From the sequence record DRR378314_197: a DNA stretch of 64,000 nucleotides. One strand, 5' to 3'. The notes below the pieces were generated by a model. It was not told the DNA's origin. It was given only the letters and a program-made list of their open reading frames with translations, and searched no databases. Below, in pieces: positions 1 to 64,000 of the stretch (its first letter is position 1; every line of letters starts with the position of its first letter). Position numbers and translations under genes: made by a program.

Positions 1-2
1 TA

Positions 3-98
3 ATTTCTGATTACCTTTCCGGCATGACTGATGGGTATGCCGCTAAACTTTATCAGGAGCTGTTCTCAGTCAGCTCACCCAAAAGTGCGTTTCAGTAA
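3..98 (+). CDS. 3' end (partial) of a dGTP triphosphohydrolase-family protein
   Basis: Manual translation from base 3 gives ISDYLSGMTDGYAAKLYQELF...*, matching the DY(I/L)SGMTDxYA C-terminal motif of dGTPases. Confidence 0.7.
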   Translation: MSDYLSGMTDGYAAKLYQELFSVSSPKSAFQ

Positions 99-109
99 CT
101 TTTACTTAT

Positions 110-142
110 AAAAAAACCGGAGCAATAAGCTCCGGCTTGTTA
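110..142. terminator. Intrinsic terminator between convergent dGTPase and recA
   Basis: Stem CCGGAGC-aataa-GCTCCGG (117-135), with an A-run on the left that gives a U-tail on the minus strand. Confidence 0.8.
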
Positions 143-160
143 TTCCGAAAAACAAATCAG

Positions 161-1279
161 TTATGACAAACTGATATCATCTTTCTCATTACCTTTCTTT
201 TCTGTTTTCTTGTCTGCTTTAGCTTCGCTCTTCGCATCTTCTTTTGCAGCAGCGCGCTCAGCTTCACGAATTTCTTTTGTTCTCTTTTCTGGTTTCGACA
301 ACAACAGTTCGCGAATACGACCTTCTAATTCATCGGCAATTTTAGGGTTGTCCTGCAAAAACTTCATTGAGTTAGCTTTACCCTGACCAATTTTGTCGCC
401 GTTATAACTGTACCAGGCACCGGCTTTATCAACCATTTTGTGCTTAACACCCAGGTCAATAAGCTCACCTTCTTTAGAAATACCTTTGCCGTATAAAATT
501 TGGAAGTGCGCTTCTTTAAACGGAGGAGCCACCTTGTTTTTAACCACTTTCACGCGGGTTTCGTTACCCACAACTTCGTCACCTTCTTTCAATGCACCGG
601 TACGGCGAATATCCAGACGAACAGAAGAGTAAAACTTCAGGGCGTTACCACCCGTGGTAGTTTCAGGGTTACCAAACATCACACCAATTTTCATCCGAAT
701 TTGGTTGATGAAAATACACATGGTGTTGGACTTCTTAATGTTCGACGTTAATTTACGCAAGGCTTGTGACATTAAACGAGCCTGCAAGCCAACATGGCTA
801 TCGCCCATTTCGCCTTCAATTTCCGCTTTTGGTGTTAGCGCTGCTACCGAGTCAACAATCACAATATCGACTGCGCCGGAACGAACCAGCATGTCACAAA
901 TTTCTAAAGCCTGCTCACCGGTATCTGGTTGCGATATTAATAAATCATCAACGTTAACACCTAAAGCTTCGGCATAAATCGGGTCTAACGCGTGCTCAGC
1001 ATCTACGAAGGCACAGGTCTTACCCATTTTTTGCGCTTCGGCGATGACTTCCAGAGTCATGGTCGTTTTACCACTGGACTCAGGACCGTAAATTTCTACA
1101 ACCCGCCCAAAAGGCAAACCACCAATACCAAGAGCAATATCCAGCCCTAACGAACCGGTTGAAACAGAATCGATATCCAGGGTCTGGTTATCACCCAGAC
1201 GCATGATAGAACCTTTACCAAATTGACGTTCGATTTGTCCGAGCGCTGCATCTAACGCCTTTTGACGATCATTGCTCAT
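161..1279 (-). CDS. recA: Recombinase RecA
   Basis: GPESSGKTT Walker [29 protein letters not shown] signature, charged C-terminal tail. Confidence 0.99.
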
Positions 1280-1300
1280 TATAAGCTCCGTTATTAATCA

Positions 1301-1336
1301 CTGGTTTTATAAACAGTATACTGTACACATTTACAG
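1301..1336. promoter_or_regulatory. Two tandem LexA (SOS) boxes upstream of recA
   Basis: CTG-gttttataaa-CAG (1301-1316) and CTG-tacacattta-CAG (1321-1336), both CTG-N10-CAG. Confidence 0.88.
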
Positions 1337-1378
1337 TATCAAGCGTTGTTCTTATTTTTTCATTAAAACAAAAGTAAG

Positions 1379-1885
1379 TTATTGTAATTCAATTAGATTT
1401 ATAAGTTTATCCAGAACTGTATCTAAGGTTTGTAAGCGCACCTGAGTGCGGTCACCTGCAAATTGTTCAGACCAGCACCAACAGCTTTCACTATTTGCTA
1501 TTGCCATCCACACCAAACCCACTGGTTTATCCGCTGTACCGCCTGCGGGGCCTGCCACACCACTCACAGCAATAGCCCAATCGGCATCACATGCCGCTAT
1601 GGCTCCAACGGCCATTTGCCGAACACAGGCTTCAGAAACTGCACCATGCTTTTCCAGTACGTCAGACTCAACCAGCAGCAACTTTTGCTTAAGGGCATTA
1701 GTATAGGTGATTAATCCACCATTAAACCAAGCAGAACTTCCCGCAACTTCGGTAATAGCGTATCCTATCCCTCCTCCGGTACAAGATTCTGCGGTGCATA
1801 ATGTCTGCTGCTTCTGCTGTAGACTCGAACCCACTTGTTCCGCGAGTTTAAAGGTTTGCGGCGCGATTGCCGTGGTTGCTAACAT
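1379..1885 (-). CDS. pncC: CinA C-terminal family NMN deamidase
   Basis: AESCTGG and SGVAGPAGG motifs; position upstream of recA. Confidence 0.92.
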   Translation of the reverse strand: MLATTAIAPQTFKLAEQVGSSLQQKQQTLCTAESCTGGGIGYAITEVAGSSAWFNGGLITYTNALKQKLLLVESDVLEKHGAVSEACVRQMAVGAIAACDADWAIAVSGVAGPAGGTADKPVGLVWMAIANSESCWCWSEQFAGDRTQVRLQTLDTVLDKLINLIELQ

Positions 1886-1915
1886 AACACTGGCTCCAGA
1901 TAAGAATAATCAATT

Positions 1916-4531
1916 ATGCCTGAATTCTCTGATAAACAGATCCAATCACATACCCCAATGATGCAGCAATACCTACGGATAAAAGCGGAGCATGCTGACA
2001 TGCTTTTATTCTATCGTATGGGGGACTTTTACGAACTGTTTTTTGAAGACGCGAAACGCTCAGCCCAACTGTTAGATATCTCCCTCACAGCGCGGGGTCA
2101 GAGTAATGGTGAACCTATTCCAATGGCAGGTGTTCCCTATCACGCAGTAGAAAACTATCTGGCGCGCCTGGTCAATATGGGCGAATCCGTTGCCATCTGC
2201 GAACAAATTGGCGATCCGGCAACCAGCAAAGGTCCGGTTGAAAGAAAAGTCGTGCGTATTGTCACGCCGGGAACCGTCACTGACGAATCGCTGTTAGCGG
2301 AAAAAAGACAAAATCTGTTAGTTGCGATTTGTCCGCTGAATCCAAAACAGCCGGAAGCGGAATACGCAATATCCAGTCTGGAGCTAAGTAGCGGCCGTTT
2401 CTGGCTAACCAAAGCTCATTCCAGTGAACAACTGGCTGCAGAAATGCAGCGTTTAGAGCCAGCCGAATTGCTCTATCCTGAGTCTATTTCCTTGGCCGGA
2501 CTACCTTTAGCAAAAGCGAAATGCAAACGCCGACCGGCCTGGGAGTTTGAACAACAAACCGCTTTTATGCTGCTTACTCGCCAGTTTGGCACTCAGCATT
2601 TAGAAGGCTTCGGTATCAAAAATAATGAGCCTACCCTGGCAGCCGCCGGTGCTATTCTGCATTATGTAAAAGAAACTCAACGCGCCGCCCTGCCTCACAT
2701 TCAGGCGCTAATAACGGAACATCCGCAAGACGCTATTATTCTCGACGCAGCAACACGCAGAAACCTTGAGCTGCAGCAAAGCATGGGCGAAGGCGATACA
2801 CACCTTTCAGCTGTACTGGACAAAACCGTTTCAGCTATGGGAAGCCGCCAGTTCCAGCGTTGGCTGCAGCGCCCTATTCGGAACCATCAGGAACTTAACC
2901 AGCGTTATGATGCTGTCGACGCATTAAAAGAAAATCTGAATTTTGAAAATATACAGCTAACATTAAAACAGTTAGCCGATATTGAACGTATTGTTGCCCG
3001 TGTGGGCTTACGAAGCGCGCGTCCGAAAGACTTTGCTCGTTTGCGTGACAGCCTGGCTAAAATACCGGAAGTCAGAGCGTCTTTATCTCACCGTTCGCTG
3101 AGTTATCTGCACGACATTATTGCTCCCTTTCCAGAAGTGGTCGACTTGTTGACTAAAGCCGTTATTGAGCAGCCACCTTTATTGATTCGCGACGGCGGTG
3201 TTATTGCCGAAGGATATGATAGAGAGCTTGATGAATTGCGCGATCTTGCAACGGGTGCTACCGACTACCTGAAACAACTGGAGCAGCGTGAACGTGAGAG
3301 AAGTGGTATCGCCACATTAAAAGTTGGCTATAACAGAGTTCACGGCTACTTTATTGAGGTCAGCCGGCAGTCGTCAGAAGCGGTACCCGATGACTATCAG
3401 CGTCGCCAGACACTAAAAAATACAGAGCGCTATATTATTCCAGAGTTAAAGGAGCACGAAGACAAAGTTCTGAATGCTCAGGCGCGTTCTCTGGCCAGAG
3501 AAAAATGGCTTTACGACCAACTCTTTGAGCACTTACTGCCGCAGGTGACTGCATTGCAAAAAAGTGCTTCGGGTCTGGCTCAACTCGATACCTTGTGCTG
3601 TTTTGCACGGCTGGCTGACAATTATCGTTATTGCCGCCCGCAACTGCAAAAGGAAACCAGCTTAATTGAACTAGAAGCTGCCCGTCATCCGGTTATTGAA
3701 CAACTGAGCGATGAGCCTTTTATTGCTAACCCCATGTCGCTGACGCCGCAGCAGCGCATGCTGATGATAACCGGCCCTAACATGGGTGGTAAATCGACTT
3801 ACATGCGACAAGCCGCGTTAATCGTTATTTTGGCGCACATGGGCTGCTACGTACCGGCTGATAAGGCAATTATTGGCGACATCGACCGTATCTTTACTCG
3901 TATTGGTGCCTCTGACGATTTAGCCTCAGGCCGTTCGACTTTTATGGTAGAAATGACAGAAACCGCGAACATTCTGCATAACGCCACGGCAAAAAGCCTG
4001 GTGCTTATGGATGAAATTGGTCGTGGCACTTCAACTTATGACGGCTTGTCACTGGCTTGGTCTTGTGCCGATTACCTGTCCCGACAACTCCAGTGCCTGA
4101 CCTTATTCGCCACTCATTACTTTGAGTTAACGGAATTGGCAGAAGAGTTACCAGCCACGGTAAACGTACACGTCGATGCGAAAGAGCATGGCGATACCAT
4201 TGCTTTTTTACATAAAGTCAGCCCTGGAGCAGCCAGCCAGAGCTTTGGCTTGCAAGTGGCTAGGCTGGCCGGAGTCCCGGATCATGTCATTCATAAAGCA
4301 AAACAAAAGTTGTCCGAACTGGAGCATACTCACCATGGTGGTTTAAACGAACCCAAACAAGCCACTATGGAGCTCACTCCTCCACCTGAAGCTATCCCGT
4401 CTCATACAGAAAAACGCAACCCACTGCTTGATGAGCTGGAACAACTGGACATTAATGATCTGACTCCGAAGCAGGCGCTTGATATTCTTTACCAATGGCA
4501 GCAAAAACAAAAAGGCTCAACACAAAGTTGA
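1916..4531 (+). CDS. mutS: DNA mismatch repair protein MutS
   Basis: [28 protein letters not shown] and DEIGRGTST motifs. Confidence 0.99.
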
Positions 4532-4539
4532 GCCTTTTT
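4509..4539. terminator. Bidirectional intrinsic terminator between mutS and rpoS
   Basis: AAAAAGGCTCAA-cacaaag-TTGAGCCTTTTT. Confidence 0.85.
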
Positions 4540-4562
4540 AGTACGTTTAGTAACTGCTACTT

Positions 4563-5531
4563 TTACTGAGCAGTAAATAGTGAGTCTAACGTTAGGCCTT
4601 GCTGTTTTAACGAATCGCGTAATTTACGCAGAGCTTCCACTTGTATCTGCCGGACTCGCTCACGCGTAAGGCCTATTTCACGACCAACATCCTCCAGAGT
4701 CGAAGGCTCATAGCCCATCAGTCCAAAGCGGCGAGCCAGCACCTCACGTTGTTTCTGATTTAGCGACTGCAACCATTCAGTGATATTCCCTTTCAGGTTT
4801 TCATCCTGCAAAACACCTTCCGGTCCGGTATCAGCATCATCGGTGAGGATATCCAACAAGGCTTTGTCGTTATCACCGCCTATAGGCGTATCTACCGAAC
4901 CAATGCGTTCATTCAGACGCAACATTTTAGTGATATCACCCACGGGCTTATTGAGGCTTTTAGCAATGTCTTCGGCGGTTGGCTCATGATCCAGTTTATG
5001 CGCAAGTTCACGGGCAGCACGAAGATACACGTTAAGCTCTTTAACGACGTGAATCGGCAGTCTAATGGTGCGCGTCTGGTTCATAATTGCGCGCTCAATA
5101 GTTTGTCGTATCCACCAGGTAGCGTAAGTTGAGAAGCGGAACCCGCGTTCAGGGTCGAATTTTTCAACCGCCCGGATAAGGCCGAGGTTACCTTCTTCAA
5201 CTAAATCTAATAAAGGCAGTCCCCGATTAGAATAGCGACGGGCAATTTTAACAACCAGCCTCAGGTTACTCTCAATCATACGACGGCGGGCTGCCTTGTC
5301 GCCTTTTAACGCACGACGGGAATAAAAGACTTCCTCTTCAGCAGTCAGTAATGGAGAGAAACCGATTTCTCCCAGATATAGCTGCGTCGCGTCCATCTTC
5401 TTTTGATATTGAGTTGAAGACGAGGATAGCGCCTCTTCTAACTCTTCTGCTGCACTGTCCGTGCTATCTACAATAGACTCATCTTCATTAGCTTCGACGT
5501 TTTCAACTGCTTCTTCCTTTATGCGGCTCAT
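4563..5531 (-). CDS. rpoS: RNA polymerase sigma factor RpoS
   Basis: [21 protein letters not shown] and region 2 [14 protein letters not shown]; lies downstream of nlpD. Confidence 0.98.
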
Positions 5532-5609
5532 AACAAGCTCCTGTTATACTGAACACCGTGTTACAACACACGTCAACTTCCTTATCTTGTTATTATTATT
5601 CCCACATGA

Positions 5610-6527
5610 CTAGCGAGATTTGGGTAAGTAATGCCTCGGATTGACCGACTTACCACGGAAACGAACTTCAAAATGCAATTTCACCCGAGAACTACCGGAG
5701 TCTCCCATACGTCCGATAGTCTCACCTACGTCCACCCATTCTTTTTCCTTCACCAGAATGTCTTCGTTGTGAGCATAGGCAGTAATAAAATCATCGTTAT
5801 GTTTCAAAATGATTAAATTACCAAACCCGTGTAGTGCGCTTCCGACATAAACCACTTTCCCTGCCGCCGCAGCATTAACTGAATCTCCCCTGCTACCGGC
5901 AAAGTCTATTCCTTTATTGCCTTGTTCACGCAACAAAAAATCGGCTATTACTTTCCCCGATGAAGGCCAACGCCAAACAATATTATTATTGCTCGGTAGC
6001 ACCACTTCAGGCCGCTCAATTCGCTGTCTCGGTTGGCTATTGCTACCCTTATCGGTTTGTTTTGCAACCGTTTTTCTTGTGCTTGTTTTTTGACCATACC
6101 CTTTCTGTTTCTTATTAGCAACGGGCGTTTTTATATTATTTTGTGCGTTATCAGAGGCTTTTTTATTCTGTTTAGCACTAGCTGTTCGCTGCGCCTTTCT
6201 GGCTGTGGTGGCGCCCCGTTGCGGCGCGCTTTCCAGGCTCAATTTTTGTCCCGGATAAATAGTGTAAGGTTTTTGTAAATTATTGATTTGGGCAATATCC
6301 TGGACATCCAGATTAGCCCGAAAAGCTATTGAATAGAGTGTTTCTCCGGGCTGAACTTCATACTCTTTTTCGTTAATGGAGTTGGCTTCAAAATCGAGGT
6401 AAGTTTTACCAGTATAAAGCTCTTCGACTGGAGCAGGTGCCGACCGGCCACTACAAGCCTGCAGTAGAGTTATGGCAAACACCAATAATACAGATTGCTT
6501 AATTGCCCCGGACGATACCAACATCAT
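5610..6527 (-). CDS. nlpD: LysM/M23 lipoprotein NlpD
   Basis: Lipobox LQAC, LysM domain (GETLYSIA), M23 domain (KGIDF, YAHN, LHFEVR); synteny with rpoS. Confidence 0.93.
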   Translation of the reverse strand: MMLVSSGAIKQSVLLVFAITLLQACSGRSAPAPVEELYTGKTYLDFEANSINEKEYEVQPGETLYSIAFRANLDVQDIAQINNLQKPYTIYPGQKLSLESAPQRGATTARKAQRTASAKQNKKASDNAQNNIKTPVANKKQKGYGQKTSTRKTVAKQTDKGSNSQPRQRIERPEVVLPSNNNIVWRWPSSGKVIADFLLREQGNKGIDFAGSRGDSVNAAAAGKVVYVGSALHGFGNLIILKHNDDFITAYAHNEDILVKEKEWVDVGETIGRMGDSGSSRVKLHFEVRFRGKSVNPRHYLPKSR

Positions 6528-7112
6528 TTATACCAACTGCGCTATTACGTACCCAATAATAACCAGTATTACCAGTGTCCAGCCAATGCGGTCAACATAT
6601 TCACGGAGTTTTACGCCCATTTCCGGACCACCAGTACGTAATAACCAGGCCACCAGATAAAAGCGCATGCCGCGACTAATAGCCGATGCAATAACAAAAG
6701 GAAAAAACGCTATTTGCATAACACCGGCAGTTACCGTAAATAATTTATAAGGAATGGGAGAAAAGCCTGCAATAAACACTATCCAGACGCCCCAGTCCGC
6801 AAACCAACCCTGAACAGTAACTAGCTTCGACTCGTAGCCAAGTGCCTCAACCGCTGGCAGAACTAATGATTCATAAGCCCAATAGCCCAGAAAGTAGCCT
6901 AAAATTCCGCCTGCTACTGAGGCAACTGTCGTCAGAAACGCTAATCGCCAAGCTCTTTTAGGCTGAGTCATTGCCATTGGCGCCAGCATGACATCGGGTG
7001 GAATAGGAAATATCACCGATTCCGCAAAACTCAACAGACCAAGAATAATGTCTGCTCTGGGATGCTGAGTCCAGGATAATACTTTATCGTACAGTGCGGA
7101 GAACAGCTTCAA
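6528..7112 (-). CDS. yqaA: YqaA/DedA-family membrane protein
   Basis: SFAESVIFPIPPD and FSPIPYK motifs. Confidence 0.88.
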   Translation of the reverse strand: MKLFSALYDKVLSWTQHPRADIILGLLSFAESVIFPIPPDVMLAPMAMTQPKRAWRLAFLTTVASVAGGILGYFLGYWAYESLVLPAVEALGYESKLVTVQGWFADWGVWIVFIAGFSPIPYKLFTVTAGVMQIAFFPFVIASAISRGMRFYLVAWLLRTGGPEMGVKLREYVDRIGWTLVILVIIGYVIAQLV

Positions 7113-7753
7113 ACGACATCTCCCTTAACTAAAGGCACGAAACGCACATCACCAATACGCTGTTGCTCCAGCGAATCACCAAAGCGACGCATAACGACAA
7201 GGCTCTGCGATTGGTGCTGCTCGCCGACCGGAATAATCATCACGCCGCCGTCGGCAAGCTGATCGACTAAATCCTGAGGTATGTCGCTGGCCGCGGCGGT
7301 AACAATAATGCCGTCGAACGGACCTTTGCTGCGCCAGCCCTTCCAGCCATCACCATGACGCATAGCAACATTATGTAAATCCAGCTGACGCATGCGGCGC
7401 TTGGCCTGATACTGCAACGTAGCAATGCGCTCAACACTAAAGACTTTATCAACCAACTGAGCCAGAACCGCCGTCTGATAGCCTGAGCCGGTGCCTATCT
7501 CCAGCACATTTTTACAATGATGCTGCATTAATAACTGCGTCATTGTTGCCACCATTAATGGCTGCGAAATGGTCTGCCCATTACCAATGGGTAGCGCCGT
7601 ATTTTCATAGGCTTTGTGAGCTAACGACTCGGGCATAAACAGATGTCTTGGGGTTTCAGATATCACCCGTAAAACCTCTTTGTTGGTAATACCGAGAGCC
7701 TCTAATTGTTGAATCAGTCGCTTAACCCGCGACTGCCCATTACTAATCATCAT
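7109..7753 (-). CDS. pcm: Protein-L-isoaspartate O-methyltransferase
   Basis: GQTISQP, VLEIGTGSGYQ and VRFVPL motifs. Confidence 0.97.
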   Translation of the reverse strand: MMISNGQSRVKRLIQQLEALGITNKEVLRVISETPRHLFMPESLAHKAYENTALPIGNGQTISQPLMVATMTQLLMQHHCKNVLEIGTGSGYQTAVLAQLVDKVFSVERIATLQYQAKRRMRQLDLHNVAMRHGDGWKGWRSKGPFDGIIVTAAASDIPQDLVDQLADGGVMIIPVGEQHQSQSLVVMRRFGDSLEQQRIGDVRFVPLVKGDVV

Positions 7754-8502
7754 TTTTGTTGTTCTAACCAGTCTGTCAGTGTATCGGTGTGGCGTTGAGC
7801 CGTCATATCCAGGCTTAACGGTGTAATTGAGATATAACCTTCATGAATCGCGGTAAAGTCGGTATTAGGCTCATCACTTGCATGATGCCCAATGGGTCCA
7901 TACCAAAAGATTTCGCTGCCAAAAGGGTCACGGTCGTGAACCATAGTCTCTGCGCGATGCCGACGTCCCAATTTAGTCACCCGGGTACCTTTTAACTTAT
8001 CGTAGGTCGTGTAAGGCACATTGATATTCAGTACCGTATCAAGCCGCAGCGGATCGTTTTCCATATTTGCGACAATTTCTGCCACGACCCGCCCGGCGGT
8101 ATCATAGTAGTCGTGTCCACGACCACCCATCGATACTGCAATGGCAGGCAGTCCCATAAAGCGCCCTTCCATCGCGGCCGCCACCGTGCCTGAGTACAAC
8201 ACATCGTCACCCATATTAGGGCTGTCATTAATACCCGACACGACTAAATCTACGTCTTCAGCCATCGGCGAGTTAGTGCCTAAATGAACACAGTCTGTGG
8301 GCGTACCATTAACAGAATAGAAACCATTATCCAGCCGACGCACCCGCAAAGGATTATGTAAGGTTAACGAATTACTGGCACCACTGCAGTTACGGTCCGG
8401 AGCTATCACTCTTACATCTGCCACTTCTTTTAAAGCCTGGTACAACGCGAGAATACCCGGCGCATGCACGCCGTCATCATTACTTAATAAAATTTTCATC
8501 AT
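7750..8502 (-). CDS. surE: 5'/3'-nucleotidase SurE
   Basis: LLSNDDG, GTPTDC and YSGTVAAA motifs. Confidence 0.97.
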   Translation of the reverse strand: MMKILLSNDDGVHAPGILALYQALKEVADVRVIAPDRNCSGASNSLTLHNPLRVRRLDNGFYSVNGTPTDCVHLGTNSPMAEDVDLVVSGINDSPNMGDDVLYSGTVAAAMEGRFMGLPAIAVSMGGRGHDYYDTAGRVVAEIVANMENDPLRLDTVLNINVPYTTYDKLKGTRVTKLGRRHRAETMVHDRDPFGSEIFWYGPIGHHASDEPNTDFTAIHEGYISITPLSLDMTAQRHTDTLTDWLEQQK

Positions 8503-9551
8503 CTGGATTCACCACTTAAGTCGACAATTTCATTCAATACGGTTGTTGCATAAGCACCGGACGGAAGCGTAAAGCGAAGCTCTGCGTCCTTGCCCTGCCA
8601 ACTAATTTCGGGGTTTTCTACGCGCAACAAAATAGTCCGGCGAGCCGCCTCTACGCGCAGCTTTCTGAGCGCCTGTAACCAACTATCGAACGGTTGTAAT
8701 AAACTTTGTTCAAAGGCGTCGGCTTCCCCTTTCACTAAGGGTTTATTTGTGCTTCCTGCTAGAGGTGCCGTTAAGTAAATATTGTTATTTGCCAGCCGCT
8801 GTTTAAGTTCGTCGTCCCATTGCTCTACGGTAAAAACCGACTGCGAGCCTTCCAGCATGACACAATCACCAGTCAAAGTTCCTTCTATACCAAACTGACG
8901 TATTCGCTCAGCCACTATCTCGTTGAATAAATAGCTGCGCAGTGCAGACAAATAGAGGCTTCGCTTGCTGCGGCTGATACGCGGGGGGCGGCTCGCCATA
9001 AGCCAGCGCTCGGCTTGTGCAACGTTATCTCCGCTGCGGCCAAAGCGCTGTTCGCCAAAATAATTTATTACGCCCTGCTCACTCACACCTTGCCAGAGGT
9101 TTTCAAGTGCCTCGCGGGAGCTGACATTAGCTAACCTGATAACGAAGCGGTTCGCACGGTGAAACCCCGTCTTTAATTTCTTGGTTCTGCGTATTACCCG
9201 CTCAACCGACATTTCTTCATCGGTTAACTCATTCCAATTGAGCGTTTCTTTGCCGGGTAGTTGAATGGAAAACCATTGCCAGGTCACTGCCTGGCGATCT
9301 TTTAATCCGGAATAACTGACATTTCTTTCTGATACTCCGGCAAACCGGGCTATTTTTTCTGCACAAAAATTTGTATTAGCCCCGGTTTTTCTAACCCAAA
9401 GCCACTGGTGCTCACCTTCACCGTCATCAATAACATCCAACTGCTCAATAACCTGAAAATCTTCCGGCGTCTGTTTAAATTCGGCCTGAGGTCTGTCGCC
9501 TTTATGTAAACGCGGTAAATCAGCCAAAGACACTTGTGAGGGTGCCAACAT
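8499..9551 (-). CDS. truD: tRNA pseudouridine(13) synthase TruD
   Basis: GLKDRQAVT, NYFGEQRFG and LPSGAYAT motifs. Confidence 0.97.
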   Translation of the reverse strand: MLAPSQVSLADLPRLHKGDRPQAEFKQTPEDFQVIEQLDVIDDGEGEHQWLWVRKTGANTNFCAEKIARFAGVSERNVSYSGLKDRQAVTWQWFSIQLPGKETLNWNELTDEEMSVERVIRRTKKLKTGFHRANRFVIRLANVSSREALENLWQGVSEQGVINYFGEQRFGRSGDNVAQAERWLMASRPPRISRSKRSLYLSALRSYLFNEIVAERIRQFGIEGTLTGDCVMLEGSQSVFTVEQWDDELKQRLANNNIYLTAPLAGSTNKPLVKGEADAFEQSLLQPFDSWLQALRKLRVEAARRTILLRVENPEISWQGKDAELRFTLPSGAYATTVLNEIVDLSGESR

Positions 9552-10030
9552 TAAAATGACTCCATCAGAACCACAGCATGACAGGCAATACCCTCTTCAC
9601 GCCCCACAAAGCCTAATTTTTCTGTCGTTGTCGCTTTGACATTCACATTGTCGATGCAGGTTTTTAAACACTGGGCAATGCTGGCCCGCATATCGTCAAT
9701 ATGTGGTGCCATTTTCGGAGCCTGAGCTACAATAGTTACGTCAATGTTACCCGTCTTAAACTCTTTTTCCTGACATAGACTTACGGCATGACTCAACAAT
9801 TCGGCACTATCCGCCCCGGCATAGCGTTCATCGGTATCAGGAAAGTGCTGGCCAATATCACCTAACGCTAAAGCGCCTAATACCGCATCGGTCACAGCAT
9901 GCAGAACAACATCTCCGTCGGAATGAGCGACAAGTCCCTGATGATGCTCAATTTCAACACCACCTAAAATCAAAGGCTTATCAGAGCCCCAACGATGAAC
10001 GTCATAACCATGACCAACACGGATTTTCAT
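9551..10030 (-). CDS. ispF: 2-C-methyl-D-erythritol 2,4-cyclodiphosphate synthase
   Basis: GHGYDVH, HSDGDV and [10 protein letters not shown] motifs. Confidence 0.98.
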
Positions 10031-10044
10031 GAACGATGCCCTCT

Positions 10045-10815
10045 TTAATTTTTATGATCATTATTGTCCGCTAATAACCAGTCGCGAACACATTCAAAAT
10101 CTTCCGGGTGAGTCACTTTTAAGTTGCGGATAGAGCCAGGAATAAGCGCCGGCTGGAAACCACACCACTGCATAGCAGAAGCTTCATCAGTTAACTGAGG
10201 GTTTAATGCCCCCATATGCTCTATGGCTTGTTGTAAACGCTCTGCATTAAAAACTTGTGGTGTCTGCGCCTGCCACAAGGCCTCCCGATCAACACTGGAT
10301 TCTATATGAGTGACACCGGTTTCATCATTGACAGAGATAACAGCGCGTTTTAAGGAATCTCTTACCGGAATGGCAAGAATTGCGCCTTGAGGGTCCTTTA
10401 ATCCGGTATTAATGACCGCTGTTAATGCCTTTTTTGGTAGGCATGGACGTGCTGCGTCATGTACCAGCACATGGGTAGCCCCTTGCGAAACAGCAACTTT
10501 AACTCCAGCCAATACGGATTCAGCGCGGCTGTTGCCGCCTGTCACAAAATGAACCTTTGTTGGCAGGCTCTTTTTAAGTTCAATAAGGTATTCAGCATTA
10601 GAGTCAGAAACCGCAACGAAAACCTGTTCAACCCGCGCATCCTTTAATACGGCTTCGATGCTGTACTCCAGCAAAGTCCGGTTAGCGACCATCAGAAACT
10701 GCTTAGGGATGTTAGCCTGCATCCGGCTTCCGCTGCCAGCTGCAGGGATCACAGCCATTAACGAATCAATCTGGCTTTGTGCGTGGCTTTCAGACTCACT
10801 CTTCATCTCGCTCAC
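10045..10815 (-). CDS. ispD: 2-C-methyl-D-erythritol 4-phosphate cytidylyltransferase (start may be the ATG at 10806)
   Basis: [20 protein letters not shown] and KVTHPED motifs. Confidence 0.97.
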
Positions 10816-10824
10816 CCGCTCAGG

Positions 10825-11106
10825 CTATGGATTACGATCAGGTACAAGACGGAAGAAAACTTCATCCTTTTTTACCATCCCTAGTTCGTTACGGGCACGC
10901 TCCTCCAGCGCATCTTCCCCTTCGCGCAAATCTTCAATATCTGCGTAAATGAGTTGATTACGTCTTTCCAGATTTTCATTCGTATTTTTCTGATTGCTGA
11001 CTTCTTGCTGCAACCGCCAATAATCCGGTAGGCTATTTTTGCCAAACCACAGACGGTATTGTAACGCAAGGAACAAGGCCAACAACACGACCAGAGTCAC
11101 CCGCAT
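10825..11106 (-). CDS. ftsB: Cell division protein FtsB (start reassigned to the ATG at 11106)
   Basis: MRVTLVVLL...LQYRLWFGKNS...EERARNELGMVKKDEVFF; GGAG upstream of this ATG; synteny with ispD. Confidence 0.93.
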   Translation of the reverse strand: MRVTLVVLLALFLALQYRLWFGKNSLPDYWRLQQEVSNQKNTNENLERRNQLIYADIEDLREGEDALEERARNELGMVKKDEVFFRLVPDRNP

Positions 11107-11198
11107 GCTCAGCTCCGTTGTTTTTCCTGTTATCATTATGAAGACTATTGACGTGACTGAAAAGCCGTTTTCAGCATTATAAGACAAAAGAGGTTCAT

Positions 11199-11921
11199 TT
11201 GGAGTATTTCGCTGCCGCAATAGTATTTTTCTTCGCAGCTTTGGTTCAGGGGGTAAGCGGTTTTGGCTCCGGTTTGTTAGCCGTCCCAATTCTGGCGCTT
11301 TGGTTCCCTATTAGCGTACTTACGCCTGCACTGTCTGTCATTAATATCGTGATTGGCGGCTGGATCTACTGGAAAAACAGAGAGGCGGCTCGCCCATCTC
11401 AGTGGAAATGGTTAATTTTTTCAGGCGTCATTGCTTCTCTGGTATCGGGATCTTTGCTGTTAAGCGTAAACGAACAGTTTATTAAACTGATTCTTGGTTT
11501 TGTCATACTGGCTGTTGCGCTCGCTTTGGCTAGCGGTAAACAACTCCCTACGGCTGAACATGCGCCCGGACATATTGCGGTAGGTACAGGCTCTGGCTTG
11601 CTCAACGGGTTAATGACGTTAGGCGGGCCTCCTATTGTTTTATTTCTGGCCAATGCCCGTATCCCAAAACAACAGTTTCGCGCTACACTCAGTCTGTTTT
11701 TCTGCTGCATTGCCATGGCAAACGTCGCGAATTTCTCACGCCAGTCTATTTACGCAGAGCCCCATCTCTATCTGGTACTCGCTTTACTACCTTGTGCGCT
11801 TATAGGCGCCAGCGTGGGACAAAGACTTCAACAGCATGTATCAGAACAACGTTTTAGACAATTTACTCTGGCACTAATGATACTTTCGGGACTCAGTGTC
11901 GTATTGCAAAGTATTAAATAG
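11199..11921 (+). CDS. TauE/SafE (TSUP) family membrane transporter
   Basis: About 8 hydrophobic segments; QGVSGFGSGL and GGPP repeats typical of TSUP proteins. Confidence 0.85.
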   Translation: MEYFAAAIVFFFAALVQGVSGFGSGLLAVPILALWFPISVLTPALSVINIVIGGWIYWKNREAARPSQWKWLIFSGVIASLVSGSLLLSVNEQFIKLILGFVILAVALALASGKQLPTAEHAPGHIAVGTGSGLLNGLMTLGGPPIVLFLANARIPKQQFRATLSLFFCCIAMANVANFSRQSIYAEPHLYLVLALLPCALIGASVGQRLQQHVSEQRFRQFTLALMILSGLSVVLQSIK

Positions 11922-11961
11922 TTTTAGTACTCCAGCCAACGGCTCTGGTAAAATTAAATTT

Positions 11962-14451
11962 ATGCTTGAAACCCTGTACGCATTTTTCGATTTGGGTCAA
12001 TTTTCCCAGTCCCCTATAAATGGCTCCCATAACCCGGGGTTAGTCATACTCTCCTATTGTGTCGCGCTGCTAGCTTCTTATACCGCGATACTCACACTGG
12101 AACGTGTACAAATATATCAGGCTAAGGTTGCTCGCTACAGTTGGTTAATTGTCAGCGCAGTTATCTCTGGCGTTGGTGTCTGGAGTATGCATTTTATTGG
12201 CATGCTGGCTTTTGAGCTTCACCTGCCCATGAGTCATGGCGTGTTGTTAACGCTTATTTCAGTTGTTCCGGCCATTGTCGGCAGCTTTATAGCAATGAAA
12301 ATTCAAATGTCTTTGTCATCGGTGCGTGCAACACTCATCGCCGGAACTGTTTTGGGCGCCGGTATTGGCCTGATGCACTATACCGGAATGGCTGCAATGG
12401 AAATGTCAGCCCACCTTCGTTATGACCCTCTCTGGTTTGTACTTTCGGTATTTGTCGCCGTATCGTTGGGCATCATAGCTTTATTGGCATATCGCCATTA
12501 TAAAAAATCGGAAAGAACCAGCTGGTTCAGGCGCAGAAGCGCACAAATTGTTGTTGCCGCCATTATTGCTCTGGCTATTTCTGGTATGCACTATACCGCC
12601 ATGATAGCAGCCAATTTTTACCCTACCCGGGCACCCGATGCGGTATTCAGCGGCCATGGCAACTGGCTGGCTTACGTTGTCGGAATTGGCTCGTGCTTAA
12701 CCGCTATAATGGCCATTATAGCCTCTCAGATAGACAGACGCTTGCAACAACAGCAAAAGTTAGCCCAAATGTCTGCAGAGCAACTTTATGAAGTTATTAG
12801 TGCCATAGATGACGGCTTGCTGCTATTCGACGAACACAACCGTGTTTTGTTAGCGAATCAGGCATTTACGCGACTTACCGGAGATGACCTGGAACGAATA
12901 AAAGGCAGTAAACTCAATATTGAAGACTATATTGAGCGCTCAGATAAGTTACTGGAGAATATTAAGAACTCACTAGCCCGCAGAGTTGCCTGGCAAGGTA
13001 AAGTTAATGTAAGAAAACGTTCTGGTACGACTTTCCCTGTTCGCTTAAGTATTTCAGAAGTACGCTATAACCAACAGAAAGAACGACATTTTGTAGCAAC
13101 GGTCACAGACATTAGTGCAGAAGTTGAATCCAGTGAACGTATTCGTTATCTGGCTTACAACGATGCGTTAACCGGGTTAGCGAACCGCCGCTCTTTGTTG
13201 GATCATTTGCAAGATCAGCTCGCAACTTATAAAGAAGCAGGCCAAAACGGCGCGTTAATTCTCTGTGATATCGATAAATTTAAAATACTGAATAACACCC
13301 TGGGTTCGGATATGGGTGATTTACTGTTAAAACGCGTGGCAGAAAGGCTGCAAAGTTCGACGAAAGCCAACTCATTCCTGGCGCGTTTGAGCGCGAACGA
13401 ATTCGCGGTCGTGCTAACCGGACTTGAGCGTGGTAATTCAGTCAATATAAAACAGCAATTGCTGACCCGAATTTATCAATTGCTGGATCAACTGCAACAG
13501 CCCTATCAGCTCAACAGCTACACGCACCTTTGCTCCTTTAGCGCAGGCGCCTCCCTGTTTGACGACAGCGAATCAAATGCTGAAACCTTAATGACCCAGT
13601 CAGGCCTGGCATTATCTCACTCAAAACGCAAAGGTGCGGGAGAAGTCTCACTGTTTCGTCAGGAGTTTGCTGATGCAGTAAGTAAGCGAGTCAAACTGGA
13701 AGAGCAACTGCGTAATGCAATAAAACAGAACGAATTCGAACTTTATCTGCAACCTCAGGTAAATATTGAGTCAAAGCCCACCGGAGCTGAGGCGCTCATC
13801 CGCTGGAAACAAAGTGATGGCCGCTTTGTTTCTCCTGCTGACTTCATTCCTTTAGCCGAGGAAACCGGCTTAATTGTTCCTTTAGGGTACTGGATTACTG
13901 AGCGTGCCTGCCAAATTCTCCAGCAATGGCAACAGAGCCCTGAAAAAGCAAAGATGCAACTGTCGATTAACGTCAGTGCCAAACAGTTTCAGCAGCCCGA
14001 GTTTGTTGAGCAGGTTCAACTTCTGGTAGAGAAGTACGAGATACGGCCTCATCGATTAAAGCTAGAGCTCACTGAGAGTTTGCTGATGGACGACATTTCC
14101 AGCGTAACCAATAAAATAAAGCAATTAAAGCGCCTTGGTATTGAGTTCGCGCTGGATGACTTCGGTACGGGTTACTCGTCGCTTTCTTATCTTATGCAAA
14201 TTCCGTTCGACACCCTGAAAATTGACGTATCTTTCGTACGTAACATGCTGGATAGTATGGAAAAGGCTCAAATTGTTTACACTATTATTCAGCTAGGAGA
14301 AAGCCTTAAACTGAATATTGTTGCTGAGGGAGTAGAAACCGAAGAACAGTTTAATTATTTGGCGCGACTAAATTGCGATACCTTTCAAGGTTACCTGTTC
14401 AGCAAACCCGTACCTGAGTCTGAATTTCTGGCAGATAAGACAGCCCCATAG
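11962..14451 (+). CDS. MHYT-PAS-GGDEF(degenerate)-EAL signalling protein, probable c-di-GMP phosphodiesterase
   Basis: MHFIGM/MHYTGM/MHYTAM repeats, PAS region, DALTGLANR, SANEF in place of GGDEF, intact EALIRW and DDFGTGYSSL. Start set to ATG 11962. Confidence 0.92.
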   Translation: MLETLYAFFDLGQFSQSPINGSHNPGLVILSYCVALLASYTAILTLERVQIYQAKVARYSWLIVSAVISGVGVWSMHFIGMLAFELHLPMSHGVLLTLISVVPAIVGSFIAMKIQMSLSSVRATLIAGTVLGAGIGLMHYTGMAAMEMSAHLRYDPLWFVLSVFVAVSLGIIALLAYRHYKKSERTSWFRRRSAQIVVAAIIALAISGMHYTAMIAANFYPTRAPDAVFSGHGNWLAYVVGIGSCLTAIMAIIASQIDRRLQQQQKLAQMSAEQLYEVISAIDDGLLLFDEHNRVLLANQAFTRLTGDDLERIKGSKLNIEDYIERSDKLLENIKNSLARRVAWQGKVNVRKRSGTTFPVRLSISEVRYNQQKERHFVATVTDISAEVESSERIRYLAYNDALTGLANRRSLLDHLQDQLATYKEAGQNGALILCDIDKFKILNNTLGSDMGDLLLKRVAERLQSSTKANSFLARLSANEFAVVLTGLERGNSVNIKQQLLTRIYQLLDQLQQPYQLNSYTHLCSFSAGASLFDDSESNAETLMTQSGLALSHSKRKGAGEVSLFRQEFADAVSKRVKLEEQLRNAIKQNEFELYLQPQVNIESKPTGAEALIRWKQSDGRFVSPADFIPLAEETGLIVPLGYWITERACQILQQWQQSPEKAKMQLSINVSAKQFQQPEFVEQVQLLVEKYEIRPHRLKLELTESLLMDDISSVTNKIKQLKRLGIEFALDDFGTGYSSLSYLMQIPFDTLKIDVSFVRNMLDSMEKAQIVYTIIQLGESLKLNIVAEGVETEEQFNYLARLNCDTFQGYLFSKPVPESEFLADKTAP

Positions 14452-14452
14452 C

Positions 14453-14719
14453 TTAACGTAACTGGCTGTCTTTACTTCCACGCCGGTTAAAACCCGCTTT
14501 GTTTGAGTCCTGCTTGTCGAGTTCCGCCTGACATTCCACACACAGACGAACACCAGGAATCGCTTTGCGCCTGGCCTCCGGAATAGGCTCGCCACATTCT
14601 TCGCAAAACTCCAGACTTTCCCCGCCGGTAAGTTTGCTGCGTACACGTTTTACTTCATCTTCGGTACTGGCATCAATTTGTTCCTGTACGGCACCATCGT
14701 GCGACCAGCCACCCGCCAT
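14453..14719 (-). CDS. DksA/TraR C4-type zinc-finger protein (YbiI-like)
   Basis: MAGGWSHDGAVQEQI, CEECGEPIPEARR, CVECQ and NRRGSKDSQLR; AGGAG RBS before ATG 14719. Confidence 0.92.
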   Translation of the reverse strand: MAGGWSHDGAVQEQIDASTEDEVKRVRSKLTGGESLEFCEECGEPIPEARRKAIPGVRLCVECQAELDKQDSNKAGFNRRGSKDSQLR

Positions 14720-14826
14720 ATACAACTCCTTAGAAAAATGGAGAACACAAACAGACGCTGAGTCTGATACATTAACTATAACGTAAAAATACATTGCTAT
14801 TCAGGTTTTACCTATAAGAAACGCCT

Positions 14827-15129
14827 ATGAAACTTATTTATACCCATGAAAACAAACTATTAGTGGAAAACGCCCGTAACCTATTACAAATGGAAGGCAT
14901 TGAAACAGTTATGAAAAATGAGTTTTCCAGTGGCGCCGCTGGTGATTTAGCGCCATTGGATACCTGGCCTGAATTATGGCTTGTTGATGATACTCAACTC
15001 GCTGTCGCAAAAACACTGATTGAAAATATGGAAGAACAAGCGAACGGCCCGGACTGGCGTTGCAATAATTGTCAGGAAATTAACGGAGCCGCTTTTGAAG
15101 TATGCTGGAGTTGCGGTAGCCCAGCTTAA
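14827..15129 (+). CDS. DUF2007-like putative signal-transducing protein with C-terminal zinc ribbon
   Basis: N-terminal LxxEGIE...GxLAP..WPELW; C-terminal WRCNNC..E.NG..FEVCWSC. Confidence 0.75.
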   Translation: MKLIYTHENKLLVENARNLLQMEGIETVMKNEFSSGAAGDLAPLDTWPELWLVDDTQLAVAKTLIENMEEQANGPDWRCNNCQEINGAAFEVCWSCGSPA

Positions 15130-15160
15130 CCAAATCATACGGAACAAAAGGAGACATAAA

Positions 15161-15583
15161 ATGAACGGAAGTGAAACTTATACAATGGCTTATTGGGGCG
15201 TACTCATTGCTCTGGTCATTTTGCTGGTTCAATGGGTTATTGCCAGCGGTCAAAAAGCGAAACAACCCGGTGCCGTTCCGGGTAAAATCGACGACTCACT
15301 GAGTCATTCATCTTTTGTGTTTCGTGCTCACCGCACGCTAATGAACTCGTTAGAAAACTATCCGCTGATGCTGGGCACAGTATTTCTGGCCTTCTTCATA
15401 GGTGTCAGCGCTTTCTGGACAGGGATATTTATCTGGATTTTCGCTATTGCTCGCTTAATTCACATGGTTCTTTACTACGCCATAGCAACGGAGAAAAACC
15501 CCAGCCCCCGCAGCTATTTCTTTATGATTGGGCTAGCAGCTAACGTTGCTTTGCTTATTTTGTGCGGTGTCACTCTGGTTTAA
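15161..15583 (+). CDS. MAPEG family membrane protein
   Basis: RAHRTLMNSLEN and ARLIH motifs, four TM segments; AGGAG RBS before ATG 15161. Confidence 0.85.
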   Translation: MNGSETYTMAYWGVLIALVILLVQWVIASGQKAKQPGAVPGKIDDSLSHSSFVFRAHRTLMNSLENYPLMLGTVFLAFFIGVSAFWTGIFIWIFAIARLIHMVLYYAIATEKNPSPRSYFFMIGLAANVALLILCGVTLV

Positions 15584-15609
15584 AAGCCGTTAAATTTTTT
15601 CTGGGCTGA

Positions 15610-16266
15610 TCACACATCAGCCCATTCTCTTAACAGGTTATGAAACACCTTGGTCAGGCGATCAAAGTTTTCAGACTTACCGTTTGCATCAAATTCAGCT
15701 TTCAACGATTGTTCTATATCAAAGAGTAGCTCCCTGTAATTCGGCTGTTTAACCAAGCTTTGCACCCAGCCTATCATTGCCAGCCGGGAACCTTTAGTCA
15801 CCGGATTAACCCGATGCAGGTAATGGCTCGGATACATAAGAATATCCCCCTGCCCAAGCCGCCAGCTCCGCTCACCACTGGCATCCTCAATAACCAGCTC
15901 TCCGCCTTCAAAATCCGATAAGGGTGACAAACCCAGCGTAAAAGAAATATCGGTTCTTACCCCGTTCATTAAGGAGTCGTCCATGTGGGTACCGTAGTAC
16001 TCTCCCTGCTGATATCGGTTTATAGTCACCCGCGCCACCTGCTTTGGCCGCATAACCGATTGCACCAGAGCGTTTTGCTGAAGCCTGTCCAGCAGCACTT
16101 GTGTAGCTGCCTCAGACTTTTTACCCGACAGTTGCTGGTTATTTTTTACATCTTTCGCTGCCCAGCCTGCGGTTTTCTTACCATCACTAAACTGCCCGGC
16201 ATCAAGGCCTGCAACAATACTCTTTACCGTATCTGTATCTACGGCATTGCTAATTTGTAATATCAT
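15610..16266 (-). CDS. PKHD-type Fe(II)/2-oxoglutarate dioxygenase (PiuC/YbiX-like)
   Basis: DGKKTAG, HMD, EGGEL, HRVNPVTKGSR and NLLREWA motifs. Confidence 0.92.
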   Translation of the reverse strand: MILQISNAVDTDTVKSIVAGLDAGQFSDGKKTAGWAAKDVKNNQQLSGKKSEAATQVLLDRLQQNALVQSVMRPKQVARVTINRYQQGEYYGTHMDDSLMNGVRTDISFTLGLSPLSDFEGGELVIEDASGERSWRLGQGDILMYPSHYLHRVNPVTKGSRLAMIGWVQSLVKQPNYRELLFDIEQSLKAEFDANGKSENFDRLTKVFHNLLREWADV

Positions 16267-16285
16267 TATTCCACACTTCTAACTT

Positions 16286-16304
16286 GCGAATAGTTATCAT
16301 TTCT
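16286..16304. promoter_or_regulatory. Probable Fur box in the PiuC-like / exported-protein divergent promoter
   Basis: GCGAATAGTTATCATTTCT matches 11/19 of GATAATGATAATCATTATC and shares the 13-mer AATAGTTATCATT with the stronger box at 52608. Confidence 0.65.
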
Positions 16305-16354
16305 GCAAATATACATTAGTTAACTCTCGCAAAAAAGCATACTAAGGTCTTTAT

Positions 16355-17149
16355 ATGTTTGAAAAGAAAAAAGTTTGGCTTGGCGTTGGCAGTGTTCTGG
16401 CCACCACCGTAGCAGCATCACAGGTAACAGCAGCGCCACTGACTCAACCGGGCGCGGCACCTTCCATGTTCATGGCTGCCCCTATGGCAGAAGGCGAAAT
16501 GGCCGCTCCTGAAATTGATTTAAACACCAATGACACGGCTTTTCTGGCTCAGCTCGGTTTTATTCGCGGCCATTTATGGGTGGGAATGAAACTGTACGAG
16601 CAAGGCCACATTGAAATGGCTAAAACTCACATGAAACACCCGGGTGACGAGCTCTATAGTGGTCTCACTGAAGCATTTGAAGCACGCGGCTTACCCGGAT
16701 TTGCCGAACCGTTAAATACCCTGGCGGAAAGTGTCATTAATGATAAAAATGAAGGCACGGTCATGAGCAACTACAAGGCTCTGCTGGACTCTATCAGCGC
16801 TAATGAACCTATAGCTGACATGTCAGCTAAAGACGTCATATTGAGTGTTTCATCAATGCTAATGGTAGCCGCCGACGAGTACGCTATAGGCATTCAAAAT
16901 GGCGAAGTCACTAATGTTCACGAATATCAAGACGCCATGGGCTTTAAAGAAATTGCGCTTGAACGCTTAAACCGTATTAATGATAAAGAAGCAGAAAAAG
17001 CTGAAGAAGCCATTAGCGAAACCCGCAAGGTCATCAGTAACCTTGAAAACCTCTGGCCTACTACTACCCCAGAAGGTGAATTTGAGGGAGATCCTAGTAA
17101 AATTTACGGTGCTGCCTCTCGTATTGAACTGGAAGCACGCAGCATTTAA
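16355..17149 (+). CDS. Exported helical protein with His/Glu clusters, putative metal-binding
   Basis: Signal-peptide-like N-terminus; RGHLWVG..AKTHMKHPGDELY and DEYAIGI..HEYQDAMGF motifs. Confidence 0.75.
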   Translation: MFEKKKVWLGVGSVLATTVAASQVTAAPLTQPGAAPSMFMAAPMAEGEMAAPEIDLNTNDTAFLAQLGFIRGHLWVGMKLYEQGHIEMAKTHMKHPGDELYSGLTEAFEARGLPGFAEPLNTLAESVINDKNEGTVMSNYKALLDSISANEPIADMSAKDVILSVSSMLMVAADEYAIGIQNGEVTNVHEYQDAMGFKEIALERLNRINDKEAEKAEEAISETRKVISNLENLWPTTTPEGEFEGDPSKIYGAASRIELEARSI

Positions 17150-17168
17150 TACCTACCAACCTGCATTC

Positions 17169-17201
17169 GGCTTACTTCTTTTACACATAAAGGAGTAGGC
17201 C
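17169..17201 (+). terminator. Hairpin after the exported-protein gene, possible terminator
   Basis: GGCTTACTTCTTT...AAAGGAGTAGGCC imperfect stem with G-U pairs; no clear U-tail. Confidence 0.4.
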
Positions 17202-17238
17202 TGAGTTACCCCTTCATTTCACTCGCAAAAGCTCATTA

Positions 17239-17261
17239 AAGCAGTATTCTAAAGGCATCTT
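17239..17261. promoter_or_regulatory. Probable NsrR operator upstream of the cytochrome c-nirK operon
   Basis: AAGCAGTATTCTAAAGGCATCTT fits 19/23 positions of the 11-1-11 NsrR consensus AAGATGYATTT-N-AAATRCATCTT, 23 nt before the ATG. Confidence 0.68.
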
Positions 17262-17284
17262 AAGTCAATTACGAAGGTGTCGTT

Positions 17285-17677
17285 ATGAGCATTCAGTCTC
17301 TTTGCAAAATTTCAGTCATTGCCGTGTCATTAGCTGGCTTGTTTATGAGCCAGTCAGCCAACGCAGGCGAAGGCGAAAACGTTTACAAAAAATATTGTCA
17401 GGCATGTCATCAACCAAATGGCAAAGGCATGCAGGGCGTATTTCCTCCGCTGGCAGGAAATACAAATATCAAAGATAACCCCGACTACATAGCTAAGACA
17501 ATTATCAATGGTAAGTCCGGCGCGCTAACCGTTAACGGAACAAATTACAACGGAGCTATGCCGCCCATGGGTTATCTGAAAGACGCCGATATAGCGACCT
17601 TAGCTAACTACATCAATACCGATCTTGCAGGCGGCAGTGAGACTATCACAGCCGAAGCCGTTGCCAGTTTGCGTTAA
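17285..17677 (+). CDS. Periplasmic monoheme class I cytochrome c
   Basis: Signal peptide, CQACH heme motif, FPPLAG and distal ligand in YNGAMPP. Confidence 0.93.
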   Translation: MSIQSLCKISVIAVSLAGLFMSQSANAGEGENVYKKYCQACHQPNGKGMQGVFPPLAGNTNIKDNPDYIAKTIINGKSGALTVNGTNYNGAMPPMGYLKDADIATLANYINTDLAGGSETITAEAVASLR

Positions 17678-17710
17678 ACCTATTTGTTATCAGTTAAAGG
17701 AAAAATAATT

Positions 17711-18868
17711 ATGAAAACTCTAAGCTTATCAATTATCAGTGCCTCTCTTCTGGCTGCTATGGCGTCAGCGTCAGCTCCGGTTAATGCGGAAGAGCTCAGC
17801 CTTAAGCACGACAGCGAATATGTCATTGATGGTAAAATCTTTGGATTACCAGAAGCTAAAGTCTACCGCGAAGACTACAACGGCCCGGCGGTTGTTGGCG
17901 ACTATCTGACTCAGGTTCCAAACATAGCGAAACTTGACTACGAAGGTAACAAAACTCATGACATACGCATGGATGTTTTCTCTCAGAAAATAGAAGTAGC
18001 ACCGGGAGTAACCTATTCGGCCTGGACATTCGGTGGCTCAGTACCCGGCCCGGTATTGCACGTACGTGAAGGTGACCGTGTTATCTTCAAAATGAAAAAC
18101 CGCTCTGACGAAGAAGTGACTATTACTAAGCCAGTTAAAAATGGTGCTCCGTTCATTCAGCAACTGCAGGCCAACGGTTATCAGAATAACCAGCCAGTCG
18201 TTAACCCAATGCCCCACTCTATGGACTTTCATAGTGGCACAGTAGCAGCGGAAGACAAATGGCGTACCATTTCTCCGGGTGAAACTATTGAGTTCGAATG
18301 GATAGCCAACTACGCGGGTACTTATATGTATCACTGTGGTACTTCCAGCGTACTCATGCACACAGCTATGGGCCAATACGGCGCCGTTGTGGTATCTCCT
18401 AAAGATGGCTACCCAACTGACAAAGACGTTGATAAAGAATTCGTTCTGGTTCAGTCAGAGCACTATTTGGAAGAAGCCTCAGAAGGTAACTACATCTATA
18501 ACCACGGTGCAGCTTTAGACCGCCAGCCAAGTCATGTGACCTTTAACGGACATGTTGCAGCACTTAGCGACAACCCTTTACGAGCGAACGAAGGTGACCG
18601 TGTGCGCTTACATGTTTTAAACGCAGGTCCTTCAGGCACTTCCAGCTTCCACGTAATTGGTGCGATTTTCGACCGCGTCTGGTACGAAGGTGATCCGCGT
18701 AACGAATGGTATGGCATGCAAACCGTGCTGCTGGGTGCCAGTAACAGCGCAACCATTGAATTTATTGTTCCGGAAGAAGGCATCTATAAGTTGGTCGATC
18801 ACGAATTTGCTGATGCAGAGCGTGGCGCAGCTGGTGCATTAATTGCCGGTCCGCGTAAAGAGAAATAA
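17711..18868 (+). CDS. nirK: Copper-containing nitrite reductase (NirK/AniA-like)
   Basis: PHSMDFH, YMYHC...MHTAMGQYG, SSFHVIG and LVDH ligand motifs; signal peptide; adjacent nirV-like and SCO genes. Confidence 0.85.
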   Translation: MKTLSLSIISASLLAAMASASAPVNAEELSLKHDSEYVIDGKIFGLPEAKVYREDYNGPAVVGDYLTQVPNIAKLDYEGNKTHDIRMDVFSQKIEVAPGVTYSAWTFGGSVPGPVLHVREGDRVIFKMKNRSDEEVTITKPVKNGAPFIQQLQANGYQNNQPVVNPMPHSMDFHSGTVAAEDKWRTISPGETIEFEWIANYAGTYMYHCGTSSVLMHTAMGQYGAVVVSPKDGYPTDKDVDKEFVLVQSEHYLEEASEGNYIYNHGAALDRQPSHVTFNGHVAALSDNPLRANEGDRVRLHVLNAGPSGTSSFHVIGAIFDRVWYEGDPRNEWYGMQTVLLGASNSATIEFIVPEEGIYKLVDHEFADAERGAAGALIAGPRKEK

Positions 18869-18878
18869 GGGGAAACTT

Positions 18879-19631
18879 ATGGTTAAGTGGCTTGGAGTTG
18901 CAGGTGTTTTATTGTCACCCTTAGTGCTCGCTGATCCAGTTCTGATCAATGGTGGTACTTTCGAACCTCCGGTCTTACTGGACAAAGAGCGCCTCAGTAT
19001 AGAAATGGAAAGTTTCATGCTGGACGCAACCCCTGTCACTAACCAAGAGTTTCTGGAATTTGTCATTGAACAACCTCAGTGGCAGCGAGACAACATCGCT
19101 GCCCTATTCCATGATGGAAATTACCTGAAGCATTGGGATGATAATACTGAATTTGCTAAAGGCAAAGACAACGAACCAGTCACTTATGTGTCTTGGTTTG
19201 CCGCACGCGAATACTGCTCCGCACAAGGTGGCCGTTTGCCTGGTCTTAACGAGTGGGAGTATGCGTCGGTCAAATATCGGCAACAGCAGAACATCAGCGA
19301 CGATGATTATGCCCGTAACCTGTTTGCCTGGTACAGCCAGCCACACAGTGCGAAACAACAAACCGTCGACCCAAATGCTGAGCAATTGATGCACATGCAC
19401 GACCGTGTCAACGAATGGGTAGACGACTATCAATTATTATTAACCAACGGCGATGACGTCGATTTGCTCTCCGGCTCATGTGGCGACGGAGCGCGCTTTA
19501 TGTCGAGTTTTAGTAACGCCAATTACGCCACATTTTTCCGTTATCAGTCACGCAGTGATTACGCCCCGCAAAGTGCGACCAGCACTATGGGTTTTCGTTG
19601 CGCATACGACCTGGAGAACGACCATGAATAA
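18879..19631 (+). CDS. FGE-sulfatase domain protein (NirV-like)
   Basis: PVTNQEF, PVTYVSW, RLPGLNEWEY and GFRCA motifs; directly after nirK. Confidence 0.85.
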   Translation: MVKWLGVAGVLLSPLVLADPVLINGGTFEPPVLLDKERLSIEMESFMLDATPVTNQEFLEFVIEQPQWQRDNIAALFHDGNYLKHWDDNTEFAKGKDNEPVTYVSWFAAREYCSAQGGRLPGLNEWEYASVKYRQQQNISDDDYARNLFAWYSQPHSAKQQTVDPNAEQLMHMHDRVNEWVDDYQLLLTNGDDVDLLSGSCGDGARFMSSFSNANYATFFRYQSRSDYAPQSATSTMGFRCAYDLENDHE

Positions 19632-20268
19632 ATTGCTAAAATTGACCGCCCTGGCCTCTTTGATCTTTGCTGTCCAGTCTTTTGCGCAGGATCACTCGCA
19701 TCACAATATGCACAAGAATCAGACAGCTAACGACCACAGCAATCATACGGCAATGAACGCAGCAGAGGTCTCTCACTCCGAGTCGGTATACCAGATAGAT
19801 GCTACCTGGAACACGCATAAGAATAGCCAACTCAAGCTTTCAGAACTTGAAGGTCATCCCGTTATTCTTTCCATGATTTATGGCAGTTGCACCACCGCCT
19901 GCCCAGTGTTGGTTCATGACGTAAAACGCTTATACAGCAAGCTGGACGAAGACACTAAACAGCAAGTTAAGCTCGTTATGGTGAGTTTTGACACCGATCG
20001 CGATACACCCGAGGCACTCGCTGACTATGTTAAGCAGTATCAACTTAACAACGACAACTGGCTGTTTCTGAACGGTTCGGAGCAGGATATCAGAACCTTA
20101 GCTACAGTACTTGGCGTGAGGTATCGACAGCGTCCGGACGGTGATTTTGATCACAGCAATTTGATCACTATTCTCGATAAACAAGGGCTTATTGTTGAAC
20201 GCATAGAAGGCCTAAGCCAGCCAATGGAGAAGCCAGCTAACGTTGTCGCTAAACTGGTTAACGATTAA
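19624..20268 (+). CDS. SCO1/SenC copper chaperone with His-rich N-terminus
   Basis: CTTACP, DTDRDTPE and DFDHSN motifs; start at ATG 19624. Confidence 0.92.
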   Translation: MNKLLKLTALASLIFAVQSFAQDHSHHNMHKNQTANDHSNHTAMNAAEVSHSESVYQIDATWNTHKNSQLKLSELEGHPVILSMIYGSCTTACPVLVHDVKRLYSKLDEDTKQQVKLVMVSFDTDRDTPEALADYVKQYQLNNDNWLFLNGSEQDIRTLATVLGVRYRQRPDGDFDHSNLITILDKQGLIVERIEGLSQPMEKPANVVAKLVND

Positions 20269-20310
20269 CAGCGGTTGCATTCGCTCTAAGATTTTGTTCC
20301 ACTAAAAAGG

Positions 20311-20418
20311 AATCTTGTCGGAGTGCCGGTAGCTTTCTTAATGAAGTTACCGGCTGAGACCGCAATTGCGGGATCCGTTGAACCTGATCAGGCTAATACC
20401 TGCGAAGGGAACAAGAGA
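20311..20418 (+). ncRNA. TPP riboswitch (THI element)
   Basis: TCTTGTCGGAGTGCC...GGCTGAGA...CCGTTGAACCTGATCAGGCTAATACCTGCGAAGGGAACAAGA directly upstream of thiC. Confidence 0.96.
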
Positions 20419-20501
20419 GCATCAGCATGACACGACCGTTGTTTCTGCGCTGATGTTCCTTTCAACACTCCTGACAAGCATCTCTAACATCAACAAAATG
20501 A

Positions 20502-22216
<1,715 letters not shown>

Positions 22217-22217
<1 letters not shown>

Positions 22218-23731
22218 TGTCGGTACCCGTCGTATGGACCGTCGCTGGTTCTGACAGCGGCGGTGGCGCAGGAATTCAGGCGGACTTGCACACGCTCCGT
22301 AGTCTGAACGTGCATGGCTGCAGTGTCATAACCACAGTAACAGCGCAGAATTCGGTTGAAACCACCGGGCTATTCCCGTTAGCTGCTGACGCCATTCGTC
22401 AGCAGTTGGAATGCCTGCAACAGGACATGCCGCCTGCTGCGATAAAAATTGGTTTGCTCAGCAACAGACAGCAGCTACAGGCGGTGGCTGAATTTCTTAA
22501 TCAATGGCCTGTGACCCTGGCCCGGCCTTTTGTGGTCTGGGATCCAGTGGTTGTCAGCACTCAGCAGGATCAGTTGTCTGAACTCAAACCAGAACATTGC
22601 GCGGAGTTATTCCCGCTGGTTGATATTATGACACCGAATTTGGGTGAACTCAGTTGGTTGAGCGGATTAGAGGTTACTGATGAGAACTCAATGTATCGCG
22701 CTGCAGAACAACTCTTTCAGGCCGGACTGTCCCGAATTCTGGTAACAGGCACCGATTTTGGTCGCGCCGATGAAATCTCTGACTATTACCTTAGCTCCGA
22801 TGGACATACCCAGTACATTCAGCAGAAGTTGAGAACAAAACACAGCCACGGAACAGGCTGCACCTTGTCTTCAGCCATTGCCGCGGCGTTAGCACATGAC
22901 TATCCACTTGAGGACGCCATAACAGTCGCTAATGCCTACGTGCATCAGGGCCTGATTGAGGCGAAAGGTATAGGCAGAGGTCCAGGCCCTGTTGCTCATA
23001 CACACTGGCCACAGCAAATTGACCATTTTCCAAAGATTAATACGCCGGAGTTGCCCTGTGTTGACCTCCAGTTTCCCAGTCTAGACCAGGAACCCGGATT
23101 GTATCCGGTAGTGGATTCTTACGAGTGGATAGAAAAGCTCTTAAAACTGGGCATTAAGACACTGCAACTGCGTATTAAAGATCCTGATGCTCCTCAGTTG
23201 GAAACCGCTATTAAAAAAAGCATTCAGCTGGCAGAGAAATATTCAGCGCAGTTGTTTATTAATGACCACTGGCAACTGGCTATTAAGCACAACGCTTATG
23301 GCGTGCATTTAGGTCAGGAAGACTTAACCGAGGCTAACCTTCACGCTATTCAGCAAGCAGGGTTGAGGTTGGGCATTTCCACTCACAGCTACACCGAGTT
23401 ATTAATTGCTCAAGCGTACAAGCCATCTTACATCGCGTTAGGTCATATTTTCCCAACTCAAACCAAGACTATGCCATCCAAACCGCAAGGGCTGCAGCGA
23501 CTACGCCGCTATGCCGCGTTATTAGCGCCAACGAACATACCGACAGTCGCTATTGGGGGCATTTCTTTAGAGCGCGTAGCTCCCGTAACAGCTACTGGCG
23601 TAAACGGAATAGCGGTTGTTAGCGCGATTACTGCTGCCAGAAACGTAGAGCAGGCTGTTCATCAGCTACTAACGGAGATGGAAGCTGAACTCGAGGTTAA
23701 AGAAAAGAACGAGGTTGCTCATGCTGAGTAA
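22217..23731 (+). CDS. thiDE: Fused HMP-P kinase / thiamine-phosphate synthase (ThiD-ThiE)
   Basis: N-terminal [14 protein letters not shown] and [10 protein letters not shown]-terminal QLRIK, INDHW, HLGQED and AIGGI. Confidence 0.93.
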
Positions 23732-24479
23732 CGAACAACTTCTGCGTTACAGCAGCAACATACTGATGAAAGAAATTGGCGAAACCGGACAACAGCGTTT
23801 GCTCAAAAGTCATGTGCTGATTATTGGCTTGGGTGGTCTCGGTTGTCCTGCCAGCCAATATCTGGCGTCATCGGGCGTTGGGCAAATCACACTGGTCGAT
23901 CACGACACAATAAGTCTCAGCAACTTACAGCGCCAAACACTCTATTCCAGCGACGATATTGGTTTGTCCAAGGCGTGGCAAGCTGGTCATTCTTTGTCGC
24001 GGTTAAACCCGGACATTCGTATCACCGCTATTGAAGAAAAGGCCTATGAAGGCAATCTGGACGCGCTCGCCGAACAAGCCGATTTAGTCCTCGACTGCAC
24101 CGACAATCGCGAGACCCGGTACCTGATCAACCAAAACTGCTACCGCCTGAACACCCCGCTCATTTCTGCTGCGGCGCGCGGCTTTAACGGGCAACTCATC
24201 GCGTTAAATCCGGGGCAATCGCACGGCTGTTATCAGTGCCTTTATCCCGACGCTGTTACCGAGCCACTGAACTGCAGTAACGCGGGTATAGCCGCTCCTG
24301 TTGTGGGCATTATGGGATCCAGTCAGGCGCTACTGGCAATTAATTATTTTACCGGACATAAGCTTGCCTGGGGTTACCTGCAAACCTTCAATGGCTTATC
24401 GCAAAACTGGCAACAACTCTATTTACCGCGGGCCGCTTCATGCCCTGTATGCGGAGGTCAAAATGCGCATTCAAATTAA
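23721..24479 (+). CDS. thiF: Sulfur-carrier adenylyltransferase ThiF (HesA/MoeB family)
   Basis: GLGGLG, SNLQRQ, DCTDN, CYQC and CPVC motifs; in the thi operon. Confidence 0.92.
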
Positions 24480-24663
24480 TGACAAAGATTTTGAGATCAC
24501 TGAAAAAACCAACTTATCGCAGCTACTGTCTGCTCAGAACGTCGATACCTCGGCCGTTGCCGTCGCCTTAAACGGACAGATTATACACCGCGAGCAATGG
24601 CAACAGACTGAGCTTAAAGACAACGATACCATTACACTTGTTCAAGCAGTGGCCGGAGGTTAA
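24463..24663 (+). CDS. thiS: Sulfur carrier protein ThiS
   Basis: 66 aa, MRIQIND...AVALN...AVAGG with C-terminal GG. Confidence 0.95.
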   Translation: MRIQINDKDFEITEKTNLSQLLSAQNVDTSAVAVALNGQIIHREQWQQTELKDNDTITLVQAVAGG

Positions 24664-24666
24664 ACC

Positions 24667-25437
24667 ATGCTGAGAATAGCCGATCGAGATTTTCATTCCC
24701 GCTTATTCATAGGCTCTGGCAAATACAGTAGCGCGGATATTATGCAGAAGTCCCTTGCGGCTTCCGGTAGCGAGTTAGTAACGCTGGCATTAAAGCGCGT
24801 TGAACTTGAGCGCCCCACTGACGACATTGTCACGCCTATACAAAACTTAGGTTTACAGCTTTTGCCAAATACCTCCGGTGCAAAAACTGCACGAGACGCT
24901 ATTTTTGCTGCACGTCTTGCCCGTGAAGCTTTAGGTACCCATTGGCTTAAACTCGAAATACACCCCGACCCCAACTATTTACTGCCGGATCCGATAGAAA
25001 CCTTAAAAGCTGCTGAAGCTTTGGTAAAAGAGGGCTTTACTGTACTGCCCTACTGCGGCGCTGATCCGGTCTTGTGCAAACGCTTAGAGGAAGCTGGCTG
25101 CGCAGCTGTAATGCCGTTAGGTGCGCCCATAGGTTCAAACCAGGGGTTGTTAACACGGGATTTTCTTCGGATTATTATAGAGCAGGCATCGGTACCCGTC
25201 ATTGTCGATGCGGGCATTGGCGCGCCAAGCCACGCTGTTGAAGCTATGGAAATGGGCGCAGACGCTGTGCTGGTGAATACCGCCATAGCCACTGCAAACG
25301 ACCCCGTCGCTATGTCAAAAACCTTTCGCGATGCGGTTATTGTTGGGCGTCAGGCCTTTGAAGCAGGCTTAAGTCAAAACGCTTCGCTAAAAGCGTCCGC
25401 ATCCAGCCCGTTAACGGAGTTTCTGGAGTCGCTATGA
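24667..25437 (+). CDS. thiG: Thiazole synthase ThiG
   Basis: [21 protein letters not shown] and DAGIG motifs. Confidence 0.98.
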
Positions 25438-26526
25438 GCTTTTATACTACCTGGGAGCAGACCAGCTGGGATGATACCCGCCTGCAGCTTTACAGTAAAA
25501 ACGCGGCTGACGTTGAAACCGCATTAAGCAAGCAGTTCCTGGATACCAGTGATTTCATGGCCTTACTGTCGCCGGCGGCGGAATCCTATCTACCCCTTAT
25601 GGCAGAGCGCTCACAACAACTGACCCGGCAGCGCTTTGGTAATACCCTGCACCTGTTTATTCCGCTGTATTTGTCGAATCTATGTGCTAACGATTGCAGC
25701 TACTGCGGCTTTTCCATGAGTAACCGCTTAAAGCGCAAAACCTTGTCACCAACTGAAATCGAGCAGGAATGTCAGGCCATAAAAGCCAAAGGTTTTGATA
25801 CCCTACTGATAGTGACTGGCGAGCATGAAACCAAGGTAGGTATTGATTATTTTCGTCAGGCGCTACCTATTATCAAACGCTATTTCAGCTATGTCATGTT
25901 TGAAGTGCAGCCATTGGCTACCCATGAATACGCTGAATTACGCACGCTGGGTCTGGACGCAGTTATGGTGTATCAGGAAACTTATCAGGCCGCCACGTAT
26001 GCTAAACATCACTTAAAAGGCAAAAAACGCGATTTCCGCTGGCGGCTTGAAACGCCCGACCGCCTAGGCGAATGCGGTATAGATAAAATTGGCCTGGGCT
26101 CGCTGATTGGACTGGAGGACTGGCGTATCGACAGCACCTTTACCGCCATGCATCTGGATTATTTACGGCGACGCTACTGGCGCAGTCGTTATTCGCTGTC
26201 GTTTCCCCGGCTACGGCCCTGTGCCGGTGGTGTCGATAACGCAAGGACAATTTCTGATAAACAACTGGTTCAGTTAATTTGCGCCTATCGGTTGCGGTTC
26301 CCCGATGTAGAACTCAGCCTTTCCACGCGCGAACAGCAGGCGCTTCGTGATGGATTGTTCCGGTTAGGTGTGACCTCGGTCAGTGCCGAATCGAAAACTC
26401 AGCCCGGCGGTTACGCCAACGAGCAACAAGAGCTGGAACAGTTTTCCATAGATGACGACAGGCCAGTAAGTGAAGTGGCGCAGGCAATAAAAGCGAAAGG
26501 ATTACAACCGGTATGGCAAGACTGGC

Positions 26527-28474
<1,948 letters not shown>

Positions 28475-28489
28475 TCATTAGCCGGGTTA

Positions 28490-30142
<1,653 letters not shown>

Positions 30143-30286
30143 TCAGGTCAAATTTGGGATTGCATTCAGACGGGAAAGTAGTATACCGAAAGACGACCCT
30201 AACAACAAATAAAAAGCACGCCACCTGTCTCCAACCAAGCACTTTTGCTAGTATAGCGCCAGCTAAAACCTATTCGGAGTTACTTT

Positions 30287-30922
30287 ATGTCATCCTGCTG
30301 TAGCACCACCGCACAACAACACATCGACAAAGCACAAAAGAAATTATTATGGGCCGTACTGGTTCTTAACGGAGTCATGTTTTTCGTTGAATTTATTGCG
30401 GGTTGGTTAGCAGAGTCCAGTGGGCTTATTGCCGACTCGTTAGATATGCTGGCGGATACTCTGGTTTATGCAGTTAGTTTGTATGCTGTTGGTAAAGCCA
30501 TAAAATACAAAGCCAACGCCGCCATTCTTAACGGCACACTGCAAACCGTGCTGGCACTTGTGGTTTTGGGAGATGTATTACAACGTTTAATTTTTGGCAG
30601 CCAGCCTAACGCCAACATGATGCTCTGGGTTGCCCTGCTCGCTCTTGCCGTTAATATCGCTTGTTTCGCTTTGCTGTACAGCTCGCGCAATGGCGATATT
30701 AACATTCGTGCCAGCTGGATATGCTCGCGCAACGACATGATAATGAACGGCGGGGTAATTCTCTCAGCTCTGCTGGTTGCTAAGCTTAATATGGCCTGGC
30801 CGGACTTAGTCATAGCCACAGTCATTGCTTTAATTGTGCTGCGCTCTGCAATACGCATTATTCGCGATGCGCGAGCAGTAAAAACGGGTGAGAAAACTGA
30901 CATTTCGGGGTGCTGTGGCTAA
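30287..30922 (+). CDS. Cation diffusion facilitator (CzcD-like, short form)
   Basis: LIADSLDMLAD and WICSRND motifs; six TM segments; CC at both termini. Confidence 0.9.
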   Translation: MSSCCSTTAQQHIDKAQKKLLWAVLVLNGVMFFVEFIAGWLAESSGLIADSLDMLADTLVYAVSLYAVGKAIKYKANAAILNGTLQTVLALVVLGDVLQRLIFGSQPNANMMLWVALLALAVNIACFALLYSSRNGDINIRASWICSRNDMIMNGGVILSALLVAKLNMAWPDLVIATVIALIVLRSAIRIIRDARAVKTGEKTDISGCCG

Positions 30923-31275
30923 CGTTCAGCGAGTTCCCGCCAGTGGGATAAGTGATTTCTTCGCGCACTGATGCGGTAGTAACACGCCATAAAAAGGCCA
31001 AATAACACCCCGGCTAATAACGAAGCTGCAATAGTCGCCGGGAAAGAAAGAGCGGTTGAGTTCCAGACAAAAAACCACATAATTAAGCCCCAGCCAATAG
31101 CAAAAAGAGAACCGAAACTCAGAGCATTACGCATAAAGCTATTATAATGCGGTGGTCTTGTTTTTTTACCTAACCACCACATAAACAATAAGAACGGCGG
31201 CTCATAGTTAGGCCGCCAGATTTTGGAGTTTTCAAGTTCAGCCAGTGCGGCCTGCTTTTTTGCTTCAAAAGACAT
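30919..31275 (-). CDS. DUF6404-like small membrane protein
   Basis: NYEPP..LWWLG...RPPHY, two TM segments, C-terminal LSHW. Confidence 0.75.
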   Translation of the reverse strand: MSFEAKKQAALAELENSKIWRPNYEPPFLLFMWWLGKKTRPPHYNSFMRNALSFGSLFAIGWGLIMWFFVWNSTALSFPATIAASLLAGVLFGLFMACYYRISARRNHLSHWRELAER

Positions 31276-31305
31276 ATTAAAAGTAGCCCTCTGTCAGTTT
31301 CTCTT

Positions 31306-31770
31306 TTATTCAGATTTAAACTCAAAAGGTCCTTTCGATTCGCTGCGAACCACTACAGTACCGGCTAATATATCGTGCCAGCCCTGCTTTTTGTCGCTAA
31401 AACCTATCCAGAAGAAGCCTAGAAAAACCGGAAGGATAGAGAGAATATAAGCAAAATAACGGCCGATGGCTTTCCCTATACTCAGGGTCCCCCCAGTATG
31501 CTCATCCACTACCCGTAATTTCAATATCATTTTACCGGGTGTTCCTAAGAACTTAATCCAGAAAAAGATAGTCAGTATGGCCGGTATAACGTAGTTAATC
31601 AGTACGTCCCAGAAGCCGTATATCAGCTTTTCACCTTGCCAGTACTCCTGACCGTAGATAAATCCAACGGGTATTGAAAACAAAATCACCAAGATAACAA
31701 CGTCAATTAACATCGCTGCAAAGCGAATTCGAAACCCGGCGTACTTAGCGTATTCTTTTTTATCTTCCAT
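31306..31770 (-). CDS. RDD family membrane protein
   Basis: YAGFRIRFAAMLID, TPGK and QGWHDILAGT motifs. Confidence 0.92.
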   Translation of the reverse strand: MEDKKEYAKYAGFRIRFAAMLIDVVILVILFSIPVGFIYGQEYWQGEKLIYGFWDVLINYVIPAILTIFFWIKFLGTPGKMILKLRVVDEHTGGTLSIGKAIGRYFAYILSILPVFLGFFWIGFSDKKQGWHDILAGTVVVRSESKGPFEFKSE

Positions 31771-31807
31771 TATTGTCCCTTTCCAATCCGTTTTTAATTA
31801 TCGAGGC

Positions 31808-32044
31808 TTAATCATCAAACCGTTTTAGATAATGAAAAAGAACATATGTCCAAATAACAGCTGCGGGTATCAGACTAAAAGCAAGTTTAGGGTACACTTC
31901 AGAATTGCCGGTAAACTCAACCATACTTATTGCCAACCCTAGCCCCACACCGAAAAGTAAACTTAGAACGGAAAATAAAATGGTAAAGGCTTTGCGGTCG
32001 AATTTAGTTTCGCTAGCAGCTAATGCCTTCGCGCCTGAGTTCAT
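31808..32044 (-). CDS. Small two-TM hypothetical protein
   Basis: AAGGA RBS plus ATG; two hydrophobic segments. Confidence 0.6.
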   Translation of the reverse strand: MNSGAKALAASETKFDRKAFTILFSVLSLLFGVGLGLAISMVEFTGNSEVYPKLAFSLIPAAVIWTYVLFHYLKRFDD

Positions 32045-32132
32045 GGTGTTTCCTTAATAGTCGCTTATAATCGGAACTTGATGTTTCAAGCATGTTAATA
32101 AAGTTAAACTTGCTTGTTAAGGGTAAATCAAT

Positions 32133-32161
32133 AAAAAAGCGCGTTCGAGGTGAACGCGCTT
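32133..32161 (-). terminator. Intrinsic terminator after czcA
   Basis: AAGCGCGTTC-5nt-GAACGCGCTT followed by a T-run on the minus strand. Confidence 0.85.
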
Positions 32162-32181
32162 ATTCGGAAGCATTAATAAAA

Positions 32182-36225
<4,044 letters not shown>

Positions 36226-36229
<4 letters not shown>

Positions 36230-37473
36230 TGCTGTTCTCCTAAAAATGCTTGTCCGGTCATACGTTCCAGCTGAATGACATCGCTGTATATGGCGTGCTC
36301 CCGCGAAATTCTTTGATACTCGAGCTGAGCTAGCTCATTTTGCGCATCCAGCACCTGCAATAGCGAATGCGTACCGCGCACATAGCCCTGGTTCGTTTGT
36401 TCGACCAGTTGCTGTGCCAATGGCAATAGCGTGTCTTTCACTTTTTGTCGGTAGTTTTGGTGGGTTTGCAGGCTGTTTATTAGCGCCAGTGCCAGCGAGC
36501 GCAACTGAGTTCGCACCAGTTTCTGCTGCTGCAGGTTCGATTGATGCAAAACCCGACGCTGCTGAATACGCCCAATATTAGGATCTTGCAGTTGCAATGG
36601 CATCGAAGCTTCAACCACAAAACCGGTATCATCCGACTGATTGTTGTAACGCAAGCCAAATCCGAGACTTAAGTCAGAGGTAGAGTCTGCTTCCAACGCC
36701 TTTGCCTGAGCCTGCAATAAGTGTTCGGAATCTAACAGGCGTAAATATTCAGGCGCTTTATTTACTGCATTTAGAACGTCGGATTGCTTCGGCAACTTTA
36801 AGGGGAAATAAAAAGTCCCCGAAACTTGGTTAAAGTTTGGCTGCTCAGCCCACATTGCGCTGAGCTTTGCCTGCGCTTTAGCCAACTGGCCTTTCAGTTC
36901 CTCTATATCAGCCCGTTGGCTCTCGCGCTGAAGTTGGATACGGGTTACCTCAGAGTTTGGAACCGCGCCGGCATTTGCCCGCTCCTGTGCTGTTTCTAAC
37001 AGACTCTCCGTACGATGGAGTTGCTGCTTGCTAAGGCTAATAAACTCCTGCAACTTGAGTACCTGGTAAAAGCGTTGTGTTGTTTGTGCCAGCACCTCAA
37101 TGCGCTGGTATTCAAACTCGGCCAGTTGCACTTTTTCTTCGGCTGTTGCCGCATTAATGCGCTGCTGGCGTTTCTCTCCTAACTCAATGACCTGAGAGAA
37201 CGATAACGTCATTTGCGCATTATCCAGACCGGAGCTTTCACCAGAGCCAGCAAAGTTTTCAACTTCGAGTCCAACTCTCGGATTAGGTGAAAACTCAGCC
37301 TGCAGAGTCAGTGCCTCGGCGGCCTGCTGTTGGTAATCGTACTTTTGTAAATCGGGGTTACTCTTCAGCGTGCGGTTTAATGCATCACTTAAAGTTAAAT
37401 CTGACGCGGCAGCACTAACCGGAAACACCAATATGGCACCCAGAAAGACCACCACGAAGCTCAAACGCTTCAT
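36226..37473 (-). CDS. czcC: TolC-family outer-membrane efflux protein (CzcC-like)
   Basis: Signal peptide, PNP..GLEVEN, IELGEKR and LLQVLDAQ motifs. Confidence 0.9.
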
Positions 37474-37522
37474 GTTTTTTCTCCAATTGTTCGCTATTTA
37501 AAAATGACGGTAGAAATGGAGA

Positions 37523-37849
37523 TTAAGCGTTTGGTGGGGGAACCGGCGGTTGATGGGCTAAACCCTTATCAAAAATCACAGCGGTAGGTTGAGCTTCGGT
37601 AATAACGGGACAAGCAGAGACACTAATGCCATAACCAGTAATGCAACTAACGTGCGCATGAAACTGGTGGTCGTGCCCCTGCTCAAGATCTAAAGATGAA
37701 GAATTCGGGCTATGTTCCAAACCATGGTTTACATCAAAAACAACATCCACACTGCTGTGGCTTGCGTCTTCCATATGGCCAACCACAGACGCACAGGTAA
37801 AAAAGCTGTGTATCAGGATGACTGTAATGAGTAACCATGAGATTTTCAT
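37523..37849 (-). CDS. Small His-rich exported protein (CzcI-like position)
   Basis: Signal-like N-terminus, HDHQFHAHVSC and C-terminal PPVPPP; directly upstream of czcC. Confidence 0.7.
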   Translation of the reverse strand: MKISWLLITVILIHSFFTCASVVGHMEDASHSSVDVVFDVNHGLEHSPNSSSLDLEQGHDHQFHAHVSCITGYGISVSACPVITEAQPTAVIFDKGLAHQPPVPPPNA

Positions 37850-37916
37850 GCCCGCTACTTTATCGAACTTAAGCCGCGAACGCTAGCGCAGAGCAATAAA
37901 GCTATAAGCCTATAAA

Positions 37917-39887
37917 CTACTTTGCGTTCTGCGTGCCAGTAGAATTCAAGTCAACATCTACGTCATAGTCGATAAATTTAGCCTCCCCCATATACCAAAC
38001 TTCAAAGGTTTCGGGCTCGCCATAAAAATAGTAAACATCTACCGGTGGCTTGTTCCGACCATGAGCATACACAAAAGACTGCCTCGTTATTTCCTTTAGG
38101 TATCCCCTGCTGTCTTTAACAAAAACCTCATTCCGACGACGTTCTTGTTCGTACGCTTTTCTTTTTATCGTTTCACGCGGCTCAAACTCCGCGTAGTCAA
38201 TAATGAGTCGGTTACCTTTTAGACTTACGCCTTGCGGCAATTCGTCTTTAGCATAGCTTTCTTTCGTCAGATTAGGTGCGATAAGCACCGGAAGCGCAGC
38301 TTTAAAGCGAGCAGGTTTAGTTGTGAACCTTTTTGGATAATAATCAATACTGTGCGCTTTAAAGTCATAAGCAAATTCAATGCTCTCTAAGTCCGTGCTT
38401 TCGAGGTTCCCACTTTTCTTTAACTCAACTTCAGCGGCATCCTGCACTGGCTCATTATTTTCATCAAAGAACTTATGACCGGCCATTGCAGATGCCGCCA
38501 CCCGGTTGCCACTTTCAATAAATACATCACTTTGTACATTGGGGTAAAACCACCTTATAACTCCAGGAGTTTCAACATCCTGTTTTTTCGGGTCGTCGAG
38601 CTCATATCCCCGGAAATGTAGTAATGTCATTAAATCTGAAATTTCTTGTGCATTTAATTCGGTACGGGATGCTGTAACAGGCAGACGATCATTGTAAACC
38701 GGAGCCGTTAGCCCGAGCTCTGGTATATCACTCAGGCTGATCTCATAAGTCCGGGAATATGGCAGGTCAAGCACAGGAAGCTCTAACTCACGTTCCACTT
38801 TTTGGCTTTCTTCACCGTACACTAATAGCGTTAACAACCCTTTGTCTACTTGTCCGTTAAAGGCCCTGCCTAAGTATATTTTACCAGCGCGCGCCTCTTT
38901 ACTGTCTTTTTGCCAGGCATCAAATTCTTTTTTTACAGCTTCTAAATCGATATTTCCCTGTTTAGCCTTTTCTATCACCTCTTCCAGCAGGTCGTTTTCC
39001 TGATAAACTTCAGACATAGGCCGACGTCGAGTTGACCGCCAGGCAAGATAATCCCCATTGGCTGTAACGGCCTCAGCAAGAACATCTTCATTCCCAAACA
39101 ATTTAGCGGGGGCAGTGCCGTCTTCAGTACTAATTTCAACTACGTAATAGTCTTCCCCAAACTCCAGCACGTTAATTAAAAAGCCGTCCCGCTCCAGAGT
39201 TTCTCCAACATCTTCAGCGCTGAGTTCAAATGTAATTATCTGTTCTGGCAACTCTGCATAAAACTCTCCCTTTACAGCAACGGGTCTGGGGGACTTCTCA
39301 TCGCGTGCCTCGGTGAAACAGAATTCTTCACGTGTATCGACAATATCGCCCAATGCCTGCTTATTATTTGCCATATCAGGAAAGCTCGCATATTCAGGGA
39401 AGCCCTGGGTATCCCCGTTGTCGAAAACCATATTGTTGTATGTCAGACTGTAACGAAACGGAAACTCAAAGCCAGGCTTCAGAGTAAAACCCTGTTCGTT
39501 TGAATATTGCATGCAAGAGAGGTGTTTCCAACTGTTTACCGCTACCATACTTTGCAAGTACGCTTCGATCATTGCGTCCCTGTCACTGTATTGGTTGAAA
39601 TGGAAAAACTCCGGCTGAGTGTATTCAACTTTTTCTATCCCGGCATAAAAGACAAAAACGTCCATCATCCATTGGAAGTTAGACATTTCCTGACCGTACA
39701 GTGCACGTCCGAGCTCTTCGTCCTCAAGCCCTTTTAATATTTCAAAACGGGCATCGTGAAGTTCATCGCGTTGCTGAATTTGCTCATACACAGTTCGACC
39801 CTCCTGCTTAACTTCCTTGCTGTCTGCACAACCAGCACTCAGCATTGCGCTGACAAAGGCAACACCCAAAACTCTGTATATATTCAC
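37917..39887 (-). CDS. Large hypothetical lipoprotein
   Basis: 656 aa, lipobox LSAGC; no recognised domain. Confidence 0.8.
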   Translation of the reverse strand: MNIYRVLGVAFVSAMLSAGCADSKEVKQEGRTVYEQIQQRDELHDARFEILKGLEDEELGRALYGQEMSNFQWMMDVFVFYAGIEKVEYTQPEFFHFNQYSDRDAMIEAYLQSMVAVNSWKHLSCMQYSNEQGFTLKPGFEFPFRYSLTYNNMVFDNGDTQGFPEYASFPDMANNKQALGDIVDTREEFCFTEARDEKSPRPVAVKGEFYAELPEQIITFELSAEDVGETLERDGFLINVLEFGEDYYVVEISTEDGTAPAKLFGNEDVLAEAVTANGDYLAWRSTRRRPMSEVYQENDLLEEVIEKAKQGNIDLEAVKKEFDAWQKDSKEARAGKIYLGRAFNGQVDKGLLTLLVYGEESQKVERELELPVLDLPYSRTYEISLSDIPELGLTAPVYNDRLPVTASRTELNAQEISDLMTLLHFRGYELDDPKKQDVETPGVIRWFYPNVQSDVFIESGNRVAASAMAGHKFFDENNEPVQDAAEVELKKSGNLESTDLESIEFAYDFKAHSIDYYPKRFTTKPARFKAALPVLIAPNLTKESYAKDELPQGVSLKGNRLIIDYAEFEPRETIKRKAYEQERRRNEVFVKDSRGYLKEITRQSFVYAHGRNKPPVDVYYFYGEPETFEVWYMGEAKFIDYDVDVDLNSTGTQNAK

Positions 39888-39924
39888 TGTTTCCCTACCT
39901 ATTTTTTTGGTACATCTTTGTGTG

Positions 39925-40635
39925 CTACTCGTTTATTTGAAACCACCAGAACAAGTACGGATATTCTTCTAAAGCTTCCGGCGGCGGTTGCTGTAAAAAG
40001 CCATGACCCGGGTCAAGATCAAGCGCCCCGGTTTCCTGAACAATATCTCTAATTGCCTTAATGGATGTATCCGACTTAGCCTCTTCCAGCTGCGCTTCCT
40101 CGTGAAAAGACCATAAATATAAGCCTAATGCGGAATACCACAGGCTGACTAATTCAGGGTTACTCTGCTCTTTTGCCTCAACAATGACTTCTTTTGCCGT
40201 ATCCTGAATAGCCATTTCCACCGGCGGCAATGCATCGTCGCCCGTAAGCAAGCCTGCTTCGACGAATTTCTGCCAGAGCGGTGAGCCGGCATCGCAATAT
40301 AGGTAAGGTGGTTCAATGTAGCCGACGGTGGGGTTTGTCTCGCCGTTCCACTTTTCTTCAGGGTGAAGTCCAACAAAAGTAAACTCGCGTGCGCTATCGA
40401 AAAAGGCTTTATGCGCGGCGTAGTCAGGGTGTTGAGTGAGTTTAAATTGGTAAACAAAGTTGTGTTTCAACAAAGTGTCAATAACACGAAGATGAGTAAA
40501 ACCAGTATCCCAACATTCCTGAAATTGATAGAGGTTGCAGAATAGCGAGCGCAGTTCCTGGCTCGTCTTTGTTTTCGACTGAGCCAGACAGTTAACCGAC
40601 GACTCAACCAGGTCTTCAAACTCGTGCATCGACAT
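39925..40635 (-). CDS. Hypothetical protein
   Basis: 236-aa ORF with AAGGGA RBS. Confidence 0.75.
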   Translation of the reverse strand: MSMHEFEDLVESSVNCLAQSKTKTSQELRSLFCNLYQFQECWDTGFTHLRVIDTLLKHNFVYQFKLTQHPDYAAHKAFFDSAREFTFVGLHPEEKWNGETNPTVGYIEPPYLYCDAGSPLWQKFVEAGLLTGDDALPPVEMAIQDTAKEVIVEAKEQSNPELVSLWYSALGLYLWSFHEEAQLEEAKSDTSIKAIRDIVQETGALDLDPGHGFLQQPPPEALEEYPYLFWWFQINE

Positions 40636-40831
40636 AAGACATTCCCTTATTAGTAATAGCGCGGCTCTTCACAATACAGCTAACGGAAGAAAACTTACTA
40701 TGCACCTTCCATTGGTACCGTGTTGTCATTTTGTAAACTGAGTTTACCCAACTTAATACCCAGCTCCAATACAGTTGTGGACACCTTTACAGAAACTTAA
40801 CCCTAAGTTTCTGCATAACGGCCTGGAGGAA

Positions 40832-41224
40832 CTAACGTATGCGACGAGCGCCCTCGTCCATTCCGGTCACTCTAAACTTCTTTCCAAGTGGTGCCCTGAC
40901 AACGGGGTTTGATATCAATTCATCACCACAATAAATTCGCATGGGTAAACCAATATGCTCTTTACTCGCGGCTTTCCATTTACTCAGCGCATGGTCGGCC
41001 ACTTCTATTCTCCATTGAACCGTATTATTGTCGGTAGTTGTATTTAACGAACTAAGGTCAGAACGCTCTAACAGTAAGGTATCCGGGGCTCCCTCACTCT
41101 TTGCTGGTAAATATAAGTTAAAATCACAGTACTTTTCTTTGTCCTCTGCGATCGCAGTATCGTCCGCATACGTGAAAGCACTTACCAATAAAGCAAGAAC
41201 CAGAATGTATTTAAAATTGGTCAA
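40832..41224 (-). CDS. Exported protein with SecDF P1-head-like subdomain
   Basis: Signal peptide; W...SKEHIGLPMRIYCGDELISNPVVRAPL resembles the SecDF P1 head. Confidence 0.55.
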   Translation of the reverse strand: MTNFKYILVLALLVSAFTYADDTAIAEDKEKYCDFNLYLPAKSEGAPDTLLLERSDLSSLNTTTDNNTVQWRIEVADHALSKWKAASKEHIGLPMRIYCGDELISNPVVRAPLGKKFRVTGMDEGARRIR

Positions 41225-41271
41225 GTTTTGTCCCTGTAACTGAGTCGGTAAAAAGTTTTCCAGCTTTCTAA

Positions 41272-41916
41272 TTAAGCTTTGCAGATAATAATATTTATTA
41301 TTTTATCAACGACTTCACCTGTATTACTCACGCCCTGCTCTGCATAATATTCCGCATTGAGTAATCTGAACCCCGCGTCTTGCAACAAGTTACAGGCGAG
41401 TTCCCTATCGTAGAGCTCAAAGCCATAAGGCACGAAGGGCAAATCTTTCATAAATGAACTCTCGCCAAAAGCGAGACAGAATAGCCCCTGAGGTTTAAGA
41501 ACACGTCGAATTTCCACTAAGTGCTCAAGTGGATTGTCCCAGAAATAGAGAGTATGAACGGTCAGAACTTTATCGAATACATTGTTATCAAAATTGAGTT
41601 GAGAGGAATTGCCCTGCTGAAATGTTGCCTGCCCCGAAGTCACTATATCTTCGTTCATGCGTTTCGCTTCGGCAACCATATCTGCTGACCAATCAACGCC
41701 AGTATAGGAGAGGTTATCAGCCCGTTTGATTATGTCAGCAGCAAAAACTCCATTGCCGGGACCAATTTCCAGCAGTGACTCCGAATTTTGTAGGTTTAAA
41801 AGATCTATGCACTTTACGTTCAACTGACCGTTTGCACTGTTCATGTTTAAAGCGACTTCAGAGGCGTGCTCTCCACTAGGATGACGTAGCTGTGAAGCCA
41901 GAATTTGTGGATCCAT
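41272..41916 (-). CDS. Class I SAM-dependent methyltransferase
   Basis: LLEIGPGNG, GVDWSADM, HTLYFW and RVLKPQG motifs. Confidence 0.92.
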   Translation of the reverse strand: MDPQILASQLRHPSGEHASEVALNMNSANGQLNVKCIDLLNLQNSESLLEIGPGNGVFAADIIKRADNLSYTGVDWSADMVAEAKRMNEDIVTSGQATFQQGNSSQLNFDNNVFDKVLTVHTLYFWDNPLEHLVEIRRVLKPQGLFCLAFGESSFMKDLPFVPYGFELYDRELACNLLQDAGFRLLNAEYYAEQGVSNTGEVVDKIINIIICKA

Positions 41917-41950
41917 TTGAGGTTACCCGTTAACAAATAATATTTTTATT

Positions 41951-42571
41951 TTACAAAGCATCGGAAGGCTCTGCTAATTCAGACATACGCTGCCACCTAA
42001 AATACTTTTCATCCGCTAAAGACAACATGGGCATGTCTTCTTCGGTATCACCATAGGCAAATATGGTTTCAAACGCGGACAAATCGAGGGTACGTTTAAT
42101 CCCTTTCACTTTATTATCCAGACTGCAGTCGCCGGAGACATAACGACCTGTCAACTTATTGTCTTTAAGCTCCAGTTCACTGCATATGAACTTAATACCC
42201 TGGGCTTTACACCAAAAAGATAAATATGAATTTAACGATGCTGACACCACATAAATTTCATCACCGCGCTCTTTATGCCATTTAATTTTTGCAAGTGCTT
42301 CTTCTCTTGTAACACTGGGCAAATAGTGTTCGGCAAACTCTTTTGCCGATTCTAAAACTTCAGGTGCTCGGCGGTTCCAAAACACAATTCTGGATAACGC
42401 AGGCCTCGTTCGTGAGGCTTTTAAAAGCCCCAGTTTATAAAGAATAATAATTGGTGCGGCTAAAATCAGAGTTGCTATGATGCGGTGTTTAGGGGTTACG
42501 TAAAACAGGAACTTTGTGTAGGTGTCCTGGTTAGTTATTGTGCCGTCAAAGTCAAAGAGAGCTAAGTTCAT
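41951..42571 (-). CDS. HAD-IB family hydrolase
   Basis: FDFDGT, VVSAS and AYGDTEED motifs. Confidence 0.92.
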   Translation of the reverse strand: MNLALFDFDGTITNQDTYTKFLFYVTPKHRIIATLILAAPIIILYKLGLLKASRTRPALSRIVFWNRRAPEVLESAKEFAEHYLPSVTREEALAKIKWHKERGDEIYVVSASLNSYLSFWCKAQGIKFICSELELKDNKLTGRYVSGDCSLDNKVKGIKRTLDLSAFETIFAYGDTEEDMPMLSLADEKYFRWQRMSELAEPSDAL

Positions 42572-42586
42572 AGTAATTTTATACAA

Positions 42587-42769
42587 TTACTTTAGGTTTA
42601 AAAGGTAATACAGAAAACCAAAAGCTGCGGCAAAGCCAATCAGTACCATAGTTAATAAGAGTTTTGACTTCATAACTGATTTAAAGAAGGCAGCAAAAGT
42701 GGCAAGACCACTTACTCCAAATGTATAGTTCACAAACTCGTCTTTTTCTCTCCGCTTCATCGTATACAT
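42587..42769 (-). CDS. Small hydrophobic ORF, possibly a gene fragment
   Basis: About 60 codons ending in a TM-like segment; no clear RBS. Confidence 0.35.
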   Translation of the reverse strand: MYTMKRREKDEFVNYTFGVSGLATFAAFFKSVMKSKLLLTMVLIGFAAAFGFLYYLLNLK

Positions 42770-42777
42770 AATGTCAG

Positions 42778-43278
42778 TTAAACCGTGATGATAGGTTTTA
42801 TCAGCTGCCAGTACCCTACATCCCACCATTCATTAAACTTAAAACCAACTTTTTCAAAATGAGCGACTTTTTTCATTCCCATTTTCTCATGTAGCGCGAC
42901 ACTTGACGGATTTGGAAGTGCTATACCGCCAATTACCGTATGAATTCCGTGTTCTTTGAGTCTGAGAAAAAGGGCTTCATAGAGCTTTTTACCAAGCCCT
43001 CGACCTCGCATCTGGTTTGCAAGATAAACAGTTACTTCTACTGAAAACCGATAGGCGCTTCGATCTTTCCATTTTGTCGCATAGGCATAACCAACGATAA
43101 TCTCGTTGTCCAACACAACGAGCCAGGGCAAGCTGCACTCCTGAACGTCTTCAATTCTCTGCTGCATCTGGGAGCCTAAAACCGGTGTTTCTTCAAATGT
43201 AATCGATGTATTTTCGATATAATAATTATAAATATCGGCAATAGCATCTGAGTCACCTTTATTAGCATCTCTAATCAT
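42778..43278 (-). CDS. GNAT N-acetyltransferase (Pat/ArsN1-like)
   Basis: IYNYYIENTSITFEE, RSAYRFSVE, SVALHEKMG and VGFKF..WWDV motifs. Confidence 0.9.
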   Translation of the reverse strand: MIRDANKGDSDAIADIYNYYIENTSITFEETPVLGSQMQQRIEDVQECSLPWLVVLDNEIIVGYAYATKWKDRSAYRFSVEVTVYLANQMRGRGLGKKLYEALFLRLKEHGIHTVIGGIALPNPSSVALHEKMGMKKVAHFEKVGFKFNEWWDVGYWQLIKPIITV

Positions 43279-43344
43279 GTCTAGCGTCTATTCACTGGTA
43301 ATTAATCCAACTTAATTAGTCGGTATTTTTCTAACTTCAATTTA

Positions 43345-43797
43345 CTATTTAGCCTGCTTTTTCGGTTGGCAATTTTCTATATACTCGGAATCATCAGGCG
43401 CGACCTCTGTAGTAAAATCGAGCTGAATCGAAGTTACTACGGGAGTGCGTTCTATATTTTCCTCAGATTCTTTCCATTCCCATTGAGAAAGGGCTGCCGC
43501 TGCGTAATCATCAAAAACCCCTTTGGGATAAGACGATCGAATTTTATACCCCTCGGCACGGCCGTCAGAGCCTATGCCCACGATTAGATCAACACAGCCG
43601 GACACTCCATCTCTGGCCGCTGAAGCTGGATATTGGGGATTAACGCGCTTAGCTACAGTCCAATAGTTACCAACGAGCTCGCTGTGTTCAGCGCTGGATA
43701 AATCTAAAAACTGAGTATCTATCTTGTCTTCTTCGGTATTTGATGAACAAGAAATGACAAATAATGCAGATATAAAAACAATGGCAATTCCTTTCAA
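43345..43797 (-). CDS. Lipoprotein with TonB C-terminal domain
   Basis: Lipobox VISC; PQYPASAARDGVSGCV...SYPKGVFD..A..AL.QW. Confidence 0.82.
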   Translation of the reverse strand: MKGIAIVFISALFVISCSSNTEEDKIDTQFLDLSSAEHSELVGNYWTVAKRVNPQYPASAARDGVSGCVDLIVGIGSDGRAEGYKIRSSYPKGVFDDYAAAALSQWEWKESEENIERTPVVTSIQLDFTTEVAPDDSEYIENCQPKKQAK

Positions 43798-43956
43798 TGT
43801 CCTCTCCCTAGGCTCAACTAACTTTCTCTGTTGCAGAACAGACTAAAATATACATAATTTATACAATATACTATACCTAAATAAAAGGAAGTTGACGTCA
43901 TCCACCTATCATTCAGGTTGTTTATCGTGGTTCGGTGAAATAATTAAAAAAAATGC

Positions 43957-44322
43957 CTAAACCCAAACATCGTTCTTCGCCTTAAGCTCACCACCGGCCT
44001 CCCCTGTATTGATAACGCCACTGGGTTCAATTAGAAGTACCTGGCATTCACTCTCAGCAAAGGGTTTATGCTCTACACCTTTAGGTACCACATACATTTC
44101 GCCTTCCGCTAGCTGCACAACACTATCTCTGAACTCAATACCCATTTGTCCCTTGAGTACCAGAAAAACTTCATCGGTGTCTTTATGATCGTGCCAGACA
44201 AACTCACCCTGAATTTTAACGACCTTAATTTGATAATCGTTCATTTCGGCAACCACCCGCGGCGACCAGTGTTCAGAAAACTTACTCAGTTTTTCGGCAA
44301 AATTAACGACGTTTGATGACAT
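43957..44322 (-). CDS. Cupin domain protein
   Basis: [15 protein letters not shown] and VPKGVEHKP motifs. Confidence 0.92.
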
Positions 44323-44403
44323 TGGTATCCCCCTTAACCTTCTTTGTTTTACCGCAAACTGTTAGCAGTGAAATCACTCGATGGCTATTTCAACTGCCAA
44401 TCA

Positions 44404-45432
44404 TTAAGACCTTGCCTCCAATAGCTCCCGTAACGCCTCAGGAAGCAACTCACGCGACTTTTTGGTAATAGCTTTCTCATGCTTTTGCCAGAGGATGCCT
44501 AAGTAAATAATCCCCAGACCAATAGCAGTTAAAGCGGCCGGAAATAGCCAGCTATCCTGGAAAACATCCTGAGCTAAATAACCAAGATAGAAGCAACTTC
44601 CAAGGGCTCCAAGCACCACAAATATCCGGCGAACCAGTAATACACCAACACCGATCATCAGAAGGTTTACGCAGAAATAAACAAATTTTGACAGCTCACT
44701 GTCTGATTCCATAAAAGATAGGCCGCCCCAAAAAGCCAAAGCACCGAAGATATAAATCCAGAAAGCATAGTCGACGGTATCACGCGCACGAATGTCCACC
44801 CAGAATGCGAGACCTATCATTAATAACCCGGTATACAAGGATACGAGTTTTCTTAGTTCCCAACTGATGTCACCGCCAGCAATCATGACGGTAATATCCA
44901 TAGTCATATACCAAAGCGTCACAGCTATAGGCATAACTAAGAACGGATATTTGTATCTCCACGCCATAATGACACCCACAGCCAGGGTAGCCAGTTCCAT
45001 GTATATCCAGTGCCACTTTATGTACCGGTGATACTCACGATAGACAGTTTCGTCGGGCCACACTCCCAACCATTGCTGGAGGCCATAAATAGCCAACGGC
45101 GTTAAGCAGACCACAAAGGTGGCACAGATTCCTGCGGGAATAGATAAGCTTTTAGCGGAGAAAACATGAGTAAACTTTAAGCCAATAGCGGCATAAAGAA
45201 CGGATATCAGAACAATGCCGGCGCCACCGAAAGATTCCCACCCCAGGTTCATAAACAGCGTCATTGCGCCAATAGCAATCAGCCCGCCCAGATAATACAG
45301 CACATGATTGAACGTAAACTGAGGTTTGTCCTGATGTCGCTCTTTAAAGAATTCAAAAAGAGCGTCAGCTTGCGAAGTAGAGATAATGTTTTTATCCGCC
45401 GCTTCGCTTAAGTTCTTCCTTGTAATGTTCAT
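44404..45432 (-). CDS. DUF2157-like polytopic membrane protein
   Basis: IIS..QA..L N-terminus, LYYLGGLIAIGAM, about 10 TM segments. Confidence 0.75.
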   Translation of the reverse strand: MNITRKNLSEAADKNIISTSQADALFEFFKERHQDKPQFTFNHVLYYLGGLIAIGAMTLFMNLGWESFGGAGIVLISVLYAAIGLKFTHVFSAKSLSIPAGICATFVVCLTPLAIYGLQQWLGVWPDETVYREYHRYIKWHWIYMELATLAVGVIMAWRYKYPFLVMPIAVTLWYMTMDITVMIAGGDISWELRKLVSLYTGLLMIGLAFWVDIRARDTVDYAFWIYIFGALAFWGGLSFMESDSELSKFVYFCVNLLMIGVGVLLVRRIFVVLGALGSCFYLGYLAQDVFQDSWLFPAALTAIGLGIIYLGILWQKHEKAITKKSRELLPEALRELLEARS

Positions 45433-45460
45433 AGTCCATCTCTTATTTATTCAGTTTTAT

Positions 45461-46417
45461 TCACGGCGTTTCTGAAACCGCCCCTCTTATTACTCTTTGT
45501 TCATGACGCAATTCGGTCATACAAGTATTCAATGAGTCGTATACTGCGCACAAAAGGAGTGATTTTTCATCCTCTTCTTCCAGTCCCAGTCCGGGCAAAA
45601 GAGTATTCTTACAAACTCGTCGATCTGACCGACTGGAAAAATACACAGAGAAATAAGAGTAAAGCGTATCCCTGTAGCGTTTAAATTCTTCCATGTTACT
45701 CAGGCGATCAGCCATCACGTCAATAATACTATTCATAGTTAAAAGTTTAGGAAAGTCACTAAGATTATCCTGGCCACTAGCTCTCAACTCCTCAGCCGCT
45801 AAAGAGCATTTCTCTAATGTGGGTATCAGAGTGCGACTCACTTTTTTTACATTTTCTTCCAGCTTCTTGTTAGGGGACGAAGAGCCGCTATAGAGAGAAA
45901 TATCACTTGAAACGTCCTCGGAAAACTTAAGGTGTGATGCAGAACCCGCAAGAGCAATAAGCAGAATTTGCGAGTAAATTCTCTCGCTCTGCTCTTCTGT
46001 GCGCGGTCGTATCGACATTAAATAGAGTTGGTCTACCAATTCAGTCCCCTTAGGCCTTTCTAGTGATTGCCCCAGCTCAATAATCTCAGTCGGAGTCATA
46101 CCGTGCACAATGCCACCTACCTCTTTTACTGCATAAGGCAAGGGCCGAAATACTTCCCCATGGGACCGATCAATCACCATCAGGTTCAACGTTTGTATCA
46201 TAGCTTCGTAGTCGGCTTTAGTCGTCGTGTAAGAAAGCTCGTCCAGCGACTGTGCTAATTTTTCATGAGAAGTTGTATCCAGAGTGGCATCCGGAGAACT
46301 CTGAGCATAAGACTGAGGCGTAAAGCCAAGAACGCCTATCAGGAACGCTCCGAACATAAGCTGAGAACTACATTTTAAAGCAGCAGACATTAATGTATCC
46401 GATAAAAAATTAGGCAT
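45461..46417 (-). CDS. Hypothetical exported protein
   Basis: GGAGG RBS before ATG 46417; signal-like segment ending SYA-Q. Confidence 0.7.
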   Translation of the reverse strand: MPNFLSDTLMSAALKCSSQLMFGAFLIGVLGFTPQSYAQSSPDATLDTTSHEKLAQSLDELSYTTTKADYEAMIQTLNLMVIDRSHGEVFRPLPYAVKEVGGIVHGMTPTEIIELGQSLERPKGTELVDQLYLMSIRPRTEEQSERIYSQILLIALAGSASHLKFSEDVSSDISLYSGSSSPNKKLEENVKKVSRTLIPTLEKCSLAAEELRASGQDNLSDFPKLLTMNSIIDVMADRLSNMEEFKRYRDTLYSYFSVYFSSRSDRRVCKNTLLPGLGLEEEDEKSLLLCAVYDSLNTCMTELRHEQRVIRGAVSETP

Positions 46418-46483
46418 CTTCAGCCTCCTGTTTTCCAGCTTCACACTCTATAACTTACATCCACAATCGCATTGCTGCCGCTA

Positions 46484-47350
46484 TTATTTTATTTCAGAAA
46501 GCAGTTCAGAGTTCGTTACTAAGTTTCTTACGCCATGAGCATGGTCTTCTTCAAAAACATTACCTTCGCACCAGTCACCCACCGACTCAATATCAACTTT
46601 GGCGACTTTAGGGCGAACGCTCCAGGTAACCTGAAACGGCGAGCCTTTCTCATTATAGTTGGGGCCGGTAGTTGAACCTGCGTATTGAACTGGCGTTCCG
46701 GTGTCGTCTGGAATATTCACTGCCTGATATAACGCGCCAACCAATTCATGTTCGCTGAGCTCGCCAAAATCACCGGCGTCGTCATCATTCACCAGCACAA
46801 AAACCTGCGCTTCTACTCGCAACTGCGGGTTAACAACAGCATCGTTAAAGCACGCGCCCAAGGTCGAACCTGGTTTTATCTTAGCGGTTGAATAAACGTA
46901 ATGAACTTCAATAGTGTCGCCTGAATAAAGGCTTCCATGTTCGCTTGGGCAAACGTCTGAATCCTCTGGTTCTAGTTCATCCTCAGTTAACTGCCCTGAA
47001 TATTCATAACCAGTAAAATAACCTTTTCCGTCGCCGTTACCTGCGTATTTTGTAAATTCACCGCCTTTGTGCTCGGCATTCTTGTGGAAATGAATATTGC
47101 ACAGGTTCATCTCAGAAGACTCTGGTGCCGCGTTAAAGTTAAGAGTATTGCTACCATTAAAAGAGTCAATGTCACGCGGTGACTGGGGACCAAACCCTTT
47201 CCCCTCAGTATTTTCCACTAGGTTAAGCCGCTGTTGCTCAATAACTTTATCGGACGCTTTCTCATGAGCGCCAGACTGGTCATTCTCAGCGGCAACACTA
47301 AAGGGTAATACAACTAGAATTGCCAGCGTAAAAAGCTTATTCGTTTTCAT
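46484..47350 (-). CDS. Exported delta-class carbonic anhydrase-like protein
   Basis: QSPRDID, NLCNIHFHKNAEHK, TIEVHYVYS, YAGSTTG and HAHGVR motifs; signal peptide; GAGGAG RBS before ATG 47350. Confidence 0.8.
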   Translation of the reverse strand: MKTNKLFTLAILVVLPFSVAAENDQSGAHEKASDKVIEQQRLNLVENTEGKGFGPQSPRDIDSFNGSNTLNFNAAPESSEMNLCNIHFHKNAEHKGGEFTKYAGNGDGKGYFTGYEYSGQLTEDELEPEDSDVCPSEHGSLYSGDTIEVHYVYSTAKIKPGSTLGACFNDAVVNPQLRVEAQVFVLVNDDDAGDFGELSEHELVGALYQAVNIPDDTGTPVQYAGSTTGPNYNEKGSPFQVTWSVRPKVAKVDIESVGDWCEGNVFEEDHAHGVRNLVTNSELLSEIK

Positions 47351-47455
47351 GGGCTTACTCCTCAATGAGAGTGGCATCACCCCAAATTCCGGAGTTACTT
47401 GGTATTCCATCTGCTAGAATAGTCGCTCACATCTGTATGCATTTCAATATATGGA

Positions 47456-49795
47456 ATGATAGCTATGATTTTATTCTCTGTTCTGGTCTCACTCCTCGGC
47501 CTCGCCTTAACGGCAGGTGGCGTCTACCTGCTCACACTTGGCGGCAGTGCCTATTACCTTCTGGCGGGTCTGGTCTTACTACTAAATGCCTGGCTTGGTT
47601 ACAAACGGCATCCGTTAACCCGCACTTTGTTCGCTGTATTCCTGATCCTCACCATGCTGTGGTCATTATGGGAATCTGGGTATGACTGGTGGGCATTAGC
47701 ACCCCGCATAGGTTTATTTTTGGTGCTTGCCATACCTTTGCTACTTTCCAAAGTGGCAGACAATGGCAGGCGCAAAGTATTGCTCCCCGTTTGGGCCGTT
47801 CTCGCGTTAATGACACTGGGCAGCCTTTTCGCGAACCCGCATGACTTATCCGGCAAATTGGATACTCAAGTAGACAGCGAGTCACCTAAACTGGGCAACT
47901 CTCCGGAAGGCAGTTGGTACGCTTATGGCCGGACGAATATGGGTCAGCGTTATTCGCCACTGGATAAAATCACCACCGAAAATGTGGGGCAGTTGGAAGA
48001 AGCCTGGCGTTACCGCACCGGCGACATGAAAGGGCCTAAAGACGTCGGTGAAACCACCTATGAAGCAACGCCATTGAAAATTGGCGATACACTCTATTTG
48101 TGTACACCGCACAATTGGTTAGTGGCACTGGATGCCGACAACGGCTCTAAACGCTGGGTATTTGACGCCAAAGTACCACCGGAAAGCCAGCGCCAGCATC
48201 AGACCTGTCGCGGTGTGTCCTATTTACCACCCAGCTCCGGTGAAGCGCCGTCTGCGGAAAAGCTGGATATAGCAGCCGAAACTCTGGCACCAGTACAATG
48301 TGACGCCGAACTCTTTTTGCCAACTTCTGATGCCCGCTTAATTGCGATTGACCCGGCCACAGGCGCACGCTGTGCAAACTTTGCCGATAACGGTGAACTG
48401 GATTTAACCCACAATATGCCGTTCAAACAAGCCGGTTATTATTACTCTACGTCGCCGCCAGTTGTAGCCAATGGCGTAGTGGTGGTTGCAGGCTCCGTAA
48501 ACGACAACTACGATAAAAACTCACCTTCCGGCGTTATTCGTGCCTATGACGTAAAAACTGGCGAGCTGGTATGGAACTGGGATTCCGGTAACCCGGATGA
48601 AACCGCTCCTATTGCCGAAGATGAAGTTTACACTACCAGTTCCCCTAACAGCTGGTCGGTAGCCAGTGCTGATGAAGAGCTGGGTCTTATTTACTTTCCT
48701 ATGGGGAACCGCACTCCCGATCAGTTGGGTTGGTACCGCTCTGAAAATGAAGAGAAATATTCCAGCTCTGTGGTTGCGCTAAGCCTTAAAACCGGACAGG
48801 TAGAGTGGGTACAACAATTTGTTCATCATGATCTGTGGGACATGGATACCCCTGCCCAGCCGGTATTGCTTGACTTAGACACCGTAAGCGGAAGACAACC
48901 AGCTCTTGTGGTACCCACTAAGCAAGGCGATGTGTACGTGCTGAACCGTGAAACCGGCGAACCTATCTTCCCTATTACCGAAAAATCAGCACCTCAGGGA
49001 ACGGTGGCTCTGGATAATGCCTCGCCAACACAGCCAATTTCAGCGCTAACCTTCCGTCCTCCTACCATGACTGAAAAAGACATGTGGGGAGCGACACCGC
49101 TAGATCAAATGATGTGCCGTATTCAGTTTAAGTCTCTACGCTATGATAGCCAGTACACACCGCCATCAGAACAAGGCACATTGGTGTATCCGGGTAACTT
49201 CGGGGTCTTCAACTGGGGAAGCGTTGCGGTAGACCCCAAACGTCAGGTTATGTTCGGTATGCCTTTATACCTGGCCTTCACACAAACGCTGGTTAAAAAA
49301 GACGGCTCCGACATGGGTCCGGCCAACCAGGGAGAACAAGGTCTGAACTCAAACGAAGGCGCGCCTTATGCGGTGGATATGAAACCTTTGCTTTCTCCTG
49401 CCGGCGTCCCCTGTCAGCAGCCACCATGGGGCTACGTGGCCGGTGTTGACCTGAAAACGGGCGAAACCGTGTATAAGCATAAAAACGGTACTGTTCGTGA
49501 CCTGACACCGCTCCCGCTGCCAATTAAAATGGGCGTCCCCGGTATTGGTGGCCCTATCATCACCGAAGGTGGTGTGGTCTTTATGGCAGCCGCTGTCGAT
49601 AACTACCTGCGCGCTTATGACTTATCCACCGGTGAAGAACTTTGGCGTGCTCGTTTGCCAGCTGGCGGACAAGCCACACCAATGACCTATCTGAACAGTC
49701 AGGGTGAACAAATGGTGGTTCAGGTAGCCGGTGGTCACGGCTCTATTGGCACCACTATTGGCGATTATGTGATTGCCTATAAACTCAAACGCTAA
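47456..49795 (+). CDS. gcd: Membrane-bound PQQ-dependent glucose/quinate/shikimate dehydrogenase
   Basis: Five N-terminal TM segments, RYSPL, TCRGVSY, HHDLWDMD, PCQQPPWG and GGQATPMTY motifs. Confidence 0.9.
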   Translation: MIAMILFSVLVSLLGLALTAGGVYLLTLGGSAYYLLAGLVLLLNAWLGYKRHPLTRTLFAVFLILTMLWSLWESGYDWWALAPRIGLFLVLAIPLLLSKVADNGRRKVLLPVWAVLALMTLGSLFANPHDLSGKLDTQVDSESPKLGNSPEGSWYAYGRTNMGQRYSPLDKITTENVGQLEEAWRYRTGDMKGPKDVGETTYEATPLKIGDTLYLCTPHNWLVALDADNGSKRWVFDAKVPPESQRQHQTCRGVSYLPPSSGEAPSAEKLDIAAETLAPVQCDAELFLPTSDARLIAIDPATGARCANFADNGELDLTHNMPFKQAGYYYSTSPPVVANGVVVVAGSVNDNYDKNSPSGVIRAYDVKTGELVWNWDSGNPDETAPIAEDEVYTTSSPNSWSVASADEELGLIYFPMGNRTPDQLGWYRSENEEKYSSSVVALSLKTGQVEWVQQFVHHDLWDMDTPAQPVLLDLDTVSGRQPALVVPTKQGDVYVLNRETGEPIFPITEKSAPQGTVALDNASPTQPISALTFRPPTMTEKDMWGATPLDQMMCRIQFKSLRYDSQYTPPSEQGTLVYPGNFGVFNWGSVAVDPKRQVMFGMPLYLAFTQTLVKKDGSDMGPANQGEQGLNSNEGAPYAVDMKPLLSPAGVPCQQPPWGYVAGVDLKTGETVYKHKNGTVRDLTPLPLPIKMGVPGIGGPIITEGGVVFMAAAVDNYLRAYDLSTGEELWRARLPAGGQATPMTYLNSQGEQMVVQVAGGHGSIGTTIGDYVIAYKLKR

Positions 49796-49819
49796 ACAAT
49801 ATAGGCGCGAATTGTAAGC

Positions 49820-49898
49820 TAAAGGCTATTTCCAAGGACGAACTCAAGTATTCGCAAACGTTGCCGATACTAAGGCAAACCTACGGAAATAGCCTTTA
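49820..49898. repeat. 14-bp perfect inverted repeat with 51-nt spacer
   Basis: TAAAGGCTATTTCC (49820-49833) and GGAAATAGCCTTTA (49885-49898). Confidence 0.9.
49844..49870 (+). promoter_or_regulatory. Sigma28 (FliA)-type promoter
   Basis: TCAAG-N14-GCCGATAC, 47 nt upstream of the 49918 ATG. Confidence 0.78.
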
Positions 49899-49917
49899 AC
49901 CTTCTGGAGAGAGTGCC

Positions 49918-50406
49918 ATGCCCATCTCTTTATACACGAAGACCGCCTCTTCCAGTGTGCCTTCGGTTAGTACTAAGCCGCTCAACACCACAACGAATAG
50001 CCAACCTGCGAGCGACAAAACCAGTAGCAGCGCCAGTTTTTATGTTGACCTGTCACCTTTGGTTAAAGAACTTACCTCTGCCTCTGAAAAAGGGGAAAGT
50101 TCCCTGCTTTCTAAGAAGGAAAAAATTGACGAAAGTAGCCTTCCCACAGGGCTAAAAGACTTACTAAAACGGATAGCGGAGTACAGAGAAAAGCTTAAGG
50201 AGAAACAGCAGGAACTGCGGGACGTTATGAACGATAGTGCCCTGAGCGATGAAGAACGCAAGGCTCGAATAGACGCTCTGCAAAAGGAAATCAGTAGCTA
50301 TAATACCGCACTTAGCCAGGCCATGCTCCAACTCGGCGAAACGGTTGATCAAATGGACTTAGATGACAAAGCAGTTGCGGAAGTGATGTCCTTGGTTATG
50401 TCGTAA
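49918..50406 (+). CDS. Coiled-coil protein, FlxA-like
   Basis: Ser/Thr-rich N-terminus then coiled coil (LLKRIAEYREKLKEKQQEL...LSDEERKARIDALQKEI); sigma28 promoter upstream. Confidence 0.65.
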   Translation: MPISLYTKTASSSVPSVSTKPLNTTTNSQPASDKTSSSASFYVDLSPLVKELTSASEKGESSLLSKKEKIDESSLPTGLKDLLKRIAEYREKLKEKQQELRDVMNDSALSDEERKARIDALQKEISSYNTALSQAMLQLGETVDQMDLDDKAVAEVMSLVMS

Positions 50407-50497
50407 TGAAAATCCTCACTTTTTGATCTGCATTTGCGAAACTTAACCGCCGCGTATGTACTCTAATTGAAGTGCAATCTTCAAATAGGAGTACGTT

Positions 50498-51277
50498 ATG
50501 TCTATACAAAATAAAGTAGCTTTAGTGACTGGAGCTGGTCAGGGAATTGGACGCGCTATAGCTTTGCGATTGGCAAAAGATGGTGCCGACATTGCCATTG
50601 TGGACCTAAACGAAGACAAGATGAATGAAGTCTCCCGAGAAGTAGAAGCATTAAACCGGAAAGCAACAACATTCAAAGCTGATGTAAGTGACCGGGAGCA
50701 GGTTTACGCTGCCATTGATCACGCTGAAAAAACGCTTGGTGGTTTCGACATCATGGTGAACAACGCCGGTATTGCACAAGTTCAGGCGATTGCGGATGTC
50801 ACTCAAGAAGAATTAGATAAAATTCAGAAAATTAATGTTGATGGTACCCTTTGGGGCATTCAGGCAGCAGCGAAGAAGTTTATTGAGCGCAAACAAAAAG
50901 GCAAAATTATCAATGCCTCCTCTATCGCGGGTCATAACGGTTTTGCATTATTGGGTGTTTACTCATCAACTAAGTTCGCCGTGCGCGCGTTAACTCAAGC
51001 CGCAGCCCTGGAATATGCAAGCCAGGGTATTACGGTAAACGCCTACTGCCCCGGAGTCGTTGGCACCGATATGTGGGTTGAAATTGACAAACGCTTTGCT
51101 GAACTTACTGATGCGCCCGTAGGCGAGACGTACAAAAAGTATGTTGATGGCATTGCTCTTGGCCGCGCGCAAACACCAGAGGATGTCGCAAGTTTTGTAT
51201 CTTATCTGGCTGGCCCCGATTCTGACTACATGACGGGTCAGGCTCCGTTAATTGATGGCGGTATCGTTTTTCGTTAA
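50498..51277 (+). CDS. Acetoin/diacetyl reductase (SDR, BudC-like)
   Basis: TGAGQGIG, NNAGIAQ, YSSTKFAVRALTQ, TVNAYCPG and PDSDYMTGQ motifs. Confidence 0.9.
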   Translation: MSIQNKVALVTGAGQGIGRAIALRLAKDGADIAIVDLNEDKMNEVSREVEALNRKATTFKADVSDREQVYAAIDHAEKTLGGFDIMVNNAGIAQVQAIADVTQEELDKIQKINVDGTLWGIQAAAKKFIERKQKGKIINASSIAGHNGFALLGVYSSTKFAVRALTQAAALEYASQGITVNAYCPGVVGTDMWVEIDKRFAELTDAPVGETYKKYVDGIALGRAQTPEDVASFVSYLAGPDSDYMTGQAPLIDGGIVFR

Positions 51278-51335
51278 GAGAGTCATCGTATTCCACATAC
51301 CGATGAATCGCTAAATTTCCGGTATTTGCTGGTGC

Positions 51336-52502
51336 TTATTTGCAATGCACCAGCTTACTGCCGGGATGAAACAGCTTCCAGGAGAACCAATATTCATCGG
51401 AAATAGCTACAGGAACCAGGTTCGATTCTATTTCGCCTTTTATAAACTTACCGCGAACATCCCATACCGTTCCGCTTTTAGTGTCGCAAAGCGTGCTGTT
51501 AGCACCGGGTTCAATGCTCACCGGCTTTTCCTCGACTGAGCTTTTAAAACCAAGAACTGAGCCGTTCACAGCGACAAGCACAACACCTAACTCTTCGTTG
51601 TTAACCACGCCCTGCTTTAGTAACTCGTCTTTAAGGTACATAACCTGCGGGTTAGCGATTTTATCGGTAATGCCCACCACATGCGTTCGGGGCGAAAAGG
51701 TATTATCCCGGTTTTTTGATGACAGTCCTGGGGTCAAACCATTCGCTATAACCTTTTTCCAAAGCCCTTTAACGGGAAGCTCAAACGCTTTAAAGTCCTG
51801 TTTCGTTACTTTTACTACCTCAGGGCAAGGGTTTAGCTTTTTCACCTCACTCCAGGTTAAAACCTGAAACGGGATCATTGTTAGTGTATACGGGTGTAAC
51901 TTGCCAATAACCGATTCACAACTGGCTTGCTGAAAAAAGGTTTTAGTTTTCTTGTCAGCCACAATCATATTCGCGTTTTTAAACGAGCCGACAAACAAAG
52001 GGCCAATATCGGTGACATCGAAAGGAATAATACTGTGGCACATGGCGCAGTAAGTTAACGCCACCAGTTTGTCCTCGAAACGGTCATTAATAATGTGGTG
52101 ATGTATTACATAGTCCAGCGGGTACGCCTTAGTAACACCATTATACTCAATAACAGCCAGCTCCATGTTGTCCTGAAGAGGAAGCTTCAGCGGATTATTC
52201 GCCATGGCGGGGAAATCAACAGCTTTAAACGCGTTTTCCTGATGCACTCGATGCGCTAATACAACGGCCAACGCCATTAGGATAAGAGGAGGAAGCGTCC
52301 ATAAAGGCAGCTCGTCAATTTGCCAGCTCATTAACAAAGTACCGATAACACCAGCAACCAGCACAGCCCAGGTAAAAGGCTTTCGAATAAAGTAATGGTA
52401 ATACGACCACTGAACAGGAAACGACTGGATAAGCGTCATATATACGGCAGCAGTGCCCACTGCCAGAGACAAAATTGCGAATGCATAAAAGATAAATACC
52501 AT
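51336..52502 (-). CDS. DUF3179-like membrane-anchored protein
   Basis: Three N-terminal TM segments; KAYPL...HHIIND...TYCAMCHS and YWFSWKLFHP motifs. Confidence 0.78.
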   Translation of the reverse strand: MVFIFYAFAILSLAVGTAAVYMTLIQSFPVQWSYYHYFIRKPFTWAVLVAGVIGTLLMSWQIDELPLWTLPPLILMALAVVLAHRVHQENAFKAVDFPAMANNPLKLPLQDNMELAVIEYNGVTKAYPLDYVIHHHIINDRFEDKLVALTYCAMCHSIIPFDVTDIGPLFVGSFKNANMIVADKKTKTFFQQASCESVIGKLHPYTLTMIPFQVLTWSEVKKLNPCPEVVKVTKQDFKAFELPVKGLWKKVIANGLTPGLSSKNRDNTFSPRTHVVGITDKIANPQVMYLKDELLKQGVVNNEELGVVLVAVNGSVLGFKSSVEEKPVSIEPGANSTLCDTKSGTVWDVRGKFIKGEIESNLVPVAISDEYWFSWKLFHPGSKLVHCK

Positions 52503-52607
52503 AACGGTCTCTCAATTAGCGTAAAAAGGCGGCACGTGCCATTACCGAAGTAAACATCATCTCATTAAATAAAGCCATAGCGGCAATAGTTCACCTTAAA
52601 TACAATT

Positions 52608-52626
52608 GATAATAGTTATCATTAAC
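52608..52626. promoter_or_regulatory. Fur box
   Basis: GATAATAGTTATCATTAAC matches 15/19 of the consensus; between DUF3179 and the TonB receptor. Confidence 0.85.
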
Positions 52627-52670
52627 ATTATAGTAACCTCTCTACACTTTACACAGGCGAGGATATAAAG

Positions 52671-54842
52671 GTGATAACTCAGCATTTAAAAAAATCCCCT
52701 CTTCACTTAGCGGTATTACTGGGCATAGGCGCTGCCTCAGCTGCTTTGCCGTCTTACGCCCAGGACGAAAGCAGCAAAAGCGAAGAAATGGAAAGAATTG
52801 AAATTAAAAACTCTTACACAACACGTGTTATGGATTACTCCACCGGGCTTAACCTCTCTCTTAGAGAAACCCCTCAGTCTATGACCGTAATTACCCAACA
52901 GCAGATTGACGATTTAGCAATAACAGAAATTGCTCAGGCACTCCGATACACCACCGGCATTAACGTCAACCGAGCCGAAACAGACCGCATTTTCCCGACC
53001 GCACGCGGGTTCTCTATTGATAACGTGCAATTTGACGGTGCTAATGTGCGCGGTGCTTACGGTGGTGTTGAAGGCGACTTCCTTTCTGACATGGCCGTTT
53101 ATGAGCGTGTAGAAGTGATTCGGGGCGCTGCAGGTTTACTCCAGGGGGCGGGCAATCCATCAGCCGCTATCAATTTAATTCGTAAAAAACCAACGGAAGA
53201 CCTGCGCTCTTCTATTAACATTAAAGCCGGTCGATGGGATTTAACCCGAGCGGAAGCCGATGTCTCTTCAAGTCTTGGTTTTGACGACAAGTTAAGGGGA
53301 CGCTTTGTTGCGGCTTATCAGGATGCCGGTTCTTACATGGACAGTGTAGAGCGTGATAAAACGATTCTTTACGGTATTCTGGAAGCTGACATAACGCCCT
53401 ATACCGAAGTCAATTTCGGTGTCGACTACCAGAAACATCATGTTGATGGAATAAGTTACGGTGAGCCCGTACCTTTATATTACAACGACGGTACACGTAC
53501 TGATCTCCCCCGCTCCAGCAATACCGGAAGCGACTGGACGTATCGTGATCGCGACCGCAACATTACGTTTGCCTCACTGGAGCATCGCTTTGCCAACTTT
53601 TGGCAATTCGATTTCTACGCCAGCCATATTGACGGGCATTATGATGACAAAAGAATGTATGTAACCGGATTTCTTGATCGGGACACCGGCCTCGGACTTG
53701 GAGCCAGCCCCAGCTCGACCAGAGGTGACTGGAACCAATATACTCTGGACTTTAGACTAAGCGGTCCGTTTGAGCTTTTAGGACGCCAACATCAAATGGT
53801 TGTCGGCTGGAACAGTAACCTTGAAGAAAATGACCGAAGCAGACGACCTGCACTGTCAGCAATTGAGCCATGGAGCTTTTACCAATGGGATTCTGTCCCT
53901 GAACCAGAATTTGCATCGGAATCTGACTACATCTGGGGCTGGGAAACTAAGCAAAGCGGATTTTACAGTGGTGCGCAATTTGACCTAGCGGAGCCTTTGT
54001 CACTAATTGTAGGGCTTCGCACCAGTTCATGGTCACATGAAGAGTACAATTACACTCCTGAGGCTATGAGTTCCCCTGTCACCGCGGTGGATGAATCTGA
54101 CTCGGGTGTTATTACTCCGTACGTAGGCATTGTTTATGATATTAATGATCATTTCTCCACCTACGCCAGCCTGACCGATATCTACAACATTCAAACTCAA
54201 AAAGATCGGTATGGTAATTTGCTTGACCCTGTGCACGGCGAAAACTATGAAATAGGTCTTAAAGGTGAATTCTTTAATCAGCGACTGAACTTCTCTACTG
54301 CAGTATTCCAGGTTAAGCAGCGAAATGTTGCGGTTCCGGATATTGAAGTGATTGTCGCTGGCCAACCAGAGCAACGCTATAAAGCAGAAGACGGTGTTGA
54401 AACCAAAGGTTATGAAGCTGAGCTTTCTGGCGAGCTAATGACCGGCCTTCAAATTTACGCAGGTTACACACACCGGGTAGCCCGCAACAATGACGGCGAA
54501 AAAGTCAGCCGACAAGCGCCTGAAGACATGGTAAGAATAACCAGTTCTTATAGCTTTGCAGAGAATTTGCCGGGGCTTACTCTGGGTGGTGGGCTTCGCT
54601 GGCAAAGTGAAGTATTCCCTTCAAGAAATCAAGGTGTAGGCCCCAATGGTGAAATCCCCCGCCAGGAAAGTTATACGGTTGCCGACCTGTTTGCCCGCTA
54701 TCAGATCTCTGACAGCCTTACTGCGTCATTAAATATTAACAACCTTTTTGATAAGAATTACTTTGAAAGTGTCGGCGTGTACAACTACGGCTCTTATGGC
54801 GAACCACGTAATATCAGTGCCAGTGTGCGCTGGGACTTCTAA
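52671..54842 (+). CDS. TonB-dependent siderophore receptor (FhuE/FpvA-like)
   Basis: Signal peptide, LRETPQSMTVIT, ERVEVIRGAAGLLQGAGNPSAAINL, NNLFDKNY and C-terminal Phe. Confidence 0.93.
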   Translation: MITQHLKKSPLHLAVLLGIGAASAALPSYAQDESSKSEEMERIEIKNSYTTRVMDYSTGLNLSLRETPQSMTVITQQQIDDLAITEIAQALRYTTGINVNRAETDRIFPTARGFSIDNVQFDGANVRGAYGGVEGDFLSDMAVYERVEVIRGAAGLLQGAGNPSAAINLIRKKPTEDLRSSINIKAGRWDLTRAEADVSSSLGFDDKLRGRFVAAYQDAGSYMDSVERDKTILYGILEADITPYTEVNFGVDYQKHHVDGISYGEPVPLYYNDGTRTDLPRSSNTGSDWTYRDRDRNITFASLEHRFANFWQFDFYASHIDGHYDDKRMYVTGFLDRDTGLGLGASPSSTRGDWNQYTLDFRLSGPFELLGRQHQMVVGWNSNLEENDRSRRPALSAIEPWSFYQWDSVPEPEFASESDYIWGWETKQSGFYSGAQFDLAEPLSLIVGLRTSSWSHEEYNYTPEAMSSPVTAVDESDSGVITPYVGIVYDINDHFSTYASLTDIYNIQTQKDRYGNLLDPVHGENYEIGLKGEFFNQRLNFSTAVFQVKQRNVAVPDIEVIVAGQPEQRYKAEDGVETKGYEAELSGELMTGLQIYAGYTHRVARNNDGEKVSRQAPEDMVRITSSYSFAENLPGLTLGGGLRWQSEVFPSRNQGVGPNGEIPRQESYTVADLFARYQISDSLTASLNINNLFDKNYFESVGVYNYGSYGEPRNISASVRWDF

Positions 54843-54872
54843 GGTATTGCCCTTTCATGATCTAAAAAATCG

Positions 54873-54910
54873 ATATAGCCCTGCTACTACGTATGATAGC
54901 GGGGCTATAT
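54873..54910. terminator. Stem-loop after the TonB receptor gene
   Basis: ATATAGCCCTGCTA-10nt-TAGCGGGGCTATAT. Confidence 0.6.
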
Positions 54911-54952
54911 GCAGACTCTCTGGTGTGCTGATTTTATCTTTACGCCAAATTA

Positions 54953-54966
54953 TTGATTCAGATCAA
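54953..54966. promoter_or_regulatory. FNR/Anr-type box
   Basis: Perfect TTGAT-tcag-ATCAA, 66 nt upstream of the alcohol dehydrogenase ATG. Confidence 0.8.
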
Positions 54967-55032
54967 GCTATTCGGCGAAACAAAGGAACACAATAATAGA
55001 ATATAAATTCACTGACAGAAAAGGCTAATGCC

Positions 55033-56181
55033 ATGAGCAGTACTTTTTATATTCCAGCGGTCAATATTATTGGCGAGAATGCCCTTAAAGATGCGGCTAC
55101 GCAAATGGACAACTATGGCTTTAAACAAGCCTTGATAGTCACCGACCCCGGCATGACCAAACTGGGCGTTACTGCCGAAATCGAAGCCCTGCTCAAAGAG
55201 CATGGAATAGACAGCCTAATTTACGATGGCGTACAACCCAACCCGACAGTAACGAACGTGAAAGCCGGGTTAGATGTTCTGCAGAAACATCAATGCGATT
55301 GTGTTATTTCACTAGGTGGAGGTTCAGCTCACGACTGCGCCAAAGGTATAGCCCTGGTTGCCACTAATGGCGGGCATATTAGTGACTATGAAGGCGTTGA
55401 TGTCTCGAAAAAGCCACAACTGCCACTCATTAGTATTAATACCACCGCAGGCACAGCGTCCGAAATGACCCGCTTTTGCATCATTACCGATCCGGAACGC
55501 CATATTAAAATGGCAATTGTCGACCAAAATGTGACACCAATTCTGTCGGTTAACGACCCAAGGTTAATGGTCGGTATGCCTGCCAGCTTGACTGCAGCAA
55601 CAGGCATGGATGCGCTGACCCATGCCGTTGAAGCCTATGTATCTACCGACGCTACGCCGATTACCGATGCCTGTGCCATAAAAGCCATAGAGATTATCCG
55701 GGACAATCTGCACGAAGCGGTTCATAACGGAGCGAATATGGAAGCTCGTGAGCAAATGGCTTACGCACAGTTCCTGGCGGGTATGGCGTTTAACAATGCG
55801 TCTCTGGGTTATGTACATGCCATGGCGCACCAACTCGGCGGGTTCTACGACTTGCCGCACGGTGTCTGCAACGCGGTTTTATTGCCTCATGTGCAACGCT
55901 ACAACAGTCAGGTTGTCGCACCGCGCCTGAAAGACATTGGTAAAGCACTGGGCGCAGAAGTACAGGGATTAACAGACAAAGAAGGGGCTGACGCTGCTAT
56001 TGCCGCCATTGTAAAACTATCTCAAAGCGTCAATATTCCGGCTGGTTTGGAAGAATTAGGGGCAAAAGAAGAGGACTTTAATACATTGGCAGACAATGCC
56101 ATGAAAGACGCTTGTGGCCTGACTAATCCAATTCAACCCAGTCACGAAGACGTTGTTACTATTTTTAAAGCGGCTTTTTAA
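55033..56181 (+). CDS. Iron-containing alcohol dehydrogenase (YiaY/AdhB-like)
   Basis: [29 protein letters not shown] and [16 protein letters not shown] motifs. Confidence 0.95.
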
Positions 56182-56269
56182 CCGGAGTCTTTTAAGCTTA
56201 GCCGTCCGACATCGGACATAGCTATAGTTTATTGTACTGTGCTAACAAAATCCTATACCTGCGGCTACA

Positions 56270-56716
56270 TTAATGTAGCCGCGAATACGCTGATGTATCA
56301 TATCCAGCAACGGTAGTCCCATTCATAGGCATAGTTTGTTCCTCTGTTTCCTTGTACGTAAACATGAGTTGTCGCAACTTGCAGCCTTCGCGAAGCAGAG
56401 CTATAGCGGCCGGATGATCTGACGAAAGCGTATTCTGTAACTGCTGAAAATTGTGTAATGCCCGACTTAACAGAGAAACGCAGCAATTCACGCGATTTTG
56501 ACGATTATATGTCTCAGACAGATTCTGCACCGCAATTGACAAGCAAATAATAACCTCGCTAGCCTGCTCATGCTGGTTTTTCAGGATATCACTCAAATGT
56601 CCTCGTAACAGAAGAATACTATTCATGTAGTAATGATTGGCATTTTGCCATTGTCCCTGCTCAAACTCATAATTCCCCATACGCTGTAACATTTTCCAAT
56701 TCTGTATCAGTTCCAT
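56270..56716 (-). CDS. DUF2753-like helical protein
   Basis: W....GN..FEQGQW..A..YY and SIAVQNLSE patterns; divergent from sodA; AGGAGG RBS. Confidence 0.65.
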   Translation of the reverse strand: MELIQNWKMLQRMGNYEFEQGQWQNANHYYMNSILLLRGHLSDILKNQHEQASEVIICLSIAVQNLSETYNRQNRVNCCVSLLSRALHNFQQLQNTLSSDHPAAIALLREGCKLRQLMFTYKETEEQTMPMNGTTVAGYDTSAYSRLH

Positions 56717-56764
56717 AATAACCTCCTGCGTTACTCATCAGCATGCCTTGCAATTTAATTAAAT

Positions 56765-56789
56765 GCAAATGATAATGATTACCGTTAAC
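56765..56789. promoter_or_regulatory. Overlapping Fur boxes upstream of sodA
   Basis: GCAAATGATAATGATTACC (56765-83) and GATAATGATTACCGTTAAC (56771-89), each 15/19. Confidence 0.87.
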
Positions 56790-56812
56790 TTAAAATTAAT
56801 CAGGAGTAAACT

Positions 56813-57421
56813 ATGTGCTTTAAATTACCTGCGTTACCCTACAACTACGATGCACTTGAGCCTCATGTCGATGCCATGACAATGGAAATTCACCATCAGC
56901 GACATCACCAGACCTATGTCAACGGTCTGAACCAGGCACTGGCCGAAACCCGTTACGAAAAATGGGACTTATCTGAACTGTTACGACAAATTGAGAGTAT
57001 ACCTAGTAATATGCAGTCTGCTGTGCGTAATCATGGTGGTGGCCATGCTAACCACTCATTGTTCTGGCAAGTTATGTCACCTCAGGGCGGTGGCGAACCC
57101 ACGGGCAATCTGGCTAAAGCCATAGAGACCGACATTGGCGGCTTTAAGGCCTTTCAGGAACAATTCACTCAGGCTGCGGTCAGTCGGTTTGGTAGCGGCT
57201 GGGCCTGGTTAGTGATTAATGCCAACGGACAACTTGAAATAACCAGTACAGCGAATCAAGATAGTCCATTAATGGATGGACTGACTCCCATACTCGGGCT
57301 GGATGTTTGGGAACACGCTTACTATTTAAAATATCAGAACAAACGTGCAGACTATATTGCAGCATTTTATGAAGTGATTCACTGGCCGGAAGTTGCCAGG
57401 CGTTTTGAGGAACATGAATGA
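56813..57421 (+). CDS. sodA: Superoxide dismutase, Mn-type
   Basis: [15 protein letters not shown] (Mn-type GG), NQD and DVWEHAYY motifs. Confidence 0.93.
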
Positions 57422-58311
57422 AGGTAATGGAATTATTTCAACCGGGTTGGCGTCTTGGAAGCAAGCTACTCGGTTGGTTCGTCCTGGTTTTGGGCGCAGG
57501 CTATGGTTTATATCAGCTCATTCTGTTAATGCAGAATCAGGACCATGTACGCTACGCGTTTTATGCCGGAATGGTAGCGGCTGGAGCCACGGCTGCGGGT
57601 ACCCTTCCCGCTCTTTTCTCTCGTGGATTATCAACTCGTTTACATGCTGCAATATTGGGGTTTGGCGGCGGAGTTATGCTGGCAGCCAGCATTTTTTCTC
57701 TCATTGTACCGGCGTTAGATCTATTCGAAATAGCAGCACAAACCGCTTGGCATGCGCCGCTAAAAGTGTCTGCGGCTATACTTTTGGGCTCTTTTTTAAT
57801 GATGGCTCTGGAGCGCAGTGTCCCACATGAGCACTTTATTAAAGGCACTGAAGGACGCCAGGCACTGATATTGAAACGCAGTTGGTTGTTTGTTTTTGCA
57901 ATTATTCTGCACAATATTCCTGAAGGGTTGGCAATAGGCGTAGCTTACGCCGGCGATGACACAGTCGGAGCATCCACTCTGGCAACCGGTATTTCTGTGC
58001 AAGACATACCTGAGGGCTTTGTCGTAGCCATGGCTCTGTTGGCCGCTGGTTATAGCCGTAAGATAGCAATTGGTGTCGGGATGTTATCCGGTTTGGTGGA
58101 GCCATTAATGGCTGTTATTGGCGCCATTGCATTGAGCAATTCAGCTGTGCTGCCCTGGGGGCTGGCTATGGCCGCGGGTGCTATGTTATTCGTCATCAGT
58201 CATGAAATGATTCCCGAGTCACACAAACAAGGCCACGAAATGTCTGCAACGAATGGCCTTATGCTGGGGTTCGTGCTGATGTTTGTGCTGGATACAGCCT
58301 TGGGTAGTTAG
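57418..58311 (+). CDS. ZIP family metal transporter (GufA/ZupT-like)
   Basis: [17 protein letters not shown] and HEMIPESH motifs; ATGA overlap with sodA. Confidence 0.92.
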
Positions 58312-58395
58312 CGCTCAGCTTAACTACCTGAAGCGAATTCGCATTTTCTTTTAAATAAGTAATCGTTTCCGTTTTCATAGCATTTTTCACAAAGC

Positions 58396-58716
58396 TTATT
58401 TATCGAGTAACCACATGACAAAGGCGTACAAGTTGGAAACGAGATAAAGAGCGCACAAAAGCAGCGAGACAGAATAAACCGAAAACAGTACCACTTTGGG
58501 TACTACTTCCCTGACTAGCCAAAGAAAGCCTGATGCAGCCAACCAACAAGGCAATGCCGCAATCAATGCAAAAATCACAACTTGCATATACTCATGGCGA
58601 TACTCAGCACCGGGGTTCGCGTAATATCCGAATGTGTACTTGCCTGCGACTCCGAGAAAAAAGAGTCCGCCTGCGGCAGCCACGAAAGCCAGAATCATCC
58701 ATATTTTCGAGAACAT
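58396..58716 (-). CDS. Small three-TM hypothetical protein
   Basis: AAGGA RBS; three hydrophobic segments. Confidence 0.7.
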   Translation of the reverse strand: MFSKIWMILAFVAAAGGLFFLGVAGKYTFGYYANPGAEYRHEYMQVVIFALIAALPCWLAASGFLWLVREVVPKVVLFSVYSVSLLLCALYLVSNLYAFVMWLLDK

Positions 58717-58830
58717 AAGTTATTCCTTTAACTATAATAGTTAACATTACCAGTAACTAAGGTTACCTACTTTTTCGAGAGACTGCAGTGGCCTTTACAT
58801 TGTTGGAGTGAATGGTTAGCGGCTTCCTCA

Positions 58831-59412
58831 TTATGTATCCGTTTTTCCTATCCACTTTTGAATCGTCGTAGGTTCATAACTGGCGAATCGATCGAGCAGC
58901 GTTTCGGGAGCAGAATCTACAAGCAACATTGAGCGGTGCGGCTGTTTGACGAACTGCTCTGCTACGGCATGATCAAAAAATGCAGTTAACGAATCAAAGT
59001 AGCCTTCTATATTGAGCAAGCCGCAAGGTTTTTTATGGAATCCAAGCTGAGCCCATGTCCAAATTTCAAAAATCTCCTCAAGAGTCCCTATCCCTCCGGG
59101 CATAGCAATAAACCCGTCCGACAGATCAGCCATCAGGGTTTTGCGTTCATGCATAGATTGCGTTACGTGTAGCTCGGTCAGGTTTGGGTGCGCAACTTCT
59201 TTCCGCACCAATGCTTCGGGAATGACGCCAACGGCCTCTCCTCCAAGTTGCAACACAGTATCGGCAATCAGCCCCATAATACCAACACTCGCGCCACCAT
59301 AAACAAGCTTTAGGTTTCGGTTTACAAGTGTTCTTGCAAGATCACGGGCCGCTCTGGAGTAGGCTTCCTGTCGACCGGGATTTGAACCACAATATATACA
59401 GATGCTCTTCAT
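58831..59412 (-). CDS. LOG family nucleotide phosphoribohydrolase (TIGR00730-like)
   Basis: YCGS, VYGG..GIMG, MHERK and PGGIGTLEE motifs. Confidence 0.93.
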   Translation of the reverse strand: MKSICIYCGSNPGRQEAYSRAARDLARTLVNRNLKLVYGGASVGIMGLIADTVLQLGGEAVGVIPEALVRKEVAHPNLTELHVTQSMHERKTLMADLSDGFIAMPGGIGTLEEIFEIWTWAQLGFHKKPCGLLNIEGYFDSLTAFFDHAVAEQFVKQPHRSMLLVDSAPETLLDRFASYEPTTIQKWIGKTDT

Positions 59413-59538
59413 GGCGTTACTCGTTCGCTAGAAAAAAGCGTGTTCAATGATGAAAATAGTAGCTCCGACAATGCCGAAGGAAACGATAAAGTTAAAAGTT
59501 CCAGGCCAGCCAATACGCTTCTGAATAACATTATTTCT

Positions 59539-61101
59539 CTATCGGCATTCATAGCTATCGGCGGAAGCCTCATCCCCTCCAGTATAATGCGGGTACTCCG
59601 GATAGCTGCAAAGCTTGGTGCTGGCGGGCTCTGGCTTTTCGCGTGAGGCGGTGACATTGCCCGGCGCGTCGTCATTTTCCACCCAGTCGACGACCGCACT
59701 CAGCAGATCAAAGGAATCGTAAGTATTGTCCCCACCGGCGCAGTGACCCATCCCGGGTACAAAATAGAACCGGCTGGCATCGTCCCAGTTTTCATTGGCA
59801 CTATCAGCCCGCTGATAAAATCCGAGCGTGTCATAGGCGGAGAACCAGGCATCGCTGACCCCGTGATAGAAAAGGATCTTTCCACCGCGATCGAGAAAGG
59901 TCGAAAAGTTAGTCCAGCCGTAGCTATCGGTGCGCCCCTGCATCGGATCATTGCGCAGCCGCGCGTCTTCGGCATCAATATCAAGCTCAGTCTGGCCTGC
60001 GCTGGCGCCGGGCGAGAAAAAGTTCTCACCAGGAATAAAGGTCATACCGCCCTCAATCATGCCCGTGTCGACGGGAAAGGCAGGATAGATCTCGTAACCA
60101 GCGCCATTTACGAGCGGCGCAAATGCCTTATCAATCGCGTCTGCCTGCTCCTGTGATATGCAAGCGTCGTCGTCCCCTGATTGACATACGAGCAGGCCCG
60201 GGTCGAAGTCGCAGCCCTGAACATTGGCAATCACTCCGTCCTCAAGGCCATCCAAACTGTCGCATTGCGCCAGAAGCCCGTCATAGACCGTGCGACGTTC
60301 AGCCGGTGAAAAGGCACTGCCGACCTGCGGATTACCTTCGTCGTCACGCGGTGCTATCTCGTTAAAGGCCGCGACAGCCTTACGTAGAGCGAAATTTGAA
60401 TGTCCCGTACGCATAGCCGGCGCGCCGACAACGGCGCCGTCAAACAGCATGGGGTAGCGCTGCGCAGCCAGCATGCTCTCACGCCCGCCGGTAGAGCAGC
60501 CTGAAATATAGGTATGATGCGCCGCCTGCCCGTAATAAGCCTTCGCAATGTCTTTCCCCAGTTGGGTAACCTTGGCCACGGACTGCCCAGCGAAATCAAG
60601 CGCGGCTTGCTGATCTGCCATAAAGGACGCGTCGAAACCGCCCTTGCCCTTGTGTCCGCCATCGGTGGATATCACCGCAAAGCCGCGCGCAAGAGCTGGC
60701 GTGTCGCCAGCGGCATTACCGCCAAGCGGAGGGTGCACTGTGCCATTCAGTCCTCCACCGCCCTGAAACAGAAAGCGGCCGTTCCAGTTTTCAGGCATTG
60801 CCAACGCGAAACCGAGACCATAGGTTTTACCGTCCGCGCCCTCACGTTCATTGCTCAGGCCTTCAACATAACAATGATCGGGAAGCTCCACCGTCGTGTT
60901 ATCGGGACCGCCTCCGAAGCTGAATGAACCGGCCGATTTCATCTCTGCACTGGTGATTTCAGTGTTCGCTATTTCAAACTCAGTCAATGCCGCACAGGAC
61001 ATTTCAGTCTCCGTGGCATCGCCACCGAAAGCATTATTTGCTCCACATCCCCCGACAGCAAGCGCAGCCAGTGCAATCATGAATCGATTCATTGTTTTCA
61101 T
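59539..61101 (-). CDS. Tannase/feruloyl esterase family lipoprotein
   Basis: Lipobox VGGC, WNGRF..GGGG, STDGGH, GCSTGGRE, HGVSD and PGMGHC (CS-D-HC catalytic set). Confidence 0.92.
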   Translation of the reverse strand: MKTMNRFMIALAALAVGGCGANNAFGGDATETEMSCAALTEFEIANTEITSAEMKSAGSFSFGGGPDNTTVELPDHCYVEGLSNEREGADGKTYGLGFALAMPENWNGRFLFQGGGGLNGTVHPPLGGNAAGDTPALARGFAVISTDGGHKGKGGFDASFMADQQAALDFAGQSVAKVTQLGKDIAKAYYGQAAHHTYISGCSTGGRESMLAAQRYPMLFDGAVVGAPAMRTGHSNFALRKAVAAFNEIAPRDDEGNPQVGSAFSPAERRTVYDGLLAQCDSLDGLEDGVIANVQGCDFDPGLLVCQSGDDDACISQEQADAIDKAFAPLVNGAGYEIYPAFPVDTGMIEGGMTFIPGENFFSPGASAGQTELDIDAEDARLRNDPMQGRTDSYGWTNFSTFLDRGGKILFYHGVSDAWFSAYDTLGFYQRADSANENWDDASRFYFVPGMGHCAGGDNTYDSFDLLSAVVDWVENDDAPGNVTASREKPEPASTKLCSYPEYPHYTGGDEASADSYECR

Positions 61102-61200
61102 CCTTTTTTATTGCTGCCTCAACAACCGACGGCATTGCTTGGTGTCTTTGGTTTCTTCAGGTTCCAGCAAGTAAAATGCTCAATATAATATTTCGTACCA

Positions 61201-61416
61201 CTAAAAAATATACTTTACGACTATTGAGCCTACCGCAAGAACGGCACCGAAAATGGCTAGAAGATACTTATTTTTGTACGAACTGTAGGCCATGAGAAAA
61301 TAACCTATGGCTCCAACTATATTTCGTAAATGCTGTCCATAAAATGTAAAGTCAATAAGATTAGTCAATGCTAATAGAGCGAAAAAAACGACAAAAAATT
61401 TATTAGTTGCTGTCAT
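61201..61416 (-). CDS. Small membrane protein, probable former cassette gene
   Basis: 71 aa from ATG 61416; hydrophobic, AT-rich; follows a GTTAGAAC core-like site. Confidence 0.6.
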   Translation of the reverse strand: MTATNKFFVVFFALLALTNLIDFTFYGQHLRNIVGAIGYFLMAYSSYKNKYLLAIFGAVLAVGSIVVKYIF

Positions 61417-61448
61417 CCTGATTTTAATCTCCAGTTTGAATGATTGAG

Positions 61449-61530
61449 TTCTAACGCTCACTATTCAGGTGATTAACTTGATGAGATTCGAGCACCGATG
61501 TCACGTTATGTTCTAATTTTTTTATACGCC
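61449..61530 (-). other. Degenerate attC remnant
   Basis: Minus strand ends ...GAGC-GTTAGAA (61455-61449). Inverse-core-like GGCGTATAAA at the upstream stop and ACATAAC at 61511-61505; internal pairing poor. Confidence 0.4.
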
Positions 61531-61839
61531 GGACTCAATTTTTAAATATCTTTTCTTGCCGAATGAGATGCAATAAAACGGTAAAAACACAAATTTAAAA
61601 AAGTTAGACGCAAATGAGTTCTTAACTACAATTTTCCCTGAATGAATGTCACCAACACGAAACTCAGGACTTGAACACCAATCAATTACGGCCTTCAGAG
61701 TTTCGCTACCGTCAGGTAGAGTTATCACTTGCGTTGTACCACGCTTTATCACTGCTATCTCTTTACCGTCCACAAGTAAATGATAATCACGAGCCATGTC
61801 AGCAAACTGCTTTGGCCTTTTTACTTCGATTTTCATCAC
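61522..61839 (-). CDS. Cassette-encoded hypothetical protein
   Basis: 105 aa (RDYHLLVDG...AVIDWCSS); GAGG RBS right after the attC core GTTATAT. Confidence 0.75.
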   Translation of the reverse strand: MMKIEVKRPKQFADMARDYHLLVDGKEIAVIKRGTTQVITLPDGSETLKAVIDWCSSPEFRVGDIHSGKIVVKNSFASNFFKFVFLPFYCISFGKKRYLKIESGV

Positions 61840-61851
61840 AACCTCTATGGC

Positions 61852-61907
61852 ATATAACGTTTCAATCAGCCGACGCGTCAGCGGTCGGCTGTACTGACTT
61901 GTTAGAA
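61852..61907 (-). mobile_element. Integron attC site (56 bp)
   Basis: Minus strand: R'' TTCTAAC, AAGTC, L'' AGTACAGC, CGACCGCTGACGCGTCG, L' GCTGATT, GAAAC, R' GTTATAT; extra unpaired bases at the expected positions. Confidence 0.92.
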
Positions 61908-63034
61908 GATTGTTGAATGTATTCCGCTATTTGAGAAAATACCAGTAGCCCAAGTAACGATGCCTTTTTATCAAACTTGTCAATTGTGCTTGCTCCATGA
62001 GCAACGGAATGCCTGCTGACCGGATTATCATCATCTGTAACGCTAAAATCCTTAAAGTAACACTCTTCTAGATAGCGTTTGAATTTATCAGGAATAAAGG
62101 TCGTGAGAGCCGAAATGCCTCTGAGGGTCTTTTCGGTAATATGCTCGACAAGTACTTTTTGCTGACGCCCCTCCTTTTCAGGGTTGTCTGCAACGAAGTC
62201 TTTCCTAATTAAAGCTTCAATCTTTGGATATATAATTGACGATGAGCTAACAAAATCATCTGCTTTATGCCGAGAAAGCGCCGACTCCAAAAAGCAAATG
62301 AAAGGTGAAAGGTATTCATCATTACCCCATATTGGCTTTCTTTCCTCTATATAAAAAATAGCATCACTCTCTATTTTATTAATAAGCTCATCTATATTCC
62401 ATTCAGCCCTTGCATAACTAATAATTGATTCCACAGTTGAAAACTTCAGTGCATAGAATGGAAACCAATTTTGCCTTAATATACTATCCCAGTCTGAGGC
62501 AGATATTTTATGGATAGACCCAAACGATAGATAGGAAAAGTATGACCCTAAAAGCTTTTCTACATCGTACTCAATTTTTCTATTCAATTGATCATCTAAA
62601 GGCGAAAAGTCAAAAATAAACGCTTTATCCCAGCCAAGTGATAGTATGCAAAAATAGGCTTGGTCTTCAGGAAATTCAATACCACTTAACTGTATGCGTT
62701 CGAAACCTGAAATATCATCCTTTCTGAGAGCTTGCCCTTTTTCAATATTTTTTGCTTTAACGAATGCCTGTCCATAAACTTCAACTTCATTAATATATAC
62801 CTTGGCCTTCAAGTCTTTAGAAATTAGCACAACCATACTTTTTATCTCGCTAGGCTGAAACTCCTCTTCAAGCATGGACAAGATGGTCTGGGGAAAGCCA
62901 TTAAGATATTTTAGATGAAGATCACCATCTTCTGTTGAGGTTGCACCAGAGACCTGAACCTGAACTTTTTCGCCTCCTTTTGCGACAGAGACGGAGTAGC
63001 CAGCAATTCTCTCTTTTAACTGAACCTCATACAT
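61862..63034 (-). CDS. Cassette-encoded protein with C-terminal HEPN-like R-x4-H motif
   Basis: 390 aa; YPKIEALIR...VSRHSVAHG; AT-rich; bounded by attC sites. Confidence 0.78.
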   Translation of the reverse strand: MYEVQLKERIAGYSVSVAKGGEKVQVQVSGATSTEDGDLHLKYLNGFPQTILSMLEEEFQPSEIKSMVVLISKDLKAKVYINEVEVYGQAFVKAKNIEKGQALRKDDISGFERIQLSGIEFPEDQAYFCILSLGWDKAFIFDFSPLDDQLNRKIEYDVEKLLGSYFSYLSFGSIHKISASDWDSILRQNWFPFYALKFSTVESIISYARAEWNIDELINKIESDAIFYIEERKPIWGNDEYLSPFICFLESALSRHKADDFVSSSSIIYPKIEALIRKDFVADNPEKEGRQQKVLVEHITEKTLRGISALTTFIPDKFKRYLEECYFKDFSVTDDDNPVSRHSVAHGASTIDKFDKKASLLGLLVFSQIAEYIQQSSNKSVQPTADASAD

Positions 63035-63064
63035 GCAGTATCTTCCCTACCTATCGAATTAATC

Positions 63065-63165
63065 TTCTAACGCCCGCCTAACAGGCGCAAAATGCTTGGC
63101 TAAAATTAGGAGCGAAGTGACGCAAGCCAAGCATTTTGCATCCTTTGTTGAGGCGTTTGTTAGCT
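63065..63165 (-). mobile_element. Integron attC site (101 bp, ends resembling Vibrio cassette repeats)
   Basis: Minus strand: R'' AGCTAAC, AAACG, L'' CCTCAACA ... L' TGTTAGG, CGGGC, R' GTTAGAA; inner 15-bp IR GCAAAATGCTTGGCT/AGCCAAGCATTTTGC. Confidence 0.94.
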
Positions 63166-63404
63166 ACCGATACTACAAGAGTAAAAAAAACATTTTCTTT
63201 AGTGAAATCAATATTTATACCCGAACTAGTAGAGCCTTTGTAAAGGCCAGATGAAAATTCATTAATCGTTACTTGGTACTCGGAGCCCGCAATATCTTTG
63301 ACGATAGCAATCGAGCCGACAGACAGGCGCTTTTTAGCTAGTTTGTTGCCCGAACCCATGAATGGGATTTCATCAAGGTTGGAATTTTGTAAATCTAATT
63401 TCAT
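63078..63404 (-). CDS. Cassette-encoded hypothetical protein (second gene; reads into attC)
   Basis: ATG at 63404 overlaps the upstream stop (ATGA); stop lies inside the attC. Confidence 0.6.
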   Translation of the reverse strand: MKLDLQNSNLDEIPFMGSGNKLAKKRLSVGSIAIVKDIAGSEYQVTINEFSSGLYKGSTSSGINIDFTKENVFFTLVVSVANKRLNKGCKMLGLRHFAPNFSQAFCAC

Positions 63405-63592
63405 TGACACGATCCTCCCAACGGTTTGTACTCATTATCTTTGTTATTCCACGTTTGTATACAGCCCGTCCAGCGATCTGCTCTAACCTCGAATCCTAAT
63501 CTTGAACCCATATATTCATAACGAAACATAACGGAGAAAATAATAATCCCTAACAGCAATACGATTGCGAGTACTAATGTTGAATTTTTCAC
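63401..63592 (-). CDS. Cassette-encoded small single-TM protein (first gene)
   Basis: AAGGAG RBS plus GTG; N-terminal TM then FRYEY...DRWTG. Confidence 0.7.
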   Translation of the reverse strand: MKNSTLVLAIVLLLGIIIFSVMFRYEYMGSRLGFEVRADRWTGCIQTWNNKDNEYKPLGGSCQ

Positions 63593-63608
63593 TACATCTC
63601 CTTTAGGT

Positions 63609-63663
63609 AGCTAACGCCTAGCGAACCGGCGGCGTAGCCGTCGGGTTACGCGTTTTGTTAGCC
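63609..63663 (-). mobile_element. Integron attC site (55 bp)
   Basis: Minus strand: R'' GGCTAAC, AAAAC, L'' GCGTAACC, CGACGGCTACGCCGCC, L' GGTTCGC, TAGGC, R' GTTAGCT; L'' pairs with L' except for one extra T. Confidence 0.92.
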
Positions 63664-63726
63664 TCGACTTTGTTTCACTTCAAATTGCGACGTATCCTGC
63701 CTTCGTTGTTCTTCTTATTGGTTGGC

Positions 63727-63999
63727 TCAACCTTCAGGCTTCATCAACTCCAGTCCGAATAGCACAGCTGAACGGAACTGTTCATCCTCTTCTAAAGGTT
63801 CTTGGAGAATCCCACCTACGCACGGCGCACCATAAAGAAGCACCCAGCCTAGTTGCTCGCCATTCGAGGGACCATGTGTGATCTCCAGGCGAACTATTCC
63901 GACCTCCTCTCTGACCATAAGTCTTAACTCGGCCGCGTCTGCGCGAACGAGTGATACGCGGTTACCAGCCCCACCAATGCTGAAAGGTGTTGTCTGAAG
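63727..63999 (-). CDS. 3' part of a cassette gene running off the window edge
   Basis: Frame of the 63727-63918 ORF stays open to the end of the window (LQTTPFSIGGAGNRVSLVRADAAELRLMVREE...). Confidence 0.6.
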   Translation of the reverse strand, partial: LQTTPFSIGGAGNRVSLVRADAAELRLMVREEVGIVRLEITHGPSNGEQLGWVLLYGAPCVGGILQEPLEEDEQFRSAVLFGLELMKPEG

Positions 64000-64000
64000 C

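Follow-up and report, generated by a model that had tools for sequence, protein, structure and literature searches.

A row of integron cassettes in an Idiomarina genome: probably the promoter-distal part of a chromosomal array that has lost its integrase

Integrons, CALINs and the present locus

In an integron, the recombination site attC is an imperfect palindrome with the core consensus RYYYAAC/GTTRRRY. Its bottom strand, which at the locus described here is the plus strand, forms a hairpin from which some bases bulge out. The integrase IntI recognises this hairpin and cuts between the G and the TT of the GTT core. Clusters of such sites also occur apart from an integrase gene, and the term CALIN (cluster of attC sites lacking an integron integrase) is used by Cury et al. 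(2016, PMC4889954) for two or more attC sites that cluster within 4 kb and have no intI nearby.

The DNA analysed here is a stretch of 64,000 nucleotides from an Idiomarina genome, referred to as the window. Its last 2.2 kb hold a row of gene cassettes on the minus strand, with a folded recombination site closing each of them. This row is probably the promoter-distal part of an integron cassette array on the chromosome, and the integrase of that array has most likely been lost.

Structure and scoring of the recombination sites

Three sites were located, all on the minus strand. attC a (63609-63663, 55 nt) closes cassette 1 and has the R'' box GGCTAAC and the R' box GTTAGCT. attC b (63065-63165, 101 nt; R'' AGCTAAC, R' GTTAGAA) closes cassette 2, and attC c (61852-61907, 56 nt; R'' TTCTAAC, R' GTTATAT), the last scoring site, closes cassette 3. 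The gaps between them are 443 and 1157 bp, all three lie within 1.8 kb, and no more than 337 nt separate attC a from the end of the window. In each site an inverted R'' ending in AAC and an R' starting with GTT were found 50-150 nt apart, and in the ORF list every site comes just after, or overlaps with, the 3' end of an ORF of the same orientation.

The internal layout was examined with a scanner for AAC/GTT cores, 5-nt spacers and an 8-nt L'' box set against a 7-nt L' box with one bulged base. The L boxes paired at 7/7 positions in attC a and attC b, and at 6/7 in attC c. The bulge was the fourth L'' base in all three sites, which is also the commonest position in the sites of relatives (122 of 246 expected-strand scanner matches). 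On the top strand the extra base is a T in attC a and a C in attC b, the latter corresponding to a bulged G on the bottom strand. A first, strict version of the scanner demanded complementarity of R'' and R' inside one site; it recovered attC a alone and was later relaxed. This outcome was no surprise, since the six terminal bases of R' are already part of the following cassette. By itself the layout scanner is unspecific, with 30 matches in the window, 27 of them away from the three sites.

Folding of both strands as single-stranded DNA gave, for all three sites, an R-box stem, unpaired spacers, an L-box stem with its bulge and a terminal stem, and on the folded bottom strand the bulges lay on the '' arm. 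The bottom-strand energies were -14.6 kcal/mol for attC a (z -1.5, a fold not unusual for its own base composition), -26.6 kcal/mol for attC b (z -4.5) and -12.5 kcal/mol for attC c (z -3.2).

For a covariance model, R1, candidate attC sites (96-106 nt) were taken from intI-adjacent arrays in 20 genomes of the same family, and 61 of the 108 served for training. The training sites were hand-picked, with at most five per locus; since they came from a layout-demanding scanner and hand choice, R1 leans towards the described layout. The model scored attC b at 87.4 bits (E = 7e-18), while attC a (31.1 bits, 9e-5) and attC c (28.3 bits, 4e-4) reached modest scores under a calibration that is rough. 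At E<=10, a search of both strands of the window (128 kb) returned four matches, namely the three sites and the reverse reading of attC b. With filters off, nothing besides the reported sites exceeded 8.8 bits between 56000 and 64000. At six integrase-adjacent control loci all 46 R1 matches (E<=0.01), 3 of which were training sites, lay on the expected strand, and untrained sites of 56-58 nt scored 29-35 bits, similar to attC a and attC c. An Rfam search of 56000-64000 gave no match at E<=1, and no attC family was among the Rfam matches.

The sites were also compared directly with those of other arrays. attC b is identical in 92 of 101 bases to an attC of an intI-adjacent array in another genome (L035:10902-11002), and attC c in 50 of 56 bases to an attC of an array in the Idiomarina genome G123. 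attC a and attC c agree with each other in 37 of 58 alignment columns.

An earlier note on this DNA had described elements of 56, 101 and 55 bp with the full attC layout on the minus strand, each just downstream of co-oriented genes. Scanner, folds and R1 agree with that description, and so does the position of each site at the end of such an ORF. Of the points that the note had listed for a test, two gave concordant answers: our own covariance model scored all three sites (28.3-87.4 bits), and all three bottom strands do fold with bulged bases. Judged by their sequence, the three elements can be regarded as true attC sites and the intervening genes as true cassettes with crossover-exact boundaries. 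That the cassette array is real appears virtually certain.

Cassettes, their relatives and the distal flank

Cassette 1 (63615..64000, minus strand) is ended by the window edge; its ORF (63727-63999) is open on the 5' side and encodes at least 90 aa. Cassette 2 (63071..63614, minus strand, 544 bp) contains two overlapping ORFs. The first encodes 63 aa with a hydrophobic N-terminus (63401-63592), and the last 29 codons of the second (108/110 aa, 63078-63410) extend into attC b. Cassette 3 (61858..63070, minus strand, 1213 bp) carries a 390-aa ORF (61862-63034). The G+C contents of the three cassettes are unequal (53%, 40% and 39%), the rest of the window having 47%.

The first 10 bases of cassette 2 past the crossover exactly complement the start of attC b (GTTAGCTACC/GGTAGCTAAC, 10/10). 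Likewise, the first bases of cassette 3 exactly complement the start of attC c (GTTAGAAGATT/AATCTTCTAAC, 11/11). Both pairs of complementary ends pointed out in the earlier note are thus exact, and the second is longer than had been claimed there. This agreement between the beginning of a cassette and its own attC could be attributed to insertion of the cassettes as circles, one by one, in a recombination presumably carried out by IntI.

No credible family was found for the cassette ORFs in Pfam, PADLOC or NCBIfam, and there are no resistance genes among the cassettes. The second ORF of cassette 2 had just two relatives (76 and 61 aa) in a search of 5.8 billion clusters, and the partial 90-aa ORF of cassette 1 had no relative in one metagenome scan. 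In the cassette region promoter-like sites were not in excess, and the minus (coding) strand showed no T-run terminator.

Cassette 3 was found again in another genus. A contig of an Alteromonas metagenome-assembled genome (MAG), L043, matches it with 92.7% identity over 1280 columns, and the copy there is flanked by attC sites of 69.4 and 32.7 bits. The attC behind the cassette in L043 is identical to attC c in 49 of 56 bases. The upstream attC sites of the two arrays differ up to GTTAGAAG, and the downstream identity ends directly after CGTTA; the homology thus begins and ends at the GTT crossover points. Among the three cassettes, cassette 3 alone was observed in this way, as a G/TT-bounded unit in different arrays with different neighbours. 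Shared by Idiomarina and Alteromonas with ends that are exact to the crossover, it testifies directly to the traffic of cassettes in marine Gammaproteobacteria. The biology is modest but useful. No resistance gene is involved. Recruitment of the cassettes from several donors, suggested before from the sequence of the window, fits this sharing with another genus as well as the unequal G+C contents and the 37 of 58 columns shared by attC a and attC c.

The 390-aa protein has 42 homologues, which are scattered over genera. In 34 aligned sequences R341-x4-H346 is invariant, and HEPN domains are known for a conserved Rx4-6H motif in a four-helix domain. For residues 238-380 of the protein model the best structural matches were HEPN proteins, with a top Z of 8.0 (rmsd 3.3, 119 aligned), a value that is common for helical bundles. 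Foldseek found no match to the model in the PDB at E<=0.001, and Pfam and PADLOC gave no match to the protein. On the basis of motif and model, the C-terminal domain looks HEPN-like.

Directly after attC c lies a 105-aa ORF (61522..61839, minus strand). As no scoring attC follows it, this DNA would be either an attC-less terminal cassette or part of the flank. Full-length matches to the gene occur in 3 genomes of the genus (G129, G130 and G133), all outside arrays and with no attC within ~2 kb; for this reason 61201-61851 is regarded only as candidate cassette DNA. A remnant of the gene (84% identity, 135 columns) lies at the distal end of an array in the nearest genome, G001. A small hydrophobic ORF (61201..61461, minus strand; 71 aa from the ATG at 61416, 86 aa from the GTG at 61461) comes next, likewise with no attC behind it, and its 90% cluster has 2 members. 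A fourth attC was considered at 61450-61511 (minus strand; R'' ACATAAC, R' GTTAGAA), close to position 61449 at which the earlier note lets the array begin. Compared with the complement of the crossover core before it, its R'' is identical in 6/7 bases. The site was rejected: its fold (z -0.4/+0.3) is like that of shuffles, and R1, run with filters off, did not score it at E<=10.

A strain-specific flank (58642..61200) separates the array from the conserved chromosome, and synteny with G001 stops at 58641. The flank holds a LOG-family gene (58831-59412) and a tannase/feruloyl esterase gene (59539-61101, 57% G+C), around which R1 with filters off detected no attC sites. The LOG gene was also considered as an array flank common to G123 and dismissed, the 191-aa ORF there being unrelated.

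The corresponding locus was inspected in relatives. G001 is 97% identical to the window in the shared part, yet it has other genes at this place, and the window array is absent there. In G123 an attC array on the same strand lies beside the same ZIP-transporter gene (4 R1 matches, 16.5-34.7 bits). The ZIP-transporter locus may as such be a fixed chromosomal site for arrays, occupied here and in G123 and holding other genes in the 97%-identical G001.

Integrase, origin of the array and known systems

No intI or intI remnant was found in the 64-kb window by tblastn with three IntI proteins (best E 1.2), in line with what had been noted before, and an intI with the IntI-specific insertion, accompanied by attI and Pc beside the array, is absent from it. 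This absence covers the 61 kb on one side of the array; the side on which an intI would lie is beyond 64000, outside the window.

The genus was also examined as a whole. With TIGR02249, a full integron integrase scored above the cut-off in 1 of 28 Idiomarina species genomes, compared with 83 of 121 genomes of the same family. The single genus match (genome G143) is a class 1 IntI1 whose identity to a cluster of 4144 sequences is 100%; a native full-length intI was found in 0 of the 28. One further genome of the genus has a 161-aa intI fragment. In G001 no intI was found, only Xer-like matches that skip model positions 180-239. R1 matches (E<=0.01), many of them clustered, occur in 23 of the 28 genomes. 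Since attC matches are this frequent and the one full integrase is of class 1, the array is read as an integrase-less CALIN, which we consider likely. The integrase that built it would most likely no longer adjoin the array, and no intI would then be expected beyond 64000. If so, the cassette genes would depend for their expression on chance or internal promoters alone, and the cassettes would still be mobilisable by an integrase supplied in trans.

The window might instead contain the distal part of a complete integron, with more cassettes, attI, Pc and a divergent intI on the plus strand beyond 64000. The orientation of the array fits such an arrangement, because minus-strand cassettes put attI and intI to the right, and the 337 nt between attC a and the window end would allow an intI a few cassettes further on. 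A full intI is also common in the family, and in G123 an intI fragment and an attC array of opposite orientation lie ~6 kb apart, which shows that the genus once had native integrons. Against this stand the lack of native full-length intI in the 28 genus genomes, its absence from the nearest genome and the fact that arrays without intI are the rule in Idiomarina. A complete integron is thus possible, but on balance doubtful.

Loss of a resident intI is not the only route to a CALIN. An integrase supplied in trans, for example by a visiting mobile integron, could have inserted the cassettes at a secondary, non-att site. This route is listed among the origins of CALINs by Cury et al. (2016, PMC4889954), and efficient IntI-driven insertion outside att sites is reported in a preprint (10.1101/2022.09.11.507474). 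The class 1 IntI1 in one genus genome and the absence of the array at this locus in G001 are compatible with it. However, an intI fragment exists in the genus, and the same-strand array beside the same ZIP-transporter gene in G123 speaks for an array site that is old and fixed, and against a recent secondary insertion. Insertion in trans is accordingly held to be improbable. A reading of the three elements as intrinsic terminators, as a REP-like repeat between genes or as palindromes that arose by chance is close to refuted. In its favour, any imperfect palindrome behind a gene can resemble a terminator, the bare layout scanner matches 27 other places in the window, and the fold of attC a is ordinary for its composition. 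Against it, the coding strand is without a T-run terminator, R1 finds only the three sites and the reverse of attC b in 128 kb, attC b shares 92 of 101 bases with an attC of an intI-adjacent array, the L043 homology is bounded by GTT cores, and the cassette ends show complementarity over 10 and 11 bases.

A wider and quite speculative suggestion can be made for the genus. Idiomarina may retain and renew cassette arrays at fixed places in the chromosome with no native integrase at all, gain and loss proceeding through integrases borrowed in trans (e.g. class 1 IntI1) or through homologous recombination of whole arrays. The arrays might then be a common reserve of genes of toxin or defence type, the HEPN-like cassette among them. 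Rich in arrays and nearly devoid of integrases, Idiomarina offers a convenient natural case in which to study the persistence and change of integrase-less arrays. The window adds one more documented cassette array for a genus in which, judged by titles only, integrons have hardly been described, and its attC sites were correctly recognisable from sequence alone.

Compared with known systems, the array shares its recombination chemistry and attC architecture with mobile class 1 integrons (IntI1), but it is without intI1, resistance cassettes and a transposon context. The sedentary chromosomal integrons of the same family (G008, G015, G025, G058 and others) are closer. They have the same attC consensus (TAAC-AAG... 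and ...GGC-GTTA), the same two classes of attC (~100 nt and ~56 nt) and the same succession of a promoterless ORF and an attC. Theirs differ in that they adjoin an intact intI and are long, with 5-24 expected-strand scanner matches per 12 kb. Whereas a sedentary chromosomal integron is marked by a long, homogeneous and species-fixed array, the sites in the window belong to two length classes and are absent at the G001 locus. The array of G001 itself (G001:C1:1701700-1704462; L008) is similar in having four same-strand attC sites, each preceded by a co-oriented ORF, in a genome without intI. It differs in its chromosomal place, ~0.85 Mb off in G001 coordinates, and has no scored cassette in common with the window.

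The closest correspondence is with the CALINs. The only difference is that the absence of intI was seen here on one side of the array (61 kb). Three attC sites within 1.8 kb fall under the definition of at least two within 4 kb as given by Cury et al. (2016, PMC4889954), and the array agrees with CALINs in its few cassettes with no assigned function, its lack of resistance genes, its heterogeneous attC sites and the absence of intI from view. The window array can be counted as an unexceptional representative of a known element, of modest interest.

attC sites and their covariance scores

At the right end of the window, on the minus strand, co-oriented ORFs stand in a row, with an imperfect palindrome after or overlapping each 3' end. 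The three palindromes, sites a (63609-63663, 55 nt), b (63065-63165, 101 nt) and c (61852-61907, 56 nt), all on the minus strand, are built alike. R'' (7 nt) closes with AAC and is separated by 5 nt from L'' (8 nt); after a variable centre comes L' (7 nt), and another 5 nt on lies R', which opens with GTT. The names of these boxes and the role of the bulged bases belong to general integron biology. With the fourth base of L'' bulged, the layout scanner paired the L boxes at 7/7 positions in sites a and b and at 6/7 in site c. Folding of both single DNA strands of each site gave an R stem, open spacers, a bulged L stem and a terminal stem. The bottom strand, which is the plus strand of the window, was slightly more stable than the top at all three sites (-14.6 vs -12.1 kcal/mol for a, -26.6 vs -25.8 for b and -12.5 vs -11.5 for c); the fold z-scores were -1.5, -4.5 and -3.2, respectively. 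Site b is identical at 92 of 101 positions to an attC in an integrase-adjacent array of another genome, G058 (L035).

The relaxed layout scanner returned 30 matches in the window, 27 of them away from the three sites. The layout alone is unspecific, and an independent test, the covariance model R1, was therefore built from relatives. The integron integrase family model TIGR02249 exceeded its cut-off in 83 of 121 same-family genomes; in 20 of the 83 the array side of intI was extracted and scanned, giving 246 matches on the strand that the orientation of intI predicts vs 103 on the opposite one. Filtering for the TAAC/GTTA core and removal of overlaps left 169 sites (166 unique), of which 108 measured 96-106 nt, and 61 of these, hand-picked with at most five per locus, formed the alignment. 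RNAalifold recovered the R and L stems from it, with changes on both sides in 16 of 20 pairs. The training sites came from a scanner that embodies the very layout under test.

When R1 was run on both strands of the whole window, four matches were obtained at E ≤ 10, E values being subject to a rough calibration. The highest score was that of site b, 87.4 bits (E 7e-18); sites a and c reached 31.1 bits (E 9e-5) and 28.3 bits (E 4e-4), and site b read in reverse 18.4 bits. With the filters off, no other match above 8.8 bits was found in 56000-64000. In a control on six integrase-adjacent loci, all 46 matches (E ≤ 0.01; three of them training sites) lay on the expected strand, and untrained sites of 56-58 nt scored 29-35 bits, similar to sites a and c. 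The earlier note had described three elements of 56, 101 and 55 bp with the full attC layout, each downstream of a co-oriented gene; the lengths and the layout were recovered exactly, and R1 scores all three elements.

Cassette boundaries and contents

In integrons, the crossover takes place between the G and the TT of R', and the last six bases of R' belong to the next cassette. The complementary cassette ends claimed from the sequence were borne out on this basis. The start of cassette 2, (G)TTAGCTACC, is complementary to the start of its own attC, GGTAGCTAAC, at 10 of 10 bases, and that of cassette 3, (G)TTAGAAGATT, to AATCTTCTAAC, which comprises the bases just before its own attC and the start of that site, at 11 of 11.

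The strongest evidence for the boundaries was provided by a comparison across genera. A search of the species genomes with the 390-aa protein of cassette 3 returned one locus, L043, on a contig of an uncultured Alteromonas MAG, whose positions 39-1316 are 92.7% identical to window 63128-61855. In L043, R1 scored one attC before the gene (69.4 bits), one behind it (32.7 bits) and a further two beyond that. L043 and the window have different attC sites upstream of the gene (72 identical among 107 aligned columns); the BLAST similarity from window 63128 onward falls within the two upstream attC sites, and close identity at the cassette level starts at GTTAGAAG. Downstream, the identity spans attC c and ends directly after CGTTA. 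Cassette 3 and the L043 unit are the same cassette, present in two distinct arrays and delimited by the crossover points. Together with the R1 scores, this crossover-exact sharing upholds the interpretation of the region as an integron cassette array.

Cassette 1 (53% G+C), truncated where the window ends, contains an ORF of 90 aa or more. Cassette 2 (544 bp, 40% G+C) contains two ORFs, one of 63 aa that is hydrophobic at its N-terminus and one of 108 aa whose ATG overlaps the stop of the first. The second ORF runs 29 codons into attC b (63078-63165, minus strand) before its stop and has only two relatives, of 76 and 61 aa; the tail may be an artefact of reading through the attC or the result of a recent stop loss. 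Cassette 3 (1213 bp, 39% G+C) encodes the 390-aa protein (61862-63034, minus strand); among its 42 homologues are proteins named from Aeromonas, Marinomonas and Oceanimonas. No credible match to the cassette ORFs was found in Pfam, PADLOC or NCBIfam. Promoter-like sites showed no excess (6 vs 6.5 in shuffles), and no terminator-like sites were detected on the coding strand.

R341 and H346 of the 390-aa protein (R-x4-H) are invariant across 34 aligned sequences. Its AlphaFold model was confident (mean pLDDT 86.5), and Foldseek gave no match to it in the PDB. The N-terminal domain is beta-rich and without structural match. For the helical C-terminal domain (residues 238-380), HEPN proteins ranked top in a wide VIA-align search, the best being 2hsb with a Z of 8.0, in a range common among helical bundles (rmsd 3.3, 119 aligned residues); HEPN toxins, Csm6, AbiA and AbiV were also in the list. 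It is plausible from the predicted structure that this domain is a HEPN domain, and the protein is a candidate for an RNase toxin or an abortive-infection factor.

Distal end and flank

Directly after attC c lies a 105-aa ORF (61522-61839), followed by a hydrophobic ORF of 71/86 aa, and R1 scored no attC after either. Homologues of the 105-aa gene, at 72-79% nucleotide identity, occur in three other genomes of the genus; no attC was detected around them over about 2 kb. A remnant, 84% identical, stands at the end of the array of G001, the nearest genome. The segment 61201-61851 is either decayed cassette DNA or flank. A fourth attC candidate at 61450-61511 failed the fold test and R1, and was rejected.

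Beyond this segment come a tannase-family gene and a LOG-family gene, neither of which found a match in a DNA search over the 28 Idiomarina species genomes; at 58641 the window becomes syntenic with G001 again (97% identity). The tannase/feruloyl esterase gene (59539-61101, minus strand), located between the array and the conserved chromosome, has 57% G+C in a genome of 47% and looks like a separate foreign insertion. Elsewhere in the window, the segment 45434-47383 is an insertion with respect to G001. It holds two genes, a 327-aa ORF without family and one for a delta-carbonic-anhydrase-like protein of 308 aa (PF10563, E 2e-79).

Integrases and integrase-less arrays in Idiomarina

The claim that the window holds no integrase was sustained, as tblastn with three IntI proteins found no intI-like sequence in its 64 kb (best E 1.2). 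The 90% clusters to which the window's LOG and ZIP proteins belong bear source names that indicate Idiomarina. Among the 28 species genomes of this genus, a full TIGR02249 match was present only in G143 (L041 1456-2469, contig G143:C12). This is a class 1 IntI1, which matches at 100% identity a cluster of 4144 sequences named from Enterobacteria. R1 found no strong attC in the 1.5 kb upstream; the gene may be a true resident or contamination. A second genome, G123, carries a 161-aa intI fragment with six R1 attC matches about 6 kb off on the opposite strand (L049, G123:C22:106000-122000), which looks like a decayed integron.

R1 matches (E ≤ 0.01) were found in 23 of the 28 genomes, many of them clustered. 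Four 48-nt matches of equal score (33.9 bits), in three Idiomarina genomes (G139:C12:1902-1949, G080:C2:119097-119144, G080:C3:158828-158875 and G136:C1:2234381-2234428), may represent a short type of attC that has been conserved, or some other conserved hairpin. G001, in which no intI was found, has an array of four co-oriented attC matches on the plus strand (16.4-27.8 bits, L008 1704-4462), each behind a co-oriented ORF. This array (L008 1704-5019, G001:C1:1701700-1705018) is bounded by a divergent metallo-beta-lactamase-fold gene and a TonB-dependent receptor gene, and ends with a glyoxalase-family ORF and the 105-aa gene remnant. In G123, a second array (L048, G123:C11:793500-801364) lies 1.5-6 kb past the ZIP-transporter gene also found at the window locus, and shares the strand of the window array. 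Its four R1 matches (16.5-34.7 bits) are interrupted by an IS4/5 transposase gene and continue up to a contig end. With intI rare and attC sites widespread, integrase-less arrays are therefore the rule in Idiomarina, and an array occupies the ZIP-transporter locus in at least two species.

These tallies bear on the nature of the window array, whose intI side would lie beyond 64000, outside the window. A complete integron continuing past that point would fit the array's position at the window end, and is less likely in a genus where arrays usually lack the integrase. The window array is probably a CALIN, defined as at least two attC sites without a nearby intI (Cury et al. 2016, PMC4889954). 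In that study, 83% of the 279 CALINs reported hold five attC sites or fewer, homologues of known cassettes are scarce among CALIN cassettes, and a recognisable intI pseudogene is missing from most CALINs; intI loss, rearrangement and secondary-site insertion are named as possible origins. Related literature includes IntegronFinder 2.0 (PMC9024848) and a preprint on insertion outside att sites (10.1101/2022.09.11.507474). The attC array is confirmed as real and its interpretation as cassettes is supported; it belongs to an already known kind, and agrees with the CALINs described by Cury et al. (2016) in every respect tested.
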